Shown: piece by piece, positions 1-64,000 of the stretch
Layout: each line of letters starts with the position of its first letter
How positions within the stretch are numbered: the first letter of the stretch is position 1
DNA from: an uncultured Pseudomonadota bacterium
GTDB taxonomy: Bacteria > Pseudomonadota > Alphaproteobacteria > Rhizobiales > Hyphomicrobiaceae
Reading direction: 5' to 3'
Assembly (NCBI GenBank): GCA_963786775.1
Contig: CAWBAM010000010.1
Coordinates: 18,806 to 82,805 of the forward strand
DNA length: 64,000 bases
Made by a program: the position numbers and the translations under genes
Notes under the pieces: model-generated
Database searches by the model: none
What the model was told of the DNA's origin: nothing
What the model saw: only the letters and a program-made list of their open reading frames with translations

Positions 1-481
1 ACAGATCCCGCCGCCGGATGAGAACAGCGATCAACACGACAATCGCGATAACAACGACTTCGTAGAACTCATTATCCGGTATGCCGAGCAGGTTGCCGAA
101 GAGGATATGCAGCAGGTGCTCATCGGACTCGATCCGGGTGAACAGCACCAGCCCGAAACCGAACATGCCCGAGAATACGATGCCCAAGACGGTGTCCTCA
201 CGCACGCGGCTATTCTCGGTCAGGTAGCCGGTCAGCATTGCGCACGTAAGGCCGGCTGCAAAGGCTCCAAGAGACAAGGGCAAGCCGACGGCATAGGCCA
301 GAACCACGCCGGGAAGGACGGCATGGGAAATGGCATCGCCCATCAGCGACCAGCCCTTGAGCACAAGATAGCAGGAGAGCACGGCCGATACGGCGCCGAC
401 GAGAACCGCGACGATCAAGGCGCGCTGCATGAAGGGAAATGAGAGCGGCAGCGCGAAGAAGTCCCAAATGGCCTCGATCAT
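1..481 (-). CDS. sitD: Mn/Fe ABC transporter permease (SitD-like), partial, runs off window
   Basis: Manual translation from ATG at 481: MIEAIWDFFALPLSFPFMQRALIVAVLVGAVSAVLSCYLVLKGWSLMGDAISHAVLPG; ATGA overlap with the upstream permease stop. Confidence 0.88.
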   Translation of the reverse strand, partial: MIEAIWDFFALPLSFPFMQRALIVAVLVGAVSAVLSCYLVLKGWSLMGDAISHAVLPGVVLAYAVGLPLSLGAFAAGLTCAMLTGYLTENSRVREDTVLGIVFSGMFGFGLVLFTRIESDEHLLHILFGNLLGIPDNEFYEVVVIAIVVLIAVLIRRRDL

Positions 482-1344
482 GGACGGAGGGCCTCCCCCT
501 CCCCTGCGGCGCGCGCCCTGCGCCTTGAGGCCAACACTCCATGCTTCGGTGCGAGATAGAATGCTGTCAGGAAGAGCAGCGTCTGCAGCGTGACGATCAC
601 GCCGCCGGTGGCCCCATCGAGGAAGTAGCTGATGTAAGCGCCGGCGAACCCGGTCGACGCACCGATGGCGACGCTGAGCGCGAGCAGGCGTCCAAACCGA
701 TCGGTTAGGAGGTAGGCCGTCGCACCCGGCGTGATCACCGTAGCGACAACGAGCGCCGCTCCCACCGCTTGCAAAGCCGTCACAACGGATGCGCTGAGCA
801 GTGCAAAGAACAGCACTTTCAGAGCGTTCGGGTTGATGCCAACAGCGCGCGCATGGTTCTCGTCGAAGAAGACGAGCATGAGGTCCTTCCAAACGACCAG
901 CAGGATAGCGAACGCAACAATGGCAACGACGACCACCTGCGCCGCATCCTCGTCGGCGATGCCGAGGATGTTGCCGAGCACGATCGTCTGAACGCTGATC
1001 GGAATCGGATGAAGCGAGACGATGAATAGCCCCGCGGCGAAAAAGGCCGTGAAGACGACCCCGATGACGGCATCCTGCTTGAGGCGTGACACCTGTCCGA
1101 TGCCCCAAATGCCGAACGCGGCGATGATGCCCGCAAAGAACGCGCCCGCTGCGTAGGGAAGCTGCAGGATGTAGGCGATGGCCACTCCAGGGACCACGGA
1201 ATGGCCCAGCGCGTCGCCCATCAGCGACCAGCCTTTCAGCATCAGGTACGCGGAAAGAAAGGCGCAAAGCCCGCAGACCAGCGCGCTGACCCACATGGCG
1301 CGCAACATGTAGCCGTATTCGAAGGGGACCAGCAGCTCACTCAT
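478..1344 (-). CDS. sitC: Mn/Fe ABC transporter permease (SitC-like)
   Basis: ABC-3 motif LKGWSLMGDALGHSVVPG; hydrophobic; operon context. Confidence 0.92.
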   Translation of the reverse strand: MSELLVPFEYGYMLRAMWVSALVCGLCAFLSAYLMLKGWSLMGDALGHSVVPGVAIAYILQLPYAAGAFFAGIIAAFGIWGIGQVSRLKQDAVIGVVFTAFFAAGLFIVSLHPIPISVQTIVLGNILGIADEDAAQVVVVAIVAFAILLVVWKDLMLVFFDENHARAVGINPNALKVLFFALLSASVVTALQAVGAALVVATVITPGATAYLLTDRFGRLLALSVAIGASTGFAGAYISYFLDGATGGVIVTLQTLLFLTAFYLAPKHGVLASRRRARAAGEGEALRP

Positions 1345-2255
1345 GGGCGACCGCCAGTTTTTCGCGCATCCGAGGAGATCTGTTCTTCGCCGCGTTCCCC
1401 GTAGAACACGACGGGTCGCTCATCGTCCGTCAGGACGGTGACGCCGCGGCGGTCGTCATCCTCGTGCAGCTCTGAGGGGCCAGCTGGAAGTGGCGCAGCA
1501 CGCCTCCAAAGGTCCGCTCGAGATTGGTCTTTGTGAACGTTTTCGCCGTTGGTCCAGCCGCCAGCACAGTGCGGTTGAGCAGCACGACCTGATCGCAGAA
1601 ATCCGGCACGCTGCCGAGATTGTGCGTCGAGACGAGGATCAGGTGGCCTGAGCTTCTGAGCTCGCGGAGCAGGCCGACAATGGCCGTTTCCGTCTTCACG
1701 TCAACCCCGGTGAACGGCTCATCGAGCAGGATGATGCTGGCGCCCTGCGCCAATGCGCGGGCTAGAAAAACGCGCTTGCGCTGACCGCCGCTCAGCTCAC
1801 CAATCTGGCGCTTGCGGAGGTGGCTCATGCCGACGCGCTCGAGGGCGATGTCAACCTGGCGATGGTCCTCCGAGGACGGAATGCGCAAGATGTTCATATG
1901 GCCGTAGCGGCCCATCATCACCACGTCCTCGACGAGCACGGGAAAGTTCCAATCGACCTCCTCGTTTTGCGGGACGTAGGCGACGATGCGGCGTTTCAGA
2001 GCCTGCCGCACCGGCATGCCGCTGATGAGCACCTTACCCCGCGTGGGGCGGACAAACCCCATGAGGGACTTGAAGAGCGTGGACTTGCCGCTGCCGTTCG
2101 GTACCAGCGAGGCCGCAGATCGTACCGGGACCAAGTGTGAAGCTGACGTTATCGAGAGCGGTGGTGCCGTTGGGATAGACGACCGTCAGCCCACTGACTT
2201 CGATCCTGGGTTGCGCACGTACGTGTTCACGCTCAATTTCAGAGGGAGCCAGCAT
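1341..2255 (-). CDS. sitB: Mn/Fe ABC transporter ATP-binding protein (frameshifted near 2105 and 1470)
   Basis: PNGSGKS Walker A, LSGGQRKR signature, ILLDEPF Walker B; N-terminus is in ORF 2034..2324 frame. Confidence 0.88.
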
Positions 2256-2295
2256 CGGTCCCATTCCTTTGCATCCAAAGGGAAACTCTTCGGTC

Positions 2296-2383
2296 GTCAT
2301 CCCGGACTTATGCCCGGGATCCACTTACTCCGGCCGCTGCGGCGGGCAGCACGGTGGATCCCGGTAACAAACACCGGGATGGC
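2296..2383. repeat. Intergenic palindromic REP/RIME-like element
   Basis: GTCATCCCGGACTTATGCCCGGGATCCAC ... GTGGATCCCGGTAACAAACACCGGGATGGC: two hairpins in inverted orientation between sitA and sitB. Confidence 0.7.
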
Positions 2384-2412
2384 CGCTCGTGTGATTTGGT
2401 CTCGACTGACCA

Positions 2413-3294
2413 TCACTGCCCGAAGCCTTTGGCGATGGTATCCACGGTAACTTCCAGAAGCTTCAGATAGGTCGGCACTGGTCCGCGTTCATCGCTGAGC
2501 GAGTCGACGTAGAGCACGCCGCCATACCGCGCGCCCGTCTCGCGCGCGACCTGGCGCGCCGGTTTGTCGGAGATCGTGCTTTCACTGAAAACGACGGGAA
2601 TTTGGTATTTGCGCACGAGGTCAATGACCCTGCGGACTTGCTGCGGCGTGCCCTGCGCGTCGGCGTTGATAGGCCAGAGATAAAGCTCGCGCAGGCCGTA
2701 ATCGCGAGCGAGATAGCTGAACGCGCCCTCGCTCGTCACCAACCAGCGCTTCTCCTCGGGAATGGCGGCCAGACGCTTGCGCAGCGGCTCGTCGATGGCT
2801 CTGATTTTCGCGGAATAAGCCTCAGCGTTCTTTCTGTAGATTTCCGCATTAGCGGGGTCGTGCTCGGAAAGTGCCTTGCGGATGTTTTCCACGTAGATCA
2901 GCGCATTGCTCGGCGACATCCAGGCATGCGGATTGGGATTCCCGGTGTAAGGCCCCTCCCTGATGGCTATTGGCTCGATGCCTTCCGAAATGACAACACT
3001 CGGCACATCTTTGACGTTCTGGAAGAAACGCGAGAACCAGCGCTCCAAATTCAGACCATTCCAGAGAACGAGGTCGGCGGATTGAGCTTTCACCACATCG
3101 AGCGGTGTCGGCTGGTAATCGTGAATTTCAGCTCCCGGCTTGGTGATGCTCTCGACGATCGCCGCATCGCCCGCAACATTCTGGGCAATGTCCTGAATGA
3201 CCGTGAACGTCGTGACGACACGCAGCGGCCTGCCGTCCCGGTCCTTTGCTGCCTGGGCGTCGGTGGTCCCAAGGACGCCAAGCGCTAGTGCCAA
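2413..3294 (-). CDS. sitA: Mn/Fe ABC substrate-binding protein (start probably up to ~100 nt further upstream)
   Basis: GAEIHDYQPTP, NPHAWMSP, SEGAFSYLA and YVDSLS motifs of ZnuA/SitA family. Confidence 0.93.
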   Translation of the reverse strand: MALALGVLGTTDAQAAKDRDGRPLRVVTTFTVIQDIAQNVAGDAAIVESITKPGAEIHDYQPTPLDVVKAQSADLVLWNGLNLERWFSRFFQNVKDVPSVVISEGIEPIAIREGPYTGNPNPHAWMSPSNALIYVENIRKALSEHDPANAEIYRKNAEAYSAKIRAIDEPLRKRLAAIPEEKRWLVTSEGAFSYLARDYGLRELYLWPINADAQGTPQQVRRVIDLVRKYQIPVVFSESTISDKPARQVARETGARYGGVLYVDSLSDERGPVPTYLKLLEVTVDTIAKGFGQ

Positions 3295-3410
3295 AAGCCC
3301 CGCCAGGCCGCCAAGTATCGAGCGAGCGCGCCGCCCAAGAGTAGCTTGTTCCAGCTCCGTCGCCCTGGCCCTCGGTCAAGCCCTCAGATGGCATCCACCT
3401 TGCCTCCTAG

Positions 3411-3427
3411 TTGCGAATGATTTGCAA
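3411..3427. promoter_or_regulatory. Mur/Fur-alpha box upstream of sitABCD
   Basis: Near-palindrome TTGCGAAT-G-ATTTGCAA just upstream of the sitA RBS; resembles rhizobial Mur sites at sit operons. Confidence 0.75.
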
Positions 3428-3719
3428 TTGCAAAAAGAAAATGAAGCGCCCCTTGCGTCCTGTCAACGGCAAAGTCACGGAGTTCGTGCGATGGAAAGGC
3501 GGAAAGGCTTCGAGGAACGCGCGATCTCGGGTTTCGGTTGACCGGCATGAAGCAATCGAATGCATCCGCACGTCTGCGGCGCCGTCACCGGCCGTGGATC
3601 GGCGGCTGAAGGCAAGTAACGGATGCTGGTAGCGTAGCCACCGCTCTGGCCGTCGTCAGACGGGCGAGCGCAGCGCCTCTTCGACGGACGCACTGCTCGC
3701 CAGCGCCTTCTATCTCCAG

Positions 3720-5736
3720 GTGGGCGATCTGGTCATTCACGCCGACCATGGGCTTGGCCGGTACGAGGGGCTGACGACACTCGATGCAGACGGAACGCGG
3801 GACTTCTTCACCATTGCTTACCGCGACGGCAAGGTGCTCGTGCCCGCCGAAAACGCTGACCTGCTGTCTCGCTACGGTGCGGCGGAGACGGCGATCCGCC
3901 TTGATCGCCTCGGCGGCAAGGCTTGGCAGACCCGCAAGGCGCGACTGAAACGGCGCATCGGCGCCATCGCGCTCCGCCTGATCGGAATTGCAGCGGCCCG
4001 TGAGCTGGCTACGGCGCCGGTTCTTAAGCCTGATCCTGCCGCTTACGAGCGCTTTTGTGAGGGTTTTCCGTACGAGGAAACTCCCGACCAGGCTCAAGCC
4101 ATTGCTGCCGTGCTGGATGATCTCGTCACGGGCAAGCCGATGGACCGTCTGATCTGTGGCGACGTCGGATCCGGCAAGACGGAAGTGGCTCTCAGGGCAG
4201 CCTTCGTCGCGGCGATGGCGGGCTGGCAGGTTGCCGTCGTGGCGCCAACCACTCTGCTATCCCGCCAGCACACCGAGACATTCCGCAAGCGCTTCGCCGG
4301 CTTTCCGGTGACCATCGCCCAAGCCTCCCGCCTCGTGCGCGGCAAGGAGCTCCGCGATGTTCTGGCGGGCCTCGAGTCCGGCGCCATCCACATCGTCATC
4401 GGAACCCATGCCCTGCTTTCGGAATCGGTCAAGTTCGCAAAGCTTGGGCTCATCATCGTCGATGAGGAGCAGCGGTTCGGCGTCCGACACAAGGAGCGGC
4501 TGAAGCAGCTTCGCGAGGGGGTGCACGTGCTGACCCTCACGGCGACTCCCATTCCGCGCACGCTCCAGTTGGCACTATCCCTGGTCCGCTCTCTGTCCCT
4601 CATCGTCACGCCGCCAGCGGGGCGGCGGCCGGTTCGCACCACCGTCTGCGAGATGGACCCGGCTCGTATCCGAGAAGCACTGATCGCCGAGAAGGAGCGC
4701 GGCGGACAGAGCTTTTACGTCTGCCCCCGTATTCGCGATCTTGCTGTGATAGCGCGAATGCTGGAGCGCGAGGTGCCGGAAGTGAGCTTCGTGCGTGCTC
4801 ACGGCCGCATGTCGGCGTCGGAGCTCGACCGGATCATGGATCGATTTCTCGCCGGGCACATCGACGTGCTGCTGTCGACGACAATCATCGAGTCCGGCCT
4901 CGACATACCCTCAGTGAACACAATGATCGTGCACGATGCGCACCGGCTCGGTCTCGCCCAGCTCTATCAGCTTCGCGGCCGCATCGGACGCGCGGGCGTC
5001 GAGGCGCACGCCTATTTGACCATTCCACCGGGCATAGAGCTGACCGACGCGGCACGCCGCCGCCTCGAAGCGTTGGCAAAGCTCGACCCAGTCGGAGCAG
5101 GCTTCAACCTCGCCAGCCACGACCTGGACATCCGCGGCGCCGGCAACCTCCTGGGCGAGGAGCAGTCCGGCCATCTCCGGGACCTTGGCTTCGATCTCTT
5201 CCAGACAATGCTGAAGCGCGCCGTTGAGGCGCTGCGCAACGGAGAGCAGCCGGACCTGGACATTTGGGCCCCGCGCATCTCGCTTGGCCTGACGATAGGT
5301 ATCCCCGAAAACTACATACCCGACCCGATCGAGCGCGCGGAAATCTATTGGGAGTGCGCGCGGCTCGAAACGGAGGACCAGATTGCGCAATATGCTGGTG
5401 AGCTTGCGCAGCGCTACGGCCCTCTTCCGCGCGATGATACGGCGCCTATTTGCGCTGCTCCGCCTGAAGCAGCTGTGCCGGGAGGTGCACGTCGCAGAGC
5501 TCAATGCTGGGCCGAAAGGCGCGGTGCTAACGTTCCGTCCTGGAACGCCTGTCCCGCGCCAGCTTCCGCTCTCGCGCAGGATCGAATGGCGGAAGAACAG
5601 GCGGATTGTTGTTTCCGCGCAATGGGACGTCCCGCAACGCCGCCTCAAGGGCGTGGCCAGCCTTCTGCTCCAGCTGAGGCGAGCATTCTCACAAGTTGCC
5701 CGAGCGACACCGGAGCCCGCCAGTAGCGCGACCTGA
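3720..5736 (+). CDS. mfd: Mfd/TRCF-like translocase lacking the N-terminal UvrB-homology module (frameshift ~5435)
   Basis: Begins at CarD-like RID (GDLVIHADHGLGRY); MDRLICGDVGSGKT, DEEQRFG, TATPIPRT, QLRGRIGR, DLDIRGAGNLLGEEQSGH; TRCF C-terminus continues in ORF 5383..5736. Confidence 0.85.
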
Positions 5737-5742
5737 TTAGCC

Positions 5743-8002
5743 TCAGGACACGAGCTCGCTGCACTGCGTGTTGAGGGTTGCGAGGTGGCGGCTCAAGGCC
5801 TCGGCCGCCGACAGCCGCTCACGCAGGGTCTCAAGGCGCTCAGCGCTGCTCATCTCGTCTTGTGACCGCGCCTCGCGGGCGTCCAGAAGCTGCTTGGCCT
5901 GGGCGATGTGCGTTTCGCTCTGGGCGCGCAGGGCATCGATCACTGCCACCGCAATCGCGGTGGCCCGATCGGCCATATCGCTGGTCGCGCGCTGCAACTC
6001 GTTGCTCGCCAGCCGGATGACCTCGTCGATGGCCGGCATGAACTCCTCAATCAGCATGCGCTCCAGCTCGGCCGCATGCTCCTCCTGGGTCCGGCTGCGG
6101 GACCAGCCCATCAGCGATCCTGGCGCCGCGAGGTCCAACGCGATCGAATCCTCGATGGGCACGCGCACCGAGCTCGGCGGAAGGACCGGCGCCGGCGCCT
6201 CCGGAAGATCGAGCTCGGGAGACCGGCGGAGCATCGTTTCACGCAGAGCGGGAAATACGTTGTATGTCGTCTCCGCAAGCCGCTCCTCGACGGCGCTACG
6301 GGCCGAATAGAGCTCCGCCTCTACGCGCTGGCGCAGAGGCTTCGTGTGGCAGCGCCAATGCCGGCGGGCTTCGCCTTCCGCAAACGCCTGCATGAGCCGC
6401 TGGCCTTCGGCCTTTGCGTACTCCTCCAGAATCTCAGCCAACCTGTCGTAGATCCGCGTCCGGTGCTCAGCCGTGACCTCGTTCAACAGGTTCTGGAAAC
6501 CTGCCAAGTTCCGCTCCAGCTCGCCGGCGACAGATTGAATTCGGGCCAGCTCGGACTGCACGTCCTTGAGCTCCCGATCGTTTCTGCTGTGAGCACCGTG
6601 CTCCGAGATGATGGCGAGCTTGACCATCTCCTCCCGAACGGCGGCTTCGTTGACCTGCGACAGCTCTGCGAAGTAGGCGGCGATCTGCCGGATCAGATGC
6701 GCGCTGTGGCTGCGCAGCAGGAGCTTCGTCAGCTCCCGCCTTAGCTCCGGGAACCCGGAGCAAGTAGACAGAATGCGCGCCTGTTGACCGTTCGGCATCT
6801 CCTCCGATGGCCCCGACTGCCCATCGTTCTTGACCTCCACCGGCCGGAGAGCCCCCTTCAGCTTGGCATAGGCTATCAAAGCAGGGGCAATGTCGCCGCT
6901 CGAACTCCTCGTTGCGGGAAAGCGCCTGCGCCGCCCACTTCGAGCTTCCGGCGACCACGGGAATGTCGACTGCAGGAAACTCGCGTGCGAGCGTCTCGCG
7001 AACGCGCGACACGATATTGCGGACATCGGCTGCGGGATCGCGCAACTCGTCGACATTGTCGATGAAGATGAGAATGCGATCGCGATGCAGGCCGCGGAGA
7101 ATTCTGAGCGTCGCAAGCTCGACGGTCGACAGCGGCTGGCGTGCGCTCAGGACGACCACATAAAGCTCGGCCGGCTCGAGCGAGTGCCGTGTGATTTCGT
7201 CCCGAACCATGAACGGGTCGTTGATGCCGGGCGTCGCGATGATGGTAACCGGGAACTTGAATGGCCCGCTGGGTAACCAGATGTCTGCTGCCTTAGTGAT
7301 GTCGGCGTATTGTCCCGGCCCATCCGAATTCTCGGCAGCACTGCTGCCAGGAGAAAGATACCTGGCGAGCGTTTCCTTCGAGACGGTCTCATAACTGTGC
7401 TTCGCACCCAGCAGGTCCACGAAGTTGCTGCCAAGGCGCAGTTCCGCGCGCTGGCGCAGCGCATCGACATGCCGTTGCAAAAGCTGCGGCTCGAAACCTG
7501 GCACGAGCTGGGCCGTCAGCTCCCGGATTCGGCTATCGCCCGTCGCGAGCTGACCCCAATCGTCTTTCTCGAAGAGCTGGAATTCGGCGGCAGTATTCTC
7601 AGGAGCCGCTGTTGAGCCGAAATGCAACCGCACCACCGCGGTTGTCCAAGGGCTCAGGTCCGATGGCAGAAGATCCGCCTGCTCAGTGAGAGCGCCGATG
7701 AAGGTCATCTGCCGGGACTTCACTTGCCCGATGACAGCGATGCGGCAGACTTGATGCGCGAGCACCCGCATCGCATCCCGGACGAAGGTTGCACCGGGAT
7801 CGGCCAGCACGGCGGCCAGCCGCTCTCCCTGCTGCATGAGATCGGCCCGGATGTCCTCAAGCGAAGCCCCAATCGGCTCGGGATCGGGTTCAGCTACGGG
7901 AAAGGGAATAGGCTCGACAATCTGTTCACCGACAGCGTCCGCCTGTGATGTCCTCGTCTCCCCGGGAGAATTCGGCTGAGGCAGCACCCGGATATTCGAC
8001 AT
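5743..8002 (-). CDS. Bacterial dynamin-like protein (frameshift ~6895)
   Basis: RIAVIGQVKS, LLPSDLSPWTTAVVRL, I(A)TPGINDPFMVRDEIT, YVVVLSARQPLS, then a long helical C-terminal region. Confidence 0.75.
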
Positions 8003-8447
8003 GTTCTCCTCCGCCTCTCTCAACTGACAGGCCAGGCATCCCTCAGCGCGCGGCCGACATCGCGGCGCGAATGGCTGGGCAGCCGTCGCCTTGCCGCGTC
8101 TTGCGCTGCATCTTCAGGAGGTCGAGAGTGAAAGTGTCTGGCGGTGGCATCCAAATCCAGGCAGGCCGGATCGGCAAGTCTCGAAAACTCCGACCACGGA
8201 CGCTCCTGACTAACCACACGCCACCCCCCGGACGAGTCTGTTATTGAGCCGGTCAAACGATTGTTGCCGACTGTCCCCCTTTGGGACCGGTTACTCTTGG
8301 AACTGTAAATGAACCGTAAATTGTGGCGTGGGCGTGGAGAATAGCAACAAGTGCAGCCGTCTTCTTATCAGTTGTCGGATCGGGAGGTTCTTCTCAAACT
8401 CTGCGCTATGCCATCTGCCGTTGAAAAACGCCGCTTTCTATCACGCA

Positions 8448-9806
8448 TCACGCGAGCACGCGACGCATCGCGGCCTTGAAACCAGTCACGGCGGCCTCTC
8501 GTGCCATGTGCCGGCCGTCCCGAACAACGTGAACACCGGAGATCCAGACATCGCGGATCGGCGAACCTGCTGCCGCGAATATCCATCCGTCGAGGACCGC
8601 GTCACCCTCTCGGCAATCGAGCGACGGGTGCGCATCGTCGAGCACCAGAAAATCAGCCCTGTTGCCTATGGCAATCGCGCCGACCGAGCGCCCTGACGCC
8701 TGCCGACCACCAGCTAGCACCGCATCGACCAGTGCTCGGCCTGTCGATTGGCCTGGATCGCCCAGGCGATTCCGGCGGCGCTCGTCGATACGCTGGCTGT
8801 ATTCCAATGCGCAGAGCTCACCAGCCGCATCGATACGGATATTCGAGTCCGTCCCGATGCCGAACCGCCCACCTGCACGGCGGTAGGCGGTCGCCGGACA
8901 AATTCCGTCGCCCAGGTTGGCCTCCGTCAGGGGGCAGAGCGCTACCACGGCGCCGCTGTTCGCCAGCCGCCAGATCTCATCACCCGCAATATGAGTTGCA
9001 TGCACGATGCACCAGCGTGGACCGATCTCCATCTCGTCGAGCAGCCATTCAACGGGACGACGACCTGACCACACGAGGCAGTCCGCCACTTCCCGCTCCT
9101 GCTCCGCCGCGTGGATATGGATCGGTGCCGCCGGCAGCAGCTGAGCCGCGTACTTCAGATCCTCTGGCGTCACAGCCCGCAGCGAATGCGGCGCCACGCC
9201 CAAAACCGCATCGGGCAGAGGCTCGATGGCCCGCGCCGAGGCCTCCACCAGCCAGGCGAACTGATCCGGATCGTTCAGGAAGCGGCGCTGAGCCGGAACC
9301 GGGTCGGCGCCTGCGAAGTTGCTCCAGCGGTAATAGACTGGCAGCAGCGTCAGGCCGATCCCTGCCATGTCCGCCGCCGCTGCAATTCGGGCGGCCATCT
9401 CGGCGATGTCGGCATAGGGCGTACCGGACGGGTCGTGATGCAGGTAGTGGAACTCGACGCACGTCGTGAAGCCGGCCTCGACCATCTCGACGTAGGCCAT
9501 CGCGGCGATCGCCTCCACGTCCTCCGGAGTGAGCCGTTCGAGGAAGCGGTACATGACCTCGCGCCACGTCCAGAAGCTGTCGTCATCGCTGGCCGCGCGC
9601 TCGGCCAATCCCGCCATGCCGCGCTGGAAAGCGTGACTGTGGAGATTGATCAGTCCCGGCAACGTCACCCCTGGCTGTTGCGGCACCCCAACAAGCACGC
9701 CGGCCTGCGGCTCGACGCCGGTAATCACTCCGTCCTGGAAATCGATAAGCACGTTCTCCGCCCAGCCGTCGGGCAGAAGTGCACGTTCCAGAACGAGCTG
9801 CTGCAT
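8448..9806 (-). CDS. hutF: Formimidoylglutamate deiminase
   Basis: NLHSHAFQRGMAG, EFHYLHH, APHSLRAV, HIHAAEQ, TEANLGDG, GTDSN. Confidence 0.95.
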   Translation of the reverse strand: MQQLVLERALLPDGWAENVLIDFQDGVITGVEPQAGVLVGVPQQPGVTLPGLINLHSHAFQRGMAGLAERAASDDDSFWTWREVMYRFLERLTPEDVEAIAAMAYVEMVEAGFTTCVEFHYLHHDPSGTPYADIAEMAARIAAAADMAGIGLTLLPVYYRWSNFAGADPVPAQRRFLNDPDQFAWLVEASARAIEPLPDAVLGVAPHSLRAVTPEDLKYAAQLLPAAPIHIHAAEQEREVADCLVWSGRRPVEWLLDEMEIGPRWCIVHATHIAGDEIWRLANSGAVVALCPLTEANLGDGICPATAYRRAGGRFGIGTDSNIRIDAAGELCALEYSQRIDERRRNRLGDPGQSTGRALVDAVLAGGRQASGRSVGAIAIGNRADFLVLDDAHPSLDCREGDAVLDGWIFAAAGSPIRDVWISGVHVVRDGRHMAREAAVTGFKAAMRRVLA

Positions 9807-9898
9807 GGCGCTCCCCTACACTCCTGGGTGCATGACCAGGATACGTTGAAACGCATGGGCCGGCCCAAAGTGTCGGCAGGATCGACGAGAGGCGCAGC

Positions 9899-11123
9899 AT
9901 GGGAGGTGAAACGGCAACCTGCGACCGGCTCTGGACCAATGCGCGGCTCGCGACGCTAGCGGCGGGTGATCGGCCGTATGGCCGCATCGACAACGGCGCC
10001 ATCGCAGCCCGCAACGGCCGTATCGTCTATGCCGGGCCGCGCGCCGATCTCCCCGCAGGCCTCTCACCGCGCGAGACGATCGACTGCGGCGGCCGATGGA
10101 TTACGCCCGGGCTGATCGACTGCCATACTCACCTCGTCTACGCCGGTAATCGTGCCCGCGAGTTCGAGATGCGTCTCGAAGGTGCGACTTATGCCGAGAT
10201 TGCACACGCGGGCGGCGGCATCCTCTCCACTGTTGCGGCAACGCGCGCTGCCAGCGAGGATGACCTCGTCCGCAGCGCGCTGCCGCGTCTCGACGCGCTG
10301 ATCGCCGAGGGCGTCACCACTATAGAGATCAAGTCTGGTTATGGCCTCGATCTGGCGACGGAGCGGCGCCAGCTCGCGGCAGCGCGACGGCTCGCTCAAA
10401 TGCGCCCAATTGATGTGACGACGACCTTCCTGGGCGCCCACGCCCTGCCTCCTGAAGCAGAAGGTGACAAGGCAGCCTACATCGACCTGGTCTGCCGCGG
10501 AGATGATTCCCGCCATTGCCGCCGAGGGCCTTGCAGATGCCGTGGATGGCTTCTGCGAAACCATTGCATTCTCCCCAGACGAAATCGCCCGCGTGTTCGA
10601 AGCGGCCAGAGCCGCAGGTCTGCCGGTGAAGCTCCACGCAGAGCAGCTTTCGAACAGTGGCGGCGCCATCCTTGCAGCACGTTATCAGGCGCTTTCTGCT
10701 GACCACCTAGAATATCTCGACGAGCCCGGAGCTGCCGCGATGGCGGATTCCGGCACAGTCGCAGTGCTGCTGCCCGGAGCGTACTACTTCATCCGGGAGA
10801 CACAGGCGCCGCCTGTCGATCTGCTCCGCCGCTACAAGGTGCCGATCGCAGTTGCGACGGATTGCAATCCGGGTACCTCGCCACTGTCCTCGCTGCTGCT
10901 GGCGATGAACATGGCCGCCACGCTGTTCCGGGTGACTGTCGAGGAGTGCCTTGCCGGCGTCACGCGGGAGGCCGCCCGCGCGTTAGGCCAGCTCAGCGAG
11001 GTCGGCACGCTTGAGCCGGGCAAGTGGTGCAATCTCGCCATTTGGGACATCGAAGACCCAGCAGAGCTCGTCTACCATATCGGCTTCAACCCGCTGTGCA
11101 CGCGGGTATGGAGAGGTCGATGA
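9899..11123 (+). CDS. hutI: Imidazolonepropionase (frameshift ~10497)
   Basis: [45 protein letters not shown] across two frames. Confidence 0.93.
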
Positions 11124-12652
11124 CCACCGTAGTGATCGGTTCGGGCGACATCGGGCTCGACGGCTGGCGCAAGGTCTATCGCGGTGCCGCCGTCCGACTG
11201 AATCCCGACGCACTGCCGAAAATAGCAGCGAGCGCTGAGGCCGTCGCGGCGATTGTTGCGCGCGGCGAACCGGTCTACGGCGTCAATACAGGGTTTGGAA
11301 AGCTCGCCACGGTCCGCATCGAAGCAGCCGATCTCGAGGCTCTGCAACGAAATCTCGTTCTGTCGCACTCCGCCGGTGTCGGCCCACCTGTCCCGCGGGC
11401 CATCACACGTCTGATGATGGCGCTTAAGCTCGCGAGCCTGGCTCAAGGCGCGTCCGGAGTCCGACGCTCGACTGTGGCTCTGTTGGAAGCGATGATCGAG
11501 CGTGGGCTGACGCCCATCATTCCCTCGCAGGGTTCCGTCGGTGCTTCGGGCGATCTCGCTCCCCTTGCCCACATGGCCGCCGCGATGATTGGGCTGGGCG
11601 AGATCGAAACGGGATCGGCCCGTATGCCTGCGCTGGAAGCGTTGCAGCAACACGGCCTGGAGCCGCTCAAGCTCGGGCCCAAGGAAGGATTGGCCCTCCT
11701 TAACGGCACACAGTTCTCGACCGCGTATGCCCTGGCGGGCCTGATCGAAACGGAGACGCTTTTCCGCACGGCCCTGGTCACGGGCGCCCTCTCGACAGAT
11801 GCGGCCCGCGGCTCCGATGCGCCGTTCGATCCACGGATCCACGAGTTGCGTCGGCATCGTGGACAGATCGAAACGGCCGCTGCTCTGCGAGCTTTGATGG
11901 CAGGGAGCGAAATCCGCGCCTCCCACCTCAAGGGTGACGAACGCGTCCAGGATCCCTACTGCCTGCGCTGCCAACCACAGGTGATGGGCGCCGTGCTCGA
12001 CCTGCTGCGCCACGCGGCCGGAGTTCTCGTGACGGAAGCCAATGGCGTTACGGATAATCCGCTCATCTTCCCTGACACTGGCGAGGCACTGTCCGGCGGC
12101 AATTTCCACGGCGAGCCCGTTGCTTTCACCGCTGACATGATCGCCATCGCCATCTGCGAGATCGGCTCGCTGGCGGAACGGCGCATCGCAATGCTGGTCG
12201 ACCCTGCAGTCTCCGGGCTGCCTGCGTTCCTCACCGCCCATCCCGGGCTCAACTCCGGCTTCATGATTCCGCAGGTCACGGCTGCCGCCCTCGTTGCGGA
12301 GAACCGGCAGCGGGCGCACCCGGCCAGCATCGACACCATTCCGACGTCGGCCAATCAGGAGGACCACGTGTCGATGTCGGCCCACGGCGCCCGCCGGCTG
12401 ATCCCGATGGCTGACAATCTCGCCAGCATCGTCGGTATCGAGCTGCTCGCCGCCGCACAAGGCTGCGACTTCCACAGGCCGCTCGCTTCTAGTCCGCCCT
12501 TAGAGCGCGTCCGCGAGCGCCTGCGCGCCGGAGTGCCTTTCCTGGACCAGGACCGTTCTTTTGCTCCGGACATCGACGTAGCTGCAGCACTCGTGCGGAG
12601 CGGTGCGGTAATCGACGCGGCCGGATCAGAACTGTTGCCGCTCGTCGACTAA
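11120..12652 (+). CDS. hutH: Histidine ammonia-lyase
   Basis: [22 protein letters not shown] (MIO motif), [10 protein letters not shown]; ATGA overlap with hutI. Confidence 0.96.
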
Positions 12653-12778
12653 AAGCTTGGCGCAAGCGATTACGCCGCTGGGCCTCCGCGGGGAGTTGGG
12701 AGGCAGAGTTCGGCTGACCGAGACGGCAGCGGCAATAGCAGAGGGGCTCGGCCACGAAAGTCTTTCAGGAGAGTTGCC

Positions 12779-14446
12779 ATGACCCGCATCGACAACACCC
12801 GCGTCATCCGCGCCCCGCGTGGTCCTGATATCTCCGCAAAAAGCTGGCTCACCGAAGCCCCGCTACGCATGCTGATGAACAATCTCGACCCCGAAGTCGC
12901 CGAGAAGCCGAGCGAGCTTGTCGTCTACGGCGGTGTGGGGCGGGCAGCCCGCGACTGGGAGAGCTTCGATCGTATCGTGGCAGCCCTCCGCGATTTGGAG
13001 CCGGATGAGACGCTGCTCGTCCAATCCGGCAAGCCTGTCGGCATCTTTCGCACGCATGCCGACGCACCTCGCGTATTGATCGCCAACTCGAACCTGGTTC
13101 CCCATTGGGCCACCTGGGATCACTTCAACGAGCTCGATCGCCGTGGACTGATGATGTACGGCCAGATGACCGCGGGCTCCTGGATCTACATCGGCAGCCA
13201 GGGCATTGTTCAGGGTACCTACGAAACATTCGCCGAGATGGGGCGGCGGCACTACGGCGGAAATCTCACCGGCAAATGGATTCTCACAGCGGGCCTTGGC
13301 GGCATGGGCGGTGCACAGCCTCTCGCGGCCGTCATGGCCGGCGCCTCGCTGCTCGCCGTCGAATGCCAGCCGAGCCGCATCGAGATGCGCCTGCGCACCG
13401 GCTACCTCGATGTCCAGGCCACAGACCTCGACGAGGCCCTGCGCATGATCGAGCAGTCCTGCAAGGAAAGGAAGCCCCTGTCCGTGGGCCTGCTCGGCAA
13501 TGCCGCCGACGTCGTGCCGGAGCTGGTCAGCCGTGGCGTGCGCCCGGACGCCGTCACCGACCAGACCGCGGCACACGACCCGGTCAACGGCTACCTGCCG
13601 AAGGGGTGGACCCTGGCCCAGTGGGAGGAGAAGCGCGCTTCGGATCCCAAGGCTGTCGAGACGGCGGCGAAACAGTCGATGGCGATCCACGTTCGCGCCA
13701 TGCTCGAATTTCACCGTGCCGGCGTGCCCACGTTCGACTACGGCAACAACATCCGGCAGATGGCCAAAGACGAAGGCGTTACTGATGCGTTCGATTTTCC
13801 CGGTTTCGTTCCCGCCTATATCCGCCCCCTTTCTGCCGCGGAATCGGACCGTTCCGCTGGGTGGCCCTGTCGGGCGATCCCGAGGACATCTATCGCACGG
13901 ACGCGAAGGTGAAAGAGCTGCTGCCAGACGACTTCCATCTGCACCGCTGGCTGGAGATGGCTCGCACTCGGATCAAATTCCAAGGCCTGCCGGCACGCAT
14001 CTGCTGGCTTGGGCTCGGCGATCGGCACCGGGTTGGCCTCGCTTTCAACGAGATGGTCGCTTCTGGCGAGCTGAAGGCGCCCATCGTCATCGGTCGCGAT
14101 CACCTCGACGCCGGCTCCGTCGCCTCACCAAATCGCGAGACGGAAGGGATGCGCGATGGCTCCGACGCCGTCTCGGATTGGCCGATGCTCAACGCGCTGC
14201 TCAACTGCGCATCCGGCGCCACTTGGGTCTCGATCCACCACGGCGGCGGAGTCGGCATTGGCTTCTCGCAGCACGCCGGACAGGTCGATCGTTTGCGACG
14301 GCACCCCCGAAGCCGCACGACGCATCGAGCGCGTCCTGTGGAATGACCCGGCCAGCGGCGTCATGCGCCATGCCGATGCAGGCTACGAGGACGCCATCGC
14401 CTGTGCCCGCGAGCACGGGCTGCGGCTGCCGTTTCTGGAGGCGTGA
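12779..14446 (+). CDS. hutU: Urocanate hydratase (frameshifts ~13830 and ~14285)
   Basis: [60 protein letters not shown]. Confidence 0.95.
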
Positions 14447-14548
14447 CAGGCGCACTGGCGCTTCCGACTCTCCGGGTTACGGCGCCCTGGTTAGGCAGGC
14501 CATGCGCAGGCTAGGAACAGTGCCGATCCAGGCCTTGACTTCTCCTAG

Positions 14549-15905
<1,357 letters not shown>

Positions 15906-15914
<9 letters not shown>

Positions 15915-16070
15915 TTTATGAAGTAGCCACAGATCGACTAGTCGCATCACCTCACCATCACCACCCGGAGGAGCGCCATATAAGGTGAGATATAGTAAGT
16001 AAGGTTGGGCGGTGACATCCGCCAGCGGCTTCTGCTTGGTCAGGACGGGCTTCTCGTACGAGCGCTTCAT
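15906..16070 (-). CDS. RiPP precursor peptide A1 (54 aa as sequenced)
   Basis: MKRSYEKPVLTKQKPLADVTA|QPYLLYLTLYGAPPGGDGE...KSP; YxxPxL RRE-binding motif, Thr at -2; AAGGAGG RBS. Confidence 0.85.
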
Positions 16071-16431
16071 GATTGCCTCCTTCGTTGGTTCCGAAGCGAC
16101 AACCACAGATAGCTGAGTCCTTCGCAAGGTTGAAGATCAGCAGGCTAAACAACCACAAGTTGCTTGCCCTTATTTTGCGATAGCTCCGTGGCTGTATCTC
16201 GATCGCAACACCAATGATTGTCAGCGCAACGTTCAGGATGATCACGCACTCATGTGTCCGCTGCTCCAAGAAGCTCGGTAAAGATGTCGGACCTGCTTTC
16301 GACTTGGGGTCTCTCGGCGTGGCTACGCCAAACACCCTTCCTCAAGCCGAATTTCGATCCGCTCAGGTTCGTCGCTCGCTTTAGCGCAAAAAAAAATCGA
16401 TCAGCAGTTCGGTCTCTTTGGAAAAAGAATG

Positions 16432-16468
16432 AACAAATAACGCCCTCCTGCGGTCCGCAGGAGGGCGT
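16432..16468 (-). terminator. Intrinsic terminator of precursor gene A2
   Basis: 13-bp stem ACGCCCTCCTGCG/CGCAGGAGGGCGT followed by a T-rich tail on the minus strand; homologous to the A1 terminator. Confidence 0.75.
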
Positions 16469-16503
16469 CAGAAGAATAGGCGCTCGAAAGCAGGCCTTCG
16501 TGC

Positions 16504-16620
16504 TTATTCTGCGGTGTCACCGTCCCCAGGAGGAAAACCCGGCGTAATGAACACTTGTGCAGTGACGTCCACCAGCGGCTTCTGCTTGATCAGGACAGGC
16601 ATCTCGTACGAGCGCTTCAT
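16504..16620 (-). CDS. RiPP precursor peptide A2 (38 aa; not in ORF track)
   Basis: Manual translation MKRSYEMPVLIKQKPLVDVTA|QVFITPGFPPGDGDTAE*; AAGGAGG RBS; leader 18/21 identical to A1. Confidence 0.9.
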   Translation of the reverse strand: MKRSYEMPVLIKQKPLVDVTAQVFITPGFPPGDGDTAE

Positions 16621-16989
16621 GTGGATCGCCTCCTTCGTTGGCTGCTAGACACTACCAGAACTACTCCGGCACAATCATACGTTGACTATCTCGCGCGACA
16701 TCAATGTGGCGTTGATGGCAATCGCTTGCCGATAGACGGATAAGTGTCTCTTCGCTGCAACATAGCAAATCATCAGCAGGCGAATGATCTGCCTCCTCTA
16801 AAGGCTTGAAAGCACTTGCATCTATCGAGAATCAGCGCTGATGCAGCCTCCCCTTTGGAGCCCATCGCAAATGTTGTGCACACAGGCGCCGCGCGCATCC
16901 CGGCTCAGTAGCAATCTCCGGTTGTGATGACTAGGATACCCCGTCGCAAGAACTGAAGAAGGGGCACAACGGTGATTTAGGATTTAAGT

Positions 16990-17254
16990 GTGCTGTCGCT
17001 ACCCGAGGGTGTTTCCTGCCAGCCTCTCGGCGAGGGTGAGGGAGCCGTCCTGCTCGTCATAGAGTTCGGGACAACTTTTCACCTGCAACGATACCACCTC
17101 GGCATTTATCGCCGCGCTCGACGGGAAGCGGTCCTTCGCTGATGTCGTGCAAACACTCCTGGAAACCTTCGACGTCTCTCCCGACCGCCTGCGGCAAGAC
17201 TTGATGACCCTCGCTGAGGAGCTGCAGAAGGAGGGCCTTCTCCAGATCCATTGA
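16990..17254 (+). CDS. Stand-alone PqqD-family RiPP recognition element (B1); 1-nt frameshift ~17065; not in ORF track
   Basis: Manual translation VLSLPEGVSCQPLGEGEGAVLLVIE/SGQLFTCNDTTSAFIAALDGKRSFADVVQTLLETFDVSPDRLRQDLMTLAEELQKEGLLQIH*; classic PqqD pattern. Confidence 0.85.
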
Positions 17255-17259
17255 ATCCC

Positions 17260-17712
17260 ATGACAACCCTCAAGAAGCTGCGCTTCAAAGCTGCCCTCTG
17301 GTTGTGGGCCCGGGCGCTCCCGGTCCTGGCATGGAAGCGCAGCCTTCCGTCACTCCTTGCGCTGACAAAGCCACGCGCGGCAGCCCCCTACCAAGGGTTG
17401 CCAGCGCACTACATCGTCCGGCGGGTGAAGAAGTCGACCCGCCGGCCTTGGGTTATGCGCGACCGGCCCTGTCTCCGAGAGGGCATTCTGGCGCTGCGCT
17501 TCTTAAGGCTCGCCGGCTTCGACCCCGCGCTTCACTTCGGGGTCGACCGCCAAAGCGTCAAGCAAGATGTGCTCTCGGCGCACTGCTGGATCGTGCTTGA
17601 TCAGGAGATCATCCTCAATCCGCCAACGCCGACCATGGTGGAAATCCTCATCCACGCGGGTGGCCGACTTGTCCCTCCCGCGCACGCCAACGTCACACTC
17701 TCTCAAGGATAG
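17260..17712 (+). CDS. Lasso B2-type transglutaminase-like leader peptidase
   Basis: PCLREGILALRFLRLAG...LHFGV...SAHCWIVLD, giving the catalytic Cys/His; directly follows the RRE gene. Confidence 0.88.
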   Translation: MTTLKKLRFKAALWLWARALPVLAWKRSLPSLLALTKPRAAAPYQGLPAHYIVRRVKKSTRRPWVMRDRPCLREGILALRFLRLAGFDPALHFGVDRQSVKQDVLSAHCWIVLDQEIILNPPTPTMVEILIHAGGRLVPPAHANVTLSQG

Positions 17713-17724
17713 ATCGGACCCGAC

Positions 17725-18740
17725 ATGGCCAATTGGTTCAATCTGAACGGTGCATTGCTGCGCATCGATGCCGAGGACCCGGCACTCGTGAAACCACTGC
17801 TGATCTACCTCGACGAGCTGAGCATCCAATCGTCCGAGCGAACGCCCGATTTTCGTCTGGTTCTTGAGAGGGGTCTGCCGCAGCCGCCACCTCCGGAAGC
17901 AAAGTTCCTCTATGGCCGGCGCTGGCCCGAAGGATTGGACTGTCAGTACAGCGCGCTAGGGACACGGCGGTTTCTCCTCGTCCCAGAGCAGCTTTCGCTC
18001 GAATATTCAACCCAGGACGGCATCGCCAAGATGCGCGCTGCACCCGGTCATGAGCGCTTTATCGGTGCCACTGCCGGCATTTACGCCATCTACGCCGCCC
18101 TTTTCGCAACCCGGCAGACGCTCATCCACGCTGCGGCTCTCCGCTTACCGCAAGAAGATGCAGCGTTCGTCCTGTTCGCGCCGAGTGGTGCCGGCAAGAC
18201 CACGACCTCGTTGGCATTGGCTCTGCAGGGCTTCGCTCTCCTCACCGACGATGCAACGGTGCTTTCGGAGCGCAACGCGGCGACCGCTGGAACCGAGGTC
18301 TGGGGTCTGCCACGACCCCCCAAAGTGCACCGCCGTACGGGGGAGCTGCTTCCTTCTATTGGCCGGCTGCTCGGCCCTGAATGGAATGCCGAGGACGAGC
18401 AGGGCGTGACTTTGAATGCCCTGAGATCCCAGATGGAGGTGCTGCCGGGGAGAGCTTATCCTCTGAGTAGGGCTCGTATTGCTCGGAGATCGGGTCACAA
18501 GGCGCCCATAGGCTCCGCCCAATGCGGAAGTCCGACCTCTTCGTTCATTTCGTCAGAGACAACCTGTCCTGCACCCAAAACGGCCTGATGGAGGATGATC
18601 TGGCCCGGTACAATGCCTTCGTGCGCGCCGTCGCCTCCACGCCAGCCTATGAGCTCAACGTCGGCAGCGACCTCTCCACTCTTGGCGAAGTCATCGCTGC
18701 CGCGCTGAGCCGTGCCGATCAGGCGATCTTGAGCGCCTGA
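17725..18740 (+). CDS. HPr-kinase-like P-loop peptide kinase (frameshift ~18470-18500)
   Basis: IHAAAL...APSGAGKTTTSLALALQGFALLTDD; C-terminus continues in ORF 18522..18740. Confidence 0.85.
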
Positions 18741-19768
18741 CGAAAGAGCTTGCGCCGCCAAGAGCCACGCCCCCGGGCTTGGCTCTGGCCACGGACGACC
18801 AGGCCGGGCGAGAGGAGCTGACCCGGCAGCCTCGAAAACGGCGAAGGCATCAGCTTCCGAGCAAGATTGATACAGCGCGGCTCTCCAAACGTTTTGCCCG
18901 CAAGCTCGAGTGCGCCCGCAACGGCAAGAGTCACGCCGCAACGCTCACAAATGCGCGCCAGCCGATCCTCGTCGATGGAACCGGCGACGCCCCTCGCAGC
19001 CTGCATCACGTCGACGAGGTGCTGCAACCGGTCGAGCTGATGGCCGATCGCGCCATGCGTCGCCGCGACAAACAGAAGTGCCGTTGCATCCGTGCAATCG
19101 CCGTCACCAGCGGCACAAACGTCCTCATAGCCGATCGACATGCTTCCGCGTAGCTTGGGCGAGTGCACGAGATTGCTGTGCACCTCGATCATGACGTCGT
19201 GCCTTGGTGGCAGCAGCCACTTCTGTTCGTGATAGTCCTTGCCTTTGCGATCCTCGAATTCGGAGAGGATGAAGCCCAGAGAGCGCATGATCTCAGCGGC
19301 TTCAAATCGATGCTCCACGGGAATCAGAATATCGGCATCCGTGAAAGTTCTGAGGGACGGCTCTGCATAAAGTCGTTGAGCGAACGCCGCGCCTTTGACG
19401 AGAGCGCCGATGATGCCGCTCGCTGAGAACGCGGCCATGACCCTGCGCGTATGGTAGAGCGTCTTGATTTGAAAGCCCGTCTGGTATGCGACCTGGAGCC
19501 TTGCCGTCTCCAGCTCTGAACGGGCCGCCTTCAGGGCTGTTGTCTCAGAGTCCCCAGCGCGCTTCGCTTCGCGTTCAATGAGGTCGCTCAACCCGCGAAC
19601 GAGAGAGGGCATTACGCCGTGATTATCGGCTGCCGCGACCAGCAGTTTAATCTGCTCTGGCTCGGGTAGCGGAATGTTCGGCGGGGCCCGCCTGACTGGA
19701 TCTGCGAAATGGACGAGAAGGCGCTCACCGTCACGGTTGAGCGGCAAATGAGGCGTCTTTCCCAACAT
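18719..19768 (-). CDS. Uncharacterised nucleotidyltransferase (NTP_transf_5-like)
   Basis: LVKGAAFAQRLYAEPSLRTFTDADILI, IEVH, HLVDV; family typical of paeninodin-type clusters. Confidence 0.82.
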   Translation of the reverse strand: MLGKTPHLPLNRDGERLLVHFADPVRRAPPNIPLPEPEQIKLLVAAADNHGVMPSLVRGLSDLIEREAKRAGDSETTALKAARSELETARLQVAYQTGFQIKTLYHTRRVMAAFSASGIIGALVKGAAFAQRLYAEPSLRTFTDADILIPVEHRFEAAEIMRSLGFILSEFEDRKGKDYHEQKWLLPPRHDVMIEVHSNLVHSPKLRGSMSIGYEDVCAAGDGDCTDATALLFVAATHGAIGHQLDRLQHLVDVMQAARGVAGSIDEDRLARICERCGVTLAVAGALELAGKTFGEPRCINLARKLMPSPFSRLPGQLLSPGLVVRGQSQARGRGSWRRKLFRQALKIA

Positions 19769-19914
19769 GTATCAATCCCTCCTTGCCCCCAAGGAGGACC
19801 GTACAGGAACGGTTTCCTGCACGCCAACGTTGTGCGCGCTCTGCGCGAGAACTCTTGTGGATTTACACCCGCTGCGCGAGACTCGGTTGGATCGACGACC
19901 TGGTGTTAATCTGT

Positions 19915-20973
19915 TTACGGACTGGCCTTTGCCCGCGCCAAGGCGATCACCGTGACGATCTCGAACAGCATCTGTGCTGCCGTTTGCGCCGTGGCTGTCG
20001 TTGCATCGTAAGCAGGCGCGACCTCGACCACATCGCCGCCGACGATGTCGAGCCCGGCTGCTCCGCGGATAAGCGCCATAACCTCACGCGGCGCCAGGCC
20101 CCCCACCTCGGGCGTGCCCGTTCCTGGCGCGAAGCCGGGATCGAGGCTGTCGATATCGAAAGAGATGTATGCCGGACCTGAACCTACGACGTCCCGCATC
20201 CGCGCGATTGTCCCGTCGATGCCGAGTTGCATGAACTCGTCCATGTGGATCACGGTCATGCCGCTGTCGTAGGAAAACTCCCAGAGGTATTCGGCACTGC
20301 CGCGAATTCCGATCTGGATCGTCCGCTGAGGATCGAGGACACCGGCGAGCACCGCCTCGCGGAATGGCCCGGCGTGCGTGAACTTCGACCCTTCGAATGG
20401 CCCGCCCGTATCGCAATGGGCATCAATATGGATCAGCCCGAGCGGCCGATCGCGGCCCAGCGCCTTCAGGATCGGCAGCGTGATCGAGTGGTCGCCGCCG
20501 ACCGAGGCTGGCGCCACACCCGCCGCACACACTTTCTCATAGAACGCCTCGATATCGGCGTGGCTGTCGGCCAGGCTGTAGCGGCTGCGGAACGGCACGT
20601 CGCCGACGTCGGCGATCTTGGCCAGGCTCGCCGGCACTACCCGGTGTACCTCATGATAGGGACCGATCCGCTCGATCTGCCGAACGGCGCGAGGACCGTG
20701 GCGGGCGCCAGGGCGGTTGGTGACACCAAGATCCATGGGCACACCGATCAGCGCTATGTCCACGCCGCCGAAATCGTCCTTCTTTGGTGCGTCCGCGATC
20801 AGAGGCGCATCAAGAAAGGTTGAGACACCTTCATAGGGCTTGGCGCGCCGGTCAGCGCCGGAAAAGAGAATCTCGACGACCTTCCTGAATTCGGGATTGT
20901 GAACGTCGCCGGCGGCAGCTCCGCCGTACTTCGCGCGCAGTCTTTCGAGGTTGTCGCGATCCATGATGGTCAA
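19915..20973 (-). CDS. Agmatinase-family ureohydrolase
   Basis: GGDHSIT, HIDAHCDT, GIRG, SFDIDSLDPGFAPGTGTP. Confidence 0.9.
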   Translation of the reverse strand: MTIMDRDNLERLRAKYGGAAAGDVHNPEFRKVVEILFSGADRRAKPYEGVSTFLDAPLIADAPKKDDFGGVDIALIGVPMDLGVTNRPGARHGPRAVRQIERIGPYHEVHRVVPASLAKIADVGDVPFRSRYSLADSHADIEAFYEKVCAAGVAPASVGGDHSITLPILKALGRDRPLGLIHIDAHCDTGGPFEGSKFTHAGPFREAVLAGVLDPQRTIQIGIRGSAEYLWEFSYDSGMTVIHMDEFMQLGIDGTIARMRDVVGSGPAYISFDIDSLDPGFAPGTGTPEVGGLAPREVMALIRGAAGLDIVGGDVVEVAPAYDATTATAQTAAQMLFEIVTVIALARAKASP

Positions 20974-21063
20974 GTCCTGAAGCGGTCAGCCCGTAAGTGC
21001 CTCTGAAAAACCAGATGAAGGCGCTGCTCCGTCACGCGTAAGCAGAAACAGCCGCCGCCCGCT

Positions 21064-22378
21064 TCAGTTCAACACCCTCACCAGTACTAACGCCAGCACC
21101 GGAAAAGCGGTGACCACCAGGAGGCGTACGATGTCGATGGCGATGAACGGCAAGACCCGCCGGTAGATGGCCGTAATGGGAACGCCCTTGGCAAGGGCGC
21201 CAACTACAAACACGTTGAGGCCGATGGGCGGCGTGACGAGCCCGATGCCAACCACAATCAGCACGAGGATGCCGAACCAGATCGCCGCCTCCTCGGCCGG
21301 CAGCCCGAAATCGAGCGCCGAGATGACAGGAAAAAAAACCGGCAGCGTCAGCAAGATCATGGCCAGCTCGTCCATGACGGCGCCAAGGACGATGTAGAGC
21401 GCTAGAAACATGGCCAGAATGGCGAGCGGCGGAAAACCGGAGCTGGCGATCGCCTCCGCCGCATTCGCCGGCAGGCGCGACAGCGCCAGGAAGCTGTTGA
21501 AGACCTCAGCCCCGAGCAGGATCAGGAAGATCATGCCGGTCGTCTCGGCTGTCTGCAGCAGGCTGATCCGGATCTCGGCCAAACCCAATGTTCTTCGGCG
21601 CCACGCCGATGATCAGCATGGCCACGGCGCCGACTGCTGCACCTTCCGTTGGGGTGAACACGCCGCCATAGATGCCGCCGACCACCACCACGGCGACGAG
21701 CACGGCGGGCCATATGGCGCGCCAATGGCCCCGTGCCGTCTCGTCAACCTCCACCGCCGGCGCAGCCACTGGATCGCGGCGAGCAACCCAGCCCAGCACG
21801 ATGCAGTGGAACAGCGTCGCCAAGAGGCCTGGAATGAGCGCGGCCTGGAACAGCTTCACGATGTTCTGCTCTGTGGCGAGGGCATAAACGACAAGGATGA
21901 CGGACGGTGGGATCAAGATCCCGAGCGTGCCTCCGACCGCAACAGTTGCGCCTGCAAGGGCGGGGTCATAGCCGTAGCGCCGCAGCTCGGGCAACGCGGC
22001 CCGCGAGAATGTGGCTGTGGTCGCGACGGACGATCCGCAGATTGCCCCAAACAGTGTCGATGCTCCGATGACGGCCATTCCCAGTCCGCCCTTGCGCCGG
22101 CCGAAAAAACCGGCAGCAGCCCGAAAGAGGTCGGCCGAAAGTCCCGAGCGCTCAGCGAAAGCGCCCATGAGAATGAACAGCGGAATAATCGAAAGCGTAT
22201 AGTTGGCGAACAGATGATAGGGCGTGGACTTCATATAACTGAGAAACGGCGCCAGCCCTATGAATGAGATGTAGCCCACACTGCCAGTGAGCAGCATTGC
22301 TAAGCCGATCGGCATCCGGATGGCGATCAGCAGCAGAAGCACGGCAAAGCCGATGATTGCGGTCGTCGTGCCGCTCAC
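21064..22378 (-). CDS. TRAP transporter large permease DctM (frameshift ~21590)
   Basis: IPLFILMG, GSSVATTATF, GGTLGILIPPS, FTPTEGAAVG, TPPIGLNVFV. Confidence 0.9.
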
Positions 22379-22887
22379 CGCCGGCCCCTCACGAGTTGCA
22401 TCGCCGTCGCCAGGGCGGCGATGGCCAGCAGCAGCGCCATGACGGACGTGGCCGCGATCGCCCAACCGATGGGAATGCCGGACACCATAGTCGTCGTTCT
22501 ATTCGCGATGGTTTCGGACGCGCCGACCCAAAGTCGCCAGGCAAGAAAGATTGCCGTCAGGCCATAAGCCAGGTCCCAAAGGGCATCGAGCAGGTTCCGT
22601 GCCCGGAGCGGTAGCATGGACGTGAACGTACCGACCATGATGTTGCCGCGACGAAGCTGGCAGAACGGCAGGAATGCGAAGGCAGAAATCGCGACCGCGA
22701 TCTGAACCAGCTCGAAATCACCGGGAATGGCGTTGCTGGTCGCCCACCGCATGGCGACGCTTGCGCACACCAGGAACGCAGCGGCGAGAATGATGATGCC
22801 GCCAGCCAGCGCCAGTTTTTCGGCCGCGGCGCCCAACAGCCGAGGTCCGGCTGAACCTGAACTCTCCTCTCCTCGCTCGACAGCCAC
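22375..22887 (-). CDS. TRAP transporter small permease DctQ
   Basis: 4 TM helices, IPGDFELVQ, GNIMV; GTGA overlap with dctM. Confidence 0.85.
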   Translation of the reverse strand: MAVERGEESSGSAGPRLLGAAAEKLALAGGIIILAAAFLVCASVAMRWATSNAIPGDFELVQIAVAISAFAFLPFCQLRRGNIMVGTFTSMLPLRARNLLDALWDLAYGLTAIFLAWRLWVGASETIANRTTTMVSGIPIGWAIAATSVMALLLAIAALATAMQLVRGRR

Positions 22888-23279
22888 GCGACCTCCCCGG
22901 TGCTGCAGAGTGGTGATTCCATCGCCGCTCTTCGCGTGAGCGACGTCCGCGATCGGCAGCCGGAGCTTAAGGCGAAGCAGCTTTCGTCGACAACCGAAAT
23001 CCCTGAAGGTCGCGGAGGCGAGATTTTCGTGTGCTTACGCGATCATATTGCCGCACCGGAAATCTCATCTGCTCCTTATGCGTTCCAGGGTCGACTTACC
23101 TTGCTATTCGGAGGTGTGCGATGAGCCCTCCGAACGCCGCGTGGGTCCGTTTCCTCCCCGAAACTGGCCCGTCGACCACTCTGGCGGGCCTTTTTTCAAG
23201 AATGCCTCGGCTGTTTATCCTCTTGCGTGCGCAGCTGTGCGCGTGGACCCTTGGACGAGCACAACACGCGAGGCGCGAA

Positions 23280-24620
23280 ATGCCATCCACTGTTTACGAC
23301 TCCCTGATCTACAAGGACGCGTTCGGCACGCCCGAAATGCGGCGCATCTTCTCGGACGAAGCCGCCATAGCCCACGCCGTCAGGGTCGAGGTCGCGCTAG
23401 CCCGCGTGCAGGGGCGGCTCGGGATCATTCCAGAGGAGGCAGCGCGCGAGATCGAGCAGCGGGCCGATGCCGCGGCGATCGACTTCGAGGAGCTGAAACG
23501 GGAGACGGATCTCGTCGGCTATCCGATCGTGGGACTTGTGCATCAGCTCGCACGACAATGCGGAGAGGCCGGACGCTACATCCACTGGGGCGCGACCACC
23601 CAGGACATCATGGACACTGCCACAGTCCTGCAGCTGCGGGAGGCGATGGGCATCATTGCGGCCGATCTTGCTCGCCTCGACGAGGCAATCGCTGCGTTGG
23701 CGCGCAAGCATCGGCTGACGGTCATGGCCGGCCGAACGCACCTGCAGCACGCCTTGCCGATCACGTTCGGCTACAAGGCAGCCGTGTGGCTATCGATGAT
23801 CCGGCGGAATCGGGAACGCCTTCGCCAGCTTTGGCGTCGCGTTCTTGTGGTTCAGTTCTCGGGCGCGGCCGGAACCCTGGCCTCCCTTGGCGATCGCGGG
23901 CTCGAGGTGCAGGAGGCCTTGGCAGCCGAGCTCGGCCTCGCAACGCCGGAGATCACATGGCATGCCGCACGAGACAGCTTCGCCGAGCTCGTCACCTTCC
24001 TCGGGCTTTTGACGGCATGCCTGGCGAAGATCGCGACAGACGTCGCCCTGCTCATGCAGACAGAGGTTGGGGAAGCTTTCGAACCGTTCGCCCCAGGGCG
24101 TGGTTCTTCCAGCACCATGCCGCAGAAGCGCAATCCGATCTCCTGTGAGCTGATCATCGCCGCCGCCAAGGCGGTCGACACAACGCGGGGCTGATGCTGG
24201 AGGCCGTAGCCGTCGATCACGAGCGGGCCACGGGCCCCTGGCACGCGGAGTGGATCGCCCTTCCCCAGAGCTTCCTGGCAACCGCCGAGTGCTCTGCGCC
24301 AGTCGATCGACATGATGAGCGGGTTGGTTGTCGATGCGGACCGGATGCGCCGCAATTTGCGTATGACGGGTGGCCTCATCGTCGCCGAGGCTGTGATGAT
24401 GGCCCTCGCGGAGCATATTGGCCGCGGCGTTGCCCACGATATCGTTTATTCCGCGTGCCGCGCCGCCGCAGAAACGGGAAACGATCTTTTCTCGGAATTA
24501 TCTCGCCGTCCCGAGATAACTGCACATCTCAGTGAGCAGCGCCTGCTCGAGCTGGTAGACCCGGCGAACTATCTCGGCTGCGCCCCGGCGATGGTTGACC
24601 GCGTGTTGGGAGACGGCTGA
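23280..24620 (+). CDS. 3-carboxy-cis,cis-muconate cycloisomerase / adenylosuccinate lyase family (frameshifts ~24180-24290)
   Basis: HWGATTQDIMDTA, MAGRTHLQHA, GSSSTMPQKRNP. Confidence 0.85.
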
Positions 24621-24978
24621 GCGCCAGTTCAGAGAGCCCGTGATCTGGGAATTCCTACATCACAGATCTATCCTCGGCTTCCAGATACTTTCGTTCGTCG
24701 TGTGTTGTTTTGCGGACATTCAGCAATGCAGGGATAATCAAAGTACATTGGGCGATCAGATCCTCGATAGGCCTGTCGCAAATAGCCTCATGAATCGCGC
24801 GTCAACCGTTGCTGATCCCGCCACGTCTCGGAGATGTATTCCGACACTCATTTCCAGATTAATGCAAGTTATTTGGAGCGTTTCCGCTTACCCAAGTCTT
24901 TGCGCGCTGTTCAACCATACGCGTTTGAAATGAAACCAAAAGTAGAATTTCGTATTACCAAAAAATTGCGTTCGTCCC

Positions 24979-25007
24979 TTGACCCAAGCGCCACGAGCCG
25001 TTAAGAG
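24979..25007 (+). promoter_or_regulatory. Possible sigma70 promoter of the gpsA-ggp operon
   Basis: TTGACC-N17-TAAGAG in an AT-rich intergenic region. Confidence 0.35.
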
Positions 25008-25105
25008 ATGCGCCTCAATCAACCGATAATAACAGCTAAATTGACCTGTTAATTCAGGTAATATCCGGCGGCTAACGAGTTGCTTACATACAGCGGAGGG
25101 CTACC

Positions 25106-26251
25106 GTGAAAATCAACGGAGCAGCCACGCGGTTCTGTAACGACGACGTAGGACCGACGGCATTTCAACGGGTCGCAGTGGTCGGCGGCGGCGCTTGGGG
25201 CACGGCCCTGGCATTGACCGCACATCGCGCGCGACGGAGCGTTACGCTCTGGGCTCGGGAAAAGGCGGTTGTCGAAGAGGTCGCCCTCACACGGCGCAAT
25301 CCTTTCCTGCCGTCGATCGAGCTTCCTTCGGAAATCGTCGTCACGGATGACTTGAAGGCGGCCCTGCATCGCTGCGAATTGGCCGTTCTCGTCATCCCAT
25401 CGCAGCACCTGCGCAGCGTTGCACGGCGGGTCGAGACAATGCTTCCCCGCGACGTGCCCGTGGTCGTTTGCAGCAAGGGTGTCGAAGCGGATACCGGGCT
25501 TTTGATGAGCCAGGTGATCGCAGAGGAAATGCCGGACAGGCCGCAAGCGATCCTTTCCGGTCCGACATTCGCAATCGAGGTCGCGCAAAACCAGCCGACG
25601 GCAGCAACTGTTGCGGCACCGCTGGATGCTGAGAGTTTCGAACCGGATCACCTTGCAGCACGCGTCGCGGTTACGTTCGCGACCCCGACGTTCCGGCCAT
25701 ATCTGTCAGATGACGTGACAGGGGTCGAAATCGGCGGCGCGGTCAAGAATGTGCTTGCGATTGCCTGCGGAATTGCTGCGGGCCGGCGCTTGGGATCGAA
25801 TACGCGCGCGGCACTCATCACGCGCGGTTTGGCCGAGATCATGCGGCTTGGCCGCGCGCTGGGCGCGAGGGCCGACACCTTAAGTGGCCTCGCGGGCGCG
25901 GGCGATCTGATGCTCACTTGCTCGAGCGAACAGTCGCGCAATTTCTCATTCGGCAAGGCTATCGGCGAGGGCAGGCGCCCGTCGATTTCGGAGGATGGCC
26001 CCGTCGTCGAAGGCGTGGTCAACGCGCGGTCCGTAGTTCGTCTCGCGAAGGATTTGGGCGTCTCCATGCCGATCTGCACGGCTGTCGAGGCGATCCTCCG
26101 CGGCGAGTGCGTCGACGCCGTCATCGAGAAGCTGATGACGTCGGATATTCGCGCCGAGGCGCATGCTCACGAGAACGGCCGTCGCATTCGAAACCCCGCT
26201 CGCATCCGCGAATTTGAAAATCGCGAATGGACGGGGGCCATATCCACATGA
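25106..26251 (+). CDS. gpsA: NAD(P)H-dependent glycerol-3-phosphate dehydrogenase
   Basis: GGGAWGTALA, SKGVE, LSGPTFA, GGAVKNVLAIACG, GDLMLTC..SRN. Confidence 0.93.
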   Translation: MKINGAATRFCNDDVGPTAFQRVAVVGGGAWGTALALTAHRARRSVTLWAREKAVVEEVALTRRNPFLPSIELPSEIVVTDDLKAALHRCELAVLVIPSQHLRSVARRVETMLPRDVPVVVCSKGVEADTGLLMSQVIAEEMPDRPQAILSGPTFAIEVAQNQPTAATVAAPLDAESFEPDHLAARVAVTFATPTFRPYLSDDVTGVEIGGAVKNVLAIACGIAAGRRLGSNTRAALITRGLAEIMRLGRALGARADTLSGLAGAGDLMLTCSSEQSRNFSFGKAIGEGRRPSISEDGPVVEGVVNARSVVRLAKDLGVSMPICTAVEAILRGECVDAVIEKLMTSDIRAEAHAHENGRRIRNPARIREFENREWTGAIST

Positions 26252-27034
26252 GGGTTCCGAATCTCGTACTCGCAACGGACCTCGACGGCACGTTTCTCGG
26301 CGGTTCGGAGGAGCAGTGTCGCGCGCTGTATTCCCATTTGCGGGCGCGCGATGACGTGATGCTGATCTTCGTCACCGGGCGGGATATCGACTTCATTGCC
26401 GAGTTCATCCGAGTTCCCCGGCATGCCGCGCCCGCACTACATCATCGGCGATGTCGGCACGTCCGTTTACGACGGCGACAAGCTCGCACCAGTGGAAGAG
26501 CTGGAAGCGCCGATCAGGGCCAAATGGAAAGACGCAAACGATCGCGTCGTGAAGATGCTCGAAGGCGAGCCCGGCCTCCGCCTTCAAGAGACGTCGTTTC
26601 GCTACCGCGTGAGCTACGACTACGACCCGGCGGCGCTTTCCCCGGAAACGATAGCGAAGATCGAAGCCGCAGGGTTCGACTGCCTCCTTTCAGCGGGCCG
26701 TTTTCTCGACGTCTTGCCGAAAGGCATTTCAAAAGGACCAACACTAGTCAGAGTGGTCGAGGCACTGAGGCTCGACCCCGAGAGCGTCCTGGTCGCTGGT
26801 GACACCATGAACGACCTGTCACTGTTCGAGACCGGCTTCAAAGGCGTCGCGGTCGGCAACTCGGAGCCCCGCCTCGCCACTGCAGTGGGCCGCATGAAGA
26901 ACGTCTACCGCAGTCCACTCCCTGGCACAGCGGGCATCGCCGATGCCATCCGTCACTTCAGGTTCGAGGGGGACCGGAGCATTGAGATCGAAAAAATCAT
27001 CACTAGTCATCGTTTATCATCGGCAGCCGAATGA
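26248..27034 (+). CDS. HAD-IIB phosphatase, probable glucosylglycerol-phosphate phosphatase (frameshift ~26410)
   Basis: LATDLDGTFLGG, FVTGR, DVLPKGISKG, AGDTMNDLS. Confidence 0.85.
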
Positions 27035-28508
27035 GGAAGTTGTCGTCAATGGGCGCATTGTTTACCGGAGCCACAGGAGCCCCAATGGCATCGTTCCCAC
27101 GCTAAAGAGCTTCTTTCACAGATTGCCGCCCGAGGCCGGCGCGTGGGTCGCCTGGAAGATTTACAATCCCGAGAAAGGCGTCGATTTCGATCGGGTCATT
27201 CACGTCGAGGATCCGAATGGAGGCTATTTCGTCTCGCGACTGCCCCTCACGTCGGAGCAGGTCGAAAGTTTCTACCACGTCACCTCCAAAGAGGCGTTGT
27301 GGCCGATCCTGCACTCGTTTCCGCGGCTGTTCCAGTACGAGAACGTCGACTGGGAGACCTTCCGTGATGTGAACCGGCTGTTCGCGGAAGCCGCCGCTGA
27401 GCAGGTCGAAGACAATGGCCTGGTATGGGTGCACGATTACAATCTTTGGCTCGTGCCCGCGTACCTGCGCCGCCTGAAACCCGACGTGCGAATTGCGTTC
27501 TTTCATCACACCCCGTTCCCCGGGCCAGACGTGTTCAACGTTTTGCCCTGGCGGCGGGAGATCATCGACAGTTTGCTCGACTGTGATCTGGTCGGCTTCC
27601 ACATCCCGCGATACGCGAAAAATTTCGCCGACGTAGCACGCAGTCTGAACCGGGCAGAGGTCGCGGAGGTGGGGCCAGTGGAGGATGGGCTTGCGCCGTC
27701 CGGCACCGCCCTTTCCGAGCCCGAGGTCCCGACTGTCATTCGCACTGCGGAGCGCTCGATCCGCATTGGCGTATCTCCAGTCGGCACAAATCCGGAGCTC
27801 GTCGCAAGCTACGTCAATTCAACGGAAAGCCAGGCATTTCAGAAGCAGCTCTTGAATGAGCTTGGCGGTCGCCGCCTGCTGATGACCGTCGGCCGGACGG
27901 ACTATACGAAGGGCATGGTGGAGTGCCTAAACGCTTTCGAGCGCCTGCTCGAGCGGCGCCCCGAGCTGATCGGCGAGATCAAGATGCTGGTCACCTCCGT
28001 GCGGGCGGCCTCCACGATGAAGGTCTACGAGGAGACGCAGCGCGAGATCGAGGGTCTCGTGGGCCGTATCAACGGACGCTTCTCGAAGCTCGATTGGACG
28101 CCCGTAGTGCTGTTCACGAACGCCATTCCGTTCAACCGGCTGGTCGCCTACTTCCGGGTTGCCGACGTGTGCGTGACGACACCGCTACGTGATGGTCTGA
28201 ACCTTGTCGCCAAAGAGTTCGTTGCCGCGAAGCAGGGGCAGCCGGGTACCCTGATCTTGTCGGAGTTCGCCGGTTGTGCCGTGGAGTTGCCACAGGCAGT
28301 CTTGACCAATCCTTATTCCAACAGGGATATGGACCGCGCTCTCGACCAGGCGATCGACATGCCCAAAGCGGAAGCACAGCGGCGCATGCAGGAGATGAGC
28401 AAAGTCGTCCGGCATTATGACCTCGCCCGTTGGGCCGATCAGGTCGCCGAGCAGTTTGGCGGCATCGCTGCCGTGCCGCGCCGCGTGAAAGCCCAGGCCG
28501 CTGCGTAA
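26982..28508 (+). CDS. ggpS: Glucosylglycerol-phosphate synthase (GT20)
   Basis: SSLVIVYHRQP, SPNGIVPTLKSFF, WVHDYNLWLVP, FFHHTPFP, TPLRDGLNLVAKEF. Confidence 0.9.
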   Translation: MRSKKSSLVIVYHRQPNEEVVVNGRIVYRSHRSPNGIVPTLKSFFHRLPPEAGAWVAWKIYNPEKGVDFDRVIHVEDPNGGYFVSRLPLTSEQVESFYHVTSKEALWPILHSFPRLFQYENVDWETFRDVNRLFAEAAAEQVEDNGLVWVHDYNLWLVPAYLRRLKPDVRIAFFHHTPFPGPDVFNVLPWRREIIDSLLDCDLVGFHIPRYAKNFADVARSLNRAEVAEVGPVEDGLAPSGTALSEPEVPTVIRTAERSIRIGVSPVGTNPELVASYVNSTESQAFQKQLLNELGGRRLLMTVGRTDYTKGMVECLNAFERLLERRPELIGEIKMLVTSVRAASTMKVYEETQREIEGLVGRINGRFSKLDWTPVVLFTNAIPFNRLVAYFRVADVCVTTPLRDGLNLVAKEFVAAKQGQPGTLILSEFAGCAVELPQAVLTNPYSNRDMDRALDQAIDMPKAEAQRRMQEMSKVVRHYDLARWADQVAEQFGGIAAVPRRVKAQAAA

Positions 28509-29797
28509 TGTGGAAAATAGCCGCCAGCCTGTTGCTCGCCATGGCGCTCCTGGTGCCGGCTTGGGCACCGGGCAGCGGGCGGGCTGCGGCGCAGCCGGTG
28601 CATATCTCCATTTCGTGTGGCGCGCTGGGGGTGGAGCTCAAGCTCTGCACCGATGCCGTCGAGGAATGGAAGCGCCAAACCGGCCACGAGGTGACGATCG
28701 TTTCGACACCCAACTCTTCGACGGATCGGCTGGCGCTCTATTTGCAAATGCTGGCTTCTGGGACGGGTGACATCGACATTATGCAGATCGATGTCGTCTG
28801 GGCGGGCATTCTCGCCAACCATCTCATCGATCTGAAGCCTTATGTCGGTGATACCCCCGAGGAGCACTTTCCAGCACTCATCGAAAACAACACCGTGGAC
28901 GGGCGGCTCGTCGCCATGCCGTGGTGGGCCGACGTCGGTGTGCTCTATTACCGGAAAGACTTGCTCGAAAAGCACGGTTTTGCCCCTCCGCAGCACGTGG
29001 CAGGAAATGACCGAAATCGCGCGCGCCATTCAGTCTGGCAGAACGCGCTGCGGGCAAACGAGGCCTGTGGGGTTTCGTTTTTCAGGGCAAGGCCTACGAG
29101 GGCCTCACGTGCAATGCGCTGGAATGGATCGAACTCTTTCGGTGGCGGCACGATCGTCGACGAGGCAGGCAACATAACGGTGAACAATCCGCGTGCCATC
29201 GAGGCTTTGTCACTCGCGCAAAGTTGGATCGGCGAAATCGCCCCACCCGGCGTGCTGAGCTACGATGAGGAGGCGGCGCGGGGCGTTTTCCAGACGGGCA
29301 ATGCCGTTTTCATGCGGAACTGGCCATATGCCTGGTCCCTGGCGCAAAGCGAGGACAGCCCGGTGCGCGGCAAAGTCGGCGTCGTGCCGTTGCCAAGCGG
29401 TGGTCCCGAAGGCAAGCGTTCGGGCACACTCGGCGGCTGGCATCTCGCGATCTCCCGCTACACGAAGCATCCGAAGGAAGCTGCGGATCTCGTCCTGTTT
29501 CTGACCAGCGCGGAGCAGCAGAAAAAGCGCGCCATCATCGGCTCGTATAACCCCACCATTCCCGCGCTGTATCACGACCCTGAGGTGTTGGCGGTCAATC
29601 CGTTCTTCGGTGATTTGCTCGAGCCGCTCCGCAATGCGACCGCCCGGCCCTCTCGCGTCGTTGGTCCGCATTACAATCGCCTGTCGAGCGATTTCTGGCG
29701 CGCCGCGCACGATATTCTTGCTGGGCGTCCGGTGGAAGAGCGCGTCGCGCAACTTGAAGAAGATCTCGATCGGCTCAAGTTCAGGGCAGGCTGGTGA
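28508..29797 (+). CDS. Sugar ABC substrate-binding protein (internal frameshifts ~28995-29130)
   Basis: Signal peptide, [29 protein letters not shown]. Confidence 0.88.
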
Positions 29798-30720
29798 TGC
29801 GCGGGGAGCAATCCATTTTCGCTGAGCGCAAGCGTGCGGCCTGGCTGTTCCTGACGCCAATGCTGGTGGTCCTGGTGATCGTCGCCGCCTGGCCACTGTT
29901 GCGCACATTCTATTTCAGCCTGACCAATGCCACGCTGGTCGACATGGAGCGGCACAGCTTTGTCGGCCTCTCCAATTACCTCGCCTACGAGAATGGTCGC
30001 TGGTACGGCGTGTTGACTGATCGGCAGTGGCTCGCATCCCTGCGGAATACGCTGATTTTCGCGATCGCCTCGGTTACGCTCGAAACCATTCTCGGCGTTC
30101 TTATCGCGCTCCTGCTCAATGCGAGCTTTCCGGGCCGCGGCTTGCTGCGGGCGGCCATGCTCGTCCCCTGGGCTATTCCCACCGTCGTTTCAGCCCAAAT
30201 GTGGGGCTGGATGCTGAATGACCAGTTCGGGGTAGTGAACGATATGCTGATGAAGCTCGGGTTGATTTCCGCGCCTGTCGCCTGGCTGGCCGATCCGACG
30301 CTCTCTCTGATTTCGGTCATTCTGGTGGATGTCTGGAAAACGACGCCGTTCGTCGCGCTGTTAGCGCTGGCCGCTCTGCAGATGGTGCCCAAGGACGTTT
30401 ATGAGGCCGCCCGCGTCGACGGCATCCATCCGGTGAGGGTCTTCTTCCAGATCACCCTGCCGCTGATCGCGCCTGCGCTCGCAATTGCCGTCATTTTCCG
30501 CTTGCTCGATGCCATGCGCATGTTCGACCTCGTCTACGTCATGACGGGGACGACCGACGCCACCATGACGCTCTCCGTTTTCGCCCGACAGCAGCTGGTC
30601 GATTTTCAGGAGGTGGGCTACGGCTCGGCTGCCTCGACGCTGGTGTTCTTCATCATCGCGCTGTTGACGGCGCTTTACGTGATGGCAGTCCGGCTCGATC
30701 TCGATGGGAGGCGCCGATGA
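29794..30720 (+). CDS. Sugar ABC permease
   Basis: WKTTPF, YEAARVDG EAA loop. Confidence 0.92.
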   Translation: MMRGEQSIFAERKRAAWLFLTPMLVVLVIVAAWPLLRTFYFSLTNATLVDMERHSFVGLSNYLAYENGRWYGVLTDRQWLASLRNTLIFAIASVTLETILGVLIALLLNASFPGRGLLRAAMLVPWAIPTVVSAQMWGWMLNDQFGVVNDMLMKLGLISAPVAWLADPTLSLISVILVDVWKTTPFVALLALAALQMVPKDVYEAARVDGIHPVRVFFQITLPLIAPALAIAVIFRLLDAMRMFDLVYVMTGTTDATMTLSVFARQQLVDFQEVGYGSAASTLVFFIIALLTALYVMAVRLDLDGRRR

Positions 30721-31544
30721 AACGTGTGCTTTCCCGCATAGGACTGACGATTGCTTGCATCGCGCTCGCGTTTTTTCTGCTGTTCCCGCTCTATTACGCG
30801 GTGCTGACGTCGTTCAAATCGGGCTCGGCGCTGTTCCGGGTCGATTACTGGCCAACCGAAATCGACGTTTCGAGCTACATCCGCATCTGGCAGGAGCAGC
30901 CGTTCGCGCGGAATATTCTCAATTCAATTTTCGTCGCCACTACGGTGGTTATTCTGTCATTGGGCTTAGCGCTCACCGCAGCCTATGCGCTCGGACGGGT
31001 TCAATTCCGGGGTCGGAAGTTTCTGCTCTACACGATCCTCGGCGTTTCCATGTTTCCCCAGGTCGCAGTGCTTTCCGGCCTGTTCGAGGTGATCCGTATT
31101 TTCGGACTTTATAACAACCTCGGCGCCCTCATTCTGTCCTACATGATTTTCACGCTGCCATTCACCGTCTGGGTGCTGACGACGTTCATGCGCGATCTGC
31201 CGGTCGAGATCGAGGAGGCCGCGATCATGGACGGCCTCAGCCCATTCGTGATCGTCACCCGCATTTTCATGCCGTTGATGGGCCCTGCGATGGTCGCGAC
31301 GGGATTGCTCGCTTTCATCGCTGCATGGAACGAATTCCTGTTCGCTCTGACGTTCACCCTTTCCAACGAGCAACGCACCGTGCCGGTGGCCATCGCGCTC
31401 ATTACGGGAGCCAGCGAATATGAGCTGCCATGGGGGAACATCATGGCGGCCTCCGTGATTGTGACGGTGCCGCTGATCGTGCTGGTTTTGATTTTCCAGC
31501 GGCGACTGGTGGCCGGTCTGACGGCGGGTGCGGTGAAGGGATAG
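30717..31544 (+). CDS. Sugar ABC permease
   Basis: IEEAAIMDG, WNEFLFA. Confidence 0.92.
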   Translation: MKRVLSRIGLTIACIALAFFLLFPLYYAVLTSFKSGSALFRVDYWPTEIDVSSYIRIWQEQPFARNILNSIFVATTVVILSLGLALTAAYALGRVQFRGRKFLLYTILGVSMFPQVAVLSGLFEVIRIFGLYNNLGALILSYMIFTLPFTVWVLTTFMRDLPVEIEEAAIMDGLSPFVIVTRIFMPLMGPAMVATGLLAFIAAWNEFLFALTFTLSNEQRTVPVAIALITGASEYELPWGNIMAASVIVTVPLIVLVLIFQRRLVAGLTAGAVKG

Positions 31545-31547
31545 GCG

Positions 31548-32606
31548 ATGGCGGGTGTACGCCTGGATCACGTCAGCAAATGGTTCGGCAAAACGGAGGT
31601 CATTCGCGACATCACGCTCGATATCGCCGACGGCGAATTCCTGGTGTTCGTCGGCCCGTCCGGCTGCGGAAAGTCCACCATTCTGCGTCTGATCGCCGGA
31701 CTGGAGGAGGTCACTTCCGGCTCGATCTGGATCGGCGATAAGGACGTGACGCATCTGCCGCCTTCGAAGCGCGGCGTCTCCATGGTCTTCCAATCCTACG
31801 CGCTCTATCCGCACATGGACGCCTACAAGAACATCGCGTTCGGCCTGCAAATGTCGGGCACGAGCGGAGAGACCGTCGACCAACGGGTCCGGCGCGTCGC
31901 CGAGATGCTGCAGATCAGCGACCTCTTGCACCGCAAGCCGCGCGAGTTTTCCGGCGGCCAGCGCCAGCGCGTGGCTATCGCTCGGGCCATCGTCCGTGAG
32001 CCGCAAGTCTTTCTGTTCGACGAGCCGCTGTCGAACCTCGATGCCGCGCTGCGCGCCCAAACCCGGCTTGAGATCGCGCGACTGCACGACGAGCTGAAGA
32101 CGACGATGATTTATGTCACGCACGACCAGCTCGAGGCCATGACGCTCGCCGACCGCATCGTGCTCCTGCACAACGGCCGCATCGAGCAGGCGGGCAAGCC
32201 GATCGAGCTTTACCGGCGCCCTCAGACCCGCTTCGTGGCGGAGTTCATCGGCTCGCCGCGGATGAACATTCTGCCCGTCACAATTGAGGCGGGTGTAGCG
32301 ATCCTTCCCTCGGGAGATCGGGTGCCTGTTTCTTCACAGTTCAGCGGCCCCGCCGATCTCGGCATTCGCCCCGAAAATATCTCGCTTGTCGCCCCCGAAG
32401 ATCCAGGCGCGATCCGCGCCCGCGTGCTGCACGTCGAGGAGCTCGGCGAGTCCCGGATCATTCATGCGGCTCTTAGCGATGGGACCACCCTTTCCGTTCG
32501 CTATCCGTCAGATGCACCGGCGCCACACAAGGGCGACGTAATTGCGCTGCGCCTCCATCCCGAACATCTCCATCTCTTCGGTCGCGACGGCAAACGCCTG
32601 CAATAG
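31548..32606 (+). CDS. Sugar ABC ATP-binding protein (MalK-like)
   Basis: GPSGCGKS, VFQSYALYPHM, SGGQRQR, DEPLSNLDA. Confidence 0.94.
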   Translation: MAGVRLDHVSKWFGKTEVIRDITLDIADGEFLVFVGPSGCGKSTILRLIAGLEEVTSGSIWIGDKDVTHLPPSKRGVSMVFQSYALYPHMDAYKNIAFGLQMSGTSGETVDQRVRRVAEMLQISDLLHRKPREFSGGQRQRVAIARAIVREPQVFLFDEPLSNLDAALRAQTRLEIARLHDELKTTMIYVTHDQLEAMTLADRIVLLHNGRIEQAGKPIELYRRPQTRFVAEFIGSPRMNILPVTIEAGVAILPSGDRVPVSSQFSGPADLGIRPENISLVAPEDPGAIRARVLHVEELGESRIIHAALSDGTTLSVRYPSDAPAPHKGDVIALRLHPEHLHLFGRDGKRLQ

Positions 32607-32704
32607 TCTCGCAAAGGCGCGCCCATCACCGTATTGCGGCTCGGCCTACTCCGTGTTGTGATCACGCGACCCAACAAACAACACCGACAACAACGGAGGA
32701 AACG

Positions 32705-33799
32705 ATGGCCAAGTCTTTCTGGAGGTGCTCCGCTATTATCGGGCTCGCGGCGCTCGGCATGCAGCTGTTTCCGGGGGAGGCGAGCGCACAGGCCACCTTC
32801 GCCGGAAAGCGTATCCAGGTGATTGTGCCCTTCGCGCCGGGCGGCGCGACGGACGTTGCTGCGCGCTTTCTCGAGAAGTTCCTCGAGCGGCACCTGGACG
32901 GAAACCCCGACGTCGAAGTCGTCAATCGGGCCGGCGGGGGCTCCATCCTCGGCGCGAACTGGTTCCAAGACAACGCCAAGCCCGACGGCGAGATGGTCCT
33001 CTTCACGACCTCTTCGACGGCCAACCCCTACGTGCTCGGCCAGAAGGAGGTGAAGTACGATCTCGCGTCGATGCGCGTCGCCTATTCCCTGCCCTTTGGC
33101 AGCGTAACGTACGTCTCCGCAGCAACCGGCATCAAATCGGTCAAGGATCTCAAGGAGACGAAAACCGAGCTGATCTATGGTGGCATCGCCGCGGCTGCGA
33201 GCGACCTGCCCACCCTCCTCTCCTTCGAGGTGCTTGATCTCAACGTCCGGACAGTGCTCGGCTTCACGGGACGCGGCCCGGTCCGTCTGGCCTTCGATCG
33301 CGGCGAGACCAATCTCGATTTCCAGTTTACACCTGTCTACATGACGCAGGTTGCTGACCAGGTCGCCTCCGGGAAGGTCATCGCGCTGATGACCGGCGGC
33401 TATGTGGGGCCGGACGGCAAGCTGACAGCGCGGGACCCGGCCGTTCCTGACATTCCAACCGTCTACGAGGTTTACAAGGAGCTCAATGACGGCAAGGAGC
33501 CGAGCGGCGTGGAGTGGGATGCTTATCAGGCGATGGGCGCGCTGACGCTCGGCTATGGGCTGACCGCCTACCTCCACAAGGACACGCCGGATGAGATCAT
33601 CGACCTTTACGCAAAGGCGGTCGAGCGCATCAACGACGATCCGGAGTTCCTGAAGGAAGGAAAAGAGGTCGTGGGCGGCTACAAGCTCATCTCGCCGAAG
33701 GATGCCGAAAAGCCCCTCAAAGCCGCACTTCAGCCTTCGGAGGAGGTGCGCCAGTACTTGCGCAAGCTGTTGTCCGAGAAATACGGCGTCACATTCTAA
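32705..33799 (+). CDS. Tripartite tricarboxylate transporter substrate-binding protein (TctC/Bug)
   Basis: IVPFAPGGATD, VVNRAGGGSILGAN; signal peptide. Confidence 0.87.
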   Translation: MAKSFWRCSAIIGLAALGMQLFPGEASAQATFAGKRIQVIVPFAPGGATDVAARFLEKFLERHLDGNPDVEVVNRAGGGSILGANWFQDNAKPDGEMVLFTTSSTANPYVLGQKEVKYDLASMRVAYSLPFGSVTYVSAATGIKSVKDLKETKTELIYGGIAAAASDLPTLLSFEVLDLNVRTVLGFTGRGPVRLAFDRGETNLDFQFTPVYMTQVADQVASGKVIALMTGGYVGPDGKLTARDPAVPDIPTVYEVYKELNDGKEPSGVEWDAYQAMGALTLGYGLTAYLHKDTPDEIIDLYAKAVERINDDPEFLKEGKEVVGGYKLISPKDAEKPLKAALQPSEEVRQYLRKLLSEKYGVTF

Positions 33800-33854
33800 G
33801 CTTGCACGCGAGCGGCCGGGAGCGCCCGGCCCGCCAAGTCCGACGGGCTTGCTG

Positions 33855-35813
33855 ATGGAACACGCGACCGAGGCACTCTTGGCGCTGTTTGAGCCGCTGC
33901 GGCTCGCGGCTCTCTTCGCCGGCATGCTGGCCGGGCTGACCTGCGGACTGCTGCCCGGGCTTGGCGGGGTTGCGACGGCCTCCCTGCTGCTGCCGTTCGT
34001 GTTCCTCCTGGACGACTATTCGGGGCTGGCGCTGCTTCTGGGCGCCATCTCCGTCGTCTACACGTCCGACACGATCACCTCCGTGCTCGTCGGCGCTCCT
34101 GGATCGCCCGCCTCGGCGCCGACCGCCATCGAGGGGCACGCGCTCGCCAAAGAGGGAAAGGCGGCGATGGCCCTCGGCGTCGGTTTTCTCGCCTCGATGG
34201 TCGGCGGGCTGCTCGGGGCCCTAACCCTCGCCTTTGCCATCCCGATCGCTGGACCGATCGTGCTCGCACTCGGCACGCCAGAGCTCTTCATGTTCGCTCT
34301 GGTCGGCCTCTACTTCGCATCTAGCATGATCGGGCGGGACCTCGCTGTCGGTGTTTTGGCCGGGTGCTTTGGAATTCTTCTTGGGACGGTCGGGCCTGCG
34401 CCTGCGGCCGCGAATTACAGGTTCACATTCGGGCAGGCCTATCTGCTCGACGGGCTTTCTCTGACGATCGTTGCCCTTGGTTTGTTCGCGATCGCCGAAG
34501 TCGTCGGCATGCTGGCGTCGGGCGGAGGTATCGCCAGCGGCCGGCAGCTCCTGACGAACTGGGGCGCAGGGTTCACTGAGTTCTGGCGCAACAAGTGGCT
34601 TGTCCTGCGTTCCTCTGTCATCGGAGTGTTCGGCGGCTTCGTCCCGGCGGTCGGCGCAAATGCATCGACCTGGGTCGCTTACGGCCACGCCTTGCGATCC
34701 ACCCCGGACAAATCGCGTTTCGGCAAAGGCGAGATCCGGGGCATTGCGGCTGCAGAAGGCGCCAACAACGCAACGATCATTTCCGATCTCGTGCCGACGC
34801 TGCTGTTCAGCGTTCCCGGCGGTCCGGCGGCCGCCATCTTCCTGGGCGCGCTGTTCTCATTCGGCTTCTACCCTGGCCCGCGCATGGTCAGTGAGCACCC
34901 GACGCTCATGTACCTCGTTGTGTGGAGTGCCGCCCTGGCCTCGATCATCGGCGCCGCCATTTGTTTTGCGATTACACCCTTCATCGCCCGGGTGACGCAG
35001 ATCAGGTTCGCCCTGATCGCCGCTCCGCTGACGCTCGTCATGGTGGCGGGTGCCTATCAGGCGACGCAGTCGATCGGCGACATCGCGGTTCTGCTGATCC
35101 TCGGGCTCGTGGGCTGGCTCATGAAGCAGGCGGAGTGGCCGCGTGCGCCGGTGCTCGTCGGCTTCGTGCTTGCGGGGCCGATGGAGCAGTATTTCTGGCT
35201 GACGACGCAAATTCACGGCTGGTCGTGGCTTTGGCGGCCCGGCGTCCTGATCATCGCATCGCTGATCGTGATACCGCTCGTGATCCAGCTCGTCAGGGGC
35301 CGGCGGCAGAGCAGAGAAAGCCGTGCGAGCGAGGTCGCTCGATCGCAAGCTGCCCCTCCTCGCGACACCGATGGCACGAGGTTTACACGTGTCCTCCTTG
35401 CATTCGCGGCGGTGCCTGTCTTCGCGTACGCCGCATGGGAGACAATGCAATTCTCGCCAAGCTCGAGATTGCTGCCGCTGCTCGCCATCGTACCCGGGCT
35501 AGCACTGTCAATCCTAGTGTGCGCTCGCGAACTGTGGCGCCTGCTGAGGCGCTCCGATGCGTTCCAGTTCGATGCCAAAGGTGAATACGGCATCATGCTG
35601 GGCTTCATCGCCTACGGCGTTGGCATGGGCCTCTTTGGCTTCGAGATCGCCACTATCGGCTTTCTCGCGTGGGTGCTTTTCGCCTGCGGACGGATGAAGC
35701 CGGTCACCGGCCTCGCCTACGGCATCGTGCTTTTGCTGGCGATCAACGGCATGTTCAGCTTGATGCGCATCGCGCCGCCCAAGGGCCTGCTACTCAACGC
35801 GACCCTCTTCTAA
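33855..35813 (+). CDS. TTT permease TctA with C-terminal TctB-like extension
   Basis: GLLPGLG, GAPGSPASAPTAIEG, AAEGANNA; ~150 extra hydrophobic residues ending PKGLL. Confidence 0.85.
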   Translation: MEHATEALLALFEPLRLAALFAGMLAGLTCGLLPGLGGVATASLLLPFVFLLDDYSGLALLLGAISVVYTSDTITSVLVGAPGSPASAPTAIEGHALAKEGKAAMALGVGFLASMVGGLLGALTLAFAIPIAGPIVLALGTPELFMFALVGLYFASSMIGRDLAVGVLAGCFGILLGTVGPAPAAANYRFTFGQAYLLDGLSLTIVALGLFAIAEVVGMLASGGGIASGRQLLTNWGAGFTEFWRNKWLVLRSSVIGVFGGFVPAVGANASTWVAYGHALRSTPDKSRFGKGEIRGIAAAEGANNATIISDLVPTLLFSVPGGPAAAIFLGALFSFGFYPGPRMVSEHPTLMYLVVWSAALASIIGAAICFAITPFIARVTQIRFALIAAPLTLVMVAGAYQATQSIGDIAVLLILGLVGWLMKQAEWPRAPVLVGFVLAGPMEQYFWLTTQIHGWSWLWRPGVLIIASLIVIPLVIQLVRGRRQSRESRASEVARSQAAPPRDTDGTRFTRVLLAFAAVPVFAYAAWETMQFSPSSRLLPLLAIVPGLALSILVCARELWRLLRRSDAFQFDAKGEYGIMLGFIAYGVGMGLFGFEIATIGFLAWVLFACGRMKPVTGLAYGIVLLLAINGMFSLMRIAPPKGLLLNATLF

Positions 35814-35847
35814 AGCAGACAAAGCCCGACCGCTTACTTATTGCGAT

Positions 35848-37576
35848 TTATGCGACGCGGTCGCCCTTCTTCACTGTCACTGCCCGGTTATCGACCGCCG
35901 GCAGCATCTTGGCCGGGTCGCGAGTGACGACGACGTCGACGACGCTCGGGCCCGGCGTGGACATCGCGGACTTCAGCGCATCGACAAGCTCGGCGGGCCG
36001 CTCGACGCGGACACCATGGCAGCCGAAAGCCTGCGCGACCGCGGCATAGTTCGTTTCCGCAAGATCCGACGCGTGGTAGGCGCCCTCGCCATACATCAGG
36101 TGCTGCAGCGCCTTCACGTAGCCGGAGGCCGCGTTGTTGACGACGATTATTGTGAAATTGAGGTTCAGGCGGCGCGCCGTTTCCAGCTCGCCGATCATCA
36201 TGTTGAACCCGCCGTCGCCGGTGATGCTGACCACCGTGCGACCGTCCGCAGCCATCGCTGCGCCCATCGCGCCCGGAAGCCCGTAGCCGATGGATGCGAA
36301 ACCCCGATCCGGAACGAAGCCGCGGCCGGCCTGCTTGGTATCGTACAGCAACCCGCCCCAGTGCGCGGCGAAGCCGCCGTCCGCCACGAGAATTCCATCG
36401 GCGGGCATAACATTGTTGAGTTCGTGCATCAGCCGCGCCATGGCGACCGGCGTTTCATCGGACTCGAGGCGCTCACGAACGCTCTCGCGCCACGCCTGCA
36501 TCCGGCGAGAGACGTCACTGGCGTACTCGGCTTGCCGGTCACGGATGGCCGCAGCATCATCCGAGAGCGCGGCAATCAAATCCCGGATGACCTTCCCGTG
36601 CATCACCCCAAAGCGCCACCTCCGGCTCGCGCGTGCGGCCGAATTCCTCGGCGAGGATATCGAGGTGGATGATCCGCTTGCCGACGGGCGGAACCGTGTA
36701 GCGTTTCGTGGCGATCTCGCCGAGCTTGCAGCCGACGACGAAGATCAGATCGGCCTCTTCAATGAGCTTGTTGGCGATGCGATCGTACCGGCCAAAAAGC
36801 CCAGCATTGAGCGGATCGGTGCAGGGGATGGCCCCCTTCCCGCTCATGGTGTGAGCCACGGGCAGGTTGATCGCGCGTGCAAGCTCCGTCAGCGCCTCGG
36901 CGGCCCCGGAAATGTGCACGCCGCCGCCCGCAAGCACGATCGGCCGCCTGGCCTCGGCAATCATCCGTGCTGCGCGTTCGAGCGAACGGGCATCAGGGCG
37001 GCAACGCAAAGCCGGAGCGGCCTGATAGGCTGGATCGGCGTGGAACTCACCCTCCTCGTAACCGTGAGTTCCGTGGCAGATGTCCTCAGGCACATCGACG
37101 ATCACGGGCCCCGGCCGGCCGGTCGTCGCAACCGCAAAGGCCCGGCGCATCAGCTCCGGAATGCGCTGGATGCTCTCGATCCGGATGACCTCCTTGACTG
37201 CCGGGCGCAGAATCTCGAGCTGCCGCAATTCCTGGGTCATGTTTTTCCAGGAATGATCGCGGTGCGTATTGCCCGTCAGCACGACCAGTGGCGAGCCCGC
37301 ATTTAGTGCTTCAACCAGGCCGGTAACGAGATTGGTTGCACCCGGTCCCAGCGTTGCGTCTGCGAGGCCAACACGCCCGGATACCTTGGCATAGGCATCG
37401 GCCGCGAAAACACCCGCCCTCTCATCATTGATGAGGTGATGCGCGAGGCCGAGCCGGCGAGCGGCATCGTAGAACGGCAAGAGCTGAAAACCGCCCATCC
37501 CGAACATCGGGCCGCCCTCGTGCGCCTGAATCATGCGCGCCAAGGCTTCGCCGCCGGTCATCTCATTTGCCGACAT
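35848..37576 (-). CDS. ThDP-dependent acetolactate-synthase-like enzyme (frameshift ~36600)
   Basis: INDERAGVFAADAYA, LGPGATNL, GRPGPV, GDGGFNM...VVNN. Confidence 0.88.
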
Positions 37577-37593
37577 TCATGTCTCCTGAAGGC

Positions 37594-38889
37594 TCAAACC
37601 GAATAGCCGAGGTGTCGTGGTAGCCAGAGTGCAAGCTCTGGGAAAATGATGAGCAGCACCAGCACCACGGCCATGGACAAAATGAACCAAGCCACCCAGC
37701 GCACCGTGGCCTCGATGGGCACATTTGCGACTTTCGAAGTGACGAACAGATTGACCGCCACCGGAGGCGTGACCTGGCCAATGGCTATGTTGATCGCCAT
37801 CAGCACGCCGAACCAAGTGAGATTCCAGCCGAGCTTCAATGCCACGGGGTAAAGAAGCGGCAGCGAGATGAGGTAGATCGAGGGTCCATCCAGCAGCATG
37901 CCGAGAAAGAGGATGAGCAGCATCACCAGACAGAGCACGATCAGCGGATCACCGGTCAGCGCCAGAATGGCATTGGCCGCCTGATCGAACGCGCCCAGCG
38001 TGGAGCCCGCGAAGGCAAAAAGGCCTGCGAGCGCGATGATGATCATGATAACTGCCGTCGTCTCAGCAGACTCGGCAAGGACCTCAAGGATGCCCTTGAG
38101 ATCGAAGGCCCGATAGGCAACCCCGACGATAAAGCCATAAACGGCCGCTACGGCCGCAGCTTCCGTCGGCGTGAATAGTCCGCTCCTTAGACCGCCCAGA
38201 ATGATGACAGGAGCGAACAGGCCGGGCAACGCCTCCCAGAATGAGCGCCAAAATGGCGGACGCTTCTGCCCTTCACAATCATCGAAGCCGTGCTTTCGGC
38301 TGATCAACAGCGTCGGGATCATCAAGGCGCAGCCGACGAGAATGCCGGGAATGAGACCCGCAGCGAACAAGGCCCTGAGATCGACACCGGGTACGAGCAC
38401 GCCATAGATGACCAGTGCCAGCGATGGCGGAATGAGGATCGCCGTCGACGCTCCCGCTGCGATGACGCTTGCAGAGAACGCATCGGGATAACCCGCACGG
38501 CGCATGCTCGGGATCATGATGGTTGCGACGGCGGCGGCATCTGCCGGGCCTGAGCCGGACATGCCGCCGAGTATCATGCAGACCAGGATCGCCACCAGTG
38601 CGAGCCCGCCTCGACGCGGACCTACGACCGCCTGCATGAACGTCACCAGCCGTGCCGCGACGCCTGCCCTCTCGAACACAACGCCGGTGAGCACGAACAG
38701 CGGAATGGCGATCAGCGGATACTTGTTGATCGAGTTGTAGGTGATCTGCGCAACGCTCTGCAGCGCATAGACATCCAGGCCGACGGCGATGGCTGCAAAG
38801 CCCGCAAGCCCGAGCGATACAGCGATGGGCGCGCCGACGACGAGGAGCGCAGCGAAAACCGCGACGAGGACGAGATTGGCGGTGATCAT
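37594..38889 (-). CDS. TRAP large permease DctM
   Basis: AIPLFVLTG, SGSGPADAAA, ILIPPS, TPTEAA, TPPVAVNLFV. Confidence 0.92.
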   Translation of the reverse strand: MITANLVLVAVFAALLVVGAPIAVSLGLAGFAAIAVGLDVYALQSVAQITYNSINKYPLIAIPLFVLTGVVFERAGVAARLVTFMQAVVGPRRGGLALVAILVCMILGGMSGSGPADAAAVATIMIPSMRRAGYPDAFSASVIAAGASTAILIPPSLALVIYGVLVPGVDLRALFAAGLIPGILVGCALMIPTLLISRKHGFDDCEGQKRPPFWRSFWEALPGLFAPVIILGGLRSGLFTPTEAAAVAAVYGFIVGVAYRAFDLKGILEVLAESAETTAVIMIIIALAGLFAFAGSTLGAFDQAANAILALTGDPLIVLCLVMLLILFLGMLLDGPSIYLISLPLLYPVALKLGWNLTWFGVLMAINIAIGQVTPPVAVNLFVTSKVANVPIEATVRWVAWFILSMAVVLVLLIIFPELALWLPRHLGYSV

Positions 38890-39392
38890 TGACTCGCCCT
38901 CTCCTCCCGCCACCAGGCGAACAGGATGCGACCCATGATGAGGACCGAAAGCACAGGCATCCAGATCGTGTAGATCCACGTCGGAACGCCGAGCCCTCCT
39001 GACAGCTCCTCAAACCGGTATTGATCCCAGGTCAGCCAACCGCCATACCAGACGATCATTCCAAACATAGCGAGCGCGGCGAGTCGGGCGGCCGCTCGAC
39101 AGAACCGACGCCACAGATGGCCGCGGTCCGCGATAAAGCCCACCCGCATATGGCTGTTTCGAGCCACTGCTGCCGACGCACCGACGAACGTCAGCAGCAC
39201 CATGAGGAACGTGGAATACTCCTCAGTGAAAGCGAACGAGTAATTGCTGATGTAGCGCACCAGCACATTGGCGAAGCTGATCACACAGATGCCGGCCATC
39301 GCGAGGGCGCCAATCAGGCGCTCGATCGGCAACAGGCGGTCGCCCCTCTCTGGTGCGATTTCGGGCACCTCAGTGCCTGGTTCGTGTGCCAT
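38886..39392 (-). CDS. TRAP small permease DctQ
   Basis: NVLVRY..FTEE, HMRV. Confidence 0.88.
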   Translation of the reverse strand: MAHEPGTEVPEIAPERGDRLLPIERLIGALAMAGICVISFANVLVRYISNYSFAFTEEYSTFLMVLLTFVGASAAVARNSHMRVGFIADRGHLWRRFCRAAARLAALAMFGMIVWYGGWLTWDQYRFEELSGGLGVPTWIYTIWMPVLSVLIMGRILFAWWREERASQ

Positions 39393-39453
39393 GGGAGCTG
39401 GCGCAAAGCTAACGAGCACACCCGCCGCCTCGGGCAGGTGTGCTCAGAGACGA

Positions 39454-40494
39454 CTACTTGCCGCGATTGGCGACGGCCTTCTCGGCAGCCTCGACGAGCT
39501 CGGCGCCGATCCGGGCCTTCCACTTTTCGTAGACCGGCTTCGTCGCTTCCTGGAACGCCTTGAGCTCCTCGGGCGTCAGCTCAGTGATGGTCACGCCGAG
39601 CTTCCTGATCTCCTCCAGCTGCGAGGAATCCTCGGGCGTCACGCCCTTGCGCGCCACCTCGATGCCGTACTTGCCGGCCTCCACAGCCGCCTGCCTGACT
39701 ATCTCCTGATCCTCGGGCGTGAAGCTCTCCCAGACCTGCTTGTTGACGGAGAAGATCAGCGGATCGGCCACGTAGTGCCACAACGTCACGTACTTCTGGC
39801 CCACCGTGTGCAGCTTGGCGACCGTAAAGATCGACAGCGGATTCTCCTGGCCGTCGACAGCGCCCGTCGAGAGTGCCGGCTGCGCATCGGCCCAGCTCAT
39901 CTGGGTCGGGTTGGCACCGAGAGCGGTAAAGGTGTCGTTGAACAGCGGCGAGCCAACCACCCGGATCTTCAGACCCTTCAAATCTTCGGGCTTGCGAACC
40001 TCATGCTTGGAGTTGGTCAGCTCACGGAAGCCGTTCTCACCCCAGGCGAGCGGAACGATGTCCTTGGAAGCGATGATCTCGAACAGCTTCTTGCCCGGCT
40101 CACCCTGGGTGATGGCGTCGATCGCGGCATGGTCCGGCATCAGGAACGGCAGAGAGAACAGGTTCAGCTCCGGCACCTGCGGCGACCAGTTGATGGTGGA
40201 GCCGACCGCCATGTCGATGATGCCCTGACGCATGGCGGTGAACTCTTTCGTCTGGTCACCAGCCACAAGCTGCGCGCCGGGATAGACCTTCATATTGATG
40301 CGGCCGTTCGTGCGCTCTTTCACAAGATCCGCCCAGCGTTGTGCCGAAAGACCCCAGGGGAACGGCACGCCGACCACGGTCGAAATTTTGTACTCGCTCT
40401 TATAATTTTGCGCTTCCACCGGTGTGGCTGCGAGCGCCCCCACCAGCAGCGCGGGCAAAGCGATCCCGGCAGCGATTTTTCTGAATAAATCCAT
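39454..40494 (-). CDS. TRAP substrate-binding DctP
   Basis: WGENGFR, DLKGLKIRV, VDGQENP. Confidence 0.93.
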   Translation of the reverse strand: MDLFRKIAAGIALPALLVGALAATPVEAQNYKSEYKISTVVGVPFPWGLSAQRWADLVKERTNGRINMKVYPGAQLVAGDQTKEFTAMRQGIIDMAVGSTINWSPQVPELNLFSLPFLMPDHAAIDAITQGEPGKKLFEIIASKDIVPLAWGENGFRELTNSKHEVRKPEDLKGLKIRVVGSPLFNDTFTALGANPTQMSWADAQPALSTGAVDGQENPLSIFTVAKLHTVGQKYVTLWHYVADPLIFSVNKQVWESFTPEDQEIVRQAAVEAGKYGIEVARKGVTPEDSSQLEEIRKLGVTITELTPEELKAFQEATKPVYEKWKARIGAELVEAAEKAVANRGK

Positions 40495-40516
40495 GGCGTT
40501 TTCTCCACCCTCCTGA

Positions 40517-41494
40517 CTAGTACGCGACAAGCTCACGAACAGCTTTGCTGATCTCCCCCTCAGTGACGCGCACCGCGTCTTCAAGCGGCGGAGCGTAGCT
40601 GACTGGGATGCGCGGTGCCCCGAGGCGGCGAACAGGTGCCTTTAACCTGTTGTATAGATTTTCTGCAACCGTTGCAGCGACCTCGGCACCGAACCCGGCG
40701 ACGGAAACTGCTTCCTGGACAACAAGGAGCCGGCCCGTCTTTTCGACGCTTTTGAAGACGGATTTCTTGTCCCATGGCCAGAGCGTGCGAAGGTCGATCA
40801 CCTCGGCTTCGATGCCGTCACCTGCGAGACGCTCCGCAGCCGCCGCGGCGATGTGGACCTGTTTCGACCAGGAGACGATCGTAACATCGCTGCCCTCGCG
40901 CACAATTCGTGCCTGGCCGAAGGGCACGACGTAATCAGGATCAAGTGGCACATCTCCTTCGAGAGACCACATGTCCTTGTGCTCCATGTAGATGACGGGA
41001 TCGTCGCAACGGATGGCGGACTTCAGCAGCCCTTTATTGTCGGCTGGCGTCGACGGGCAGACCACCACTAGGCCAGGAACGTGGACGTACCAGGCTTCCA
41101 ACGATTGAGAATGCTGGGCCGCAGATGAGCGCCACATCCCAATCGGCTGGCGCACAACCAGCGGAACTTTTGTCTGACCGCCGAACATAAAGCGCGCCTT
41201 GGCGGCCTGGTTCACGATCTCGTCCATGGCGCACAGCGCGAAATCGGAAAAGCGCATTTCGACCACGGGCCGGGTGCCCATCATCGCAGCGCCCACGGCG
41301 GCGCCCATGATGCAGGCCTCCGAAATTGGCGCATCGGAAATGCGGTCTTTGCCGAATTCCTCAACCAGCCCGCGATACTGGCCAAAAACACCGCCGCGGC
41401 CCAGGTCCTCGCCGACGGCCCAAACGGTTGGATCCCGCCGCATCTCCTCCGCGAGGGCTACCGCGGAGGCCTCCAAATAGGTCATACGCTTCAT
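40517..41494 (-). CDS. 2-oxoacid/acetoin dehydrogenase E1 beta
   Basis: DAPISEA, AAQHSQSLEAW, DPVIYMEHK, EVIDLRTL. Confidence 0.92.
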   Translation of the reverse strand: MKRMTYLEASAVALAEEMRRDPTVWAVGEDLGRGGVFGQYRGLVEEFGKDRISDAPISEACIMGAAVGAAMMGTRPVVEMRFSDFALCAMDEIVNQAAKARFMFGGQTKVPLVVRQPIGMWRSSAAQHSQSLEAWYVHVPGLVVVCPSTPADNKGLLKSAIRCDDPVIYMEHKDMWSLEGDVPLDPDYVVPFGQARIVREGSDVTIVSWSKQVHIAAAAAERLAGDGIEAEVIDLRTLWPWDKKSVFKSVEKTGRLLVVQEAVSVAGFGAEVAATVAENLYNRLKAPVRRLGAPRIPVSYAPPLEDAVRVTEGEISKAVRELVAY

Positions 41495-42489
41495 CAGTAA
41501 GCCTCCACGCGCGGGTCGCCGATGTCCTGAACATCATGGAAGGCGCGCTCCGCCGGTGGGTAGGGTGTGGCGACGGCCTTCTCGTAGGCGGCCTGCATTT
41601 CAGCTTTCGCAGCCTCGCGATCGGCCTCGAGCTCCGCCTCGGCCACTCCAGCCTGGCGCAGCATCTCGGCCGCGCGAATGATCGGATCCTGCTTCCAGCG
41701 CTCCTCGACCTCCTCCTTGGGCCGATAGGTGGCGGGGTCGGCACCAGTGTGACCGGTTAAACGATATGTTCGGGCGCGGAGGAATTGCGGTCCTGCACCG
41801 GCACGGATCGCCTCCTTGAGCTCCAAGGTTAGAGCTTCGAGAGCGAGAACATCGTTGCCGTCGACATCGTGCGCAGGAACACCGATGCCCTCCGCACGGG
41901 CCACGGGTCCCTCGCCGGCCGTCATGTCCTCTGTTCGGGTCGAGGCCGCGAAGCCGTTGTCTTCGCACACGAAGAGGACCGGCAGGTTGAAGACTTTCGC
42001 CCAGTTGAGCCCCTCAAGGAATGGGCCGCGATTGATGGCGCCATCGCCGAAAATGCAGCAGACGATGCGATCCTCTTTCTTGAGCTTGATCGCATGCGCC
42101 GCGCCCGCCGCGATGCTGATGTTCGCGGCGACGACGCCATTGGCGCCCAGCATGCCGACGGAGAAGTCGGCGATGTGCATGGAGCCCCCCTTGCCGCCGC
42201 AGTTGCCCCCTTCCCGGCCGAATAGCTCGCGCATCATGGCGAGCGGATCGGCGCCTTTCGCCAAGGTGTGCCCATGGCCGCGGTGGGTCGAAAGGAGAAT
42301 GTCCTCGCGCGCCAAGTTACTGCAGATCCCAGCGGCGATAGCCTCCTGGCCAATGGACGGATGAATGGCGCCCAGCACCACCTTCTCTTCGAGGCCGCGG
42401 AGGGCTTGCTCTTCGAATGCGCGGATGCGGTGCATCAGGCGATGATGCGCACGCAGCCGCTCAACATCGATGTTGCGACGTAAGCTCAT
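41494..42489 (-). CDS. 2-oxoacid/acetoin dehydrogenase E1 alpha
   Basis: GQEA, STHRGHGH, GKGGSMH, FGDGA..., YRLTGH. Confidence 0.92.
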   Translation of the reverse strand: MSLRRNIDVERLRAHHRLMHRIRAFEEQALRGLEEKVVLGAIHPSIGQEAIAAGICSNLAREDILLSTHRGHGHTLAKGADPLAMMRELFGREGGNCGGKGGSMHIADFSVGMLGANGVVAANISIAAGAAHAIKLKKEDRIVCCIFGDGAINRGPFLEGLNWAKVFNLPVLFVCEDNGFAASTRTEDMTAGEGPVARAEGIGVPAHDVDGNDVLALEALTLELKEAIRAGAGPQFLRARTYRLTGHTGADPATYRPKEEVEERWKQDPIIRAAEMLRQAGVAEAELEADREAAKAEMQAAYEKAVATPYPPAERAFHDVQDIGDPRVEAY

Positions 42490-42497
42490 AATGCGCG

Positions 42498-43298
42498 TCA
42501 GGCTCCGGCAATAGGTTGAAGGTCTCGGCTTTCCAATGGCGGCTCGAGCATCTCAGCGAGTGCTTCCGCCTCTTCGCGCAGCCGGCGAACGAGTTTGGGC
42601 AGGCGCTCAGCGCCCATCCGATCACGAATTGCTGCAAGGCTCAAAGATGCGGCAGGGCGTCCACTGCGGGTCACCACTGCCACGCCGATGGCCTGCATCG
42701 CGGGCACGATGCGCCCTTCATTAAGAGCGAAGCCTTCGATTCGCGTGCGCGCAACCAGGCGCAGCAACTCGTCCGGCGAGAACCCTGCATAGTCCTGCAA
42801 CCACCGCCTGTTGCGCGCGATGATCGTTTCGATTTCTTCATCGGGAAGGTGCGCCAGCAGCGCGAGGCTTCCCGCCCCTACTCCGAGCGGGCGTCGGTCG
42901 CCCTGATCAAGTGTCAGCGTGCGAATGGGAAAGCTGCCCACCTCGCGGGCGATGCAGACGGCGGCAAGGCCCTCGCGCACGGAAGCGAATACCGTATCCT
43001 CCGTCTCGGCAGCTAGGCGCCGCAATACGGGCCGGACGAGACTTCCGATATGATGGATTGCAGCCTCGCGGCCCAGGGCAGCAGCGGATGCGCCGAGACT
43101 GTAGCGTTTCGTTTTCAGATCCTGGTGCACGAAGCCGACATGGACCAACGCGCCGAGCAGCCGGTGCGCCGTGGTCTTACCCAGACCGGTCGTTTCCGCG
43201 ATGTCGCTCAAACGAAACCCGTCGTCACCCGCACCAGAAAGCAGACGCAAGATCGTTGCGACGCGATCCACAGTCTTGACTGTGGGTTCCTGGTTCAA
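42498..43298 (-). CDS. IclR-family regulator
   Basis: HTH GLGKTTAHRLL; GAGSLALLA C-terminal domain; start approximate. Confidence 0.9.
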   Translation of the reverse strand: MNQEPTVKTVDRVATILRLLSGAGDDGFRLSDIAETTGLGKTTAHRLLGALVHVGFVHQDLKTKRYSLGASAAALGREAAIHHIGSLVRPVLRRLAAETEDTVFASVREGLAAVCIAREVGSFPIRTLTLDQGDRRPLGVGAGSLALLAHLPDEEIETIIARNRRWLQDYAGFSPDELLRLVARTRIEGFALNEGRIVPAMQAIGVAVVTRSGRPAASLSLAAIRDRMGAERLPKLVRRLREEAEALAEMLEPPLESRDLQPIAGA

Positions 43299-43334
43299 CG
43301 CCACTCCTCGTCCACGTCCCGTCTGGAGCACCCT

Positions 43335-43350
43335 TTCCAAATTAGCGGAA
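43335..43350. promoter_or_regulatory. Possible IclR-type operator in the divergent intergenic region
   Basis: TTCC-AAATTAGC-GGAA inverted repeat. Confidence 0.35.
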
Positions 43351-43438
43351 CTTCGATAGCATGTTTTCGGAACAAAGGTCATCCGTTTTCGCAACAGTCG
43401 ATGCGGGCGACCGAAGGGAGGTTACAGAGACACGCGCC

Positions 43439-44242
43439 GTGATCGAAGCGCCGACGGCAACCAAATTTCCCCCTGAAGCGCGCGCAAACGTTGTCGTCTG
43501 CGGAAGTCATGGCGGCCGCTATCCCGCCTACCTCGCAGCACAAGCAGGCCTCCGGGCTGTCATCTTCTGCGACGCGGGAGTTGGCCGTGACGCTGCCGGG
43601 ATCGAATCCCTCTCGCTCCTCGGGCAGGGCGGCATGGCCGCAGCAACCGTATCCCACATGACTGCCCGCATCGGCGAGCCGGCGGACATGCTCGCGCGGG
43701 GCATCATCTCTCATGTCAACGAGCCGGCGCGAGCGGTGGGCGTGGAGCCCGGCATGCCATGCCGGCTCGCGGCGGAGCGCCTGGAAGCTGCCGAGGTCCG
43801 CACCGTTCATATCCCGCCCTCGGAAGAGTCCCGCACGGTCATCAACCTGCCGGGTGGCGCTCGCCGGCTGGTGCTCATCGACTCGGCCGCCATGGTAGAG
43901 CCCAATGATGCTGATCAGATCATCGTGACCGGCTCCCACGGCGGGCTGGTTGGCGCCAATCCAGCATATGCTCTGCGTGTCGACGGTTTTGCCGCAGTCT
44001 TCAACGACGCCGGAATTGGCATAGACGAGGCAGGAATCGCCCGTTTGCCGGCCCTGCAGCAAAGAGGCATTGCGGCTTTTACGGTCGCCGCTGCAAGTGC
44101 CAGGATCGGGGAAGCGAAATCGACTTACGAGGATGGCGTCATTTCTGCCGTGAACGAAAGGGCCCGCGAATTGGGAGCCATGCCAGGTAAGCGAGGCCAA
44201 GGAGGTGCTGCTCGCTTGGGCGCGGGGCGTCACATGAGGTAG
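43439..44242 (+). CDS. Conserved hypothetical protein with internally duplicated domain
   Basis: Two repeats of GSHGG...DAG(V/I)G.D.AGI...ARIGE....G(I/V)IS.VNE.A. Confidence 0.75.
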   Translation: MIEAPTATKFPPEARANVVVCGSHGGRYPAYLAAQAGLRAVIFCDAGVGRDAAGIESLSLLGQGGMAAATVSHMTARIGEPADMLARGIISHVNEPARAVGVEPGMPCRLAAERLEAAEVRTVHIPPSEESRTVINLPGGARRLVLIDSAAMVEPNDADQIIVTGSHGGLVGANPAYALRVDGFAAVFNDAGIGIDEAGIARLPALQQRGIAAFTVAAASARIGEAKSTYEDGVISAVNERARELGAMPGKRGQGGAARLGAGRHMR

Positions 44243-44297
44243 GATCATTGGCAGTGGGCGCCGCCGCAACAGCGGTTGAGGCTAGAAGAACGGGAAA

Positions 44298-45281
44298 ATG
44301 AGAAAAGCTGTCTGGTGCGGGTTTGTATTTTTAATTTTTGCACTGACCACGACGCCGTCGACGGCGGCGAAAACTTTAACGCTCAAACTGGTCCATACCC
44401 ACGCACCAGGGAGTATCTGGCACGAAGTTGCCGAGGATTACGCGTCACGGGTCAACGAGCGCTCCGGCGGAACGGTGAAAATCGAGGTCATCCGTGCGGA
44501 CGCTAATGGCGTAGCTCCTTCGTTTGAGGATCTCCTTGCTGGCGACCATGACATCATGATGCATCCGGTGGGAGCACTCGCCCGATACGACGCTCTCGCC
44601 GGTATCGAGGCCTTTCCCTACCTCATCCGCGATATTGCGCATTTCAAAGCGGTCTACAACAGTCCACTCGGCAAGGAGCTTCTGACCGAAATCGGGAAGA
44701 GAACGGCCTTCCACGTTATTGGCGCGGCCTATCGCGGGACCCACCATTTGAGCTCCAATCGTCTCGTCGAGAAGCTCGACGATCTACGTGGCCTGAAAGT
44801 CCGTGTGCCGGAGCTGAAAGTAGTTCAGCTCACCTGGGAATATCTGGGCGCTTCCCCAGTGCCGATGGATATCACTGAACTAATCGACGGACTGCGCGAG
44901 GACGTGGTGGTCGCGCAGGAAAGCCCACTGAAGGCAATGCGCGATGCGAACCTTTCAGAGGTGCAGAAATACGTCATCGAGACCGGCCATATCCTCGGCG
45001 CCATGACGTTCATACTTCCTGATGCTCGCTATTGGGCTCTGCCCGAAGAGGTGCGCATGCTCCTCCAGCAGGAAGGGGAAGCCGCCATGCGCGCTGGCAC
45101 GGATCGAATGATCGAAATGGAGCCGCGTTATCGAAAAGACCTCGAGACCCGCGGCATGACGTTCATTCCGGTCAACCGCAATGCCTTCCAGGCCAAGCTA
45201 GCTCCGATGGCCAACGAATTTGCGGAGCTGTCGTCGTGGATAGAGCGAATAAAGGCTGCTATACCACCTCCCGCGAATTAG
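44298..45281 (+). CDS. TRAP substrate-binding DctP-like protein
   Basis: DLRGLKVRVP, GASPVPM, AQESPL; signal peptide. Confidence 0.85.
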   Translation: MRKAVWCGFVFLIFALTTTPSTAAKTLTLKLVHTHAPGSIWHEVAEDYASRVNERSGGTVKIEVIRADANGVAPSFEDLLAGDHDIMMHPVGALARYDALAGIEAFPYLIRDIAHFKAVYNSPLGKELLTEIGKRTAFHVIGAAYRGTHHLSSNRLVEKLDDLRGLKVRVPELKVVQLTWEYLGASPVPMDITELIDGLREDVVVAQESPLKAMRDANLSEVQKYVIETGHILGAMTFILPDARYWALPEEVRMLLQQEGEAAMRAGTDRMIEMEPRYRKDLETRGMTFIPVNRNAFQAKLAPMANEFAELSSWIERIKAAIPPPAN

Positions 45282-45421
45282 CGGCCGCGTGAGCGGGCGA
45301 TCCCAATCCCCTCCGAAACTGAGGGGGCTAAACTCGCCTGCTGCGTTCGTCGGCCGGGCAGATGATCCTTTTCGGGCATCTGGAGAAGGACCAGCGCTGA
45401 TCCCTTACGGCGACGCAACTG

Positions 45422-45859
45422 TCACCGACACACCAGCACCGGCACGGTCGTGTGTGTCAGGACTTTCTGCGTTTCGCTGCCCAGGAGGAAAGCCGATAAT
45501 CCGCGACGGCCGTGAGAGGCCATGACGATCAAATCGCAGCCCCTGTCCTTAGCCGTTTGAATGATGCCCTCGTAAGGCTGAGGGTTCTCGATTTGCACGC
45601 AATCGCAGGACACGCCCTGCGCTTCGGCGGCTTTGGCGACAGCGTCCAACGCCGCCTTGGCTTGGGCATCGGTCATCGCCTGAAACTTTTCCGGGTCCTC
45701 CGGATAAACGACGCCTTCGATCGTCAACAGCTGAATCGGTGGCGTCACCGTCACAGCCGTCAGCTTGGCGCCCAGGTGCTTGGCGAGCTCGATGGCGTGA
45801 CTGAAGGCCCGCTCTGCAAACTCTGACCCATCGGTAGTCACAAGGATATGCTTGAACAT
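45422..45859 (-). CDS. Universal stress protein
   Basis: MFKHILVTTDGS, DLIVMASHGRRG, LLGSETQKVL. Confidence 0.93.
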   Translation of the reverse strand: MFKHILVTTDGSEFAERAFSHAIELAKHLGAKLTAVTVTPPIQLLTIEGVVYPEDPEKFQAMTDAQAKAALDAVAKAAEAQGVSCDCVQIENPQPYEGIIQTAKDRGCDLIVMASHGRRGLSAFLLGSETQKVLTHTTVPVLVCR

Positions 45860-45920
45860 CTGCTGCTCCTCCCTGAGCGCTGGTGACGCCACCAACTGAA
45901 CTGGCGCTGCCGGGGTTGCC

Positions 45921-45934
45921 TTGACGCGCATCAA
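45921..45934. promoter_or_regulatory. FNR/FixK box upstream of usp
   Basis: TTGAC-GCGC-ATCAA (one mismatch to TTGAT-N4-ATCAA), ~62 nt upstream of the ATG. Confidence 0.7.
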
Positions 45935-45987
45935 CCCGGCTTCATCAACGCATCACCTGGCGATCGGGCGCAGCAATCGCTGATGGG

Positions 45988-46519
45988 TTAGGCCGTTGCC
46001 GGCTGGTGCGAGCGCCGGTTCCAGGGCATGTAGGCCAAGATCCTTGCCATGCCGCAGAAGCCGCTGACACCGGCGAACACGAGACCAGCACCGACGAAGG
46101 CCGAAAGTAGCATAGAATGCGGGCGCGACGAGCGAGCCGAGCGCAATGCCGATCAGTACAAGGCTTCCGGCCGCGATCTGCACCTGGCGCTGAAGCTCGA
46201 TCGGCTGGCTCTTATCCTTGACGACAGGCAGCCCTGCCTTCTTCCAGGCATCGAGACCGCCTTCAAGAACATAGGCCTTGACCTTGACAGCCTGCGCAAG
46301 CTTCTCGCTGGCCGCTGTGGTGCGGCCACCGGTACGGCAATGGAAAATCACCGCAGTCGCATCACCGGTATCGATCGGCCCGAAACGGGACATCGGAGCG
46401 TGCCGCGCTCCGGGGATGCACTCACGCGCGTGCTCGTCATCCTCCCGGATGTCGATGAGGACCGCACCCTCAGCGATGTAACGCTGGGCATCCTCAGGCT
46501 TGATCGGAATGAGGCTCAT
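45988..46519 (-). CDS. Membrane rhodanese (YgaP-like, DUF2892 C-terminus; frameshift ~46110)
   Basis: [34 protein letters not shown]; shifted frame gives SGFCGMA..MPWN. Confidence 0.85.
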
Positions 46520-46578
46520 CGTGGGCTCCTTCTCATCTCTGCCGTGCGCACTCGTTTGCCGAGCGCTTCTGCTATGTG

Positions 46579-46920
46579 TCACACGTGTTTTCCCGGGGAT
46601 GGGCAGTAGAGCTCGTGAAGAGTTGCGAGCAGACGCTCGATGCGCGGATCAGCGATGCGGTACCAAAGCGTTTGGCCCTGCCGTCGAAAGGTGACAATGC
46701 CCTGCTCGCGCATCACGGCCAGGTGCTGTGACAGCGCGGACTGCGACAGGCCGACGGCCTCGCCTAAGCTCGTCACGTTCGCCTCGCCCCACTCGACGAG
46801 CTTGCACAAGATCATCAACCGGCGCTCATTGGAGAGCGCACGCAGGGTCTCAGCGACTTCGGCTGCCGCTGTCTCGAATTCCGCGATGTCGAAGGGGGTT
46901 TGTGTCATTACAGCGTCCAT
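46579..46920 (-). CDS. ArsR/SmtB regulator, BigR/SqrR/YgaV type
   Basis: RRLMILCKL, LSQSALSQHLA, LHELYC (two-Cys pattern). Confidence 0.88.
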   Translation of the reverse strand: MDAVMTQTPFDIAEFETAAAEVAETLRALSNERRLMILCKLVEWGEANVTSLGEAVGLSQSALSQHLAVMREQGIVTFRRQGQTLWYRIADPRIERLLATLHELYCPSPGKHV

Positions 46921-46958
46921 TAGATATCGCTAAATTAGGTAGCGCTAAAGCGTTGTCA
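46920..46958 (-). promoter_or_regulatory. Promoter with tandem ArsR operator palindromes
   Basis: TTAG-N6-CTAA twice (46920-46933, 46935-46948), overlapping TTGACA-N16-TAATTT on the minus strand. Confidence 0.65.
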
Positions 46959-47188
46959 ATGGATGGGGGCCGCGGCCGAGCACAGGCGGGCACGCTCTCC
47001 CGCAAAGCTCAGGAGTTCGCCGCCGGGATGAACGATGGCTCAGGTTTGCTGGAGATGTACTCCGCAACCAGCAGATCTGTCGTGCTGTGCCTAGTGTGGT
47101 GCGAAGTCGAGTTCAGGGCTCAGCGCGCCGGCGCGACGCGAGTCCCCACCGGAGCTTCGGCGCTTTGCGATGGCTCCGCGTAATTCGA

Positions 47189-47560
47189 CTACAGCCGTTC
47201 AGGCCAGTCCATCGCGCTGCGCGGCTCGTCGCGGCCGTGGACTTGAGCGGGAGGCGCGGTCGCCTCGACCGCAGTGAAGGGCTCGAGGATTCTGTAGGTG
47301 TGCTTCGCGCCAGCCGGAACCAGCCAGGAGTTGCCAGGCTCCAGCCGAATTGTCTGCCCTTCGAGCTCCAGCTCGGCTCGGCCATCGATGACATAGCCGA
47401 CCGTCTCGTAGTCGCGCACACTCTCCCGCTTATGGCTATCAGCGGGCTCGTCCTGCCATAGCCGCATCGATACGCGTTTGCCGGAGACGAGATACGTCTG
47501 TCCCATCTCGCCCTTGGGCGAGTCGGCGGAGTGGACTTTTTTCACCGTCGTGTCCGTCAT
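47189..47560 (-). CDS. Cupin domain protein
   Basis: RDYETVGYVIDGRAEL...PGNSWLVPAGAKHTY. Confidence 0.85.
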   Translation of the reverse strand: MTDTTVKKVHSADSPKGEMGQTYLVSGKRVSMRLWQDEPADSHKRESVRDYETVGYVIDGRAELELEGQTIRLEPGNSWLVPAGAKHTYRILEPFTAVEATAPPAQVHGRDEPRSAMDWPERL

Positions 47561-47678
47561 CGTACGAGTTCCGGTTCAGGCCCGTGCCACGCCGGAACGG
47601 AAATAGCGTTGCACGAGCGTCTCTTCCGGAAACCAACGGGACTATGCTCCCGTTCCAAATGACAGACGCCAACCCCTG

Positions 47679-48569
47679 TTACCCGGACTTGCCGCGGATG
47701 AACTCGATAATGCCGGAGAAATCGACACCCGCGTTCCCGTTAGCTACGTACAGCTGATAAAGCTGCGCCGCCTCGGCTCCCAAGGGCGTTGGTACGCCGG
47801 TCGCACGGGCGGCCTCCTGAGCCAAACTCAAATCCTTGAGCATCAGCTCTGCCGCGAAGCCGGGTTTGTAGCCGTTGTTGGCCGGCGAGGTGGGCACTGG
47901 CCCGGGCACTGGGCAGTAGGTGGTGATTGACCAGCATTGCCCCGACGAGGTGGAGGCGACATCGAACAGAGCCTGATGCGAGAGCCCCAGCTTCTCCGCC
48001 AGATTGAACGCCTCGCAGACGCCGATCATGCTGATGCCGAGGATCATGTTGTTGCAGATCTTGGCCGCCTGACCCGCACCCGCATCACCGCAATGCACGA
48101 CCTTCCGGCTCATCTTTTCGAGTACCGGACGCGCCTTCTCGAACGCCTCTGCGCTCCCTCCGGCCATCAGCGTCAGCGTGGCTGCCTCGGCGCCGCCGAC
48201 ACCGCCGGAGACGGGGCAGTCGAGCGACAGCTTGCCGGCCGCGGCTGCCAGCTCGTGAGCCCGGCGCGCCGAGGCGACGTCGATCGTTGAGCAGTCGACG
48301 AACACGGCGCCCTCGGCGGCCACATTGAGCACGTTCGTAGTCTCATAGACGGCGATCGTGTCCTTGCCTGCCGGCAGCATGGTGATGACGACGTCGGCCC
48401 CCTCGGCTGCCGCCTCGGCACTTTGTGCAGCCTGAACCCCGCGCGCGGTCGCTCTTTCCAAGTTGGCGGGGACGAGGTCATACCCCGTGACTGGGTAGCC
48501 TGCCTTTACGAGGTTCCCAGCCATCGGTGTCCCCATGTTGCCGAGTCCGATGAACGCGATCTTGGTCAT
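47679..48569 (-). CDS. mmsB: 3-hydroxyisobutyrate dehydrogenase
   Basis: FIGLGNMG, PVSGG, KICNNMILG, YCPVPGP. Confidence 0.93.
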   Translation of the reverse strand: MTKIAFIGLGNMGTPMAGNLVKAGYPVTGYDLVPANLERATARGVQAAQSAEAAAEGADVVITMLPAGKDTIAVYETTNVLNVAAEGAVFVDCSTIDVASARRAHELAAAAGKLSLDCPVSGGVGGAEAATLTLMAGGSAEAFEKARPVLEKMSRKVVHCGDAGAGQAAKICNNMILGISMIGVCEAFNLAEKLGLSHQALFDVASTSSGQCWSITTYCPVPGPVPTSPANNGYKPGFAAELMLKDLSLAQEAARATGVPTPLGAEAAQLYQLYVANGNAGVDFSGIIEFIRGKSG

Positions 48570-48608
48570 ATCGTCCTCCCTGTATCGTGATGGGCTCGCG
48601 CGGGTTCG

Positions 48609-49436
48609 TCAGCGCCCGGACCACTGGGGCTGCCGCTTTGCAAGGAAAGCCTCCAACCCTTCCCGGAAGTCGGCACTGGTATAGATCTGCCCGATCACAT
48701 CGGTGTCATCGACTTTCGGCGACTGCTCACGGAGGCGGCGCAGAAGCTCCTTCGTGGCCCGAAGCGTCAACGGCGCGTGACCGGATAACTGGCGCGCCAG
48801 CTCCTCCGCGCGAGTCATCAATGCGGCATGGTCCTCGACAACCTCCAAGACGAGACCCGCCGTCAGGGCCTCCTCGGCGCCCATCAAGCGCGCCGTAAAG
48901 ATCAGGTCCTTGACCCGCCCTTCCCCGATCAGCCGGACGAGACGATCGAGAGTTGCAGCAGAAAGGCAGTTGCCGAGTGTGCGGGCAATCGGAAACCCGA
49001 ACTTCATGTCCCGTGTGGCAATCCGCAAGTCGCAGCAGGCCGCGATGGCAGCGCCTCCGCCCGTGCACGCTCCTGCAATGGCGGCAATGGTCGGCACTGG
49101 GCAGGACTCGACGGCTGTCATGATCCCGTTGGCGTGCTTTTCATAAGCGATGCCCTGCTCAGGCGTGCGAAAATCCCGAAACAGCGAGATGTCAGTGCCC
49201 GCGGCGAACGCGCGGTCACCGGCACCAGTGATGACGATGGCTGCGACAGATCCGTCCGTCGGCGCGCCGGCGCAGATTTCTGCCAGCCGGTCGTACATGC
49301 CAAAGGTCAAGGCGTTCCGAGCCTGCGGCCTGTTGAAGGTCACGAACCCGATTCGATCGCGAACCTCATAGATGATCTCATCCGCGCCTGCTACGGCTTG
49401 TTCCGCCCGATCCATCTCAACCTCATCGTCCTTCAT
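48609..49436 (-). CDS. Enoyl-CoA hydratase/isomerase
   Basis: NRPQARNAL, AFAAGTDI, GGGAAIAACCDLR, EGLEAFLAKR. Confidence 0.9.
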   Translation of the reverse strand: MKDDEVEMDRAEQAVAGADEIIYEVRDRIGFVTFNRPQARNALTFGMYDRLAEICAGAPTDGSVAAIVITGAGDRAFAAGTDISLFRDFRTPEQGIAYEKHANGIMTAVESCPVPTIAAIAGACTGGGAAIAACCDLRIATRDMKFGFPIARTLGNCLSAATLDRLVRLIGEGRVKDLIFTARLMGAEEALTAGLVLEVVEDHAALMTRAEELARQLSGHAPLTLRATKELLRRLREQSPKVDDTDVIGQIYTSADFREGLEAFLAKRQPQWSGR

Positions 49437-49766
49437 GCCTGCCGGAGCTTCCCGGCGAGTTCGGCTCAAGCAAACCGCCTCGCACTCCGGAAGGCAATTG
49501 CTTTCAACACGGTTTGTCGAGCAATCATCGAGCCCAGCGATTGAGCCGTCGCGGACCAACGCCTCGCGAGGGCTTCCGCTTCAATCGCGATCCCGTGATC
49601 TCTGCCCCACACCTCCCAGCGGCTCTACAGCAGCCCTGGAACCGGAAGCTTTTTCCGAAATGCCCCTAATCGTGTGTTCTTCTGTCGCGCGGCACACCTG
49701 GAGCTGGCGCGGGCTGCTGATTTGGGTTTCCATGGCTCGAACCAGGATCTGACAACTCGGTTCGCA

Positions 49767-49922
49767 ATGGTGAAAAACCGGCTGAGACATCGTTCACGTG
49801 AGGTCGCCATCGCGGTGGCCATCACCTTGGCCGCGGTGGCGGCAGTGATCGCGACATTGTCGAGCCAGGAGGAGGACGCTCAAACCGCAGAGCCAATGGC
49901 CCTCGTCACACCCAAAAGGTGA
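49767..49922 (+). CDS. Small single-TM hypothetical protein
   Basis: MVKNRLRHRSRE followed by a 20-aa hydrophobic stretch. Confidence 0.4.
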   Translation: MVKNRLRHRSREVAIAVAITLAAVAAVIATLSSQEEDAQTAEPMALVTPKR

Positions 49923-49949
49923 GCACATCAGGTCGTAGGGGCGAGGCCG

Positions 49950-50729
49950 TCACTCGGCAGTCCATCCACCGTCGATGGAGTAGTTGGCGCCAGTAATCGA
50001 GGCGGCAGCATCGCTGGCGAGAAATGCGGCCAAGGCACCGACCTGCTCTACGGTGATGAACTCCCGCGTCGGCTGGCGTGACAGGATCTGCTCGCGCGCC
50101 TCTGCTTCGCTGATGCCCTGCGTGCGGGCAAGATCGGGTATCTGCCGCTCCACCAGCGGTGTCCAGACGAACCCTGGCGAGATAGCGTTGACCGTCACAC
50201 CGTGCCGGGCAACCTCGAGGGCGACAGCCTTCGTGAGACCGGCCAGCCCGTGCTTGGCTGCGATATAGGCGCACTTGTTGGGCGATGCTGTCAGTGAGTG
50301 CGCTGAGCAGATGTTTATGATTCTTCCCCACCGCCGCGCCTTCATGCCGGGAACGGCGGCGCGGATGGCATGGAAGGCTGCCGACAGATTGACAGCGATG
50401 ATGGCGTCCCACTTCTCGATGGGGAACTCCTCGACCGGGGCGACGTGCTGGATCCCTGCGTTGTTGACGAGGATGTCGACGCTGCCGAAGTTTTGCTCCG
50501 CTGAGGCGACCATGTCGGCGATCTGATTGTGGCGCAGCATGTTGGCACCGTGGAACATGACACGCGTGCCGTGAGCCGCCACCGCCCGGATCTGCTCAGC
50601 GTTTTCGTTCTCATCCCCAAGGCCGTTCATGACAATATTCGCCCCCTCCTTCGCGAGGGCATGGGCAATGCCAAGGCCAATCCCCGACGTGGAGCCGGTG
50701 ACGATGGCTGTCTTGCCTTTGAGTTGCAT
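49950..50729 (-). CDS. bdhA: D-3-hydroxybutyrate dehydrogenase
   Basis: TGSTSGIG, NNAGIQHV, YIAAKHG, PGFVWTPLV. Confidence 0.9.
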   Translation of the reverse strand: MQLKGKTAIVTGSTSGIGLGIAHALAKEGANIVMNGLGDENENAEQIRAVAAHGTRVMFHGANMLRHNQIADMVASAEQNFGSVDILVNNAGIQHVAPVEEFPIEKWDAIIAVNLSAAFHAIRAAVPGMKARRWGRIINICSAHSLTASPNKCAYIAAKHGLAGLTKAVALEVARHGVTVNAISPGFVWTPLVERQIPDLARTQGISEAEAREQILSRQPTREFITVEQVGALAAFLASDAAASITGANYSIDGGWTAE

Positions 50730-50860
50730 GGGTGCCTCCATTCCCGAGGTTGTACCGTTGACCGCTCCGCCGCCCGATGCCGACCAATATCGGTCCGCGC
50801 TGGGCTCCGGCAGTCATTCTAACGGCGACTTGAGGACTGCGGCACAGATCCCGTGCGCGC

Positions 50861-52363
50861 TTACTCAACGCCCACGAAGCCCTCGAGCCTGTAGAACGCG
50901 ACTTTCCGGCCCGGCCCTGCGCCAGCCGGCACCTCGCGCTCAACAATCGGCTCGACGACAGCAAATCTGCTGCTCACCCTCTCTGCGCCGCGACGAAAGC
51001 TGACCAACAGCACCGGTTCGGGTGAACCTCTTTGGTAAGCACGGGTCAGCTCGTAGTGATCCTTTGGACGCACGCCTGGCTCGCGCCAGGCGAACACCGA
51101 TGTAGGCTCATCACGCATGTAATAGAGCAGCTCTGCCGTGATCGCACGGTCGTCTGCAATCACGGCGCCGAACGGCCGTCCGGATTGCCGCGCTTCGGCC
51201 AGCACTGTCGCGGTCTCCTGCGCGAGTTCCCGCCAACCCAGTGTCCGTGCGAAGGGGTCACCACCTACAGGCAGACGGAACGATCCAGCCGCTGCCGTCG
51301 CAAGCCCAATGCCGACCAGAATTGCCGCGTGCAGCGCGAGCGAGCTCTTGAACCATCGCCAAGCACCTTCGCGAAGCATCGTCGCTGTTACCAGCACGGT
51401 GGCCGAGACGTAGCTGACAGCGGCCCAGTTCGCATGCGCCCGCGAAAGGAACGCCTGGATGGTGACAAGAACAATCACTGGGAGCGCAAACGCCAGCAGC
51501 AAACGATCGGGCTCTGGCAGCCCATCCCGCCAGGCGCGCCAGGTGATCACCAGCAGCGAGCCGAAGAGGATCGGCCCAAACACGCCGAACTGCGCGCCGA
51601 AGAACTCCAGTGCTTTCTCGGGATGAAAGAGCGTTCCGCCCCAATTGGCGTTGTCGGCTGTATGAGCGAAGGTGGCGAAGCTGTTCGCAGCGTTCCAGGC
51701 GAGATTGGGCGCGATCAGCAGCAGGCCGATGCCGAGTGCTGCATAGGCTCGGGCATCATGAAGAAGGCGGCGCTTTTCCGGAACGGCCACCATGTAGGCG
51801 GCCGCCGAAAGAAGGAAGTACACCATCGCATACTTGGCATTGAGCCCAAGCCCGAGCGCCACGCCCAGCAGCACCGCGGGCCACCAGCGGTCGGAATCGA
51901 GGAGCCGCACGAGCGCATAAAGTGCGACGGCCCAGAAAAACAGCAACGGCACATCCGTTGAGATAATGCCCGCAGAGAGCGAAATACCGGGCAGCGTCGC
52001 GAACACGACGGCGGACCAGAACCCCACACGCCGATCATAGAGCCGCGCGGCCACAGCATAGATCACGAGCGCCGTTGCCGAATGGATGATCGGCGACGGC
52101 AAGCGGATGCAGAACTCCGAGTGGCCGCATGCCTCAGTGGCCACGCGGATCACCCACGCGATCAGCGGCGGCTTGGAATAGTAGCCGAAGGCCGGCTCCA
52201 GGCTCCACGACCAGTACTGAGCTTCATCGAAGAACAGGTCGGTGGCGTTGAACGCCAGAGCCACCATCCGGACCACGAGCAGTCCGCCAAGCACCGCGAC
52301 GAGTGCTGGGAACCAGGCCTCACCGGCCACCCGGTCGCCTTCTAGTCCGGGCTGCACCGTCAT
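50861..52363 (-). CDS. GT-C (ArnT/RgtA-D-like) lipid A/core glycosyltransferase
   Basis: DEAQYW, YSKPPL, STDVPL, AKY; multi-TM. Confidence 0.88.
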   Translation of the reverse strand: MTVQPGLEGDRVAGEAWFPALVAVLGGLLVVRMVALAFNATDLFFDEAQYWSWSLEPAFGYYSKPPLIAWVIRVATEACGHSEFCIRLPSPIIHSATALVIYAVAARLYDRRVGFWSAVVFATLPGISLSAGIISTDVPLLFFWAVALYALVRLLDSDRWWPAVLLGVALGLGLNAKYAMVYFLLSAAAYMVAVPEKRRLLHDARAYAALGIGLLLIAPNLAWNAANSFATFAHTADNANWGGTLFHPEKALEFFGAQFGVFGPILFGSLLVITWRAWRDGLPEPDRLLLAFALPVIVLVTIQAFLSRAHANWAAVSYVSATVLVTATMLREGAWRWFKSSLALHAAILVGIGLATAAAGSFRLPVGGDPFARTLGWRELAQETATVLAEARQSGRPFGAVIADDRAITAELLYYMRDEPTSVFAWREPGVRPKDHYELTRAYQRGSPEPVLLVSFRRGAERVSSRFAVVEPIVEREVPAGAGPGRKVAFYRLEGFVGVE

Positions 52364-52525
52364 GGTCTGCCGCTCCCCCGTGACATCTGCGAGCAGGCCG
52401 TGCAGCCCGCCGTTGCCCATTTACATGGTTGAGCGACGCTCGCAAACCCTGATACCTTCGGTCGAGCGTGCCTTAAGGCACAACTCGCGTGCCATGGCCG
52501 CCACGACGGGGGCATCACATCGCTC

Positions 52526-53336
52526 ATGCGCATCTCAGTGGTCATTCCCGCCCTCAATGAGGCCGGCAACATCGGCCGCCTCGTCGAGGAGACGTATGCT
52601 ACGGTCCCCGCCGACTATCTGGCGGAGGTCATCGTCGTCGACGATGCCAGCGAGGATGCTACTGGCGAAGAGGTCAAGGCACTGATCGCCTCCGGCCGCT
52701 GCCCGGGCCTGCGTTATCTCCGCCACGGCACGCGTGCCGGACAAAGCGCCGCGATGAGAACCGGGATTTTAGCAGCTTCGAGCCCGATCATCGCTACGCA
52801 TGGACGGCGATGGACAGAACGATCCCCGTGACATTCCCCGCCTGCTCGCCCGGCTTGCCCCGCCCGGAACGTCCGGCCCTGCGCTCGTCGGCGGTATACG
52901 CACAGACCGCAAGGCGGAGGGTGCCAAGCGCTTCGCGTCCAAGGCGGCGAACTGGATCAGGGACGCTGTGCTCCGCGATTCCTGCCCTGATACGGGCTGC
53001 GGGATTAAGGTCTATTGGCGGGAGGTTTTCCTGCGGCTGCCGTTCTTCACCAGCATGCACCGCTATCTGCCGGCGCTGTTCCTGACCTACGGCCACGAGG
53101 TCGCCTATGTGCCGGTCAACGATCGCCCGCGGCAGGCAGGCCAGTCCAAGTACAACAACCTGAGCCGCGCATTGATCGGCCTTTATGATCTAATCGGTGT
53201 GAGCTGGCTGCGCCGGCGCACCCGTGTTCCCGAGATCGTCGAGGATGTGCCGGAGGGACGCCACATCTCTGACCTCGGCCGGCGGTTGAAATTGCGGAGT
53301 GATGGCCTGGTGCGTAAGACCGGCGACAAGAGCTGA
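52526..53336 (+). CDS. GT2 polyprenyl-phosphate sugar synthase (RgtE-like; frameshift ~52798)
   Basis: SVVIPALNE, VDDASED, GQSAA, DGDGQNDP, DTGCGIK, HRYLP. Confidence 0.88.
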
Positions 53337-53376
53337 GCGGTAAGCCCAGGATCCGACGCGACGCATCGGGGGATCA

Positions 53377-53736
53377 ATGGATTTTCTTGCAACTGCCGCA
53401 TCCAAGATTGCGGCTTGGTGGACCTCCACTCCCACAGCGGAGAAGGTGTGGCTGGCCGTGGGCTTCGTGGCTCAGCTCATGTTCTCCATGCGCTTCATCG
53501 TGCAATGGATCGCGAGTGAGCGCGCTCGCCGCTCCATCGTGCCTGAGACCTTCTGGTATTTCAGTCTGGCCGGCGGCGCCCTGCTCTTCGCGTACGCGAT
53601 CTACCGTCTCGACCCTGTGTTCATGTTGGGCCAGGGCATGGGCCTGTTCATCTATGCCCGCAACCTACACTTCATACTGCGCAGCAAGCGTCTACCTGCC
53701 GCGCCGGATGGGGAGGTTGCCGGCAGGCAGTCCTGA
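53377..53736 (+). CDS. Lipid A biosynthesis N-terminal (LAB_N) domain protein
   Basis: RFIVQWIASE..RSIVPETFWYFS, DPVF..GQ, YARNL. Confidence 0.88.
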   Translation: MDFLATAASKIAAWWTSTPTAEKVWLAVGFVAQLMFSMRFIVQWIASERARRSIVPETFWYFSLAGGALLFAYAIYRLDPVFMLGQGMGLFIYARNLHFILRSKRLPAAPDGEVAGRQS

Positions 53737-53815
53737 CGCTGCAGCAAGGCAGTTCCCCATTTGCGTCCCATGGGCTTCACATCTCCGATTCTCGTGCTAT
53801 ATAAGCCTTACACCG

Positions 53816-53840
53816 AAGCCGCCCCCGCCGGGCGGCTTTT
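53816..53840 (+). terminator. Hairpin with short U-tail upstream of tRNA
   Basis: AAGCCGCCC-ccgcc-GGGCGGCTT-TT. Confidence 0.45.
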
Positions 53841-53896
53841 GATATCGGACCGCAGCCGAGCCCTGCTCGCTCGGCTTGTCGGCAAACAGCTGGTGA

Positions 53897-53974
<78 letters not shown>

Positions 53975-54923
53975 ATTTTCCTATCAAACTCAAAAGCTTG
54001 CGAAACCGAACGCGATCTGGTCCCTGTAGCGTTGCTTCTTCGGTAGCCATCGCGTTCGAGATTGACAGCCTTGATGTCACAGATGACGGTGTGCGGATGG
54101 GTGCAGGCCGACCGAACTCGCGGATGAGGCTAACAAGGTTTAGCCTTGCCGTGTGCGTGCAGAGCGGCGAGCTACAATAGGTCCACCCCAATTAGCCACT
54201 CCTCGCTTCCGTCACACTGGCTTCGCTTCCTCGGTTCGACAGCGCGGCGAAAATTGTGGTACCGCCAATGCGGCTGAGCACTGCGCCCGCCCTCTACTGC
54301 ACACGAAATGTCCGGATTGGCCGGGCCTCACAGCCGTGAAGGAAAACATTTAATCGGTCAGAACTGCGTTCACCTGCGCGCTTCCGACACTGCCGGTATC
54401 TCAGCGTCTTCCGGATGATGGAGCCCCTGCCGTTGTGGATCCTGGCTTTGCCATGTATCCCGTCGCGGTCTATGCGAGTGTCGTTCAGGCGTTGCCGCTC
54501 GTACCTCATCAAAAGCTCGCTTTTTTCATCGGCACGCTAGCAGTTTTTTTTTCAGCAACAGTATGGGCGCGCAGATTGCAATTTGCGAGGCACTGCTCGA
54601 GGTCGTCGCCCGTAAGCTCGGTGATCGTGCCACACGTGCTCTGGCGAGGGGTGAACGGCTCATTTCCGACCTGCCGATCCGACGCGACTAAAGCGAAAAT
54701 GACCGTTTCAAATTGTTGAGATTTGGTCGCTCTGGCCTCTCCAAAAAGAACGCAGAAGAAGCACACGTCTCCCGCTCAACCTTTTCTCGCTCCACCGCCC
54801 CGTCTGTGATTGACAAGCAACACCGGCAGCAGAATTGGCCGCGTGCAACCGGCGGTGGTCGCAAGGCAGTTGTGGTCCTCCTTACACTCCCATCTGACGT
54901 AAGAGGGGTCGGGAGTTGCGGAA

Positions 54924-56720
54924 ATGGCGGAGGCGAAGGCGAGCTATTCCTCGATGTGGGGCCGGGCGATCGACTACCTGCTCGGCCGCAACACGCTGAT
55001 CGGCGTGGCGTCATTCATGCTGCTGATCATCTCCGGGTATGCCACTTGGCACGGCATGCGCGACTTCATTATTGGCGCCTCATCGAGCAGCGCCACGCAG
55101 GAGCTGCCCGGCGGACAGTCCATTTCGAGCGATGTCCTCGTTATCGCGGTCGTGGTGGCGCTGACGTTTCTGATGTGGCTCATGCTGCGGGAGACGTTTG
55201 GTGCCGGCCGGAGCCTCCGCGAGCGCTTCATTACGTTTCCGCTCTACGTCTTCCTTGCCATCTGGTCGATCGGCTTCGGATACGGCTTCTGGTGGAGCCT
55301 GATTTCGGGCGAGGAGGCCACCCGCACGGGTCTCGCTGGCCTGCAGGAGGATGCGCGAGACGCCAGCGCGGCTATTGCCGCGCGGCTTGATGCGGTGCGC
55401 GCACAGCTCGACAGCGTCATGAGCTGGTCGGAAAGCCAAATGGCCCGCGAGGAGACAAGCGGCGGCAGTTGCGGCACTGCCTCAGGCGCCGGCCGGGGAC
55501 CACTCTACAATGCCCGCGTCAGCGTTCGTGACGCCATCGTCACGATGCGCGACAGCATGGTCCGCTCATGGCTCGAGCCCGTTCAGGCTGAGGTCGAGCA
55601 CCTGCGCCAGACCGCAGCAGCCATCGGCGGCAGCACCATCGAGGAACGCCAGCGAGCCTTCGAGCAAAGGGCATCTGAGATACGGGGCCGCGCGCGCAGC
55701 ATTGCGGCCCGAAGCAATCAACTTGGCCGGTCGACGGCAGCGGAGATGCGCGCTCTGGCAAACGCCGTCGACATTCCGCCGGGTCAGCCAGGTTTCAGCT
55801 GTTATGATCCGACGTTGGCAGAACGCTTGCGCCAGGCCGCGGCCCAAGCTGAGCAGCCTGCCGAGATCAAGCTCCGCGAGGCGGTTTTCAGTGAGGGTCC
55901 TGCGGGCGTCGCCAATGCCGTCAAAAACCTGTGGACCAACATCGGCACGTACGCACGCAGTCTGGCCATCTACATCACCTCAGGCGGAAACGAGACGTTC
56001 GCTCATACCGAGAGCGGTGAGCCGATCACCGGCCGGGATCTCATTGCGCTGCTCGCAACAATTGGCGTCGACATGGGCCTGCTGGCACTCGCGATCCTAA
56101 ACCCGCCGCGGCAGCCGCCGTCGATCCGTCCCTCCGGGGCGCTCATTCGCCAGATCAACGATGCAATCGACATGGCGGTGGCACGTGCACCGAACGCAGA
56201 TCGCGAATGGATCCGCCGCCATTTCCTCCATCACAACAAGGCATCGTATCTGGTCATCCCGAACCTCTACAGCTGCGATCCGAATGACCCGGACGAAGCC
56301 TCGAAGGCTCTGGCCATGAACCAGCTCGCTGGCGTGCTGAGTGATCTCGGGCTCGTCCGTTGGCCAAAACGGGGCCGATGGTGGCTCTTCGAAAAAGACG
56401 AGTTGAAGAGGCTAAAGACGGAGGAAAGTCTGGGCAGCGACACGGACCTTACGGAGGTCCGCAAGGCGTGGCTCGACAAAGTCGGCAAACCGGACCAGAC
56501 GAGCGCGCTGAATGACGACGACCTGATCCGCCGGGCGACCCCTCTGCGCAATCACGGCCTCTTCTCGAAAGCGGAGCGTGCATTGCAGATCGCCGGTTGG
56601 ACCGAGCGCGCCCGTAGCGACATCGAGATCTTCCGTTTGGTCGATACGGAAGGCCTGACGCCGCTGCTCATGGTGCTCAACGCAGGTGCTCCGGCGACGA
56701 ATGAAGAAAAGATCGGGTAA
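54924..56720 (+). CDS. Hypothetical membrane protein, DUF4407-like
   Basis: 3 N-terminal TM helices, coiled-coil region with EETSGGSCGTASGAGRGPLY, a further TM at ~aa 375. Confidence 0.7.
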   Translation: MAEAKASYSSMWGRAIDYLLGRNTLIGVASFMLLIISGYATWHGMRDFIIGASSSSATQELPGGQSISSDVLVIAVVVALTFLMWLMLRETFGAGRSLRERFITFPLYVFLAIWSIGFGYGFWWSLISGEEATRTGLAGLQEDARDASAAIAARLDAVRAQLDSVMSWSESQMAREETSGGSCGTASGAGRGPLYNARVSVRDAIVTMRDSMVRSWLEPVQAEVEHLRQTAAAIGGSTIEERQRAFEQRASEIRGRARSIAARSNQLGRSTAAEMRALANAVDIPPGQPGFSCYDPTLAERLRQAAAQAEQPAEIKLREAVFSEGPAGVANAVKNLWTNIGTYARSLAIYITSGGNETFAHTESGEPITGRDLIALLATIGVDMGLLALAILNPPRQPPSIRPSGALIRQINDAIDMAVARAPNADREWIRRHFLHHNKASYLVIPNLYSCDPNDPDEASKALAMNQLAGVLSDLGLVRWPKRGRWWLFEKDELKRLKTEESLGSDTDLTEVRKAWLDKVGKPDQTSALNDDDLIRRATPLRNHGLFSKAERALQIAGWTERARSDIEIFRLVDTEGLTPLLMVLNAGAPATNEEKIG

Positions 56721-56958
56721 TCTTTAAGGCAACTTACGCAGGTACCCCCGGTCGCAGGCGCGGGCACACGCGAACCTGTGAGCACCATACTTGGTGAATT
56801 TTGCGCCACATCCACCGCATTCCATTAGGAATGGGGGGGCCTTGGTCCCGGCCTTTATCCAGGCTGTTTGGGAAAAATGCCGCGCGTTATTATCGAGCCG
56901 GCGTGGTTGTGCTCTGGAGACGTAAGCTGGATCTGAGGTCGACTACATGGGGCCATCA

Positions 56959-57990
56959 TCAGGCGATCTGCTTCGGAGCGGCGTTCAGAGGCCGAAACAT
57001 GCGCCGGTAGGCGCCAGGGGTAAGCCCGGTCGTGCGCTTGAACACCCGCCGAAAAAACGCCGGGTTTTCATAGCCGACCAGCGCAGCAATTTCGTCCGCC
57101 GTACTGTTCCCGGTCTCCAGCAAACGTTTGGCTTCCTCAATGCGGAGGTTCTGAACGTAGCCGATCAGCGTCGATCCCGTGGCGATCTTAAAACGGCGTT
57201 TGAGGCTGCGTTCAGGTATTCCACACTGTCTCACCACAGCCGAAACGGCGTGAGGCTCCCGGTAATGCGCGGCAAGCCAGCCTTCAGCCTTGCGCACGAC
57301 GGAATCCGCGTGCGGCTGCCGGCGTATGAGACTGGCGTACGGAAGTTGCCCTTCCCCGTGCCACTTGAGCAGGTAGACCTTGGCAATGCGCAATGCCTCA
57401 CCGGGACTGCAATGGCGCGAAATGATGTGAATGGCGAGATCATGCCAGGACGTCGTGCCGCCGGCCGTCACGATGCGACCCGTTGGGTCTGCGATGACGA
57501 GATTGGGTGCGGGATTGAAACGGACCTTGGGAAAGCTCTTCCGGAACAGGTCCTGATAGCCCCAGTGAGAGGTCGCCTCGCGGCCATCAAGCAGCCCGGC
57601 GGCTGCGAGCAACACCGAGCCGGAGCATGCCGAGTAAATCGAGCTGCCGCTCTCGTAACAGCGGCGCAGCCACTCCTTTACGTCCGAATGGCGATCCCGA
57701 ATGTCGTCGGTCGGGGCGAGCCATAGCTCCGGTACGATCACCACATCCGGCGCACGTGCCTGCTCGATCGTGACATCGGGACTGACGGGTATGCCATTGC
57801 CGCAGCGAAACGGCCGCTTTTCGGGCGATACGATACGTGGTCGGATCAGCGGAAGTCCCGGCTCCTCGCCCACAAGCTCCCGCCATATCGTGCCGGTGGC
57901 CGCGAGAACGTCGACCATGCCATAAAGTGCCGAGCCGGCCGTCTCCGGCAACGCCAGGATCATGGCATCGACGGCACTGGGGTTTGCCAT
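56959..57990 (-). CDS. GlxA-family AraC regulator (DJ-1/PfpI + AraC)
   Basis: SACSGSVLLAAAGLLDGREATSHW; C-terminal AraC HTH. Confidence 0.92.
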   Translation of the reverse strand: MANPSAVDAMILALPETAGSALYGMVDVLAATGTIWRELVGEEPGLPLIRPRIVSPEKRPFRCGNGIPVSPDVTIEQARAPDVVIVPELWLAPTDDIRDRHSDVKEWLRRCYESGSSIYSACSGSVLLAAAGLLDGREATSHWGYQDLFRKSFPKVRFNPAPNLVIADPTGRIVTAGGTTSWHDLAIHIISRHCSPGEALRIAKVYLLKWHGEGQLPYASLIRRQPHADSVVRKAEGWLAAHYREPHAVSAVVRQCGIPERSLKRRFKIATGSTLIGYVQNLRIEEAKRLLETGNSTADEIAALVGYENPAFFRRVFKRTTGLTPGAYRRMFRPLNAAPKQIA

Positions 57991-58128
57991 TCGCGAGGCC
58001 TCTGTTTGTGGCACGAATGGATCGATCTTAGCAGAAATCGCTCTGCTGAAAATCTCCGCTCAGATCTAGTTTCCGGGTCGTCGGCGGCTCCCCTTAGGGA
58101 CGCCGGCACCAACCAATGGAGATCGATC

Positions 58129-58713
58129 ATGAGCACTCAAACTTCTGTCATGGAAAGCCCGGCCATCATCAACGGCCTGGACGTGAACGCCGCCCTCGCA
58201 ACCATCGCCGCCATCAAGGCCGACAAAAGCCTCGCCAAGTTCCAATTCCGTGCCCGAAACACCTGGATCAATGGCGGCGAGAACCGCTCAGTGATTCGCG
58301 ACTTCTACGGCGCTGGCCAGGAAGATACCTCGCGAAGCGTCCCCTTCGAGTTCACCAATGGCGAGCCGCCGGTCCTGCTCGGAAACAATGAGGGCGCAAA
58401 TCCGGTCGAGTTCCTGCTGCACGCCCTCGCCGGCTGCGTCACGACCACTTTTGTGCTGCATGCCATGGCGCGCGGGATTGTCATCAAGGAACTGTCAACG
58501 GAGCTCTCTGGCGACCTCGACCTGCAGGGTTTGCTCGGGCTCGACGAAACCGTTTCGCCCGGTTACGAGCAGATCCGCATTCGCATGCACGTCAAGGCGG
58601 ACTGTCCGAGCGAGGACCTCGATGACCTGCTTGCATACGCACAGCAGCATTCGCCGGTGTGCAACACAATATGCCGACCTGTTCCGGTCGTAATTGAGCG
58701 GGTCAACTCCTGA
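58129..58713 (+). CDS. OsmC-family protein
   Basis: EPPVLLG..GANPVEFLLHALAGC...SPVCNT. Confidence 0.9.
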   Translation: MSTQTSVMESPAIINGLDVNAALATIAAIKADKSLAKFQFRARNTWINGGENRSVIRDFYGAGQEDTSRSVPFEFTNGEPPVLLGNNEGANPVEFLLHALAGCVTTTFVLHAMARGIVIKELSTELSGDLDLQGLLGLDETVSPGYEQIRIRMHVKADCPSEDLDDLLAYAQQHSPVCNTICRPVPVVIERVNS

Positions 58714-58756
58714 CCGACGGGACGGTATAAAGCGAACGAACCGGTGTCCGGGCAGC

Positions 58757-59368
58757 TTAATGTTGCTCGGGCACCGTAGCGAAAAACCCAGTCGCCCGCT
58801 CCGAATTTTCAGAACGGCGCGGCCAAGGTGAACGCAGCTGAAGTCCTTCTAGGCCCAGCTCCTCCATGATTGTGACTAGCCGGCCACCATCAGCGAATGG
58901 TGCCACATAGCTCAAACTCGAGAGTAGCTGCGCTCCGTCTATCATGTCGATCAACGCCTTAACGGCAAGCGGGTAACCGCGTGCTCCGAACCCAGCCATC
59001 ACGGCGGTCGCTACCGTGGAAACGAGCGATCGCTGATAGATTTCCTCGCGCCGGTGGATGTTCGAAATATGGAGCTCGATGATCGGTCCTGGAAACATCT
59101 TCAGCGCGTCGAGCAGCGGAATTGACCTGAACGTCAGGCCGGCAGGATTGATGATGATGCCGGAGCCGATATCGATCGCCTCATGGATCCAGTCGATAAG
59201 CTGGTGCTCGGCATTGGACTGATGGAAACGCAACGGCCTGTCACCCGCCGCTTCTCGGCACATTGCCTCGATCTCGGCGAGGGTCGTGGTCCCGTAGATT
59301 TCCGGCTCACGCTTGCCCAGGCGATTGAGGTTTGGCCCGTTGAGGACAAAAATCGGCTTTGCGGTCAT
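58757..59368 (-). CDS. aroQ: Type II 3-dehydroquinate dehydratase (C-terminal ~55 aa likely read-through)
   Basis: LNGPNLNRLGKREPEIYG, QSN.E, IINPAG, ELHISNIHRRE. Confidence 0.9.
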   Translation of the reverse strand: MTAKPIFVLNGPNLNRLGKREPEIYGTTTLAEIEAMCREAAGDRPLRFHQSNAEHQLIDWIHEAIDIGSGIIINPAGLTFRSIPLLDALKMFPGPIIELHISNIHRREEIYQRSLVSTVATAVMAGFGARGYPLAVKALIDMIDGAQLLSSLSYVAPFADGGRLVTIMEELGLEGLQLRSPWPRRSENSERATGFFATVPEQH

Positions 59369-59386
59369 CTTCGATCCTTTCCTCGG

Positions 59387-60688
59387 TCATCCGGAATATC
59401 CGAGTAGCCTCGGCAGCCACAGCACGAGATCAGGAAAAAAGGTGATAAGGGCCAGCGCACCCAACATCGCCCACAGGAACGGCAGGACGTCGAGCACAAT
59501 CTCACGCAACGGCACCTCGGCGATCCGTGTCATGACGAACAGAAGCAGGCCATAAGGTGGGGTGATAAGGCCCAGCATGATGTTCACGACGACAACGACG
59601 CCAAAATGGACCATATCAATTCCGAGCGCCTGCGCTGTCGGAATGAAAACTGGCACGACAACCAGAAGGATGGTCGTTCCTTCCAAAAGGCACCCGAGCA
59701 CCAGCAGCACGAGGTTGACGATGATCAGAAAGCCGGTCGGGGAGAGATCCTGGGCGGTCAAAAATTTGCTTAGGGCCTGGGGAATGTTCTCGACCGTAAC
59801 GACGTAGTTGAAGACCAAAGCGCCAGCTATCAGCATGCCGATAGAGGCCGTCGTACGGGCGCTCGCCAAGACCGACCGATAGAACTCGGAAAAGCTCACG
59901 CTGCGATAAAGCAGGGCGGAAACGAGGAGCGCGTACGCGGCCGCGACCGCTGCCGCTTCCGTTGGAGTCGCTACTCCGGAGTAAATGCCGCCGAGCAAAA
60001 CGACCGGCATCATCAGCGTCGGAAGGGCGCGCCAAGTGATGCCCGGCAACGCACGAATTGGCGTGGGAGGCTCGACCGGAAAGCCCTTTCTGCGGGCGTC
60101 GAAGAAGACGATGATCATCTGCGCCAGGGCCATCAGAAGCCCCGGCACGACACCGCCAAGGAACAGGTAGCCGATCGATGCATTGGACACGAGCCCGAAA
60201 AAAATCATCGGGATGGAAGGTGGGATGATCGGCCCAATCACCGCCGTTGCTGCTGTGAGCGCTGCGGCATAGCTCGGCGGATACTTCCCATCTTTGGTCA
60301 TGAGGTACTGCATCATCCTGCCTGTTCCCGCCGCATCCGCGATGGCGGACCCGGACATGCCGGCAAAGATGATGGACTGTAAGATATTGACGTGGGCCAA
60401 TCCTCCGCGAAACCGGCCAACGACTGCGTTACAAAAAACCATGAGCCGGTCGGTCATCGAGCCGATGTTCATCAACTCCGCAGCGAGGATGAACAGCGGC
60501 ACGGCAAGAATAATGTAATTGAAATACATGCCGTTGAGCAGTTGCTCCGCGGCAGTTCCCATATCCAGGCCGGCGAGCATCAAATAGAGGATCGAGCCAG
60601 CGATCATCGCGTGGCCAATCGGAAGCCCCAGGAGGGCAAGGGCAGTTATCGCCACGAGCGACAGCGAGAACGGGCTGGCGAAGCTCAT
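59387..60688 (-). CDS. TRAP large permease DctM
   Basis: AVPLFILA, SGSAIADAA, IIPPSIP, TPTEAA, TPPYG. Confidence 0.93.
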   Translation of the reverse strand: MSFASPFSLSLVAITALALLGLPIGHAMIAGSILYLMLAGLDMGTAAEQLLNGMYFNYIILAVPLFILAAELMNIGSMTDRLMVFCNAVVGRFRGGLAHVNILQSIIFAGMSGSAIADAAGTGRMMQYLMTKDGKYPPSYAAALTAATAVIGPIIPPSIPMIFFGLVSNASIGYLFLGGVVPGLLMALAQMIIVFFDARRKGFPVEPPTPIRALPGITWRALPTLMMPVVLLGGIYSGVATPTEAAAVAAAYALLVSALLYRSVSFSEFYRSVLASARTTASIGMLIAGALVFNYVVTVENIPQALSKFLTAQDLSPTGFLIIVNLVLLVLGCLLEGTTILLVVVPVFIPTAQALGIDMVHFGVVVVVNIMLGLITPPYGLLLFVMTRIAEVPLREIVLDVLPFLWAMLGALALITFFPDLVLWLPRLLGYSG

Positions 60689-61209
60689 AAGTCTGAGACC
60701 ACGTTTGTCGGATTGGACCGGCCGGGGTCTCGGCCCGTGAGCACCCTCCAGGATAGCCAGCTATAGCGGACGAGGATGGCCAGCACGAAAACGATGTAGA
60801 TTGAGAAGACCCAATCAAAGCGAAGCTGGAGATAGGAACTCTTCTCCACCTTCATGAAGGTCACGTAGTCGATTACCGCCGGAAAGGAGACGACGTACAG
60901 AAAGATCAGTGCTGCTGCAGAGATCAGGAACATCGCGCGGCGAATCCCCGGTCTCACCGAACCATAGAGCAGATCGAAGCGAATTTCCTCCTCCTCGCGC
61001 AAAACAAAAGCAGCACCAAAAAGGACGATCCAAATCCAGAGGATGGAACTAAGCTCGTTGGTCCATCCAACCGGAAAGTTGAGAGCGTAACGGAATAGAA
61101 CCTGCAGCAGGAATGCGAGGAACATTGCAGCGAGCATGAGCGCCAAAAGGTTTTCTGCTCGCCGATAGAGCCAGAGGCCAATCCGCAAGATCGGTCGCAT
61201 GCGGCCCAT
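60685..61209 (-). CDS. TRAP small permease DctQ
   Basis: QVLFRY..WTNEL, EIRFD. Confidence 0.88.
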   Translation of the reverse strand: MGRMRPILRIGLWLYRRAENLLALMLAAMFLAFLLQVLFRYALNFPVGWTNELSSILWIWIVLFGAAFVLREEEEIRFDLLYGSVRPGIRRAMFLISAAALIFLYVVSFPAVIDYVTFMKVEKSSYLQLRFDWVFSIYIVFVLAILVRYSWLSWRVLTGRDPGRSNPTNVVSDL

Positions 61210-61268
61210 CCAGTTGAAAGGGTGGAGATTTGCCCGCCGCCGGGACGTGCCTGCGGCAGGCGAAGCAA

Positions 61269-62256
61269 TCAGAGCGCGTTGATTTTGTCCACCATGCCGT
61301 CCGGCCAGTGCTTCGCCAAGTCAGACGCAAGGTACTTCGCTTGTACGTGCTTGCGGAAGGCCGCTTGGTCAGGCTCATAGACCTTCAGCCCTTTGTCTTT
61401 GAAAAATTGAACCAGCTCGCCCTCGCGCGCGAGATGTTTCTCGGTGGAGAAGTCAATAGCCGCGTCCGCCGCTGCCTGGAATCTGGCCTGCTTGTCGGAA
61501 TCCATTTGATCCCAGACGCGCTTCGAGACCGTCAGCAGATCGAAGCCGACGAGGTGCGAGGTCAGCACGATTTGCGACATGACCTCGTAGAATTTCATGT
61601 TCTCGACGTTTGGCAGCGGATTATCCTGCCCGTCGATCGCGCCAGTCTGCAGGCCGGTATAGACCTCGGCATAAGCCATCGGAGTTGGATTGGCGCCAAG
61701 GGCTTCACCGAGGAACTGCCAAGCTTCCCCAGGCGGCATACGGAGCTTGATACCCGCCAAATCAGCGGGCGTCCGGATTTCCTTATCAGGTTTAAGGCCG
61801 AGCTGGCGAACTCCGAAGTAGGTCGGGCCCAGAATTTTGATTCCAAGTTGATCCTCGGCCATTTTCTTCAACTCGATTTCCGGGCTCGCTGTTGAAGAAC
61901 TTCTTCACGTGAGCTGCATCTCGGAACAAATAGCCGGCTGTTACAATCGACCAGGCCGGGATCTGCTTGGAAATGTCCTGCGGGGCGATATTCCCCATCT
62001 CGAGATTGCCGCGCTGCAACGCGACGAGCTCCGTCCCCTGCTTGAAAAGGTTGCCGCCATAATAGCCCTCAAACGTGAAATCGTCCGCAATCGCGTCAGC
62101 GAACTTCTTCATCATTTCAGCGCGGATGTCCTGCTCCGAGAACACCGCAGAGAAGCGAAGTTTCGGCTTTTCCTGGGCGAATGCCGGAAACGCCGCGGCG
62201 GTACCGAGCGCGGCAGTTCCGATCAGGAGCTGGCGGCGTGTCGCCTTCAAGGTCAT
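61269..62256 (-). CDS. TRAP DctP with Tat-like signal (frameshift ~61878)
   Basis: TRRQLL signal, DLAGIKLRMP, IDGQDNP. Confidence 0.9.
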
Positions 62257-62294
62257 GACTTTCCTCCCTGTCTCCAGTCAAATTGGATTGCGCA

Positions 62295-63208
62295 TCATTC
62301 TGTCGACGCGCGATCGAAGTCCGCGAAGGCTGCTCTCATCACATCAATATTAGGCTCAACTCCAGTGAAAAGCTCAAATGCTCGCACGGCCTGAAACACC
62401 GCCATGCCTTCGCCTGAGAAGGTTTGGCACCCGAGGCGTCTCGCATGGCGCAGCAACTCAGTTTCGAGCGGAAAGTAGATGATGTCGACCACCCAGTGGC
62501 GGGGGGCGATATATTCGGGTTTCAGGGGCATACCCGGCAACTTGGCCATGCCCACCGGCGTCGCGTTGACAATGCCGTCGCTGGCACCGGCCGCGGCTAC
62601 AATGTCCTCAACGGCCTCTACCCGATCCACTCCGAAGCGGTCCTTCAGGCGCGCTGCCAACCGCGTGGCCCGCAGCGATTCAATGTCGAAGATCAGCACG
62701 CAACCAGTTTCGCATTCGAGTAACGCATGCGCAACGGCTGCCCCGGCACCGCCGGCCCCGAGCAGCAGGACCCGGCGGCGGGGCGCCTCGCCCATACTAC
62801 GACGGAAGCTCTCGCAAAACCCCACACGTCCGTGTTGTGGCCGATGCGGTGCCCGTTCCTGAAAAGAACGGTATTGACCGAGCCGACCTCGCTCGCAGCG
62901 GGCGACAGCTCGTCGAGCAGCGGTAAAATTTCCTGCTTGTAAGGGTATGTGATGTTCAGGCCAGCGAAGCCGAAACATTCGGCGAAACGCAGGAGATCTG
63001 CGAGAGTGGGCCGCGGCTCGCGCATCAGATCAGTGTCCAGCAGGCGATAAACGTAGGGTATGCCGTGGGCGCGCGCCGCCGCCTCGTGCATCGCCGGCGT
63101 GCGCGAGAGTTGGATGCCAGAACCGAGCAAGCCGACGAGCACCGCGCGGCCTCGCTCACGCGCGGTCTGGCGCGCCGAAAGAGCACCGCTTGGCCCTGCA
63201 GATTGCAA
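62295..63208 (-). CDS. Shikimate/quinate dehydrogenase (frameshift ~62808)
   Basis: SRTPAMH, NITYPYK, GHNTDVWGF, GAGGAG, NATPVGM, DIIYFPLET. Confidence 0.9.
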
Positions 63209-63241
63209 ATTCTCCCCTCCGACAAAGCTCAGTGCTACTAC

Positions 63242-63288
63242 TGAACTATCTGGTTAATTCACGCAAGCGCTTTGAACGAACCAGTTCA
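63242..63288. promoter_or_regulatory. Two TetR-type operator palindromes
   Basis: TGAAC-N6-GTTAA (63242-63257) and TGAAC-N6-GTTCA (63273-63288) between divergent genes. Confidence 0.7.
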
Positions 63289-63326
63289 TTCGTGTAGAAG
63301 GCGTTCCGGACATGGAGATTGCGTGC

Positions 63327-64000
63327 ATGGGCGAGGTAAGCCTGGACCTGCAGAAGAGCATGAACCGCGGTGGCTGGAAGCAGGATCCAGCAGGCGTGCA
63401 GTCGAACATCCTTGCTGTCGCGACGTCGGAGTTCGCCGCGAATGGTCTGTCGGGTGCGCGCATCGATGAGATCGCGGCCAAGACGCGCACCTCCAAGCGC
63501 ATGATCTATTACTATTTCGGCGACAAGGAAGGGCTCTATCGCCGCGTCCTGGAGGAGGCCTACCGGAAGGTACGAGAGGGCGAGCGCAAATTAAACCTGG
63601 AGCATCTGCCTCCGGTGGAGGCGCTGACCCGTCTCGTCGAATTCACCTTCGATCACCACAGTGCAATCCCGACTTCATCCGGTTGGTGATGATCGAGAAC
63701 ATTCACCACGGCGCCCATCTTGATCAGTCCGAGCTGATCAGCCGTCTGAATGCGGGTGCGATCGAGAAGCTGGAGGCGATCTGCAGGCGCGGCAAGAAGG
63801 AAGGCCTTTTTCGCGACGACGTCGATCCGCTTGAGCTGCACTGGCTGATCAGCGCCCTTAGCTTTTTCAACGTGTCGAACAGGGCAACTTTCTCTCGCTT
63901 ATTCGGAGATCGCCTATTTCGCGCGAAGGGTCAAAAGGCCCTACGGCAGCACGTGGTGAGAATGGTCCTGCATTCAGTACTTAAGCCAGATCGGATGGCG
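63327..64000 (+). CDS. TetR-family regulator (frameshift ~63662; runs to window end)
   Basis: EFAANGLSGARIDEIA..SKRMIYYYFGDKEGLY. Confidence 0.9.

What the first reader, a model, noticed from the sequence alone, without database searches (positions are those of the whole stretch)
16504..16620. Unannotated 38-aa precursor A2 whose core is incompatible with lasso topology
The predicted core after DVTA is QVFITPGFPPGDGDTAE. Positions 7-9 are G-F-P, and the first acidic residue is D12, whereas lasso rings close on Asp/Glu 7-9. A1 likewise has no acidic residue at 7-9. Both cores start with Gln (possible pyroglutamate cap) and share PPG(G)DG. Thr5 and Thr15 are candidate phosphoacceptors, but there is no C-terminal Ser, which is the site paeninodin-type kinases use.
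Basis: partly seen in the sequence, partly recalled or inferred. Interest (0 to 1): 0.8.

Follow-up and report, generated by a model that had tools for sequence, protein, structure and literature searches.

The report
Linear, cyclase-less lasso-type peptide precursor
The 38-residue ORF is a real, conserved precursor peptide that uses lasso-type leader recognition and cleavage but cannot form a lasso, and it most likely matures into a short linear phosphorylated peptide, an alphaproteobacterial variant of a peptide class first described in 2026.

Summary
Window 16620..16504 (-) encodes a 38-aa peptide (P0001) with a strong RBS and an intrinsic terminator. Its leader is lasso-type: Y-17, P-14, L-12, L-6, T-2 and A-1. 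The 17-aa core has G-F-P at positions 7-9 and its first acidic residue at position 12.

The interpretation also holds. The divergent cassette is PqqD/B1, B2 protease, HprK-like kinase and a PF14907 nucleotidyltransferase, with no cyclase. No full-length Asn-synthase-type gene exists in this genome or in a same-genus relative.

The cassette recurs in 16 of 400 Hyphomicrobiaceae genomes and about 50 metagenome proteins, never beside a cyclase. Of 26 related cores, 10 have no Asp/Glu and four are only 7-8 residues long. All keep one Ser/Thr, usually hydrophobic-Ser/Thr-Pro/Gly at core positions 2-7. In A2 this is Thr5.

A2 is under purifying selection (6 synonymous, 0 nonsynonymous changes against a 94% identical allele).

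The frameshifts in B1, the kinase and A1 look like assembly indels.

The closest known systems are the linear polyphosphorylated peptides of Bacillota (Popov 2026, core Ser3) and Bsf lasso peptides (BsfK, Ser3). Here B2 replaces the SpI-like peptidase and there is no exporter. This scan has already noted similar cyclase-less cassettes in other phyla.

The parts
16504..16620 (-). A2 precursor gene (38 aa, P0001). Leader is residues 1-21, core is residues 22-38. Candidate modified residue is Thr26, which is core Thr5.
16629..16636 (-). Shine-Dalgarno sequence GAAGGAGG of A2
   Evidence: read directly from the sequence
16438..16470 (-). Intrinsic terminator of A2 (15-bp stem followed by a T-run)
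15906..16070 (-). A1 precursor gene. The leader is intact. In this assembly the core is garbled by +1/-1 indels and a 14-nt gap relative to the 48-aa allele in L053.
15842..15873 (-). Intrinsic terminator of A1
16990..17254 (+). B1 (PqqD-type RiPP recognition element). A 1-nt insertion near 17066 splits the frame in the window. The 94% identical L053 allele is intact at 93 aa.
17251..17712 (+). B2 transglutaminase-fold leader peptidase. Cys74 and His111 are invariant in 10 homologues.
17725..18740 (+). HprK-like peptide kinase (K). The frame shifts between about 18468 and 18495 in the window. Both pieces are 99% identical to the intact 337-aa P0042.
18719..19768 (-). PF14907 (NTP_transf_5) nucleotidyltransferase (N). 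It is convergent with K and overlaps its 3' end by 22 nt.

Best explanation
A2 is a functional precursor of a linear, non-lasso RiPP. It is made by a cyclase-less derivative of the phosphorylated-lasso machinery. The inferred steps are as follows. (1) The PqqD-type B1 binds the YxxPxL leader. (2) The HprK-like kinase, probably helped by B1, phosphorylates the single conserved hydroxyl residue of the core. That residue lies in a hydrophobic-Ser/Thr-Pro/Gly motif and is Thr5 in A2. (3) The B2 cysteine protease cuts after Ala21, releasing a 17-residue peptide that starts with Gln. (4) The PF14907 nucleotidyltransferase may add a further group to the phosphate, as PsmN does with hexose in pseudomycoidin. 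No macrolactam ring is made. What is shown here: the gene set, the lack of a cyclase, leader and core conservation, and purifying selection. What is inferred: phosphorylation, its site, the order of steps, and the role of N.
For: Cassette identity: B2 matches NF033537 at 52 bits (cut-off 33) and Transglut_core3, and N matches PF14907 at 5.9e-29. Relatives carry an intact PqqD B1. K has a P-loop plus His and Asp-Asp residues that are invariant in 35 homologues, the same residue types that matter in BsfK. The AF2 model of K has pLDDT 90.9 and its best PDB matches are PEP carboxykinases (E 1.8e-9). No cyclase: the own genome has only short, weak PF00733 matches (model positions 14-82 of 354), and same-genus G088 shows the same. 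None of the 12 neighbourhoods listed with Pfam families contains Asn_synthase. Family: 16 of 400 Hyphomicrobiaceae genomes carry the kinase. Leader columns Y-17, P-14, L-6 and A-1 are invariant in 26 of 26 precursors, and T-2 is present in 19 of 26. Cores: 10 of 26 lack Asp/Glu and four are 7-8 aa long. Every core has a Ser/Thr, and seven cores have only one, always Ser. The hydrophobic-[ST]-[GP] motif occurs in 18 of 26 cores against 3.6 +/- 1.7 in shuffled cores. Selection on A2: 6 synonymous and 0 nonsynonymous changes. Among 12 near-identical variants almost only the last 2-3 residues vary. Precedent: LppK polyphosphorylates core Ser3 of linear peptides (PMC13381572). BsfK phosphorylates core Ser3, accepts Thr, and is stimulated by B1 (PMC10368454). 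PsmN is needed for hexose on the phosphate (PMC6993621).
Against: There is no biochemical data for this family. K matches HprK-type HMMs only weakly (32.6 bits, cut-off 200). A2 is the only one of 26 cores with Thr rather than Ser at the conserved site, and LppK did not phosphorylate an S3T variant. The Ser/Thr motif was defined after looking at the cores, and its distance from the cut site varies from position 2 to 12. B1 and K are frameshifted in this assembly, so the cassette could be inactive in this strain. There is no exporter in or beside the cassette. The genome is only 87.6% complete, so a cyclase on a missing contig cannot be fully excluded.
Confidence: 0.65

Rival explanations
1. 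The cassette in this genome is a decaying remnant of a lasso or LPP-like cluster. A2 is still an ORF but no mature product is made.
For: In the window, B1 and K each carry a frameshift and the A1 core is scrambled.
Against: The housekeeping genes hutU and dctM are split in the same window, yet both are intact in syntenic relatives. Indels are therefore a property of the assembly. Intact B1 exists at 94% nucleotide identity and intact K at 99% amino-acid identity in independent assemblies. A2 shows only synonymous change. The catalytic residues of B2 and K are conserved.
Confidence: 0.1
2. A2 is processed by B1/B2 into a linear peptide, but the conserved Ser/Thr is not phosphorylated. One option is direct nucleotidylylation or glycosylation. 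Another is that K and N act on a different substrate and the motif serves recognition only.
For: K is only distantly related to characterised peptide kinases. A2 carries Thr where LppK requires Ser. Some relatives add GT8, UDP-galactopyranose mutase, a 2OG oxygenase, an AMP-ligase, a GNAT and a carrier protein. A PqqD, HprK-like, PF14907 triad also exists without B2 or a visible peptide, next to sugar-nucleotide genes; this is the HPr-rel-A system.
Against: The P-loop, His and Asp-Asp residues of K are invariant. In every characterised relative the kinase phosphorylates the precursor. BsfK accepts Thr.
Confidence: 0.2
3. A2 is a true lasso peptide closed by a cyclase encoded elsewhere, or by a non-canonical ring on Asp12 or Asp14.
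For: The leader is indistinguishable from lasso leaders, and B1 and B2 are lasso-type. The genome is 87.6% complete.
Against: No full-length PF00733 gene was found in G000 or in same-genus G088, which is 94% complete. In four other carrier genomes the Asn synthases lie on other contigs or 680 kb away. Ten of 26 related cores have no Asp/Glu and four are 7-8 residues long. From general knowledge, known lasso rings close on residues 7-9.
Confidence: 0.03

Closest known systems
Linear polyphosphorylated peptides (LPP; lppA-K-B-S-D-N) of Bacillota, Popov et al., Nat Commun 2026 (PMC13381572)
   Same: [quoted passage not shown] Neither has a macrolactam cyclase. Both have a conserved Ser a few residues after the cut site; in LPP this is Ser3, which is polyphosphorylated. 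The product is linear.
   Different: The leader peptidase here is the lasso B2 cysteine protease, not the SipW-like signal peptidase LppS. There is no MsbA-type exporter. Cores are 7-27 aa against 45 aa in LppA. The rest of the LPP leader motif (HQxIxFET) is absent. The host is Alphaproteobacteria, whereas the paper calls LPPs restricted to Bacillota. A2 has Thr at the site, which LppK did not accept.
Bsf-type phosphorylated lasso peptides of Bradymonadales (bsfA-K-B1-B2-N-C-D; PMC10368454)
   Same: The same B1, B2, K and N parts are present. The kinase acts on an N-proximal core Ser (Ser3), is stimulated by B1 and accepts Thr. Ile/Val at -2 occurs in some leaders, as in 5 of the 26 leaders here.
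   Different: Bsf clusters have a lasso cyclase and an ABC exporter, and their cores carry the ring-closing acidic residue. This cassette has none of these.
Paeninodin / pseudomycoidin / SyanK-type phosphorylated lasso clusters (PMC6993621, PMC8498205)
   Same: An HprK-like kinase and a PF14907-type transferase serve as tailoring enzymes, and B1/B2 are split.
   Different: Those kinases modify the C-terminal Ser of a lasso precursor, and a cyclase and exporter are present. Only 2 of the 26 cores here end in Ser.
HPr-rel-A system (TIGR04352 HprK-related kinase A + TIGR04353 PqqD), defined in silico only
   Same: It is a PqqD, HprK-like kinase, PF14907 gene triad without a cyclase. True members (over the family's 200-bit cut-off) were found in 20 of 401 sampled alphaproteobacterial genomes.
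   Different: In the one example examined it has no B2 protease and no YxxPxL precursor was seen. The window's kinase scores 32.6 bits against a 200-bit cut-off.

Membership tests
Lasso peptide (RiPP class) | Leader with a YxxPxL motif and Thr at -2, recognised by a PqqD-type RRE | tested here: met
   A2 has Y5, P8, L10, T20 and A21. The same columns are conserved in 26 precursors. B1 homologues match PqqD and lasso_PqqD models.
Lasso peptide (RiPP class) | B2 transglutaminase-fold cysteine leader peptidase | tested here: met
   NF033537 at 52.4 bits (cut-off 33) and PF13471 at 1.1e-11. Cys74 and His111 are invariant.
Lasso peptide (RiPP class) | ATP-dependent lasso cyclase (Asn-synthase-like, PF00733) | tested here: not met
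   No full-length match in the own genome (87.6% complete) or in same-genus G088. None appears in the 12 related neighbourhoods.
Lasso peptide (RiPP class) | Asp/Glu at core position 7-9 to close the ring, followed by a threaded tail | tested here: not met
   A2 has G-F-P at positions 7-9. Only 4 of 26 related cores have Asp/Glu there, 10 have none at all, and four cores are 7-8 aa long.
Linear polyphosphorylated peptides (LPP, Popov 2026) | Core gene set of RRE + HprK-like kinase + NTP transferase, with no cyclase | tested here: met
Linear polyphosphorylated peptides (LPP, Popov 2026) | SpI-like (SipW-type) leader peptidase LppS | tested here: not met
   The cassette genes give no signal-peptidase match in Pfam. 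The peptidase present is B2.
Linear polyphosphorylated peptides (LPP, Popov 2026) | MsbA-like export pump | tested here: not met
   The flanks are a FAD monooxygenase and hut genes on one side, and an arginase-family gene and a TRAP transporter on the other. No ABC exporter lies next to the related cassettes.
Linear polyphosphorylated peptides (LPP, Popov 2026) | Conserved Ser shortly after the cleavage site | tested here: inconclusive
   A conserved Ser is present in 25 of 26 cores at positions 2-12, mostly 4-7. A2 has Thr5 instead. LppK rejected S3T, whereas BsfK accepted it.
Linear polyphosphorylated peptides (LPP, Popov 2026) | (Poly)phosphorylated linear product | not testable with these tools
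   Needs mass spectrometry.
HPr-rel-A system (TIGR04352/TIGR04353) | Kinase scoring above the TIGR04352 cut-off | tested here: not met
   32.6 bits against a cut-off of 200. True members score 224-396 bits.

The most novel reading that the evidence does not exclude
The Hyphomicrobiaceae cassette may define a separate B2-dependent branch of linear phosphopeptides. In this branch the Ser/Thr-Pro motif, embedded in proline-rich cores, would act as a handle for phosphate-linked glycosylation. Some members also carry a prolyl-hydroxylase-type 2OG oxygenase, a GT8 glycosyltransferase, UDP-galactopyranose mutase, and an AMP-ligase, GNAT and carrier-protein set. The products could then be small hydroxyproline- or Ser-glycosylated, possibly acylated peptides. 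These would resemble extensin-type or plant-signal glycopeptides rather than antimicrobials.
Probability: 0.1. Interest if true: 0.8.

Novelty: new variant of a known kind. Interest (0 to 1): 0.45.

Why it matters
Lasso leader recognition and B2 cleavage appear to have been re-used, without the cyclase, in Alphaproteobacteria. The only published linear relatives (LPPs) were described as restricted to Bacillota and use a different protease. The family comparison points to a single conserved Ser/Thr as the likely modification site, which gives a direct and cheap experiment. The cassette is minimal, with four enzymes, one or two peptides and no exporter. That makes it a clean system for asking what the widespread PF14907 transferase does to phosphopeptides, which remains unresolved in the paeninodin, Bsf and LPP systems. 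A2's natural Thr at the site is a built-in test of kinase specificity.

Tried and rejected
- Downstream ORFs on the minus strand after A1 (15894-15292, 15301-14855 and others) gave no Pfam hits. The real genes there are on the plus strand: a FAD monooxygenase and hut genes.
- Sequence search of K and N against PDB chains gave nothing. Only the fold search was informative.
- Literature searches for cyclase-less B1/B2/kinase clusters by keyword found nothing directly. The LPP paper came from the scan's earlier notes and was then read.
- A word-index protein search with A2 returned only its own 90% cluster, so precursors were collected by six-frame pattern scans of the fetched loci instead.
- L004, L005 and L025 carry the cassette, but no precursor was found in the DNA available. 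L036 has a leader-like ORF that seems disrupted by transposases.
- A search with the kinase profile over 400 genomes sampled across the class found no full-length member outside the window's own family.
- Complex prediction was not used. An RRE-leader pair would pass by likeness to solved structures, and an enzyme-substrate pair is a poor use of the job.
- I considered moving the cleavage site so that Asp12 falls at position 7-9. I rejected this because of the invariant Ala(-1) and the acid-free or very short cores in relatives.

Full report
**1. Observation**

The ORF at 16504..16620 on the minus strand is present and translates to the 38 residues quoted in the finding (stored as P0001).
- GAAGGAGG lies 8 nt upstream of the ATG.
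- A 15-bp GC-rich hairpin with a T-run follows about 34 nt after the stop. The region folds far better than shuffles, with z = -5.6.
- A second unit, A1 (16070..15906, minus strand), has the same RBS, 18 of 21 identical leader residues and its own terminator.
- With the cut placed after the D-V-T-A leader end, the A2 core has 17 residues. Positions 7-9 are G-F-P, the first acidic residue is at position 12, and hydroxyl residues are at 5 and 15.

**2. Surroundings**

The cassette runs divergently from the two peptide genes.
- B1 is a PqqD-type gene (16990-17254), split by one extra base near 17066.
- B2 (17251-17712) scores 52.4 bits on NF033537, cut-off 33, and 1.1e-11 on PF13471.
- K is an HprK-like protein (17725-18740) in two frames.
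- N is a convergent PF14907 nucleotidyltransferase (19768-18719, 5.9e-29).

The flanks are hut genes and a FAD monooxygenase on one side, and an arginase-family gene and a TRAP transporter on the other. There is no exporter in or beside the cassette.

**3. No cyclase**

- PF00733 finds only short, weak matches (model positions 14-82 of 354) in the window's genome, which is 87.6% complete, and in same-genus G088, which is 94% complete.
- In four other genomes carrying the cassette, Asn synthases sit on other contigs or 680 kb away.
- Twelve neighbourhoods with precomputed Pfam calls all show PqqD, Transglut_core3 and kinase. PF14907 is adjacent in all of them except two loci broken by IS elements. 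None has Asn_synthase.

**4. The family**

- The kinase occurs in 16 of 400 other Hyphomicrobiaceae genomes, in 7 of 51 genera.
- About 50 protein clusters turn up in a 5.8-billion-cluster collection, all named hypothetical.
- No full-length member was found in 400 genomes sampled across the class.
- Six-frame pattern scans recovered 26 distinct precursors.

Anchoring the precursors on the Tyr gives these leader columns:

| Position | Residue | Count |
|---|---|---|
| -17 | Y | 26/26 |
| -14 | P | 26/26 |
| -12 | L/F/I | 26/26 |
| -6 | L | 26/26 |
| -3 | I/V | 26/26 |
| -2 | T | 19/26 (otherwise V or A) |
| -1 | A | 26/26 |

Conservation collapses at position +1.

**5. Cores**

- Ten of 26 cores contain no Asp/Glu, four are only 7-8 residues long, and only 4 have Asp/Glu at positions 7-9. 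The family cannot be making lasso peptides.
- The one shared feature is a Ser, with Thr only in A2. It is usually in a hydrophobic-Ser/Thr-Pro/Gly motif at core positions 2-7, and once at position 12.
- The motif occurs in 18 of 26 cores against 3.6 +/- 1.7 in shuffled cores, with a maximum of 10 in 2000 shuffles.
- Seven cores have a single hydroxyl residue, and it is always this Ser.
- The motif was written after seeing the data, so the shuffle figure is descriptive only.
- Only two cores end in Ser.

**6. Quality of the window**

- hutU and dctM are each split into two frames in the window. Both are intact in syntenic relatives.
- An independent JGI contig (L053) is 94% identical over 2.77 kb. 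It has an intact 93-aa B1 and a 48-aa A1 whose core carries the Ile-Ser-Pro motif.
- The window's A1 differs from it by a +1/-1 indel pair and a 14-nt gap.
- The two kinase pieces are 99% identical to an intact 337-aa protein, P0042.
- The frameshifts are therefore most simply assembly indels, though a strain-specific defect is not excluded.
- A2 itself is unaffected. Its exact sequence recurs on at least 6 contigs. All 6 nucleotide differences from the L053 allele are synonymous (P about 2e-4 if neutral). Near-identical variants differ almost only in the last 2-3 residues.

**7. Enzymes**

- B2 keeps an invariant Cys74 and His111.
- K keeps His134, the G-x-G-K-T P-loop and an Asp-Asp pair across 35 homologues. 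These are the residue types shown to matter in BsfK.
- The AF2 model of an intact homologue has pLDDT 90.9. Its best PDB matches are PEP carboxykinases, with E 1.8e-9 and TM about 0.54. From general knowledge, not tested here, the HPr kinase catalytic domain belongs to the same P-loop fold group.

**8. What is known**

- Paeninodin-type kinases and SyanK phosphorylate the C-terminal Ser of lasso precursors (PMC8498205).
- PsmN, a PF14907-type protein, is needed for hexose on the phosphate (PMC6993621).
- BsfK phosphorylates core Ser3, is stimulated by B1 and accepts Thr (PMC10368454).
- Popov et al. 2026 (PMC13381572) described linear polyphosphorylated peptides in Bacillota. [quoted passage not shown] Core Ser3 is polyphosphorylated, S3T is not accepted, and the family is said to be restricted to Bacillota.
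- The present cassette has the same logic, but with the lasso B2 protease, without an exporter, and in Alphaproteobacteria.
- A related PqqD, HprK_rel_A, PF14907 triad without B2, the HPr-rel-A system, is found over the family's cut-off in 20 of 401 sampled alphaproteobacterial genomes. One of the genomes in those two class-wide searches (G640) is unpublished; no claim here rests on it alone.
- Earlier notes of this scan report similar cyclase-less cassettes in many other genomes, including B2-type ones in Gemmatimonadota. I did not compare those sequences.

**9. Mechanism and verdict**

- The most likely sequence is: B1 binds the leader, K phosphorylates Thr5, B2 cuts after Ala21, and N may decorate the phosphate. 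The product is linear.
- I put about 0.85 on 'genuine non-lasso precursor' and about 0.55 on 'Thr5 is phosphorylated'.
- The finding is correct. It is best filed as a new variant of a recently described kind, not as a new class.

Noticed in passing
window 12779-14346 and 21064-22465: hutU (Urocanase N and Rossmann domains in one frame, the C domain in another) and dctM (two overlapping ORFs) are both split by frameshifts. Both genes are intact in syntenic relatives. This assembly carries frequent indels, so any single-gene 'truncation' in this window needs caution.
   Followed up: partly
window 15906-16070 (-), compared with L053:1339-1485: The A1 core as read in the window is an artefact or a mutant. 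A 94% identical contig encodes a 48-aa A1 whose core contains the family's Ile-Ser-Pro motif. The window has compensating +1/-1 indels and a 14-nt gap.
   Followed up: yes
L006:8793-10377 (-), uncultured Hyphomicrobium MAG: Five tandem precursor genes share near-identical leaders. Their cores are hypervariable, 13-16 aa long, and each has two Cys plus the conserved Ser. This suggests disulfide-bridged variants of the same product.
   Followed up: no
JGI 3300056388 contigs (no DNA held): Some cassettes are extended by a 2OG-Fe(II) oxygenase (PF13640), a GT8 glycosyltransferase, UDP-galactopyranose mutase, an AMP-binding enzyme, a GNAT and a PP-binding protein. L004 and L005 also have an AMP-ligase and a GNAT. 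These are possible extra tailoring steps.
   Followed up: no
L051 (G645:C1:89000-104000), 5713-8088 (-): A true HPr-rel-A system (TIGR04353 PqqD, TIGR04352 kinase, PF14907 transferase in a row) sits beside galE and a DegT-type aminotransferase. No B2 protease and no YxxPxL peptide were seen.
   Followed up: partly
G000:C16:12802-13359: The window's genome has a second HprK-family match (82 bits to TIGR04352, model positions 94-280, in a 420-aa open frame) elsewhere. It is probably the housekeeping HPr kinase homologue.
   Followed up: no
window 16972-16980: The GTG start used by B1 in L053 is followed by TAG in the window where L053 has CAG. The window's B1 must therefore start at the GTG at 16990, giving an N-terminus 6 residues shorter.
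   Followed up: no
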